Of a DNA stretch of 47,028 bases, positions 1 to 47,028 are shown one piece after another; positions within the stretch are counted from its first letter, which is position 1, and every line of letters begins with the position of its first letter. The DNA comes from Intoshia linei (Eukaryota; Animalia; Orthonectida), in assembly GCA_001642005.1 (NCBI GenBank), contig LWCA01000151.1:1-47028 (forward strand), written 5' to 3'. The notes beneath the pieces were generated by a model. The model saw only the letters and a program-made list of their open reading frames with translations. It did no database searches and was not told where the DNA came from. A program made the position numbers and the translations under genes.

Positions 1-530
1 AAAATAATTTGTAATATATTATCAACCAATATTTTTCAAATATTTAGATTAAAATAAAAATTGAAAATATAAATATTATTTTTTCTGGAGTTTATGCTAT
101 TTATGACAATTTTTAGGATTTGACTGTTTTTACTTTATTTTTAATATTATACACACATTTTGTCTAATAAAATTGGACTGTTTTTACTTTATTTTTAATA
201 TTATACACACATTCTGTCTAATAAAATTTAAAAAATTTTTTATACAAATGTTAACAAAAAAAAAAATTATTTCGCAAATCATATGTAAAAAATTACTGTC
301 TACAAAGGTATGTTATTTGACACATTAAAAAGAATTGAAATTAATTTTGGATGTACAAACAAGATGGAATTCTCTTTTAATTATGATTGAATTTTATGTT
401 AAAAATTTTAGATTCCGATTAATCGGATATCTGTTGCTCAACTAACCGGAATTATTCGATAACCAGTTTTTCAAATTTTCAAATAATCAATACTCCATAG
501 TTTGTACGTAGTACATAACAGTCAACCTAG
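1..530 (+). mobile_element. 3' part of non-autonomous Helitron (truncated by window edge)
   Basis: Ends GTTTGTACGTAGTACATAAC (hairpin TGTAC-gta-GTACA) then AGTCAACCTAG|T. Bases ~80-170 match ~40895-40978. Internal ~57-bp tandem duplication at ~117-228. Confidence 0.7.
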
Positions 531-1420
531 TATACATATAATATATATGTACTAGGAAATAATGATTTGAAAATACACTGTAAATTACAGTTTGTAATAG
601 AGTATACTATACAATTATATCATAAAATGTATACATTTTATGTATGTAGTAGATGTTAAACGTGATTTAAGCGAATAATTAACATTGAAGTTGCTACATT
701 TATTAAAAAATGCACTACCAATGAATAATAGACACGTACCTGAAATAGACACATAACAACTCAATATTAAACTTATTTTAAGTATATCGGAACAAAAAAT
801 CAGCAAAATTTTGACTGAAAGCTATAACAATCTGATCGATAAAGATTACGTTTTATTATAGTTTATTCATATTTGCCTTACTTGTATTTATACATTTTAT
901 GCAATATGGCTAAAAATGGGAAAAGCTCACCATTTTATATTTTTTGGTTTACCATGTCCCTAATAAGATCAATTTTATTAATCGTTTATTACTTGGCATT
1001 CCTTGCAATTATATTCTACATATTAAACGCGTATACAAATGGAATCGTTTCCAGTAATTTTTATTTTTTTATTAATTTATTAATTATTTTTGATTAATTT
1101 ATTTAGAAATTATTTACGGATACTGCAACGTATTTATTTCCCAAGAAAAATTAAACATCATTTACGGATATTCTAATAAGTATTCTCATTTGTAAGTTTT
1201 TCAATTACCCAAAATTTTTTATGTACATTGTACTACACGGAACATTTTCCAATTTTTTGAGAATCATGTCACTATTTTGGTTAGAAGGTTAATGAACTCG
1301 GTAAATCATAATCATAAAATTTTATAAATTTTCAACGGTATCTACCGAAATAATTAGGGTTTAAATTGATTTAAATCACCCTAAACCTTTTTTTAAACAT
1401 TTTATATGATTCCTGTAAAT

Positions 1421-1728
1421 CAGGGGTAGGCAATCAGTGTTAACGGAATAATTTTGGTGGACCTTCAAATAAATGTGTACATTATTTATTTTTAATTTTT
1501 CAAAATTTAAACACCGTTTTAAATGTTTTTTACTATAATTGGCTCATTATAATCATTTTAATACGGAATTTTCAGATCGTCCCGGGTTTTATTTTGTTGC
1601 ATATACTAGAAACGTTTCTCTTAAGTTAAAATTAAAATCTACCATGTGTAAATTTTCAAAAACGGGACCCATATAATTTTTTGATATAAAAAAGTGGCCT
1701 ACGAGCTGAAAAAGGTTACTGACTCTTG
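1421..1728. mobile_element. hAT-like MITE (Buster-type TSD)
   Basis: Ends CAGGGGTAGGCAA / TTACTGACTCTTG; flanks CTGTAAAT / ATGTAAAT (7/8 TSD); collinear in reverse orientation with 16422-17018. Confidence 0.85.
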
Positions 1729-2169
1729 ATGTAAATACATAAGAAAATGTTTATGTTAGATACTTTGTACAAACACCAGCTAGCTTAAATTTACAATTAA
1801 TTACACTAATTTTAAAATTTTAGAGTGATAAAAAATGGACAGTATATTATAAATTTGATTAGAAATTACGTTATTCGATTTGTTACCAATCCAAAAACTA
1901 TTCATGTTATTCAAGATTCTATAACGTTTTTTATTAAATTGGTAAGTTTAATTAGGTTTACATTTCATACAATCTAATTTAATCAATTTAGATTTCAAAT
2001 ATGCAATTTTATACAAAATATATTTTAAAAAATGTTATTTATTTTACTGATGTGATTTTGGTGAGTATTGCAAATATACTGGAAAATTTAATTACACAAT
2101 TTAATTTTATCAGAAGAACTGAAACCTGGTACTTTTATTAATGGCAACGCTTTTGCATTATATATTATA

Positions 2170-2978
2170 CTAGATTGACTGTTATGTACTACGTACAAAC
2201 AACACCTAGCTCTGTCGAAGGCACATTTTATTCTACCAAAAAAATAAATTCACGTTGAAAATCTAACTTAGAATCCTACTATTCACTATTATCAATCAAT
2301 TATTAGGAAATGAGAATTTGAGATTTAAAATTGCGTAGCAATGAAAAAAATTATGAAGGAATGAATTATATAAATTTTCACCCCTATCTATTTATTGGAA
2401 ATTTGTAAACGTTCACTGCACATTTTTTTTGAAATTATCAATTTTTATTTTAATTAAAATATGTGAAAAATTTTGGTTAATAATATATTAAAAATTATTT
2501 TTCACCGGGAATGCGTAGATTTCTGGGGGTTAAACTTTTGTATTTATATCTACTGGAATAAGCTCTATCAGAATAATCTCTTCTTTTTTTTAATTTTTGG
2601 ACATTTATTTATTTCACATTTTTTGTTTTAATAAAATATTCGGAAAAAAAATATATGAATACTAAAATGCTTTTTTGAACGTGAAGGCGTTGCTTATTCA
2701 GATTGAAATTTTTTGTGTGTGTTAACAGGATACAACTGTAACACCTGTAAATTTTTTAAAATTCTAGGGCTGTTTTCATCAAAAAAAAAAGGGTAATTTG
2801 GGGTTTTGATCAGTAAGATGTGAGTTTGGGAGGTTGAAATTTATTTTACTAACAGTCACGTAAAAACTGTAATTGAAATGTAAACTTTATAAAATTCTAA
2901 GACTGATAGCTATTGAAATAAACAGTAACACATACACACAGAGAAACAAATATTGCATAGCATATTATATAAGTAAGG
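2170..2978 (-). mobile_element. Non-autonomous Helitron, near full-length copy
   Basis: Minus strand begins CCTTACTTATATAATATG followed by a GT-rich microsatellite and ends hairpin + CTAG at 2170; body matches 10890-11677 and 27440-28237. Confidence 0.85.
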
Positions 2979-3673
2979 TGTAAATGTATTGTGCAAGGAA
3001 AATGTAATATAGTTTTTTAATATATTTTTAGGCTATTGTTATCTAACCAAGTTTCTTTCCTTTACAACAATTTGGAAGACTTTGTTCAAAATATTAAATA
3101 TAAATTGTTTTAAGTTATGTTAAAATAAATTTTTAACCTCGTTTAATAACTTGGTTGTGTTTATTAATTTTTTTATTTGATAGATTTAATATATGCTAAT
3201 AATTATAATAACTCACGGTTTTTCGATTTGTTTATCAACACATTTGGTTAAACTTAGAGTAAAATGTTATTTAAAAATCAAGGTTATCGATTCAAAGAGT
3301 TTCATAAAAGTAATTACATCATAAATTAATTAAATTTAATCATTATACACTATAATTTATAATAATACAATATTAACGTGTCATATTGACACTGTTAACA
3401 CTCGTTGTAGAGTATCACAGTCCCACCATGCTTTATTTATTTCCAGAAACAATTTTATTTCCAAATTGAAAGGAAGAAAGAAAATAAAAAAAATAAAATA
3501 TAATGGAAGTAAAATAGTTTGATATTGTATAATAAAATATTAACAACTTTTCATTATTCTATGCAATTTTAGAAAAATAGAAACGCGTTTTTCACCTGAA
3601 AAATGATTTATTTAACCTACTAGCTTGACAATGAACCTTTAAAAAATGATTATGATATTGTTATGTGTGGATT

Positions 3674-4778
3674 ATACTTCCGGCGGTTCTTCTGGTGGAG
3701 AAGCAGCTTTAATTTTATTTGAAGGTTTAATAATTGGTAGTGGATCAGACATGAGAGGGTCTTAAGAATTCCGGCTGCAATGTGTGGTATAGTCGGTATT
3801 AAACCAACTCAGAACCGTGTCAGCACATCAGACATGTATGAACTTGAATATGGTGCTAATTTAATTCTTCCCGTCAACGGTCCATTAGCTCGAGATGTAG
3901 ATGGGTTGGTTTTGATAGTGAAATCACTATTATCTGATACAATGTATAAACTTGATCCTACTTTGATCTCTTCATATTTTTGTAAATGTATCTTTAACAA
4001 TAAAAAAAAGTTAAAAATTGGATATTTTTTGGGATCTAAAAATCTCAGTGTTTTACCTTGCATGCGACAGGCCGTTCATCTTACCACAGACACGCTGAAA
4101 TCGAAGGTACACACAATTGTTGAGTGGGAACCTATTGGCTTAGAAGATTCGTTAAAGTTTTTTGCCAAAACTATACTTGCAGATGGCGGCGAAGCATTGC
4201 TTCGGCTATTCAAAGGCGATGATTTAATGGGAAATTTACTCAAATTAAATTGACTACTATCTTTACCGTATATTGTGCGTATAGCTTTAATTTTTAAAAA
4301 TAACATTTATCAAACAGCTTTATCTCATAAAATTAATGGTGTAGGATCTCATAAAAATTGGTTGAAATTATTCAATGATTTGACCGCGTTAAGGCTAAAA
4401 GTTATCGAATTATTTAAAGATGACAATATTGATGTATTTATTGTCCCAGGGTATTCTGTGCCTTCTGTATCAGCAAATAATACCGTTGATAAGGAAATTT
4501 CAATTTGGCCCGTCGTGTACGCTAATGTTATTAATTTTGTTGCTGGTACACTTCCAATAACCCATGTTTGTGAACAAGATTTAAAAGATATGGAAATTGA
4601 AAAGGAAACTAATAAAACGTGGTGCTTTAACCAGTTAACTCAAATGTGGACAAATTCAATTGGTATGCCGATAAATATACAAGTGTATGGTCAACCGAAT
4701 AGCGAAGAATTGGTACTTTTTGTCATGAAACATTTTGAGTTTGAAATCTATTTTGAAAGAAAAAAATTCATTAAATAA
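3674..4778 (+). pseudogene. Fatty acid amide hydrolase-like (amidase signature) pseudogene
   Basis: TSGGSSGGEAAL...GSDMRGS amidase signature; 1-nt deletion at ~3762 shifts into LRIPAAMCGIVGIKPT; GPLARDVD; in-frame TGA at 4251-4253; C-terminal GMPINIQVYG...EELVL. No N-terminal catalytic-Lys region visible. Confidence 0.85.
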
Positions 4779-5359
4779 AGCTAAACAGAAATTTTTTTAT
4801 CAACGGTATTATTATTATTTATTATTACTAAATAGCTTTACTTGGCATGTCCTAGGCCAAGCAATAATTACAAAGGTTTTCGATTTCACGTCAAACAAAT
4901 TAAATTTATTAAGGAAAAAATCAAAAATATAACATGACGTTGGACGATAAGTTACCAATTTTACGTTTCAAGGCATATTTTATAAAAACAGTAGTTTCAT
5001 CAAGATTTTTGTTTAATTTTTTCAGAGGCCGGTAGAATAATCTTTTTTATAATGAACATTGTACAATGTTCAGATCAATACTAACTTTCAAAAAATGACC
5101 ATCTTCATCATAATTTTATTAGACTCTAGTTTAAGTCCTGGTAAAACGTACTAATATTTTTATAAAATTTTATAGAACCACACAATATATCAATTAAAAT
5201 TATAATTGAATTGATGAACACACCACTTTCCATCAAATTAATTTTTTCTACTACCCTCCCCTTCTTATTTGGTTATATGACCATAATTTTACAAAATAGG
5301 CCAAGTTAAAGAATTTACCATAAATGAATCGTTTTTTGAGTGTTATTAACGGTGTAGTG

Positions 5360-5808
5360 CAGGAGTGGGCACTCTTTTTTGTGCAACAGGCCATCCTGCA
5401 CATAAATTTGATAGCGGGCCGCACCAAGAAATATTCTTCAATTTTATTTCGTTCGTTTTTGTAAACAATTTTTTAAATCAATATTACAAACCCTTATACC
5501 TATTTTCACTCGTTTAAAAATTTTTTAAGGTTATTAGTCAATACATTTACTACTCAAATGTATTTGAATGCAGTAAATTCTCATATTCGGCAGAATTTAT
5601 AAAAAAAATATTAAATTATTATTCTTTATTATTAACACAATTCACACATACTAATATTATATAAGTGATTTTGCTTTTTTCTAAGAGTTGAATAAGATCT
5701 GGTTTAATGCTTTAATGTTGCATTAATTAAATTTAAATTATTCGAAATTTTTAATTTCAATCGCGGGCCGCAAAAAATTATAAGAGAACCACACTTTTGT
5801 CATATATG
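5360..5808. mobile_element. hAT-like MITE
   Basis: Perfect 8-bp TSD GTGTAGTG at 5352-5359 and 5809-5816; starts CAGGAGTGGGCA; subterminal GCGGGCCGCA motifs at both ends. Confidence 0.85.
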
Positions 5809-6605
5809 GTGTAGTGCCATTAGACCACTGGTATATGATATTCAATTTGAACAATGGGAATCATCGTATAATAAGTTAAAAATAAAAAGTATAATTATAA
5901 TTTTTATTTTATAATTATAAATTAAAAATGTTTACATAAACATGGTTATAAAAATATGAGGTTGAATAGGTACAATATCACATGGTGTGTTTTTGACTAA
6001 AGCTTGATGTTTAGAGTTCTAAAAAAATATACACATGTAACATAATTTGCAATACCGTCCAATACATTAATCTGCATTTTCGACAAAATGATAAAGATTC
6101 AATGAAATTTTTCTTATTTCCATACATTCTAAACAAATTAATAACATTCATTTCAAATGAAACAAATAGCAGAGGCCGCCAAACCTTTTTTTATCGTCGG
6201 GCTGGGTGAGTAAATAATTTGGCGCCACTTTTCGCGAAAATTTTTTTAAAGATGCCTATAGTACATGCATAATCTAATAATACATGTATGTATCTGAAAT
6301 AACTGTAAAAAAATCAAAGTATATCATGTGTGCAATGCTTTCCAAACATATTGCGCCCTTATGATCAATACTGACAATGTCAGTGTTACATACAACTAAA
6401 ACGCACATATAGGGTATATTTATAGAATATATCATTTAAACCAGGAATGGCCATCCTATGGCGTATTGGCAAATTTGATAAATTAAAATTTAAATTGTGG
6501 GATAATTGAAAATTAAATTTTAAATTATAAGATTAATTTTCTTTCTGTAATCCGTGGTAATAGAGAAATAACCTAAACACTTTCCGAATCTACTGGAAAA
6601 TCCGT

Positions 6606-9450
6606 TCAACTTATATTGTTTAATCTATATGTCCCTGGTTCAAATCCTATGACGATCAAAAGGAACGACCCTTGCCGTAACTTACAAAACCTCAAAAACG
6701 TACAGAAACGGTGAAACTTTAAAATCCTATTACCTTTGTAATTTTGAATAAAGAACTTTAAATGTCGGATTTGGTAAACACTCCATTTGTAGCACTGTTG
6801 CAATTTCATGGGTAGGGTAATGGGTATTGATAAGATACTTCCATATGTTGTCAGGAACATTAGATTTTTCACTAGTAGAAATTAGATTTGCAATTGAATA
6901 CACAGATTTCATTTCCTTTAAATTCACCGATTGTTTATCAAAAATATGCATTCGATATTGCAAGGTATTGTTTATACCACAAGCTATTAAAAAATTATCA
7001 ATATCTGATATATTTTCCAATTTTTGTATTATAACTTCAATTATATCGTATGGTAGTTTATTTAAATGGTTTTTATCTGACGTTTCAATCTAAAATGTAT
7101 ACATTTTTAAAAAATTAAAAATATTAAGTATATTACGGGCTTTAGGTGATATTTTTGAAGTTTCAATGTTAATATGTACAAAATCTTGCCATTATCATGA
7201 AATGCTTTGGAACGACTTAGATAGCTACTTTTATTCCTAGACAATGTTTTTGAAGCTTGGAGTAGTAATCTATCCGCTAAATTGACATTTGTTCCAGTTT
7301 CAATTACTAAAATATCAAATTTTATTATGATCAACTTTTTAATTTACCAAAATGTACGGCCAATTCAATCAATGAAAACAAAAATTTTTGTGTTTGAATT
7401 GATAATCCATTGTAGTAATTGTTTAGCAAATTCATTATTACCTAAATTTTATTTATTTATATTTACTGTACATTAAATATACATCAGTAGATTACTTACT
7501 TCGTACGAATATCGAAATTTTGAAACGTTTTGCATGGCTTTAAAGAAATCCAATTTTTTAAATACATCAATCAATGAATATCTACATAATTTAATCTAAA
7601 TAAAAAAATTTAAACTTTTTAATGTATGAAAATGTTTTAAACTAGATTTATCAATCAGTTTTGTCAATTTTAATCCAAATTTTATAAAAAAATATAATGT
7701 AGTGTTAATATTATTAACCTTTATTAACATTAATAGGTTCTATATTATGCATTGGCGCAATTTTATGTTTATTTTAATAACAGGTAATATTATAAAATAT
7801 GGCATCATCGTTTGATTATATATTACTTGGCTATTGGCTAATACTTTTATTTTAAAATTCAAAATAAAAAATTGAATAGCTAACCTTTATTAACATGAAT
7901 ATGTTTATAATATGCAGTCACTGCATTGTATTAGCACAAATTGTTCATTTTAATAACAGGTAATATTATCAAATATAGTATCATTGTTTATTTTATTTTA
8001 ATTTTTTGCATACTTAATTAGGTGTAACTCGTTAAATTTATCTTTATCATACGTGTATTTTAATTCTTTTTGTTTGTATTATTAATTTTAATCATTTTAA
8101 TACATAAAAGAAAATTATCTAAATCATTTCATGATTTTTGTCAATGTAAGGTATTTATATTTTGTAAAATTGTATACTAGATAATTGTTTGTGTAAATAG
8201 GATAAACTCCAAATTTTCGTTTTTATTATACTTACGCCAAGTTAAAATTACTACTAAATACATCTTTCAAATTTTCAATAATTGACGAAATTATTTGTAT
8301 TTGTATACTGCAAGTAAAATTCTTCCAAAGAGTAAATTTTTGAGCGTTAAAAAATTATATTGTCAATATCATAACTTTCGTGTCTACATTAAACTATCAA
8401 ATGCAGGCCATTACAAAGGTTTGACAATGCATTGGAGAAGTAATTAAGGATATGTAGCACTACATGTATGCATTGCTTTCGAAAAATTTTTCTGGTGCGT
8501 CCTATATGTTCACCATGGCGACATTTTATGTAGGGTCTCACGTGGGTAACCCACGTAATTTGAAAATGTTGGAAAATTTGATACTCAATCGTAAAATATT
8601 CTTTTCAGATTTTTTAAAATTTTATTACCTTAATTATTAAAACATTAATTCAACTAAAAGGTTCCATTAAATCAAAACATCTTCCAAGGAACTGTTCCTC
8701 CAATTGATTAATTTTTATCAAAATTTCCTGATTTAAATCCACAGTTATCACTATCATTTCTATTGCAGTATCAAAAATCTGTCATATGGTTACATTATAA
8801 TAAAACGTTTCGACAGATTCATTATTTACTTAAAATTTACCAGACTTGAATTTGACGGTGGTATATAAACGTTTGGTTGGATATGCTTGTAACATTCAGT
8901 TACATTTTGCTCATAAAAGCGTTGATAATGTCTAAAAAATGAACTAATAAATATTAAACGAAACAATTTACCTTTGGGAAATGGTTTCATTTAATCTTAA
9001 TAGAAATTCAAAACGACACATTTTGAAATTATCCCATTTCCCCTGTCTATTATTTTTAACCCAGAACAACCCAGAAGACCTCCAATCTCTTCCTAAAAAA
9101 ATTAAAATTAAATGTATAAATTTTACCTAAATAAGGCATTGTAGTTTTAAATTATATTTTTGTTTACAGTACTTAAAAACAAGGAAATTAGTAAAATTGG
9201 AACGAAAAACAGATGTTTCTTGATAAATCAAGTCTTGAAAGCTCGATCAACGTGAATTGTTGTTTAATAGGTGGGATATTGCTTGTAATTCATAATTTGA
9301 GAAATCAAATACAGTACATCAGTTCTAGATTCACTAGTAAGTAAAAAAATGAAAATTTTACAAGTTTCATACATCCAAATTCTATAAAATGTAATAGCAA
9401 ATTGATACTCTGCCAATCGTAACAGATATTGAATAATTCATAGCCAAAAT
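6606..9450 (-). CDS. Uncharacterised multi-exon gene (model incomplete)
   Basis: AG/GT-bounded open exons with compatible phase (GRDWRSSGLFWVK...TISQ then HYQRFYEQNV...SSL) and ORFs 6730-7020 and 7107-7334. Some exons could not be joined in frame; both ends uncertain. Confidence 0.45.
7714..7995. repeat. Diverged direct repeat (two units, ~167-bp spacing)
   Basis: TAACCTTTATTAACAT...TTTTAATAACAGGTAATATTAT occurs starting at ~7714 and ~7881. Confidence 0.75.
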
Positions 9451-9649
9451 AGGATGTCTAACCTTTTAACATAATTGAAAAGTAGGTTAGGACATTACAA
9501 TTTACAATTATACATTACATTTGTACGTACAATTTGTATAATATTTATTATAGAATATATATTAATAGAAGTAATAAATTCTTAGCGTTCGTTTTTATAA
9601 TGGTAACACTATTGATATATTGTAATTGGCCTCATTAAAACTGCAATAT

Positions 9650-10500
9650 TTATCTAAGAATTCTACATTCTTTGAAAACGTGTTGTCTACGTTTTATAAC
9701 ATTTGAACGCCACAAAAAAAATGATAATTTTAATTTTCTCCATAAGGCGTAAAGGAATTGTTTAGAAAATTTATTATAAGTGTATTTTTGTGATTGCGAC
9801 TAAGTTTTATTTATTAAATTTATAGTTATCAATTTACTAACCAATTTTGATTGTTGTTTCATTAAATAGTTCAATTTATTTTGAAATAAGAAATCCAGTA
9901 AAGAAAATATTAGTATTGCAAAAAAGGCAAAGAGAAATGTTGTAATTGATAGCTAGAAACATTTCATACAGTATTATTAAAATTTTACTTGAATGATATA
10001 AGAATTTCTTTTAATCCATTCACATTCACAGTTGTTGCAAAATGTAGCATCTTTTGGTTGTATTATTAAAAGACAATTGCTAATAAATTAAATAAAAATG
10101 TAAAATAAAAAAATTTATAAAAGTATACACGTATTATAGATTACCTATTTCACGCTGCAGACATGCTAACATGTAAATAAAAATTTTTCTACAAATTGTT
10201 AAGTCAAATGAAAAACTGAAATTAAATTGTATTTGAAAATATATATTTTCTGCTAGGTATAAAAATATTTTTGTATATAGTCGGGCCAAGACATCATTGA
10301 TAATAAAAAATTTTAACAAAAATACTTACCAATTAATTGGGTCTTTAATTGTTTTTTTTATAACGTAACTTGTATTAGATGAAGTTTCTTTCCAATCGTT
10401 ATATGGACATTCACATCTACATCTTACATTTTCAATCTATATTTTTTTTAATTAAAGTATAAATCTATAATTCTCAACCCGGTTTTGAGATATGGGATCT
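9650..10500 (-). CDS. TMEM9: TMEM9-family membrane protein
   Basis: Spliced exons read IENVRCRCECPYND..., ...FCNNCECEWIKRNSYIIQ, TM LSITTFLFAFFAILIFSLL and C-terminal WRSNVIKRRQHVFKECRILR*, paralleling TMEM9 motifs (RCKCICP, YCLLCECRYEER, WKLQVQEQRKTVFDRH). Start codon not located. Confidence 0.8.
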
Positions 10501-10859
10501 TTTGAAAAAATAAGGAATAGTTGTTTTTTTTATTTTTTACTATTAAAATTTTTAGGCCCCCATTATACAACAATTTCACCAAAAAATTGACAAAATTTAA
10601 ACTAAAATTTAGAGCTGATACAATTTTTTATAATTAAAAATAATGAGAACCCTTAAAATTTAGATGATAAAAAAATATTTATTTTTAACTCTTGCAGTAA
10701 ACTGTAGTGGTAGCGCTGAAAGAAAATTTGAATCCCTGATTTCGGTAACTAATTAACATAAATAATTACAGTTTGTAAGATAATTAAAAGAAAATTTAAA
10801 TTTGTACCAAGTTTAAGTAGCTTTTTGGTTTGTAATTATTATTTTTTTCATGATATTTA

Positions 10860-11677
10860 TGACGATTTTTAAGGTTGTAATTATAATTCGAAAAAAATTC
10901 CGAAGGAATGAATTATATAGATTTTCACTTATATGTCTTGACTGGAAATGTGTAGATGTACAATCCACATTTTTTTAAAATTGTAGGATCAATATTTACA
11001 TTTTCAATTTTTAATTTTAATCGAAATATTTGAAAAATATTGGTTGATAATATATTAAAAATTATTTTTCACCGAGGAAAGCGTATATTTCTGGGGTTGA
11101 AATTTTGTATTTATATCAACTGGAATAAGCTCTATCAGAATAATCCTTTTTTTCTAATTTTTGGACCGTCAATTATTTCACATTTTTGGTTTTAATAAAA
11201 TATTTCGAAAAAAAAATATATGAATACTAAAATGCTTTTTTGACCGTGAAGTCGTCACTTATCGTATTGAAATTTTTTATGTGTGTTAACATGATACAAC
11301 TCTACAACCTGTAAATTTTTTGAAATTCTAGGGCTGTTTTCAAAAAACAAAAGGGAATTTGGGTTTTGGCCATGAAGGTATAATTTTTTTAAATTTAAAT
11401 TTATGGTAATGTTTATGATTTTAAAATTCGCATCAGCGTGTATATTTTTTTAAATTTTCCAACTCGTTTAATTTTCAAAAAGAGGGACAACAGGGGTTTT
11501 TGACCCTTAAGATGTGAAATTGGGAGTTTGAAATTTATCTTATTATACGCGGGGAAAAAACTGTAATTGAAATGTTATCTTTAAAACACTCTAAGAGTGG
11601 TAGTTATTTCAATAAAGTAAGACACACAGACACACACACACAAACAAAAATCGCGTTGCCTTTTATATAAGTTAGGA
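10860..11677 (-). mobile_element. Non-autonomous Helitron, 3'-degenerate copy
   Basis: Minus-strand 5' end A|TCCTAACTTATATAAAA with (GT)n; body nearly collinear with 2340-2978. Confidence 0.8.
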
Positions 11678-11715
11678 TTCGATTGCTTTTAAGATTGAAC
11701 AATTATTGTCTATAA

Positions 11716-11943
11716 TGAGGGTAGCCATTGTCCAACCTACGGTCAGCGAACTCATTTCATCCGACCCACACATTTTTTTTTAAATTTTTTTATATTTAGA
11801 TTTTATTTTTATTCCATTTTTATTTTTTTAATCCAGTCATTTTACTAAATACTAACAGTGGGTAGTAAATTTTTAATGTGTCTGCCCGCTAAATTATTTA
11901 AATCTATCACCGGCCCGGTACCATCATAGTGTTTTCCACCCTG
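11716..11943. mobile_element. hAT-like MITE
   Basis: Right end TTTTCCACCCTG; flanks GTCTATAA / GTTTATAA (7/8); CGGCCCG and GCCCGC subterminal motifs; left end degenerate. Confidence 0.6.
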
Positions 11944-11956
11944 GTTTATAATTCAG

Positions 11957-12019
11957 TAAAAAATCGCCCCTCAGTAGAGTTTTTAGTTGTTTGTACGAAA
12001 TACATAACAGTCAAGTTAG
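11957..12019 (+). mobile_element. Helitron 3' end remnant
   Basis: GTTGTTTGTACGAAATACATAACAGTCAAGTTAG|T, a variant of the family terminus. Confidence 0.65.
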
Positions 12020-12316
12020 TAAATTATAATTATAATTTATTATCAATATTTAAATAATTACATCTTCAGTTTTAATACTGCAAATTAATAAAAAGCTGAT
12101 ACATAAGATTAGTAACATGAAATGCATTTCACAATATTTATAATATCGTTTCAGAAAAGATATATTCAATTTGAAATATACAAATCAATGTTAATACTTT
12201 TTCTATTTATCTCAATTTTACATGGTAATTTATTGATTTTAATTTTATTACATTTTTAACGAATTTTTTTGATTTTCTTGGAAAATTTAGTTTAAATATA
12301 CCAGTAGTATTTTTAT

Positions 12317-12571
12317 CAGTGATGGCAAGACTTTTCAGTTGGTATGTCAAAATTTTTTTGCTGTTTATTTTTTTGGTTGCGTCACGCAACTTGCGTGTCA
12401 TTTTTAAATGATAAATAATTTTAGGTATGTATACTTTTCTATTATTACACACTTTTGAATTAATTTTTCTACACCATATTGAAAATTTCAAATAAGCTTT
12501 TTACCAGCTTGTCAGACAGAATTTCTGTGCGTGTCACCAGTGACACGCGTGTGTTATTTTTCCCATCACTG
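12317..12571. mobile_element. hAT-like MITE
   Basis: TIR CAGTGATGG / CCATCACTG; palindromic GCGTGTCA/TGACACGC subterminal motifs; TSD not preserved. Confidence 0.7.
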
Positions 12572-12747
12572 GTCTAGAGCGTCCAAAATGTTGTAGAGTA
12601 GGGTTACTCTATTTTGTATATTTTGAAAGATAAAAAAGACAGAAAATGAACTTGGTTTAATTTGCTGTGGATTGACATAAATATCTTACATTTTGATGGA
12701 AAAAAGCTACCGCATCTTTTTAGTTAAAGTTTGTATTTTATTATTTA

Positions 12748-13385
12748 CTAGGTTGACTTTTATCTACTACGTACAAACAGCACCTAGCTCTGCCAAAGGA
12801 AGACTTTTTTAATTCTACCAAAAAAATAAATTCAGATGTCCATAAGAATATTTAACTTAAAAATGCTTATATTCATTATTATCAATCCTTTTAAAAGAGT
12901 GGTTCCAAACTTTTTTAATTTCATTTTTTAAAAAAAATTAATCTGAGGTTTTGATTGTGAAAATGAAATTTTATGAGGTTGTCAATTAGGATTATACAGT
13001 AAGTTTGTACTTTACTGTATGATTTTAAGAACTCCCAGAAAATTTTATTTTATTTTGTATAAAATTTGGGTATTTTAATTTTTATAAAAAAAAGCGGAAT
13101 TCAGGGTTTTGGCCGTGAAGATATAAGTTTTTGAAATTGAAAATTATCATAATGTTGATGATTTTAAAATCTTGATCAGATTGTTATTTAATTGTATATT
13201 TTTTTAATTCTAGGACTAATAGAATTTTAAAAAAGGATAGATGGCGTTTTTAACAATGAAGGACTCATTTCTGAGATTGAAATGTATTTTACTTTCACCC
13301 CAGAAAAAATGTGGAATTGTTAAAATTTTATTACTCATAGTTATTGAAATAAACAATCAAAAACTATAAAAAAATCAGACAAATC
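12748..13385 (-). mobile_element. Non-autonomous Helitron, diverged subfamily
   Basis: A|CTAGGTTGACTTTTATCTACTACGTACAAACAGCACCTAGCTCTGCC terminus; body resembles 35425-36160. Confidence 0.75.
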
Positions 13386-13842
13386 TACCCGTGACTGTGT
13401 CAAAATTCTACAATGTTTTAACAACAGTGTAGAATAATATATTTTTGTTATTTTTTTAATCAGTATAATTAGTGTCATTTTATCTATGACATATCTGAAT
13501 ATTAGGAAAAATGGAATAAAATTTAGATAACAAATGTTAAGGAAACGGAAAAGGTAAAGAAGCGGAATTTTTTCCAACCAAAATGAAAAATATTTACATC
13601 ATTCTACAGTAAATTAAATGGGTATTATCTACTCGTGTCTTTTTTACATTTTAAAAAAAGTCAATAATGGAATAGCCTTACTGTGCTCGGCTGTAGTGTA
13701 TATGATTGGATTTATGAAAATAAGGGGCCATTATTTTCATATTTATCATGATTAGCAAAAGGTACATTATAATTCTGTTTAAATTTGTCAAAAACCAAGA
13801 AAAAACGCAAATGTAACATTTACTATATATGCAAACATGATA

Positions 13843-15442
13843 TTAATGGTATGGTCGTGAAAAATCATCCGCTTTATAAAATTCTTCATTACCGACTGCT
13901 TCCGTATATTGATCATTAGGTACATAATAATTGTTTTGATCGTAAGTATGTGCGTTTCCATTGTTTGGTACTTGTTGATGATTAGAAATGAAATAAATTT
14001 GTTTCTCTGGAATATAATCGGTTCCTGTAGAGTGTCTCGGATCCGGAAGCGTTTTATCATTTGATTTTAAAAAAGGGAACCATTTTTTTTTGTCACCATA
14101 TTTATAGAGAAAAAAACCAACCAAGGTTATCATGATTAAAATTGATAATATCATAAATATTATTATAACGACTAATCGATTCGATCTTTCTTTATTTTCT
14201 AAATATAGTATATATAATAGTTTATTGTTTGTTACAATATGTATATATTAAATTATTTACTTTGCAAAATTTCGTACTTTAATTTTTTGTAATAACAAAA
14301 TGATAATTTTACAAAAAATGGACCATCTTTCTGCCACTTTGTTATAGCTGGTGTAACGTTTCCTCTAATGTAAAATGTATTTAAATAAACACTTGTAGCC
14401 CATGTAATTGACTCAACTTGTTTAGACATGTCTTTAACATTTGGACATTCATTATTTCCCTGTTTTATTAGATAGAATGGTTTTTCTATTGGTAAGATCA
14501 TTTTGTACAATTTTCGCAATGTATCCTTACGACAACAAAAAGAATATACTGTATTTTGATTGTATTCTCCACTGGGTAGAAATCCTAAGATAATAAATAA
14601 GTGGATTTGGCATTTACCAAATCAGGGTCAGTCAAAATTTACCAGCTTTCGAATTTCCATTTATAAATATCCAATTTGGATCATCAAATTTTACGTCACT
14701 TTGCGAGAAGCTTTTGGGGCATTTAGAATGTTCAAATATACAATATGCACCTAATGTTAATGGAAATAAATAGAATTGACGTTTTTGTTTAACTAGGTAG
14801 TATCTCCAGTCACTATCACCATTCTAGATATACTTACCGTACCCGAGGCCCTTTGGCAAAAATCGACAACATTTTTGTAAAACTTCATTTCCCCGAAATT
14901 TTAAATTAAAATTTTGAATATTGAAACTATTTTGTGTAGCAATTTAAATTTAATTCCTGAACTGTGGAAGGGTGGCTAGGGAATATCGAATTACTCATCG
15001 TTTGCGATTTTTTTGACCTCGAGTATAGTAGATTTGACTGTGATCACCATGAACACGTAGGAAATTAAATAATTGATAAAATTACCTGATGGCCAAATAT
15101 TTCCTCTACTTTTATAGTTGATGACTAATTTTGATTTTGTACAAAAAGATAATTTAATTGATTTAGTTCCAATTTTATTTTTGAAATTTGAATTTGGAGC
15201 TTGAGAGTTCCCCAAATTCGTCCGGTGTATACGATATCCTTACATTAATATTTATAAAAAAAGGTATATAAGCCTACCAACTTTCCAATTAGTGATACCT
15301 CCAGGGCATCCACTTTTCGGCATTAGTAAGGTATACGTTCCATCTGGCCATTCTACATCTATTAATTAATATACTGTTTTTTAATTTTACCTTTTCCATA
15401 TAAACTTGATGATAAGTGCAAACTCAACAAAATTAAATACAT
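13843..15442 (-). CDS. Apextrin C-terminal (ApeC) domain single-pass membrane protein, ~357 aa
   Basis: Six exons (15442-15391, 15358-15278, 15238-15086, 14750-14643, 14584-14261, 14198-13843; 1074 nt, in frame). Signal-like MYLILLSLHLSSSLYG; ApeC motifs WPDGTYTLLMPKSGCP, FCTK, WPSGAYCIF..KCP, LPSGEYNQNT..FCCR, LP..PFYL, C..V, FCYY; TM LVVIIIFMILSILIMITLVGFFLY. Confidence 0.88.
14823..15042 (+). mobile_element. MITE family B (Ac-type 8-bp TSD) in ApeC gene intron 3
   Basis: Perfect TSD ATCACCAT; TACCGTACCCGAG core shared with copies at 21019, 22027, ~24675, 26221, 29034 and 29701. Confidence 0.85.
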
Positions 15443-16421
15443 CTAGTTATTTTATGTTAGTACGTATGTTTTAGTGTGAAATATTTCATAAGTATGCAAA
15501 TATTTACGTATCGATTATATTAAAACTATATATTTTGAATAGTGTCATGTTTTTCAATGTATTATTAAAGGTTATAATTTATAATCTTACGGTAGTTATA
15601 TTTTTTTAATTAGATTCGTTTTCATTTGGAAAAGTTTGATTAGTTTAATAAATCTGATGTGCACATCATTACGTTTGTATAGTACAATTGTAAATTGTAA
15701 TTATAATTAGTACATTATATATTATATATATTAATATCATATACAGTATATTATACGGTACAACATTTTGACACTTTTTAAAAAGTTTTGGCTAACTTTT
15801 AATATTTTGAAAGAGTGAATTGAAAAAATCATATTATAAAAATTACAAAGTAAATTGACGCATGGAAATATTTACTGAAATAGGGACACATAAGAATTAC
15901 TTAAAAACTATTTAAATTTTTTTTTTTATATTTGCTTTACAATTATTTTAGATGTAAAAACATTTTTGAATTATATTTAAACAATTAAAATATAATGACA
16001 ATGTAAATAATGATTTAGATTTCAAATCTCCAATAAAAAATCAAAAGTTTTCCTAAAAAAAACTTTTTTTAATAGTTTCGGGATAAAATTTTAACAGGTT
16101 TATTAACGAATGAAGGTGCTTAATGTAACCAAATTATGTAACTTTTTAACGAGTAAATTTTATTCTATTTAAGTTTTAATAAATATTCAGCAGAATACAT
16201 TCTTCATATTTCATCCTCAATGAAGTACTTTATGATGGAGTCATTTTTTCTCTTTTAAATAATATCATTTTATTTTAACTAATTATGAGTGAAATGTCTA
16301 TGTAAAATTTAATTTAATATTTTGGTTGTCAAATTAAAAAAATCTATCCTCAGTTGAGCTAGCTTCTGTTTGTACGACGTACAAACCCGTCAAGCAGCTT
16401 GACTTAAACTACTAAATATAT

Positions 16422-17018
16422 CAGGGGTCGGTAACCTTTTACATCTGGTGGGCCCCGTTTTTGGAAATTTAAACATGATACATTTAAATTTTAACTGAAC
16501 ATAAACGGTTTTACACAGTTTGTCAATTTATTAGGCAGATTACTAAAATTGATGTAATAAACTTTAGGAATGATGAAAACTTAACTTTTTTTTGTACGAC
16601 TTTTTAGATAAAGTACGAATTTGGAACAGTGACAAAAGTCGTACTTCTGGTCGCACTAATTTAGACGTACTTTTTCAAGTAACAGACTTATTGGCCAAAG
16701 AAAAGACAACTCTTGAAATATGCAAAGTTCTAAAACGCGACCATCGAACAATTAAAAAATTGGCTTATTACCCATCAAAAAAAAATAATAGGTCAAATAG
16801 TGTCATAAATAGGTCATATAGTATATTCAACAAAATAAAATCCAGGGCAAACTAAAAATTAAGTATAAAAATGATTATAATGAGCCAATTAAATTAGAAA
16901 ATGTTTAAAACGGTGTTTAAATTTTGAAAAATTTAAAAATAAGTAAGTTACATATGTACTCAAAGGGCCACCAAAATTATTAAAATGTATGCTGTGGACC
17001 ACTGATTGCCGACCCCTA
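16422..17018. mobile_element. hAT-like MITE carrying a nested Tc1 remnant
   Basis: TIRs CAGGGGTCGGTAA / TTGCCGACCCCTA; same family as 1421-1728 with ~305 bp extra. Confidence 0.85.
16514..16818 (+). mobile_element. Tc1/mariner deletion derivative with transposase HTH fragment
   Basis: Flanked by TA...TA at a site that is a single TA in the empty MITE copy; starts CACAGTTTGTCAATTTATTAGGCA; encodes TLEICKVLKRDHRTIKK, resembling the Tc1 N-terminal helix-turn-helix. Confidence 0.75.
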
Positions 17019-17561
17019 ATTATATAAACGTTGTAGAATTACTACATACCAGATTTCTCCAACATAGTCCAATTGTTGTTCTGAAAGGTTCAGAATAAAG
17101 CAGAAACCGCTTCACGAACTTTACAAATGCCTTCAATAACAATCACTGAAAAGCAGACTTTTAATCCTTCAAACATGCATTTCGGAGAGTGTCGAATCTT
17201 ACTTCTAGTTATGTATGTATCTCATATATACATTGTATGACTAATACTTATTGATGAAGTATGTATAATATACATATAGCAGAAGTATACTTCATTACAA
17301 CTCTGTACATTGTACAGTAAACTTTACAACCGAAGTTCCGATTCGTAGACTCTAATTTTGATAATATGAAGCGATTCATGCTTATTACCGATTTTTTATT
17401 AAATTAATAAGCCTTTTGGAGGCTGAAATTATTAATTTATATCATATATATTATATTATCATTGGTAATGCCACAATATCATTAATGTTTATATTCTCTT
17501 AGTAAAATTCTTCATTATTACTTCTATAGTGATATCATCAACATTTAAAAAAATATAGATA

Positions 17562-20500
17562 ATGTCTGATAAACAATCAGTTTCAAAAAAATCTACGCGT
17601 AAATATTCCCAACACTCATATACGTCGGGGAAAAGCGATAAATCAGAAAAAATGAAGTCTGTTGAAACGTAATATTTATACTAACTCATTCAAATTGAAT
17701 TACATATATGAAACATATACTATTACTACCTGAATATTGTAAACCTATATATTTATATACATTGTATATAAATATACGAATCACATTACTGTCTCAATTA
17801 GTTAAATTTAATGATTAATGATTAAAATTACACAATGACAGTTACATCAATTTACATTTGTATAAATAATTTAATTTTAATTAATCTAAAATTTAAATTT
17901 AGAGGCTCTAATCAATCCAAAATTGTAAACAACTCTGAAAAAAAAACTGGAAATAGTGGTAAAGTTAAAATAAAGTAATGTACATTAGATAAAAGTCCAT
18001 TACAGTCAAAAAAGTTTTAAAATTTAAAAAAATTTTAATGTCAATCCGTATTATATATATATATATAGAATTACATATTGTAAATTTTTTGGTAATTATA
18101 GATTACTAGGTTGATTGTACATTTTTATTTATTAATTAAATTTAAAGGGGATGAAAAAGTTGATAAATCTATTTCAAAAAAGAGAAAAATGAGCGTAACA
18201 AGTTTGGCCAGTGATAAGGAGAAAATAGAAATTCCATACACCAAAAACACTTCAGAAAGTGATCATCAAGGTAGATACAAATGCATAAAATTTAATTAAA
18301 TTGACATTGTAAATTTGAATTATAGCATAGAGGAGGGTGTAAGCTATTTAAGATATAAAGACTAATTTAAATCAATTAAAATTGAAAATATACATAAAGT
18401 GTAAATAGATCATACACGTAGCAAGTCCCTCGGTCCACCTAGTTACTGTTTTGTACAAAACACAAAGCCGAACCTACTATTCTCGAAGTCAATAAAAAAA
18501 TACACATACTAAAAAAATAGCAAACGGTGGGAATCCACATAACTCCACCTATCCAAGACCGTGCACGGGTATGGACTTCAGTTTAAATTTAATAATGAGC
18601 ACTTATGATATGAATTTTACATGATATGTACTTTTTAATATTTGAATTAACAAAAATGAGAACCCATTTATACAAATTTACAAAAATTCGAGAAAGGATT
18701 TCGGTTATGGTAGGTTTGACTATATCAAAAAATACTAGATCGTTTTTTATACATTAATAATTTCACAATAGTACCCCAATCTGTCCTAAAATCAACTGAA
18801 AATCCAAATGAATCTAAAAAAATTGAAAAGTTGCAAAGTGAAAGTAAATTTGATAATTAATATTAATTAACAAATAATGATGATAAAAACTATCAGTAAA
18901 TGAAACTTAAATCTCAATTATACAAACTTACAAACCTAGAGACTGAAACTGAAACTGAAACTGAAACTGAAACAGAAACAGAATCTGAAACTGCATCGAT
19001 ATATGGAACCGAAACCGAAATTGACTCAGAAACGGGAACAGGGTCAACTAGTGATAGTTCAAAATCTTCAAAATTATCAAACTCCGAATCAACAAAAACC
19101 AAAAAATCTTATGATGTTAACCAAGAAACTGAAACGGACCAAAATAATCATGATCTGTCCAGCATAGAATCTGTAGCTAAACCAATGGGGGTATTAATTC
19201 ATCATATCATAATTGCATTATACAGTGAACGTTCTTATTATCAGGGATTGGTTAATTGATTCATTAATAAAAATTATTGAAAACAAAACCAATTAAGGGA
19301 TTTTGAAAAATTATTTTTTAATTAATTAAAAATAGTCAATAATATTGTTATAATTTGCTACAAATTATGTTTAATTGTTTAAAAAATGGTCATGCGTTAA
19401 TAATTAATAGGCAATCGTGGTTAACTAATGTCGGGCGAACATTTAATTGAGCTATATATTTTTAGAGCGATAAATCCTAGACTCTAGGATAGCGTTTTTC
19501 ATATGTACTATCTAGAATACTAAGGCCTGGCACAATAGTGCGTATCAGAAAATTTTATGTGTTCCCACTGGGCACTGCCCAGCGTTAAATTGAAAACGAG
19601 CTATTACCATTTCACAAAATGTCAGTTACATCAGATTTGTTTTGTTAAATATGCTGCTTTTCCTTGCAAAATCTTATGATATAGTTAAGATTTTCAGTAA
19701 GCACCTAAAAATATTAAAATTTTATTATTTTTTTTATTTTTACTGTGCGCAAAATTTTTAAATTGCTTCCAAGTGCGTTTCAATAGAAAAACGGTTTAGA
19801 AACACTGCTCTAGGAATTATAGTAATCATTATATTGATTTTTGGACTAAAATTTTGTGGGTTTTTCCAAGTATCTTTTTTACCCAATATTAAAAATAATT
19901 AATGGACTAAATTTATAGTGTTTAATAAAATGAACGTTTAATAATTATCACAAATAATATAATTTTAGAAAATTCAAATTGAAAGAAAAATCACTACAGC
20001 TGGATTAGAGTAATTTACTTTTGCAATACATTTATATCAGCCTTTCACAAATAATAATCAATGAAATATGACATGACCTGTAAAAAATATTACCAAAAAT
20101 TTTTTTATTACTTTGTATTACCGACTTGTGTAAAAACCCTACATGAACAAATATTTTAACATTAATCGGCGAAAATTATTTTTATAAAATAGGATTTACA
20201 AGTTTCAAACTTTGAACCCAGTACATCAGATCTTCCTGCATTGTATATGCAATGCATATATGTATACATTGTATATTATACAACGTACATGTCCCGTAGG
20301 ATGTATAATTTAAAATATAAATTAAACTTAGAAACAAACATTGGAGAAAAATAAAAAACTTGGTTCGAAAAGTAATTTCATTGAAATAAATAATTAAGTT
20401 TATCATTAGAATGAACTACAAGGTACAATTCCGATAGGTCATTGTGCATCAATATTGATAAAATATTATAATAATGGTAGTTACATTCATTGAAATGATT

Positions 20501-23500
20501 AAAATTTTAATATAGAAAATTATTCTTATTCTCATTACTTAAAGTCCAAGTTTTCACCATCGGGAATTTATTTTAACGATTTAAAATTCGATTTGAAAAA
20601 AGAAAAAGTAATTTTTACCAAATTTATAAAATTTAATCCAATATCCAATGTATGTATTTTTAATTTATTAGATTAAACAAATACCCACTAAAATTGAGCG
20701 TATACTACAAATTCAATGTGCTCGTCAAATGCAAGCTTTTCAAAATGGTAAATCATTAACCGTCTATGAAATATAGTAGGTTTATGCAATCTGGGCTAAT
20801 TACATAATTTTCAAGATTCCAAGACGCTATAAAAAAAAATTTTGTGTGTCCCTCTGTGTAATACATTCTGTAACCATTTAAATAGAAAACTGAGTTATTT
20901 AGAAACATTTAATTTAATTTAATGGAATATACCTATTAAATATAACTTATTTCATAATATAATAAGTCTACGCAGATACAAATTATAATTTAAAACCTAA
21001 TATACCAATAGTTTCTACCAGTTTCGAATCTACCCTACCCGATACCCCTCTTCGGAGTCTCATCGAATTTTTTGTAAAATAATGACCTCATTTTTACAAT
21101 TTTTACATTTATTTTAAAAAATTAATATTCTTAAAAATCATAACTACAGAAGTTTGTATGTTAAATTTTAAAATATCAACTCAAAAGTCTTAGAGAGGTT
21201 GTTAGGGGCTATAATATAACTATATGACACTATGCATTGAATAATTTATGAAATTATGAATATATGAATTGATATGAATTATGAATGGGAATATATTATG
21301 AATTTTTTTAGATGCCTATTTTTATTTTCGGGTGGTCTCTAGCTAAATAGGTTCTACTATGGTTTCTACTGTTCTTATCAGAAAAAAATATCAGATGCTT
21401 TAACGTTCAATCAAAAATTATTTTTAACCCTCGATTAAAAAATCTCCGTAATTACAACCACATTACATTTAAATTTTTAATGAGATGAACCCTACGTTTT
21501 ATACTTTGGAATTCTTGAATCTTTGAACTTGTAATAAATTATTTTTATTTTAATTCTAAATTTTTAGATAAAGCATCAAGTTCATTTGCTTTTGTGGCAC
21601 TAATTAAATCCGATCAAGTATATAAATATTCAAGATATTTTGTTATTAGCTTCGTTTCATTATTACCAAAAACTAGATTTTTTCCTTAAGGGTTAGTAAA
21701 ACTGGAAATTTTTCCTAAAGGCTTATTAAAACTAGATTTTTCCCTTAAAGATTGGTAAATTTTGATTTTTAATAAAATGGTTTGTAGACACCAATTTTTA
21801 TATTTTACTTTTTATAATTTAAATTTAAATTTACATTTTTCATTTTATTTATAGATAATCAGCAATGTAATATCTTTGGTTCCACTAAAAAACGAAAAAA
21901 ATAATAAAATTTGGAATTTTCCTACTAAAGTAAGATAATTAATATTATTATTATAATACATATAAAACGTATTTTGTGCGACGAATAGGAAAAATATTTT
22001 TAAAGTTGCTCTTATTCCCTCATAATCACTGCTGAACCTACCGTACCACGAGACTTCTCTTAGGAGGCCTCGACAAAATGTTGATAAAAATGGCCTCAAT
22101 TCCAAATTGAGTATTAAAACAAATATATTCTTGAATATCATAAGTTATGATTCATAAATATTTAGTGTATTAAATTTAAAATGTCAATCAAAGACCCTTG
22201 AAGGAATGGCTAGAGGTATAAGGTCATATGACGTAATGCGTCGGTTGCAAAAAAAATTTATGCAGTCTATTTTTCATTTTCGAGAGCCTCAAGCTTGGTA
22301 TGTTCAGCTCTCCAGTCATATCCTATTTTATTTTTAACCGATAAAATTGATCACTCATTATCTGAGATAAGCTACATCGTACAGGTATCGTACATTCTCC
22401 GTAATATTGCGATCCAAACTATCATTAAATAAATTAATTTTTAATAACTTAATTTGCCATAATTAAACGATGACTCAAACTGTAGCTATTAATTATATCC
22501 AATATCAATTATTGTATTTATAAAAAATTTTTGGAAATATTCAACTTTTAATGTTTAAAATAATTGGTTGTTTTCGTATTTTTTATATTTTTATTTCTTA
22601 TTTTCCTATTTATGTCTTTTTTTCAGCATACGGGCCATATCCCAGGATTTCATAAATTTTTAAACCGTTAATTTAAAGTTATGTAAATATTTTTCATCCA
22701 TTCCTATCATGCTGATTTTATTTTATATCATGGTTAAAATTTTAATAAACATTCTTAAATTTTAATGATTTATATTTTATTAAATTAGTATACCGATGAT
22801 GTGAGTTCCAAATCATTTGGAGAAGTTTATATAAGATGTGATCAAGTCGAAAGCAATATTGGCGTTCTCATTGAATTTTGTATGTCAATCAAAAACGAAT
22901 CGGTAAATTTTTCATTTAATTTCATTTTAACTACAATTAATTGTACTGTTAAATACTAATGTTTTTAACATGATTGCTTTTATTTATTCCTTTATTGGAC
23001 CATTGCAATTTGCACCAGAACTAAACTTAGAACTTAACGTAATACCCACTTGCTGGTACCGTGAAATTAATTTTTCAGAGATTTACCAATATATATTTTT
23101 TCTTCAGTTTACTAAAAATTATTTCGGTCCTTAAAAATCTTAATTAAAAACTTAGATACGGTATAAAAAGTTTGATTTTTAATTTGAAAATTTAAATATA
23201 TAAAAAATTTCATTTTCTTTGAAATATCAAAAAATGAATAACATCACGATTTTCGGTTTAAAGTTTCACTTTCCCTACATTGATTAAAATTTAGGTTAAT
23301 TATTTAAAAATAATTGAATCTAAAAAACCACCTATATATAATAGTATAAAAAAAATTTATAATTTATTGTAAGTTTCCTAAAAATATTTAAATGAATATA
23401 ATACATAAAAGAACAATAGAGTATGTAAATTAAATTTCAATTTCAGGAACTATGCGTTGTTAGTTGCGGATATGCCTATCTACCATTATTTGAAAAGTCT

Positions 23501-26500
23501 GGAACACCCAGTTCAACAAACAAGTATATTTAAATTTTATTATAATATCCAGGATATATCACATTTAACGACTGAGAGGGGTGAGAAAATTTTAGAAACT
23601 ATTGTGTTATTTTCAAATTATTCCTTTTTTGCAAAACCAAATAGATTATTTTATTCTTTGTCGTTTGCAGTGATTTCACAATGACCACATCTAAATTATT
23701 TAATGGTGTTTAATTTTAATTTTTAGAATTTTTGAAATTGGCTTAATTAAAAGTTCTATATCACCTTTTGTTAGAAATGACAATTCTGAAAGTACCAAAA
23801 ACAGTAATACACATTCATATACAGTAGTATAAGACTTAAAAATATATATTTTAAATATAGTTAGCATTTAAGCCAACAAACCTATGATGAATTTAAAACT
23901 TTTAAATGTTTTTTTAATAAAAATTTTTTTTTATTTTTTTTGTATGTAAAATTAAATACAATCTACATTGTAGGAGACGTGGAGTTAAAAAGTTAATATC
24001 CTGAAATATTTATAAAATCTAGTTTTCATTTTTTCATGTTATTTGATTAAATATACCACAAACATTGATTATCAGAAATTCATTTAAGAAATTCTTCATA
24101 TAGAAATAAAGAAAATAAATAAACCCATTAAAATTTTTAAAGCAAAATTAATGCTTATGATCATTGATAAATAATGTCACAAATTTACATTACAAACGTT
24201 TCAAAACGTAATTGTAGCGTATGGAGATTTTATAGGGGCTACATGAAGATGTATTTATACAATTGTTATAACAATATTTTTTAATTATTTTTTTTTAAAT
24301 TAAAAATAATTTAGAAAAATCTATCAATACCAAAAAAGATCCCCATGCTGTATTGAAATTTATTCAGCCAAATAATATTCAGAAAGAATTACTACAGTAA
24401 TATCTTTTATCATTTTAAAAAGTTAATTTTCAATTGGCACTGGATTCAGGGACGTGGATAGGGCAGAGGACAATATGACGGGCCTTCTATTCTAAATTAA
24501 TTTTTACTAGTGTATATTAGGAAAAATTTTTGTATGGTGAAGAAATTTTTTGATTCCAGCAAAGTAAAACTGAAAAAAAGTTAAATTATGGATAGAGGAA
24601 CAGAATTTTGTTTTAATTTGAATTTATTATTATATTAATGCGGAGCCTCTGTCGATTCTCCACGGTCAACACTGGATGACGCCGAAACTGCTAAGCTCGA
24701 GGTTATCCGAAAAATTAAATATGGGTCCCTAAAAAAATAATAAAAATAATTTTGCAGACAATTCATAAGATCACCTCTTCAAATGTCTTTTATTGGAATT
24801 TTAAATTTATCACACAAAATAGTTATGATATGCAAGAATATAATTTTTTTTAAATTTCAATTTGGAAAAATGAGAACACATTTTTCAAAAATTTCGTCGA
24901 CGCTACAGAAGAGGGCCTCGTAGTACGGTAGGTTTAGTTCTGCCATTGTGAATTTTTTTCGAAAAAATTTTGATAAAGCGTAATAGAAATGTGTGACAAA
25001 AATTCATTTTGATTAAAAATTAATAAAAATGACTAATGTGGGTTAGCTCAGGTAAACTTAGCTGACATTTTCATAATCATCAAAATTTAAATTTTTATTT
25101 TATATTAATTTTTAATACAATTTAGTTTAAATATCAAATTTTAGATGTCTACCCGTCAATATAATTGGTTCTTGTCTGGATCTAAACATGTAATTTATTT
25201 TGAATTTTAAAGGTATATTTTGAACCGTTTAGAACTTTTTTGTACAGAAATTCATTATCCAGGTGTTTAATCCGTGAATGTCATAGCATTAAATCTTCAG
25301 GTAATTATTTTTAAATAATTGTATAAAATTAATTAATTAATTGTACATTGTACAATGTACATTAATTGTATATTGTTGGAAGTATCATACAAATACATAC
25401 AACTTGTATGTAATATATTCGTGTAATAGACTCCAATGACGATTTTCTACGTTTAGCTATAATTATAATTATTGAGAGAAATGTACTATTAAAAAAATTA
25501 CGGATCAAATTATTTAGACCAGTGGTTCTTCTACTTAAAACTCGACGGTCCCATAATTTCACCTAACATTTTTCGAGGAACCTTTGAAAATGTCAAATGC
25601 ATATTTTTAATATACACTTTTATATACACAATTATACACAATATACACTATCTACGGTCTCTCAGGGATCCAAGCACACCAGTTAAAGAAACACCCACAT
25701 AAACAATAAAATATAATACATTACATTACATACATTGTATTATTCATAAAGTCTTGTATGGACTTTACTCGAACTATTCTTAATATTACATAAATGAACA
25801 GATTGTGAACTAAAATTGTTTGATGAACACATTTACATTGACCATTTTTTCTTACGTTTCTCACAAAGCGTATTAAAAATAGATCAGTTTTAAAAACTAA
25901 TTCTAAAAATTCCGCAACTATTTTTTTTAAATTGATCATCATCTCGCTTCCAAAAGGTTCTCCATTTACATATGATATAGAGAACTGTAAATCAGCTATT
26001 TAATAATATTATATTTTAGAATTAATAAACAGAGTATACTTTAACAATTTTCCTCGAATTCTTGATCAACATGATTTATGTGATTTAATTAGGGTATATT
26101 TATATGCGCAATACGTTACTTGATGTATTAATACAATTTATCGAATAATTAAGACAATACTATGGATCTTCCCCTATTCGTTTACTATGTACCTGATATA
26201 ATAGTTTTAGAGTATATCACCAGAGCCAAATTTACACCGTGGGAGGTTGCTAGGGGCTACATCGAATTAATTATAAATTTTTTAAACGTTTTTTTTTGAA
26301 CTTGAGTATGGTACTATCTGAACTGTATATCATTATATGTAAAACTAATAAATTGGTGTATGTATAATAAACATACATTTAGTATCATGTAGAAAGACAT
26401 ACATTTGAGTCAAATGATTTGACTTTTTAACTCGAATTTTCTAACATTTTCAAAAAAAAATGCCAAAACTTACTCCTAACGATTATACAAGGTTTAGTTA

Positions 26501-28614
26501 TATTCTACCACCAGTTTTAGAATTTTATCATTTTTATTCAAAATTTAGTCCAAAATGAACGGGAAAAATAAGGAAATGTCTAAAAATGATAAGGTATGTT
26601 ATGTCGATAAATATTATAATATTTATTGTTATCTTATACATAAATTTATAAATACGTAGTCTCAAACTTAAACTATATCATATTTATTTCAAAATTAAGT
26701 TTTTTTAAAATATATTTTTAAATATTATAATGAACGGTGTCATTTGTATTATTTAAATCTACGTAGTATATGATAGTAGGATAAAAAGTTTTGTTTCAAA
26801 CGTTCGACATCCCTATTATAATAAAACTAGCTGGGCTAGTTTGTACTACGTACAAAAAGCACCTAGATCTGCCGAGGACTTATATAATTATATAATTAAT
26901 TAATCTAATTAGGACTTATTATTTAATCTAAAAAAATAAATTCAATAATAAATTCTTAATTAAAAATGCTACTCATTATTAATAATCATTTAAAGAAGTG
27001 ATTCCTAAACTTGAATATCACATTACCTTTTAATTAAAAATGAATAATTCCCATTTAATTTTAAATGGTTAGCAATTTTGTATAGAACTTTAAAACAATT
27101 TTGTGATCCCATTATTTAAATTATTAGAGATTATGAGTGTATAATAGGGGTGTGATTTTTTATACTTTTTTTCTTCTTTTCACGATTATTATAAAACTAT
27201 CACACGCAACTTTTACAGTATTTGGAACTAATTTATAAAATTTTGGAACACCCCTAGTGTATAATCTTTAAAGTAAAACCAAAATAATAAATCCTAAAAA
27301 TTGTCAAAATAGCTTTAATTCTATAAAAAAATACTAATTTTTTATTAATAATTAATGGAAGCAGCAGTTTAAAAACATATTTCGGATGAATTTTACCAAC
27401 ATTGCAAAGCATTGTAATAAATACAAAAATCAAAAATTTCGTAACAATGAAAAAAATCCGAAGGAATGAATTATATAGATTTTCATTAATATTACTTTAT
27501 TGGAAATATGTAGACTTTTAATTTACTTTTTTTTAAAATTGTAGGATCAATATATAAATTTTCTATTTTTAAATTAATCGAAATATTTGAAAAATATTGG
27601 TTGATAATATATTAAAAATTATTTTTCACCCGGGAATGCGTAGATTCCTGGGATTGAAATTTTGTATTTATATCAACTGGAATAAGCTCTATAAGAATAA
27701 TTTTTTTTTAAATTTTCGGACAGTTAATTAATTATTTCACATTTTTTATTTTAATACAATAGTTTCGAAATAAAAAATATGAATACCAATATGTACTAAA
27801 GTGCTTTTTTGATCGTGAAGGCGTTACTTAATCAGATTGAAATTTTTTTGGTGTGTTAGCACGATACAACTGTACCATCTGTAATTTTTTTTTAAATTCT
27901 AGGGTTGTTTTCAATTTAAAAAAAAAAGGTAATTTGTGGTTTTGGCCCTGAAGATATATTTTTTTATAAATTTAAATTTATGATAATATTTATGATTTTA
28001 AAATCCGTATCAGAGTGTATATTTTTTTAAATTTTCGAACTCGTTTGATTTTCAAAAAAAAGGTAATTGGGTTTTTGACCAGTAAAATGTAAAGTTCGGA
28101 GGTTGAATTATATCATACTTTTACCCCTGAAGAAACTGTAATAGTAATGTGGAGTTTATAAAATTCTAAGACTCGTAGTTATTGAAATAAACGATAACAC
28201 GCACACAAACAAACAAAGCGTTTTATATAAGTAAGGATAAGGTAATAATAAGAGTAAGGATATTAATAATTATTATTATTTGATTAACATTTTATGTACA
28301 TTTGTATATTTAATTTTATAAAAAAATTTAGAAGGATGTTACGTTATCGTCAAAAATTCTAGAAAAAGTTTATCTCAATTTTATAGACCCAATTATGACG
28401 ATATCTCAATTTAACGACTATGTATTTTATGATATTGAATTGATTAATGTAATTTCATCTTTATTAATAATCCGGTTAAATATAGGATCGAATATCATTA
28501 ATCAAAAAAGTTGAAGCAGTTAAAATTTTTGCGTCCAAGTACGTTATTCCTAATGTGAAATATAATGGACTAAATATTAAAAGATTTGGATACAATTTAT
28601 TTGATACAGATTGA
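17562..28614 (+). CDS. NPHP1: Nephrocystin-1-like ciliary transition-zone protein
   Basis: Ordered exons match recalled NPHP1 C-terminal blocks: TIPIGHCASIL, HYLKSKFSPSGIYFNDLKFD, IKQIPTKIERILQIQ, GEVYIRCDQVESNIGVLIEF, VSCGYAYLPLFEKSG, CLPVNIIGS, FPRILDQHDLCDLIR, VYLNFIDPI. Glu/Thr/Ser-rich N-terminal exons; start and N-terminal model uncertain. Confidence 0.8.
18940..19030 (+). repeat. Coding hexamer repeat (GAAACT)n encoding (ET)n
   Basis: GAAACTGAAACT... within ORF 18900-19259. Confidence 0.9.
19490..19807. mobile_element. hAT-like MITE
   Basis: Perfect TSD CTCTAGGA (19482-19489 and 19808-19815); ends TAGCGTTTTTCA / TAGAAACACTG. Confidence 0.85.
21019..21361 (+). mobile_element. MITE family B
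   Basis: Perfect TSD GTTTCTAC; family core; internal (ATGAAT)n-like expansion. Confidence 0.85.
21660..21780 (+). repeat. ~30-bp minisatellite (GGTAAAACTAGATTTTTCCTTAAG-like)
   Basis: About 4 tandem units; related arrays at ~32850-33050 and ~43095-43700. Confidence 0.8.
22027..22312 (+). mobile_element. MITE family B
   Basis: CACTGCTGAACCTACCGTACC ... GTATGTTCAGCTCT termini. Confidence 0.8.
24675..24942 (-). mobile_element. MITE family B, reverse orientation
   Basis: GTACGGTAGGTTTAGTTCTG right end and AAGCTCGAGGTTATCCGAAAA near left end; left boundary approximate. Confidence 0.7.
25520..25695. mobile_element. hAT-like MITE (degenerate)
   Basis: CAGTGGTTCTT ... CAGTTAAAGAAACAC ends; TSD unclear. 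Confidence 0.5.
26221..26325 (+). mobile_element. MITE family B, internally deleted
   Basis: CAGAGCCAAATTTAC start, GAGGTTGCTAGGGGCTA core, flanks TATATCAC / TATATCAT. Confidence 0.7.
26827..28237 (-). mobile_element. Non-autonomous Helitron, complete long copy (in NPHP1 intron)
   Basis: Minus strand A|TCCTTACTTATATAAAA ... TTTGTACGTAGTACAAA hairpin ... CTAG|T: TC start, CTAG end, A|T target, no TSD. Confidence 0.9.
27145..27256. mobile_element. 112-bp hAT-like MITE nested in Helitron
   Basis: TIR TAGGGGTGT / ACACCCCTA; perfect TSD GTGTATAA. Confidence 0.9.
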
Positions 28615-29033
28615 TTTTGTGATAATTAAATAAACATTTTTATTTTTTTGTTACACAAATTTTCCGTTATACTTTAATATTACAGACACCATCATAAAAT
28701 TGAATATTATAATGATACAATTGGTTGAATATTATCAATGTAATAAATCGGTTAAATAACATTTTTTATTGGTTGATGTGAAAATACTCCATAATGAACA
28801 ACCTACATAGAAAAAGGTAAATTATTTTACCAAAATCTTTATGAAACTTTATTTGGAATAATATCCAAATTGGATAATCCCATAAAAAATCCTCTTTTAA
28901 ACGTACAAACCATACACGGCATATTGATAACCGTAACCATGCCGCATAATAATAAAATCGCATAAAATGAAGCATACTTCCCGTATGAAAATCATATAAT
29001 TTTAAAGAAATTAAAATTTAAGTGCATCATAAT

Positions 29034-29290
29034 CAGTGTCGAAGCTACCGTACCCGAGACCCCTCTTCGGCGTGCTTCGACGAAATTTTTGTATAATAAT
29101 GGCATCATTTTTCCAAATTGTGCATTACAAAAATAATATTCTTGAATAACAACTATTTTGATAGTTAAATTTAAAATATCACGTCAAAAGCCTTAGAGAG
29201 GTCGTTAGAGGCAATATGACACTATTCATAGTTTGTGAAAAAAAATTTAGAGACAATTTTTCGTCTTCGAGCTTAATAGGTTCGTATCTG
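29034..29290 (+). mobile_element. MITE family B
   Basis: CAGTGTCGAAGCTAC / TAGGTTCGTATCTG ends; flanks ATCATAAT / GTCATAAT. Confidence 0.85.
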
Positions 29291-29428
29291 GTCATAATAT
29301 AAAAAATTCCTAAAAAGTAAATTTTTTAATCTTAGGTGAAAACTATGGTTACACGATAAACTTTAATTTATAATTTGCGCCAATATGATTTTAAAATACA
29401 CAACCACTATTATTTAAAAATATAAATA

Positions 29429-31851
29429 ATGAAGATAAATATACCTCAAATACTTTGGCACGAGAGCAGACCCTTATATTCAATCGATTTTCAAAATAGA
29501 GCAAATAATGACTTCCAAAGAATGGCTACATGCAGCAATGATAACAATATTCGTGTTATTTTTTTATTCATCATTTATATTTCGATATCCTAAATTCGGA
29601 TTACACATTTGTATTTTTTATTTTCTATGACGCCCACCATTGAAGTAACATCAATTGAAGAAATTGATGTTTTCATTTTTTAATCAAGGGTAGTGTACAG
29701 CAGTGCCGACCCGTGTTCCCTCTGTTTGACTTTTTGACGAGTATTTTGTGTTTAATTTAAAATGTCAACGGTAGAGTCTTAGAGAGGTTGCTAGCGGCTA
29801 TATGACACTACGCTTCGTTTATGAAATTTTTGTAGGGTCTATTATTCATTTTCGGTGATCTCGAACTTGGTTGATTCTGTTCTTGTAAACAGTATTCCTA
29901 GCTTTATGGTTGACCTAACTAACTTTTATCGTTTTTTAATGAATTCGGTCAATCTGAACGAAATCCACTACAAATATCATACAATAAACTTTTAAATAAG
30001 AGATACATTTTTTAGGTAGTTCATTTAGAAATATCAGAAATGTGATGCGTTTTTTAAATAATTGAAATAGTAGACTTAAACAATTGTTTTTAGATTTGGG
30101 AACTTGGTGAAAATAACCATGGAAATGTAAAGGTTGAATTTGTTTCTAACCTATCCAGACATACGCGAACAGTTAACATTGCCCGTTTTGCACATAATGG
30201 TAATTAATAAATTTGAATGGTATAATTACATAACTTTTAGGAAATGTATTGGCTTCTGGAAGTGACGGTGTCCTATAATTATTTTAGTTTATAAAATTTG
30301 TAGATAATTTTATTTTTATTTGGAAATTGAACCCAAATGTGAAAAAAACTGAAAACAACTTTGAAGACGTAGATAACCAATGGAATCGAGAAACGTGGAC
30401 AGTTATAAAAAATTTGAGGTACTGTTAATTTTAATCTCTATTCAATATTTTATTAGAGGTCATTTTGAAGACATAATTGATCTGTGTTGGTCATTTGATG
30501 ATTTATACATTTCATCCGGATCAATTGACAATACGGCAGTTTTATGGAATGTTGATAAATGTATATATAATTGATTAGTATACAACTCAATTGTAGCATG
30601 TCGAATCTGTTTTTTCCCGGACCATACCAGCTACGTTCAAGGAGTAGCTTTAAATCCAAAAATAAAGATTTTAGCGACCATGAGTTCTGATCGATGTTTG
30701 AGGATTTACAATATTAACGATAAGTCTTGCGCTCATAAAATCAACAAATCAAATTTAATTGGACAAGATGGACAAAAACATTTCTTGTTTGAAGATGATT
30801 CACTTGGCACTTTTTTTCGGCGTCTCGCTTTTAGTCCAGATGGAAAATTACTTGTTGTGCCATCTGGTCGTTATTATCTTGAAGACAAACAAGTTGCATA
30901 TACCACTTATGTTTTTGTTGCTCCCAAATTTTCAGAGTAATATTATAACAATTTTAAATACATATTTATTTCTTAGGCCAGTGTTGTCTCTTGAAGGTAT
31001 TTGTCATCCCAGTATTTCTGTTCGATTCAATCCTTGTAAATATACTTTGTTGGGTAATTTTGATTTATTTGTTTTTACATGATTTATTGTTTAGATATCG
31101 AAGACAATATATTAAAGTATTTTTTGAAGTTTAAATTTTTATAATTCTAATTAGCCTTAATTATCGAATGATTTTTGCCGTTTCATCAAAAAATACTATA
31201 TTAATTTATGACACCCAACACACTTCACCGATTGGAGCCATTAAAGACACTCATTATCAACGAATTAATGATATTTCTTGGTAAGTTTTGTTTTTTTTTA
31301 GAAATATAATTTAGGTCGAATTGTGGTAGATTGCTGGGAGTTTGTTCTACAGATGGGTATTGTACAATTGCTCAATTCAAAGAAGATGAATTTGGAATTG
31401 TATACGAAGAAAAAACGAATGACGACAGCATTGTAGAAGAAATGTGTAGTAAAGACGAGGTTTGTCAGTATTTTTTCATTTTTAACTTTTTTAGATGGAA
31501 TTATCAATAGAGAAAGATTTGGAAAAAGAAGAAATACGGTAAATATATATTTAATTAAATTGTTGATGTAATTTTATTTTAGAGACGATTCAAAAATTTT
31601 AAATACTAGGAGAATTCAAACAAAATTAATTTCTAAAAGTTTTATAAATAATGACTCAAAATTTACTCAAGAAACTGAAAAAATATCAAACTTTTGGAAA
31701 TTAAAATTAAATTGTAAAAATGAAGCAAAAAAGTAACATTAATTTAAATATTAAAATAATTTATGCTAGAAATGAATCCACCCCAGATACCATGCAAAAA
31801 ACAAACGTGAAATCGCGTAGAGTACAATTATCATCAGTGCCTGATGATTAA
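29429..31851 (+). CDS. CHAF1B: Chromatin assembly factor 1 subunit B (p60/Cac2), WD40
   Basis: MKINIPQILWHESRPLYSIDFQ, VEFVSNLSRHTRTVNIARF, GHFEDIIDLCW, HTSYVQGVA, LFEDDSLGTFFRRLAFSPDG, NYRMIFAV, HYQRINDISW; last intron 31733-31769 gives terminal exon ...KSRRVQLSSVPDD*. Confidence 0.95.
29701..29884 (+). mobile_element. MITE family B in CHAF1B intron 1
   Basis: CAGTGCCGACC start, TTAGAGAGGTTGCTAGCGGCTATATGACACTA core, flanks GTGTACAG / GTAAACAG. Confidence 0.75.
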
Positions 31852-31935
31852 GATTAAATTATTTTATATTAAATAAATGTATGCTTTATTTGCCATATAT
31901 TTACACCAAAATCACACATACATTTCTGTGGAATT

Positions 31936-34195
31936 TTAAAACAGTAGTGATGACATACTGCCACTATCTGCTTGTTCTTTAAGGAAAGATTCATAATATT
32001 GATATATAATTGTCACTGCTAGCAAGATACCAGTACCGCTACCTATTGCTCCAATAAAATCAGCAGTTACTGATAGGGCTCCAATGCATAGACCTCCGAA
32101 TGCTGCAGCAGTCGGTATGTACCTATTCAATTCTTTTTCTAATGAATGTTTTCTATGTCCTCGCATCATCATATTTTGGTCTTCTAGCTGTTTTGCCACC
32201 TAATATTGAGTTTAAAATGTCTAATATAAAAATACATCTTTGGCGCTCGTTCCAGAAACTTCAATCCACATTTTTGAAAATAGAGCGCATGACGCCAACA
32301 TAAATGTAATGTAAAGAATAAAATGTAGAGGGTCCGTGAATATGTCATATATAGAATATGGCGGTGACATGTAATAACACAATCCACTTATTGGAAAAGA
32401 TCTAGCATAACCACCAGCTGAATCTGTCTAAAAATTAAATTTATTTATAATTATTTTAAAATACCGTCCAAATTCCAAACAAATCGATTATAATGTTTCC
32501 GGCGAATTTGGTCGCTAGCATTTGAGAAATAAAAAATAGATTTGAAACTAAAGTAGATTGCAGAATAATCGGCATGTTTGATGTATAAAATAGCTTGATC
32601 GGATATGAACTGTGTTGCCCTCGATAACGTGAAGATTTTATAGGAAAATCTACACGGAAACCCTAAAAATAAATTATTTTATGCTGTCCTTTATAAATAT
32701 TGCATTTTACAAACACAATTGTACGCAAATGAAAAATAATATTTACGTTAGATTCACTTTGACGAAATTTTTATATAAGAATTAATCAGTTAAATCGTAG
32801 TATGATTAAAAATATTCCACTTTAAAAAATTTTAATTTGTCAAGTATTAATAGGTAAAAGTGGAATTTTCCCTAAAAAGTTCGTTAAACGGGATTTTTCT
32901 TTTTAAAGTTGGTAAAACTAGAATTTTTCCAAAAGAGTTGGTATAAGTAGATTTTTCATTTTAGGATTGGTAAAACTTAATTTTTCGTTTTAGGGATGGT
33001 AAAACTAGATTTTTAGTAAAAATAGTTTGATATTTAAAATTTTAGTAAAAATTTATATATAAATCATACCATTTTTTGAAATTTATGAATGATTCATATA
33101 TGAATCATTGAATGTGAAACCCATAATTAACTTTAAACTAATTTACTAAGCAACATAAAATGCGTGGGAAATTTTTTGGGCTGACAGAAAGGTTGATGTA
33201 ATTTAAATAAGCATACTTGGAGATAGACAACGATCCCAAAAACTAAAACAGTAGCAGAAATATTCATTAGATTTGGCAAACTTTTACGGAAAAAAGCTTC
33301 CTTTAGAGCCACTACTTTATTACTTCGAGTTGCCAACAGGTGAAAAAGTGCAATAAGGGCTCCTTCAAATTCAGTACCTAAAAGGAAATTAATAATCATA
33401 ACTATTTAATACGGAAATAAAAACCTTTTCCGCTTTTTATAGTCGTAGGACTCAGCGATTGCCACACGATAGTTTCACATACATTAGTTGCAATAAACAG
33501 CGAAATTCCGGATCCAATTCCGTAACCTTGTTGTAAAAGTTCATCAAGCATGAGAACAATGATTCCAGAAATCAAAAGTTGAATAACTATAACTGAGCAA
33601 ATTCCCATTCCAATGTCAGCTGGATCACCATAAACTCCACTTGCAACATAAACGATAGCTTGTCCGAAAGTGATAATCATTCCAAAAACTAAAATTCACT
33701 ATAAACCCCGTTCCAAAATGTAAACGTTTTTGAGCTCCATTCATTAACGCGCGATCTTTAGGAGAATCGCCAACTTCAATCAATTTGGCTCCAGTAAGCA
33801 ATTGGATAACTAACGAGGAAGTAACAATAGGTGAAATTCCCAATTCCATTAAAGTTCCTAAATTCCTAATTAACACGAACCATACAATTTATTGCATTTA
33901 AATTTAATTTCAATGGAAAAAAAGTCAAATAGTACCTCTATTAGAAGCCAAAATTACACGCATCCAGTATAGGGGGTCCGCTGAATCCGAAGACATTATT
34001 CCATACAATGGAACCTGACAACACGCCAAAAAAATGAACAGAGTTAAACCAGTCCAAATGATTTTTTCATTGAATTGGATTTTTCTATCAGGCTTTTGAA
34101 TATCTGGTATAATTGTACAAAATGGCTTAACAAACTCGAGTAATTTAACTAAAAATTATTTACATATATACTAATTTTATAATCCTACTTCCCAT
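31936..34195 (-). CDS. SEC61A: Protein transport protein Sec61 subunit alpha
   Basis: [68 protein letters not shown]; 7-nt first coding exon ATGGGAA. Confidence 0.98.
32850..33050 (+). repeat. ~30-bp minisatellite in SEC61A intron
   Basis: About 6-7 units of GGTAAAACTAGATTTTTC-like sequence. Confidence 0.8.
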
Positions 34196-34421
34196 CCCGA
34201 TTTTCTAAATATATTTCCAATGTGCCGTGTTGAATGTAAACACAAAATGTGACGTGGCAACTTATCTATAGAAATAAATATTCAAATCTTCACATTGTTT
34301 CATTCTCTAAAATTGTTCTAAAATTCTGATAGTACATATTGTATTAGTAAATTTTAGTCTGCATGTGTTTTGCTTGATTGATTGTATGATCAAAAATAAG
34401 TAAATGTTTAATTACATTTAG

Positions 34422-37400
34422 TTAATTTATGATTTCGGATATTTCGTTCCAATCTATCATGTTACAACTTGAAACTGATTCATATTCATAATTTATTTTT
34501 TTTGATAATTTATCTTTTCGTGAGTGTTTAAATGTGTTCAATTTTTCAGTTTTGTCTTTTTTGTTATATTTTGATTCTATACAATTATAATTATAGATTT
34601 AATCAAGAAAATTAATACCATTATTTTGTAATTTCCGCAGCATTTCTCCATATGTTATAGTCTTTCTTATTGATTCTATAAAATAAATAAACGAATAGTT
34701 ACATTTTATAATTTTACTTTGACCAGGTTTAGGACGGATTTGTATATGGATATCTTGTTGCACTATTTTATAAGTTTTATTTTCATTGTTCGAAATTGTA
34801 CTTTCGATTTGAGGTATATCTTTTAAAGTGCTTCTTGTAGAGCTTAAAGTTTGATGGGAACTTTTTTTCGAAATATATAATGAACTTTCCTATAGTGAAT
34901 GGTTAAATTGTTATAGATAATTATTAATTCTACCATCTCATCAGTCAAGTGAACGTTTCTAAATGCAAATTTTAAAAAAATTGAAAAATTTATAAAATTT
35001 TATTTTTATTTTTAACGATAGTAGAATTATACCCTGCATCGTATCCAAATTGTTGTAAGCATTCGGTTAATTTTTTATCGATGTTTATGGAGGTTTGATC
35101 AATGTCTTTTAATTGGTCGTCAATTTCGTCCAATTTGGATCTATTATTATTATTATACATGTATTTCATTTTTAGAGTTCTAAACAAGTTAGATTAGGGC
35201 CGTCTTTTAACCCTTTCACTGTCTGTGTATTCTATATTATACACAGCAATTTCACTTTACACGTCTGTGTATTCTATGATATACACAGCATAATTTTGAA
35301 AAAATTTATTATTTTATTTTCATACATATTCACATTTAAAAATAATACAAGTTTAAATTAAAACAAATTCCAGACGTGTGGTGATAGTACATAAAATTGC
35401 ATCAGACAGTGAAAGGATTAATAAAACAGAACTTATTTCTGCTGAGGGCGGACTTTTTTAATTATAGCAAAAAAATAAATTGAATAATAAAATGTTACTT
35501 ACTGTTGCTGTTAAAAATGCTACTATTCACTATTATTAATTCTTTCAAGGAGTGGTCTCAAACTTTTTTCACCACAGACCCGTTATTTCACATTATCTTT
35601 TAATTTAAACTGAATTAATCCCATTTAATTTTATTTTGTTAACTGGATATAACTATCAATTATAATTTTTTTTAAAATGATAGGATTATTTTCATTTTTT
35701 AAAGAAAGGGTAATCTGGGATTTTGATAGTGAAAATTAACTTTTCTGGGTTTGCAATTTATGATAATGTTTATGATTTTAAAACCTATCCTACAATTTAT
35801 ATTGTAGAAAATTATATGATTTTTTTCATTTTTACAAAAAAATGTAATTTGTGGTTTTGGACGCGAAGATATATGAATTTAAAATTGAAATTTATCGTCA
35901 TGTTTATATTTTAAAATATTTATCATATTGTGTATTTTTTATAATTCTAGGACTTGTTTGAATTTTAAAATAAATGATCATTGGGGTTTTTGACATTGAA
36001 GAACTCAATTTCTGAAAATTAAATTTGCGATAAAAAATGACTCGAAAAACTGTAATAGAAATATGCAATTTTTAAAACTCGACTCCTCGTACGTCTAAAT
36101 AAACTGAAACAAACAAATAGACGAATAAATAAACAGACATACAGCCTAACTTATATATTAATAATATGCTACGCGATTTTTGTTTATCTTGTGTGTTCAA
36201 CTTTAGTTAAATAACTACGCGTATTTTAATAGAATTTTTAATCTTAAAATTAGAATTTAAAATCTTAGAATTTTTTAAAGACCACATTTCAATTACAATT
36301 TTTTTCGGAACGTATATTAAACTAAATTTCAACCTCCTAATTTCACATCTTATAGATCAAAAATACCAGTTGTCCTTTTTTTGAAAATCAAACTAGTTGG
36401 AAAATTTAAAAAAATATATACGCTGATACGGATTTTAAAATCATCATACCATACCATAAATTTAAATTTAAAAAAATTTTATTAATATTAAATAAAAATG
36501 TTGGATTAAAATAAAAATTGAAAATGTAAATATTGATCCTACAATTTCAAAAAAAAGTGCAATTTACCGTCTACACATTTCCAATAAAGACATATGAGTG
36601 AAAATCTATATAATTCATTCCTTCGCAATTTTTAAATTTCAATTTCTCATTTTTAAAATATTTTAAATAAAATTTAAATAGAAACTAAACAACGAAGCTA
36701 AAACAACTTTGTTAATATCATTTTTATATTTATTACAATCCTTTGCAATTTTGGTAAAATTCGACTAAAATACGTTTATAAAGTAAAGATTCGGTTATTA
36801 ATTAATTAAGTTAATTATTGATACATAATTGGTATTATGAATTATTTATTAAATTGGTACTGAATATATATCATCTGTGATAAATTGTTATTTTTTTATG
36901 AATTAACTACGTAGTACATTATTACTTAATTCTTCTTTTAATAATTGATTTATAACTTCTAGTCCAGTGGTGCACAACTTGCGGCCGCACGGCCGCATTC
37001 TGCCTTAGAGCGTTTATTTGCGGTCGTGGCAATCCATGTGATCATAATGAAATTTATCATGTTACATCAAATTGAAAAGTTTAAATCAGATTTTAATCAA
37101 GGACTATTCAATGTTATTTATTATTTTTACCAAAAAGTTACATTTTAGACGTTACCCATTTTCTCAAAATGGATTTAAACTTTATCAGTGTCAAAGTAAA
37201 TTTTGTGCGGCGTAGTATCAATGGGTAAAGTAGGTTTGATGCTGACTTAATGGAAAGGTTGTGCACCCTGTTCTAGTCGATTACTTTCAATACCTAATGC
37301 GCCGGGCCGTACTGTTAGCACGGATAATCTAATTAAAAATCAATTATTGAATTTCAATACCTATTAATATTGTGAAGTGTATTTTTGGGTAAATCTATAG

Positions 37401-38893
37401 TAGAATTGAGTTTTTTTAAAGTAGAATGCAATAAATCTATTTGTTTGTCATCATCATGTTTAATGGATAAATTCATTAATTTTTCACTTATCATCTTAGT
37501 CTGTACTTCAGTATCAACAAATTCTTTTATATTTGAATCACTTTTATTATCAACAATTTCTTCCATATTAATAATAGTATCAGTTTTGTCAATATATTCA
37601 TTCTAAATTTTTAAATGTCAATGATATATTGAATGTACAAATTCATCTAATCACATATACTAGTACACATGTATATTAAAATATTTTTAATGTATATTTT
37701 ATATAATCATATATAAATTTTTTTTGTAATATTTTAATGCGTCGGTCCGCATGTAGCCATTTTGCGTAATTTGAACCAGCCAGGTATATAACATTAAAAA
37801 ACATTTATTGATTAATTTAAATTCAAGTAAAGTAATTACTAAAACTTTTTCTTATCAAAACCACTCATTTTAATTGTAGAAAAAATGTATAAATACCGAT
37901 TTATTTTTAAGCAATTGAAATCTATCGTCCATAGCATACCAAGTAGGAACATTCTTGTATTTTTTAATAGGTAAATATTCATCAAACATTCCTAAATGCA
38001 CAAATAAATACTTGCGATATAACATTATCTGAATTGCGGTGTAATATTTATGTTCAACAAAATGAGATAATAAATTATAATTTAATAAAATTAAAAAAAT
38101 GAGATTTTAGTGTCATCAAGGCCCAGAGGCTCATATCTGAGAATGTAGTATATACCAAATAAATAAAACATAAATAAATGTTGCATTAAATTTCGATTAT
38201 TATAATTACAAACCCATAAATCGTTATACACAGTGTGTATTACACAGACTCGAAAAACTCGAATTGAGATTTAAATTTTTTCATTATAAAATCATGAAAT
38301 GTCAGTTAATATACAATATATTTGAAAATACCTAAGGGTAAAATATAACCACTAGTATGGCTCTTTGATCCAATAATAAATTTTGAAGTTTCATCCAAAC
38401 AAACTGGTAAATTAGTTTGAACATTCTTTGACTCAACTCTCAAGATTTTGGTTTTCAAATTCTCAGATTCATGTTTTCTTTTTAACATTAATTTTTGACT
38501 TTTAGAATATCCAAAATTATTTTTGCTGTGATTGTCGATATTATTATCCACATTTGTATCTTCTTCAACTTCAATTTGGTTCAATTTTATTTCTTGAATC
38601 AAAGGATAAAGTCGTTTTTTAGGAATGTTAAGTGTATCGACCAATTTATCATTGTGTTCGTTTTTAACTTTTACCAGTGTTTTAAAATTTAACAAGACTT
38701 TTTTCTTACAAAAATTAAATTTTAAATTTTTGCATAAATTGACGGATATATTAATTTTTTTACAATGCCTATCTTTCGTCAATAATTGAATTTGCATGTT
38801 ATTTTGAGATTTTGGTTTTTTGTCAATTTTTAATAAAACTAAAGGATCATTTTCTCTGTAAAGTAGAGTTAGCTTCGCCAAGTCTAGATTCAT
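34422..38893 (-). CDS. Uncharacterised Lys/Asn-rich multi-exon protein
   Basis: 195-codon first ORF followed by AG/GT-bounded exons (MFDEYLPIKKYKNVPTWYAMDDRFQ; ORFs 37354-37566 and 34990-35187; last exon ...SSCNMIDWNEISEIIN*). No family recognised; single-gene assumption untested. Confidence 0.6.
35211..35417. mobile_element. piggyBac-like MITE
   Basis: TTAA|CCCTTTCACTGTCTG ... CAGACAGTGAAAGGA|TTAA; internal repeated GTCTGTGTATTCTAT..ATACACAGCA hairpin units. Confidence 0.9.
35425..36166 (-). mobile_element. Non-autonomous Helitron, diverged copy
   Basis: Collinear with 12748-13385; ACAG/ACAA microsatellite at the 5' end. Confidence 0.7.
36270..36880 (+). mobile_element. Helitron internal fragment
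   Basis: Reverse complement of parts of 10890-11580 and 27330-28150. Confidence 0.75.
36965..37270. mobile_element. hAT-like MITE
   Basis: TIR CAGTGGTGCACAAC / GTTGTGCACCCTG; perfect TSD TTCTAGTC; GCGGCCGC subterminal motifs. Confidence 0.9.
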
Positions 38894-38987
38894 GTCGTGT
38901 ATATTTTTACAATTTTATTGTTCCTATGACTTGGGACAAATTTTCAGATAAACAGTAAAAAATACCAAGTTACTCATTAGTATTATA

Positions 38988-39402
38988 TTAGCTTGTCTGC
39001 TTTGTACCACGTACAAACAGTCGCTAGTTTTGCCGAGGACGTACATTTTTAGATAGTTTCATATTTTGATTAAAATAAATACATTTGTTTGATAAAGCGA
39101 CTATTTGTTCATATGTAAATTTTTGTTTGTTTTTTGTTTGTTTGTTTTTGATATTAATTTTAATTTCAAAGTCTGAGTAAAATTTTTATATACAAACTAG
39201 ATGGGCGGTTGTGTACTTTGTACAATGCACCTAACGAGGACGAAGGCGGACATTTTTAATTCTACCAAAAAAATACATTCTTACTTATATAATATGCTTT
39301 GCAATACTTGTTTGTCCGTGTGTGTTACCGTTTATTTCAATAACTACCAGTCTTAGAATTTTATAAAGTTCACACTTCAATTACAGTTTTTATCCAGGGT
39401 GC
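38988..39402. mobile_element. Cluster of Helitron termini
   Basis: Two minus-strand 3' ends (~38988-39045 and 39197-39278) followed directly by a plus-strand 5' end TCTTACTTATATAATATG at 39279. Confidence 0.75.
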
Positions 39403-40157
39403 ACATTTTATGCACATTTTATTATTTATTAGTAAATTTAAATTATATTTTGTACTAATATTACATTTTGTATCTATTAATTACAAGCACTTATTTATAT
39501 TATAAATAAGACCATAATATGAGATTTATTCATTATTTGTTGTCAAAAATTTGAATACAAATTTACATTTATTTTAACTGAAGGGTTGAGGTTGTATAAT
39601 ACAAAGTAAATGAAAGAAATAAAATTATAAAAAAATATTAGAAGACAAAATGATTCTAAAAAAATAATCAATTTACAATTTAAAAAAAAAAGTCTTTTGA
39701 ACGATGTATGAATACTTCGGTGGGATAAAATAATAATAAAAGAATAAACATAAATTAAAAGAAACGAATAAAAGACTACGAAATAAATTACAAACAGATT
39801 CATTGGAATGAAACATAAACTACTTCATTATAATTAAAAAACATGAAATTTGATATACAGTTTCGGAGAAATAGAGATTGCATCTCATTATTTATATGGA
39901 GCAGTTACAGCACGTTCTTTGAAAAATTTCAAAAATACATTTATTATAAAGTACAAAATAACAGAATTGGTTCTCTTCAAAGTAGATACTAACGGAGCTC
40001 ATTGGCAAAAATAATTATTTTTTGCACGAGAAGATTTCTGTTTTGATCCCCATCGAAAGTAGTAAAAATAATATAAAGCACTATAAGTATTATTGTCATA
40101 TTTTAAAATATTATCATTTTATACTCACATTTATTGTTAATCTAATATAATTATTAA

Positions 40158-40603
40158 CTATATTATAATAGAACAATCTGAATCCTCGGAAGATTCGGCT
40201 AGCATCTCTATCTCTACTATTTCTTCATATAGATTTTTAATCAATGAGTCAGTTTTTCTAATACAACCTTGAATAACGTTACTGGAAAGATCATTAAAGG
40301 CATTATTCAATCTATAAAGTACATCTTTAAAGTTTGTATTAATATCGTATTGTCTCCCAGCATCACCTTTTGTTATGGCCCATATCAATTCGATTGGTTG
40401 TAAATCAGAATAATATGGAGGTGTAAATAATCCAAGTGACCTTCTTCCTCGGCCATATAGCAAATAGTTGACTTGACTAACTATAGCAGCTATCATGCAG
40501 TATCTTTGCCCCTTATATTTTGTTAATTTTCATCCATTGGATCATACAGTGAATCTTCATGTCTAGCATAATTGTGATGTATAAAGCTCTCATCTAAATA
40601 GAC
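40158..40603 (-). mobile_element. IS630/Tc1/mariner (DDE_3) transposase remnant, internally deleted and frameshifted
   Basis: VYLDESFIHHNYARHEDSLYDPMDE (first catalytic D), frameshift, KYKGQRYCMIAAI, then LFTPPYYSDLQPIELIWAITKG (catalytic E); the middle-D region is missing. Possible TIR TA|CAGTTTCGGAG at 39858. Confidence 0.85.
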
Positions 40604-40980
40604 TGAAAATCTATATAATTCATTCTTTCGCAATTTTCAAATTGTCATTTTCAAAACATTTTGAATTAAAACTACAACAACGAAACTAAAAGTAATACAC
40701 CTTTATTAATATCAATTTTTATTTTTATTACAATTCTTTGCAATATTGGTAAAATTTGACTGAAATATGTTTATAAAGTGAAGATTCGATTAATTATTGA
40801 TATATAATTGGTATTTTTAAGTATTTATTAAATTGGTACTGAATATATATCATCACATTGAAAATGACAAAATAGATTTTTATAATTTTAATTTTTCTGG
40901 AATTTATGCTATTTATGACAATTTTTAGGATTGGACTGTTTTTACTTTACTTTTAATATTATACACACATTTTGTCTAAG
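40604..40980 (+). mobile_element. Helitron internal fragment
   Basis: Matches 36598-36875 and window start ~80-170. Confidence 0.75.
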
Positions 40981-41371
40981 TATCTGAATAATTAATTAAA
41001 TAATAGATAATTATTCTTTTTTTTATAAATATTTTTTTAAATTTATGATACAATATGTAGATTGTAATAATATCGGATTATTCTACATACTTATGCGTAA
41101 AGATTAGTGTAATTTTAGGAATAATTAAATAAAAGTCTAAATTTTATCCGGCACATCCAACAATCCAAATGTTTTTACATTTATACGAATATTGAGTATT
41201 AATCCATTTTGTATTGTCAAAGTCCGTGATTATTAGTGAACCTGGTTCACATTTTTCAAACTTTTGCGTATTTTAAATTATTTTAAAATGATGAATTAAC
41301 AAAATTGTAACCATGCCTCGTCGTCACGTAAACTAAATAAATTTAACTGCACTGAACGTTATTTAGTTGAC

Positions 41372-44300
41372 ATGAATCATTATTCGGGACGGAAGGTATT
41401 ATTAATTATTTAGTCTTAATTACCCAAATTTAACTATAATGAAATGTAATTTTTGGTGTAAATACATTAGATATTAAATATCCTACTTATCTTATCTTGT
41501 ATAGTTTACTGCTTTGATTATTTGATAGAATTCATTTACTATTTATTTCAATTTATTTAAGTTAAATTATTACATTGTATTTACTCAATTTATGTTAATA
41601 ATGGAAATTATCTTAATTATCTAGTACATTTAATGTACTATTTTTATATGTGTATTTGCATTTAGTGAACTTCATTTTAGATGGATACTTTTACATTTAA
41701 TTGCAAAACAATAAAATTAAACAATGAATCTGGTGAAACTATTAAAAATTATACCGACCATAATATAGGAAAATTGAGTAGAGTTTTAGTTAAAGCTCAT
41801 GATACGAAGCTTGTTGTCCAGTGTTGTGGTACTTTTTCATAATTTTCATTTATATATTTTTGTATAGATGAAAATGAATCTTTATTCAAATTAAATAAAA
41901 ATTTGAAATGTGTATCTCTTTCGGTAGACACAATTTATGTCAAATCGGATGAATATTCTTTTATTATTATTTTTGAAAATGAAACTAATGCCAAAGAATG
42001 CATTAGTCATATTGCCTCAGTTTGTCAAAAAACTCTTAGTGTTTTTGATAAACGCACTGAAAAAGCTTCAGAGGAACAATATTTTGCCGTTTTATTTATA
42101 ATTTTACATTTTTAGTGTATTTTTAGTTTTATGGATTTTTATCTCAACAGCAAAATATGATGCAGGATTTTATTAGGACTAGTACGTATCAAAGAGCTAT
42201 TTTGGACAATTCTATTGATTTTAGAAATAAGGTTTTTATTGTATTCACTAAAAAACTAATTTGGATCCTGTTTGCCATTTAAATTTCGGAACATTTATCT
42301 ATTTATTTATAATTGCTATTACATGTAAATGTTAAAATTTTTACGTTTATAATTTGTTATTAATTTGCTGATTTTTTCCATAATTTCTTTTTCATTGTAT
42401 TACATTACCGAAAACGTTTTAATGTTTTTTGTGTACAGAAACTGCTTATTTTAGGTCAAATTTTTTATAAAAAATTAAATAATAGGTTGTTATGGATGTT
42501 GGATCAGGTTCTGGGATTTTATCCTTTTTTGCTGCACAAAATGGAGCTAAAATGGTATATTCTATTGAAGCCTCTTCTCAAATGAGCAAATTTTGCCAGG
42601 TTTTTATTTAATTTTAATTAAGATCACTGCGGGACATTGGTAATATGGTAGTGCAGTTTCAAACCAGTTTTGTATTGTATTGTAATTTTGACATTTTTAG
42701 TGTGAATTAGATTAAGGATGCGCTAAGGATTAGTGCGTATTCCAAGAATTTTCTATTAAAATTTATGCACTTTAGATAATAAAGTTTATTTTATATTGAA
42801 TATTGGATTAATTATAATATAATATAAATTTTATATGGTAAATTCATTTACTTGTGAATATGATTTAACTAATTTTATTGAATATTGTAACTTAATTTAA
42901 TGAAATAATGAAGGGTGGTCGATTTGTTGGTTTTTATTACCAGCTAATTTTTTTAAATATATAAATGAATAATTTGTAAAATGTAAATGAATACAATGAG
43001 TTTGTGACTTTCACAAATTTTTAATACTTAGAACAAAAGTGGGAAAGTGCAGCCTTCTGAACAATTTGAATTATTTTACATTTAAAATATTAATTTTTGG
43101 TAAAATGGAATTTTTCAGAAAAATTGGTAAAAGCGGTTTTTTTTCTTAAGGGTTGATAAAATTAGGTTTTTTCTTTTGGGATCAGATAGAGCGATTTTTG
43201 ATTTAAAAATTTGGTGAAATGGTTTTTTCTCTTAAGGTTTTACTTAATTGAATAAAATATGCTAAAAATTGATCATTCAATCCTAATTATCTAAAATTTT
43301 CGTATTCACCCCATGAGAAACATTGCTGTATTTGATTAAATTTTATTTAGAAAGGTGGAGCCTTATTAATTTTTTTGGGACGTTAGTGCTGCTTTTGAAC
43401 AGTTAATGCTTCCCCACCTCTGGTTTAGAATGTAAGTACTCGGAAAAAGGGATTTTTCCTTCATGGTTGCTAAAATTTTGATTCTTTATTTTGTAATTGG
43501 ATTAAAATGTATTTTTCTCTTTAGATTTGGTAAAATCGAAGTTTTCAAAAAAATGTAGGAAGAGATTTTACCTTGACTTTTAAGGCTTAAGGGTTGATAA
43601 ATTGTTTATTTATTTTTTATTTTGGGATTAGATTAAAAGGTTTTTTGTAAAATCATAAAAAGATAATTTTTACAAGGGCTTGAAATCGGATAAAAGGGGA
43701 TTTTTAAAATAATAATTTAGCGGTCATCTAGGATTTGGGATAAACTTTTAACATCTGGAAACTCTGCAATAAATATATTTTACAAAAATAAAATAATTTT
43801 TAATTTTGCCAGTAATAAAATCAAAAATGCTGGTTCTAATACTAGCATATGCTGTTATTCTTTCATCAAAGTAGAGATATATTAATTATTCAATAAGACG
43901 TTAATTATTAACGGTTAATACATTGAAAACTTCTTTAATTATTAGTTAAAAATGAAATAAAATTTCGTAAGGTTTAATAAAAGTAGATAGTTTCCTGTGG
44001 GTCTTATTTAAGTGGATGTTACACAATTTTTTACCTTAGGGACCAGTAAAATTAGACTATTTTTTAGTATTTGGTAAAATTAACGTATTACGACATTTTA
44101 TATTTACTAGTATAAGTTTCTTAATCTGATTATATTAGCAATTGGTGGATTCCAATCATTTTACAAACATCACAGTTGTTAATAGTAAAGTTGAAGACGT
44201 TAAGTTGAATATAGAAGTTGATATGATAATCTCAGAATCAATGGGATATATGCTTCTTAATGAAAGAATGTTAGAAAGCTACGTTCACTCGAGAAAATGG

Positions 44301-45517
44301 TTGAAACCCACTGGTAATTTTATCATAATTTGTCTACTTTACATTTTGGAAAGTTCAATTTTTTTATTACTGTATTTACAGGAAAAATGTTTCCGAGCCA
44401 AGCAGACTTTTTTATTACTCCATTTACTGATGAAGCTTTGTTCATGGAAACTGTAAATAAAACTCATTTTTGGTCCAGTCAATTTTATGGAATACACCTG
44501 AAACATTTGTTACCTGCTGCAGTTGAAGAATATTTTAAACAACCTATTGTGGTAAGTTAAACTATTGGAGAAATTATATGGTAATTTTAGGATACTTTTG
44601 ATATACGTATTTGTATGGCTCGATCAATGAAGCATACTATCAACTTTTTGACAATAGAGGAGAACCAATTTGAAAATATTAACATTGATCTTAATTTTGT
44701 AGTTCGCCAAGCTGGCAATGTGCACGGTCTAGCATTTTGGTTTGACGTTGCATTCATGGGATCAGTGTATTGTTTTTTTAAATACTTACTTAAATCATTA
44801 TAGAAATACAGTCTGGCTGTCTACGTCTCCTTCTGAGCCGTTAACGCATTGGTACCAGGTACGTTGTTTAATCCCGGAACCTCTTTTTGTGAAAGAGGGA
44901 GATCGCCTAGTGGGAAAATTGCAAATGTTAGCCAATAAAAAGTACGCAAAAAGTTATTTACATTTCTATAAAGTTGTAGACAGAGTTATGATATATACAT
45001 TGAATTGGAAGTTGAAGAAACAAGACAAAAGTCTAAAAACAAATTGGATGTAAAGGTATACAATGTACTTTTGAAATTTTTACTAGCTAAAAAATCCGTT
45101 TTTCCGATACAATATACAAGAACCTTATACTCCTCCAGGAACTCAAAAAACTTCGGCTACCGATTCGTATTGGAATAACGTTTCTCAGAATGAGCAATAT
45201 AATCAAAATGTACAGAATGGAGGAACTGCTAATATACTAACAAATAGCGATCATTGTAACATGCCAAACTCCTACGAACCTACGAATGTACAAAATAATT
45301 CTATTTCAGAAAATGGGAAATGGGTAAACCCATTTGTCAAAAATGGTAAGTTTAACTAACGTTTACAATTAAGTGTAATTTTAGGAACTCAAAGCCCCAA
45401 GTTTATAAAAGATGAAAATATTTTTAGCGTTAGTTTTTAATATTTACCATTTAACTTTATATTTAGAAAACTAATAATAATGTAAAAATGGGACGATGTA
45501 ATAGTAAAGAAAAATAG
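41372..45517 (+). CDS. CARM1: Histone-arginine methyltransferase CARM1 (PRMT4)
   Basis: [106 protein letters not shown]. Start may be 41372 (MNHYSGRK mini-exon) or 41681; stop 45517, or 45440 if the last intron is retained. Confidence 0.95.
43095..43700 (+). repeat. Degenerate ~30-bp minisatellite arrays in CARM1 intron
   Basis: Repeated GGTAAAA...TTTTTC(T)TTAAGG units, interrupted at ~43250-43440. Confidence 0.65.
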
Positions 45518-45559
45518 ACTTGTAATATACATATTTTTTTAAATACAATTTAATTTCTA

Positions 45560-46163
45560 TCAATTTGTAATGTGGTTCTTTGTGGGTGTGGAATAGCCAG
45601 ATATTGGTCTTTTCGGTTTTGCCACTCCAGTATAGTTAAATCCTGTTCCATACACGGCCGCGCTAGTTAATTTCACCAAATCAGGGTTTTCGGTGTGGTC
45701 AGTTAAAATTTCAGCTAAAACAATTGAAATTGAAAAAATTATGACCAACTAGTTTTTTTTGCTTTTGAAATATTGCTTTGCAATATTTTCAATGCCTCTA
45801 TGAATGCTTTATTGTCTCTTTGCTATAATTTATTACATAAATTAAAAATGGTTGCTTAAAATTACATTTGGTTCCATCAATTTATTCAAGTGTTGTTCGA
45901 TTGACGGTTGTAATTTCGTTTTTAAAAGTTGTGGAACTTTGTCGTGTGACATCATTGGAAAACGACCTTCAGTTATTTTCTAAATGTATAATTTAATTTA
46001 GAAATTAACCAGTCTTACAGATAAATGTTGATCGTAATCTCTACTTAGAAAACATGGAGAAATTATCACATTTTTTAATTTGTTTACCATTTCCACGTTT
46101 ATAGTTCGACTAGATAACTCAAGTTTACTGGATATAAAGCTAAATGTGGTCATAATTTCTTCC
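45560..46163 (-). CDS. 3' exons of an uncharacterised gene (continues rightwards)
   Basis: Four AG/GT-bounded exons: EEIMTTFSF...; KITEGRFPMMSHDKVPQLL...; QRDNKAFIEALKIL...; EILTDHTENPDLVKLTSAAVYGTGFNYTGVAKP...*. Confidence 0.7.
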
Positions 46164-47028
46164 CTAAAATAAGTAAAACTTGATGATATTCAATAGATAA
46201 GTTAAATCATGGATCCAACTTTATGGACGGGTGGCGTAGATTCGTATTTAATCAATTACGAAATAATTTCTTTATTCAATCGACGAATGTAAAAAAATTT
46301 GAAAAATATACAGGTCCACTAAAGTAATTTGATAAATTTAGTCCAAAAACAAATAAGTATCGTGGTAATAATAGTTTTGGAGCGTTCTATGGTAAAATCT
46401 TCAAAGTTTGTAACCCAGTGTTAAGAATATTCATCAAAAATCATACATGTTTAAATGATTTGGATTTTGTTCTATTAAACAAATTAGACCAACAATTTTT
46501 TCTTTAATTTTTGTCAAATGTACAATGTTATTGTCTATAAACTGGGCATTTTGATTTTGTGCTTCCATTTAATTTTTTTACAATTTAAAATAGAATACAA
46601 AAATCGATAACTTTGTTTTTTTATAAAAATAACTTTATTTTAGGTTTCATGATGAAACTTTTATTTTGTAACTTGAAAAATTGAAGATTTTGATAAATTT
46701 GATTTTTGATAAATATTTTCAAAGATTATGGAATATTACTCATTTAACCTATTTAAATTTTTTGAAATTATCATTGAAAAAACAACAATTTTGTTATTAG
46801 TTAATGATTAACTTAGAGGTTTTCAAATGCAGATTTCCGCCCCCTGTCGGTCTGTTTAATTAACCGCTCCACCGAAAAAATTTAATATTGATCTGAAAAC
46901 GTAAAGTAATGTAGTGATAATAATTTACTAACGTTTAGTATTATATGTCAAGTAGGGTGTCCACTTTTTTAAAAATCAAAAAGTATATTTGCCTATAGAT
47001 GTATTTTTATGCGCTGATCACGATTATG

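What the first reader, a model, noticed from the sequence alone, without database searches (positions are those of the whole stretch)
13843..15442. Receptor-like ApeC protein: signal peptide + ApeC + TM helix + tyrosine-rich cytoplasmic tail
Seen: six exons splice in frame to ~357 aa, all five introns phase 1, joining a complete ApeC-like domain to a strongly hydrophobic segment, a basic stop-transfer patch (KYGDKKK) and an ~80-aa low-complexity tail with about eight Tyr (DYIP, IYF, TYDQ, NYYVP, QYTEAV, EEFYKA, PYH). Known: ApeC is an invertebrate domain; amphioxus ALP1/2 are ApeC proteins reported to bind peptidoglycan/muramyl dipeptide, and apextrins are typically secreted, often MACPF-fused. 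Inference: a membrane-anchored ApeC with a potential phosphotyrosine tail could be an uncharacterised cell-surface pattern-recognition or adhesion receptor, notable in a compact genome. I cannot verify that this architecture is undescribed.
Basis: partly seen in the sequence, partly recalled or inferred. Interest (0 to 1): 0.78.

Follow-up and report, generated by a model that had tools for sequence, protein, structure and literature searches.

The report
Membrane-anchored ApeC protein in Intoshia
A six-exon gene of the parasite Intoshia linei, found spliced in public sequencing runs, encodes a complete ApeC domain, one strongly hydrophobic segment and an 87-residue tyrosine-rich tail, so it is predicted to be a cell-surface protein that likely binds a sugar-type ligand; other ApeC proteins share this layout, so it is an ordinary new member of a known kind.

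Summary
On the minus strand, 15442-13843, six exons splice in frame to 357 aa. All five introns are GT..AG and phase 1. Contigs of three public runs join every exon at those borders, including the key 14261/14198 junction that links ApeC to the membrane exon. Pfam ApeC covers the whole profile (1-208 of 208, 137 bits, E 8.9e-40). All eight family cysteines are kept. Residues 248-270 are strongly hydrophobic, and the 87-aa tail has 10 Tyr.

The novelty claim does not hold:
- The protein is already deposited as Intoshia linei A3Q56_01853, 355 aa, with the same ApeC-to-anchor join.
- A paralog, A3Q56_01544, has the same layout.
- 17 of the 149 other best ApeC representatives also carry a hydrophobic anchor after ApeC. 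All those with names besides the Intoshia paralog are cnidarian.

The tail has no relatives and no ITAM, ITIM, NPxY or YxxPhi motif. Its Tyr content is not beyond what AT-rich DNA would give (P 0.11).

Verdict: a real, spliced and uncharacterised membrane-anchored ApeC protein. It is a new member of a known kind, of low to moderate interest.

The parts
15391..15442 (-). Exon 1: start codon 15442-15440 and a 17-residue hydrophobic leader (MYLILLSLHLSSSLYGK), the predicted signal peptide.
   Evidence: The spliced joint 15358>15391 is seen in X1 and X3. The ApeC profile starts 4 residues after the leader, as in homologs such as P0002 that have a leader followed directly by WPSG. No signal-peptide predictor was available, so cleavage is inferred.
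15278..15358 (-). Exon 2: start of the ApeC domain (WPDGTYTLLMPKSGCP...).
   Evidence: Pfam ApeC profile 1-27, E 5.4e-4, on this exon's frame alone.
15086..15238 (-). Exon 3: ApeC, including degenerate DXED motif 1 (RTNL).
   Evidence: It gave no Pfam hit on its own, but lies inside the full-length match 19-228.
14643..14750 (-). Exon 4: ApeC, including WPSGAYC and motif 2 (DDPN).
   Evidence: Pfam ApeC profile 74-116, E 5e-5.
14261..14584 (-). Exon 5: the last part of ApeC (motif 3 is ATSV; the last Cys is residue 228) and the stalk.
   Evidence: Pfam ApeC profile 115-208, E 1.7e-15, 57.9 bits. The domain ends near 14289.
14199..14260 (-). Intron 5 (62 nt, GTAAAT..TTTAG, phase 1). Its removal joins ApeC to the anchor exon. 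If it were retained, the frame would stop at TAA 14255-14253.
   Evidence: Skipped in contigs of 3 of 3 runs. No contig retains it. Contigs drop rare variants.
14107..14175 (-). Hydrophobic segment, residues 248-270: the predicted single transmembrane helix.
   Evidence: Kyte-Doolittle 19-residue peak of 3.39. The AlphaFold2 model has a helix at 233-271 in 355-aa numbering.
13846..14106 (-). Tail, residues 271-357: basic patch YKYGDKKK, then a predicted disordered stretch with 10 Tyr, two NxxY and one YxxP.
   Evidence: pLDDT is under 50 for residues 296-355. It has no relatives.
13843..13845 (-). Stop codon TAA.
   Evidence: X3 contig 6 runs past it to 13817.
17050..17080 (-). Distal alternative 5' exon (at least these 31 nt), spliced to the acceptor just before the ATG at 15442.
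   Evidence: The loose end of X3 contig 8 at 15443 matches 17051-17080 exactly. The donor ctg|gtatgt was read. There is no in-frame ATG in the stretch scanned, and if the exon runs on unspliced, a stop lies 31 codons upstream, so the protein would be unchanged.

Best explanation
This is a six-exon Intoshia linei gene, spliced in public contigs, that encodes a 357-residue protein with a complete ApeC domain, one strongly hydrophobic segment and an 87-residue tail. It is predicted to sit in the cell membrane as a type I surface protein whose ApeC domain likely binds a carbohydrate-type ligand outside the cell.

Shown:
- the exon structure and the ApeC-to-anchor splice;
- the full ApeC profile match with all eight family cysteines;
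- the hydrophobic segment and the basic patch after it;
- a paralog with the same layout.

Inferred:
- The 17-residue leader is cleaved, so the disulfide-rich ApeC domain faces outward on a stalk of about 17 residues.
- ApeC acts as a lectin-like binding module, as reported for amphioxus and mollusc ApeC proteins, although the three acidic DXED motifs are lost here.
- The predicted disordered tail couples the protein to adaptor or endocytic machinery through Tyr-based short motifs (NNYY, NDQY, YYVP). This is the weakest step.

My odds: membrane-anchored surface ApeC protein about 0.85; ectodomain binds a glycan, cell-wall or matrix ligand about 0.5; tail used for phosphotyrosine or PTB-type docking about 0.2.
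For: - Spliced contigs in three runs join all exons at GT..AG borders, including 14198>14261.
- Pfam ApeC: 137.2 bits, profile 1-208 of 208.
- Eight Cys at the invariant or near-invariant family columns.
- Kyte-Doolittle peak 3.39 at residues 248-270, followed by KYGDKKK.
- AlphaFold2: ApeC domain at pLDDT 92.9 and pTM 0.90 when modelled alone. In the full model there is a long helix at 233-271 and the tail is under pLDDT 50.
- The paralog A3Q56_01544 (352 aa) is 38% identical over ApeC and has the same leader, ApeC, anchor and tail order. The two pair in the tree with SH-aLRT 98.
- 17 of 149 other representatives carry an anchor after ApeC, each followed by basic residues.
- Lectin function of ApeC: peptidoglycan binding by amphioxus ACP1/2/3/5 and by oyster and snail ACPs (PMC8361754 and PMC9585378, passages read). 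BgACP1 binds with all three DXED motifs mutated.
- The tail holds two NxxY and one YxxP.
Against: - No signal-peptide or topology predictor could be run. The leader is short and has no basic n-region.
- The library type of the three runs is not on record, so RNA origin is inferred from the intron-less contigs.
- All three DXED motifs are degenerate (RTNL, DDPN, ATSV, against family D-T-E-D, D-D-E-D and D-D/T-E-D). No ligand has been tested for any membrane-anchored ApeC protein that I found.
- The tail has no ITAM, ITIM, NPxY, PPxY or YxxPhi motif and no relatives. It is not alignable to the paralog's tail.
- Its Tyr content is within what random AT-rich coding gives (P 0.11).
- The assignment of NxxY to PTB domains and YxxP to SH2 domains is recalled, not tested.
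Confidence: 0.55

Rival explanations
1. The protein is a passively tethered adhesion or matrix protein. The ApeC domain would hold cells to an apical matrix or to each other, as proposed for sea-urchin apextrin. The tail would be a compositionally drifting spacer with no signalling role.
For: - Apextrin is described as an apical extracellular-matrix protein proposed to act in cell adhesion (PMC8361754, introduction passages).
- The tails of the two Intoshia paralogs share nothing.
- The tail is an orphan and predicted disordered.
- Its Tyr excess is not significant against AT-rich background.
- The acidic DXED motifs are lost.
Against: - An 87-residue tail is kept in frame and is present in the spliced contigs.
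- Other anchored ApeC proteins have tails with recognisable motifs: PPxY in P0003, P0011 and P0071, and NPxY twice in Xenia P0108. Tails in this class are therefore not generally inert.
Confidence: 0.3
2. The protein is mainly a secreted ApeC lectin. The anchor form would be a minor isoform, or the ectodomain would be shed at the basic stalk (KNKERSNR), so the working molecule is soluble like the short-form ACPs.
For: - Retention of intron 5 would end the frame 8 codons after the ApeC exon, at TAA 14255-14253.
- The characterised ACPs are secreted.
- The stalk is rich in basic residues.
Against: - All three runs show the spliced 14198>14261 joint and no contig retains intron 5, whereas low-depth contigs do retain intron 3.
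- Contigs drop rare variants, so a minor form is not excluded.
- Shedding is pure conjecture.
Confidence: 0.1
3. The contigs are not RNA. They would come from a processed, intron-less DNA copy of the gene, so the splice pattern would not show current expression of this locus.
For: The library type of X1-X3 is not on record.
Against: - The same runs hold contigs that retain intron 3.
- They also hold a contig that uses a distal 5' exon spliced over 1.6 kb. That fits pre-mRNA and alternative transcripts, not one retrocopy.
- All five joints sit at GT..AG borders.
Confidence: 0.03

Closest known systems
Intoshia linei A3Q56_01544 (P0003), the paralog
   Same: Same order: leader, single ApeC, hydrophobic anchor, tail. 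Length is 352 aa against 357 aa. It is 38% identical over ApeC. It has the same degenerate DXED pattern (ITNP, DDAA, ATAK). The two pair in the tree with SH-aLRT 98.
   Different: Its 75-aa tail is unrelated. It has 3 Tyr and ends in a PPxY motif (PPDY) that this gene lacks.
Short-form secreted ApeC-containing proteins: amphioxus ACP1/2/3/5, oyster CgACP1, snail BgACP1
   Same: A signal peptide plus one ApeC domain with eight cysteines. BgACP1 also has all three DXED motifs mutated (PMC9585378 and PMC8361754, passages).
   Different: Those proteins are secreted, and ApeC is at their C-terminus. Here ApeC is followed by an anchor and a cytosolic tail. There is no N-terminal non-ApeC region of the kind that binds TRAF6 in ACP2/3. 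Binding is untested here.
Cnidarian anchored ApeC proteins (Acropora P0056/P0073, Nematostella P0110, Thelohanellus P0057/P0097, Xenia P0108, Stylophora P0018, Actinia P0150)
   Same: ApeC followed by a hydrophobic anchor, a basic patch and a tail. Xenia P0108 also has a Tyr-rich tail: 9 Tyr, NPxY twice and YxxP three times.
   Different: They are not close relatives. The tree backbone is unresolved, and the anchor label needs 9 changes on the tree, at least 4 of them forced by well-supported branches. Their tails are unrelated. Some share their own motif (ELVEDQ..LP.SELK.GLEL.FLKQQ). All are 'uncharacterized' in their records.
Apextrin (MACPF + ApeC; Heliocidaris, molluscs, cnidarians)
   Same: The ApeC domain.
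   Different: No MACPF domain: Pfam finds only ApeC above its cut-off. Apextrins are secreted.

Membership tests
ApeC domain family (Pfam PF16977) | Match to the family profile above the curated cut-off, over the whole domain | tested here: met
   137.2 bits against a cut-off of 26.5, E 8.9e-40, profile 1-208 of 208. The exon-wise hits are colinear.
ApeC domain family (Pfam PF16977) | Eight conserved cysteines of animal ApeC | tested here: met
   Cys at 35, 77, 99, 106, 148, 149, 178 and 228. They fall on the invariant or at least 90% conserved Cys columns of the 74-row alignment. The feature is as stated in PMC8361754 and PMC9585378.
ApeC domain family (Pfam PF16977) | Three 'relatively conserved' DXED motifs | tested here: not met
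   RTNL, DDPN and ATSV, at columns where the family has D 46 of 72 and E 49 of 72; D 65 of 74 and E 47 of 73; D 45 of 71 and E 44 of 71. This feature is not strictly defining: BgACP1 lacks all three and is accepted as an ACP.
ApeC domain family (Pfam PF16977) | Binding of peptidoglycan or another glycan | not testable with these tools
   Needs recombinant ectodomain and binding assays.
Apextrin (MACPF-ApeC) | N-terminal MACPF/perforin domain | tested here: not met
   Pfam lists only ApeC above threshold. The protein starts with a 17-residue leader directly before ApeC.
Type I single-pass membrane protein | Cleavable N-terminal signal peptide | tested here: inconclusive
   A hydrophobic leader (YLILLSL) followed by SSSLYG sits in the position where homologs have clear leaders. 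No predictor was available.
Type I single-pass membrane protein | One hydrophobic helix of about 20 residues after the ectodomain, followed by basic residues | tested here: met
   Residues 248-270, Kyte-Doolittle peak 3.39, followed by YKYGDKKK. The structure model has a helix there.
Phosphotyrosine-signalling immune or phagocytic receptors (ITAM/ITIM/NPxY type) | Canonical ITAM, ITIM, NPxY or YxxPhi motif in the tail | tested here: not met
   A regex scan of the tail found none of these. It found only NxxY twice and YxxP once. The motif definitions are recalled.
Phosphotyrosine-signalling immune or phagocytic receptors (ITAM/ITIM/NPxY type) | Tail tyrosines conserved in relatives or actually phosphorylated | tested here: inconclusive
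   No tail relative was found. The paralog's tail is not alignable. No orthonectid ortholog was available, and phosphorylation is not testable here.

The most novel reading that the evidence does not exclude
The two Intoshia proteins are a lineage-specific bilaterian branch of membrane-anchored ApeC receptors that lost all three acidic DXED motifs. They would therefore recognise a non-canonical ligand, for instance a surface or matrix component of the parasite's host. This copy would signal through phosphotyrosine docking at its NxxY and YxxP sites. That would make it a host-sensing or cell-recognition receptor kept in a very reduced animal.
Probability: 0.08. Interest if true: 0.6.

Novelty: new member of a known kind. 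Interest (0 to 1): 0.25.

Why it matters
No membrane-anchored ApeC protein appears to have been studied functionally. The two experimental papers I read deal with secreted forms. If the prediction holds, this small, transcript-confirmed protein from a highly simplified parasite would be a compact example for asking two questions: what ApeC binds when its acidic motifs are gone, and whether anchored ApeC proteins signal. On present evidence it is an annotated hypothetical protein with an architecture that recurs in at least 17 other representative clusters. Its value is as a corrected gene model and one more data point on ApeC diversity, not as a new kind of receptor.

Tried and rejected
- No whole genome is held for this window, so no genome-wide paralog count was possible. 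The one paralog came from the protein library.
- tblastn of the model against the window found no second ApeC copy. The best off-target hit had E 4.2.
- My first exon coordinates were off by 1-2 nt and gave a broken frame. They were corrected from the joints.
- RNA runs: no RNA holder listed. The three holders have no library type on record.
The 2366 nt upstream of that contig remain unseen beyond their first 30 letters.
- Word-index homolog searches found only the protein itself: exon 5 with longer lengths, full length and tail only.
- The PDB sequence search found nothing at E up to 1.
- Foldseek against the PDB gave no hit at E 0.001 or better, for either the full model or the domain model. 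The top rows were the APCbeta domains of apicomplexan perforin-like proteins: 5ouo at E 7.1e-3 and 3.5e-3, probability 0.63 and 0.60, but TM-scores of only about 0.2, plus 6d7a and 7pln.
- VIA-align did not support that match. The second look on the full model aligned only the long helix, with Z under 4. The wide search with the domain model gave no chain with Z of 2 or more among 48,161. I therefore make no claim about the fold.
- No paper holds both 'APCbeta' and 'apextrin'.
- Li et al. 2021 (Mol Phylogenet Evol 155:107009) is the survey cited for ApeC architectures and 'membrane-bound' forms. It is not held, so I could not see whether this exact layout or the Intoshia genes are listed there.
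- The supplements of PMC9585378 and PMC8361754 were not opened.
- The searches 'ApeC'+'transmembrane' (swamped by avian E. coli 'APEC'), 'ApeC-containing'+'transmembrane' (4 papers; only the one ApeC passage of PMC11087794 was then read, a reference-list entry, and the listing did not suggest a study of an anchored ACP) and 'Intoshia linei'+'apextrin' (1 unrelated paper by its title) found no study of an anchored ApeC protein.
- The tail scan found no TRAF6, TRAF2, PDZ or di-leucine motif.
- I did not run complex prediction, because I claim no specific partner.

Full report
**What is there**

The window is AT-rich, with GC of 0.23-0.32. The gene lies on the minus strand.

From the sequence and the joints in public contigs, the exons are 15442-15391, 15358-15278, 15238-15086, 14750-14643, 14584-14261 and 14198-13843. 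They give 1074 nt, or 357 aa. The five introns are 32, 39, 335, 58 and 62 nt, all GT..AG and all phase 1. My first coordinates were off by 1-2 nt and were corrected.

**Transcript evidence**

The look-up of sequencing runs listed three holders from one study. Their library type is not on record.

Laid on 13700-15600, their contigs skip the five introns at CT..AC on the plus strand:
- The critical ApeC-to-anchor joint 14198>14261 is in 3 of 3 runs (depth 57.2, 10.7 and 4.72; shorter side 255, 255 and 18 letters).
- 14748>15084 and 15237>15277 are in 3 of 3 runs.
- 14583>14642 is in X1 and X2.
- 15358>15391 is in X1 and X3.

No contig retains intron 5. Low-depth contigs retain intron 3 (X1 record 2, 14723-15113, depth 3.2) or lie wholly inside it (X2 record 5, 14877-15039, depth 3.7).

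I read the intron-less contigs as RNA-derived. That is an inference, because the library type is unknown. Contigs also drop rare variants, so a minor read-through isoform is not excluded.

All three runs differ from the window at 14126 and 14341. These changes give T264N and T213R.

**Identity**

The exon 5 translation finds one library protein at 100% identity: NCBI 'hypothetical protein A3Q56_01853 [Intoshia linei]'. UniRef calls it 'Apextrin C-terminal domain-containing protein'. It is 355 aa, on a contig of 47,028 bases, which is the length of the window.

Its sequence already joins ApeC to the anchor and tail. It differs from the contig-supported model only by lacking 'DV' after the leader.

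**Domains**

Pfam ApeC (PF16977) matches residues 19-228 of the deposited protein. The match covers profile 1-208 of 208 at 137.2 bits and E 8.9e-40. Nothing else passes its cut-off.

Single-exon translations hit the profile in order, except exon 3, which gave no hit alone.

The eight cysteines sit on the invariant or near-invariant Cys columns of a 74-row alignment.

The three acidic DXED motifs that the literature calls relatively conserved (PMC8361754 and PMC9585378, passages) are degenerate. This protein has RTNL, DDPN and ATSV. The family majority is D-T-E-D, D-D-E-D/N and D-D/T-E-D.

The paralog shows a similar loss (ITNP, DDAA, ATAK), so the loss probably predates the duplication. That timing is an inference.

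The snail protein BgACP1 is reported to have all three motifs mutated and still to bind peptidoglycan.

**Anchor and tail**

Residues 248-270 have a 19-residue Kyte-Doolittle peak of 3.39 and are followed by YKYGDKKK.

AlphaFold2 with the alignment gives:
- a confident all-beta ApeC domain (pLDDT 92.9 and pTM 0.90 for the domain alone);
- a helix over 233-271;
- a tail under pLDDT 50 from residue 296 on.

The tail has 10 Tyr in 87 residues, or 11.5%. The ectodomain has 5.7% and ten other long ORFs of the window have 3.4%. Random translation at this base composition gives 7.5%, and P(>=10) is 0.11.

A regex scan found NxxY twice (NNYY, NDQY) and YxxP once (YYVP). It found no ITAM, ITIM, NPxY, PPxY, YxxPhi, di-leucine, TRAF or PDZ motif. 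The motif definitions and their binding partners are recalled, not tested. A tail-only homolog search returned only the protein itself.

**Relatives and architecture**

The exhaustive HMMER search found 657 proteins at E up to 0.001 and 294 at E up to 1e-10. Only the best 150 are listed.

The best hits after the query itself are:
- a Lytechinus dual-ApeC protein (E 3.5e-44);
- P0003 (E 2.3e-41), which is Intoshia linei A3Q56_01544.

P0003 is 352 aa with the same leader, ApeC, anchor and tail order. It is 38% identical over ApeC, and its tail is not alignable.

I ran a Kyte-Doolittle scan (threshold 2.0 over 19 residues) on all 150 listed proteins. Among the 149 others, 17 have a hydrophobic segment after the ApeC match, each followed by basic residues. 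I left out P0006, whose segment is followed by 542 further residues.

Of these 17, the named ones other than the Intoshia paralog are all cnidarian: Acropora, Stylophora, Nematostella, Actinia, Xenia and Thelohanellus. Six have no name.

For the tree I took the 80 listed proteins of 430 aa or less and dropped six: five with two or three ApeC stretches, and P0113. That left 74 rows and 206 columns (IQ-TREE quick). The tree shows:
- The two Intoshia proteins pair with SH-aLRT 98.
- They sit in an unresolved cluster with mollusc proteins (Mytilus, Elysia, Bradybaena, Candidula).
- The anchor label needs 9 changes, at least 4 of them forced by well-supported branches, against a shuffled mean of 10.4.

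So anchored forms are scattered rather than forming one clade. Some 'unanchored' sisters may simply be truncated records.

**Literature**

[quoted passage not shown] 2021. That paper is not held.

Both experimental papers deal with secreted short-form ACPs.

My searches found no functional study of an anchored ApeC protein and no mention of the Intoshia genes.

**Fold**

- No PDB relative was found by sequence.
- Foldseek's best rows were APCbeta domains of apicomplexan perforin-like proteins, at E 3.5e-3 to 7.1e-3 but with TM-scores of about 0.2.
- VIA-align did not confirm them.

This is recorded as an unconfirmed lead only.

**Reading**

The architecture is solid. The topology (type I, ApeC outside) is inferred from three things: the leader, the eight cysteines and the anchor followed by a basic patch.

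Ligand binding is extrapolated from secreted ACPs. A signalling role for the tail is weakly based.

However, the layout is already annotated for this very gene and recurs in the family. I rate it a new member of a known kind, with interest 0.25.

Noticed in passing
window 17050-17080 (-) joined to 15442: A 2705-nt contig of run X3 (mean depth 263) carries exons 1-4 preceded by 2366 nt that do not lie next to the gene. The first 30 of those letters match 17051-17080, with a gtatgt donor at 17049 and the acceptor ctag just before the ATG. This is a distal alternative 5' exon, or a contig merged with a neighbouring transcript. It contains an out-of-frame ATG at 17065.
   Followed up: partly
window 16420-17020: Nested inverted repeats (16420-16434 with 17006-17020, 16458-16475 with 16914-16931, and 16468-16490 with 16887-16909) bracket about 600 bp inside the long 5' intron. 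They look like a small transposon remnant. The ORF at 16577-16852 (+) has only a sub-threshold Pfam hit.
   Followed up: partly
window 14751-15085: Intron 3 is 335 nt while the other four are 32-62 nt. It is the only intron seen retained, in low-depth contigs of two runs.
   Followed up: no
window 15352-15358: The deposited NCBI model (355 aa) uses an intron 1 acceptor 6 nt downstream and so lacks 'DV'. The spliced contigs support the 357-aa form.
   Followed up: yes
window 14126 and 14341: All three runs differ from the window at these two places. Both changes are non-synonymous: T264N inside the hydrophobic segment and T213R in ApeC.
   Followed up: partly
proteins P0052, P0073, P0097 (cnidarian anchored ApeC): Their cytosolic tails share a conserved stretch, ELVEDQ..LP.SELK.GLEL.FLKQQ(RHYW), across Acropora, a myxozoan and an unnamed record. 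This may be an undescribed tail motif of one anchored ApeC subfamily.
   Followed up: no
proteins P0003, P0011, P0071: The Intoshia paralog and two unnamed anchored ApeC proteins each carry a PPxY motif near the C-terminal end of the tail (PPDY, PPSY, PPRY). From recall, this motif type is bound by WW domains. The gene under study lacks it.
   Followed up: no
models m83ebc7e46186 and m4560335506eb: The top Foldseek rows for the ApeC model are the APCbeta domains of Toxoplasma and Plasmodium perforin-like proteins. Like ApeC in apextrins, these domains sit C-terminal to a MACPF domain. The scores are weak and VIA-align did not confirm them. No held paper contains both terms.
   Followed up: partly
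window 18900-19256 (+): An ORF of 119 codons begins with a (Thr-Glu) repeat and is Ser/Thr-rich. It has no Pfam hit. It lies on the opposite strand, upstream of the ApeC gene, and may be the abundant transcript merged into X3 contig 8.
   Followed up: no
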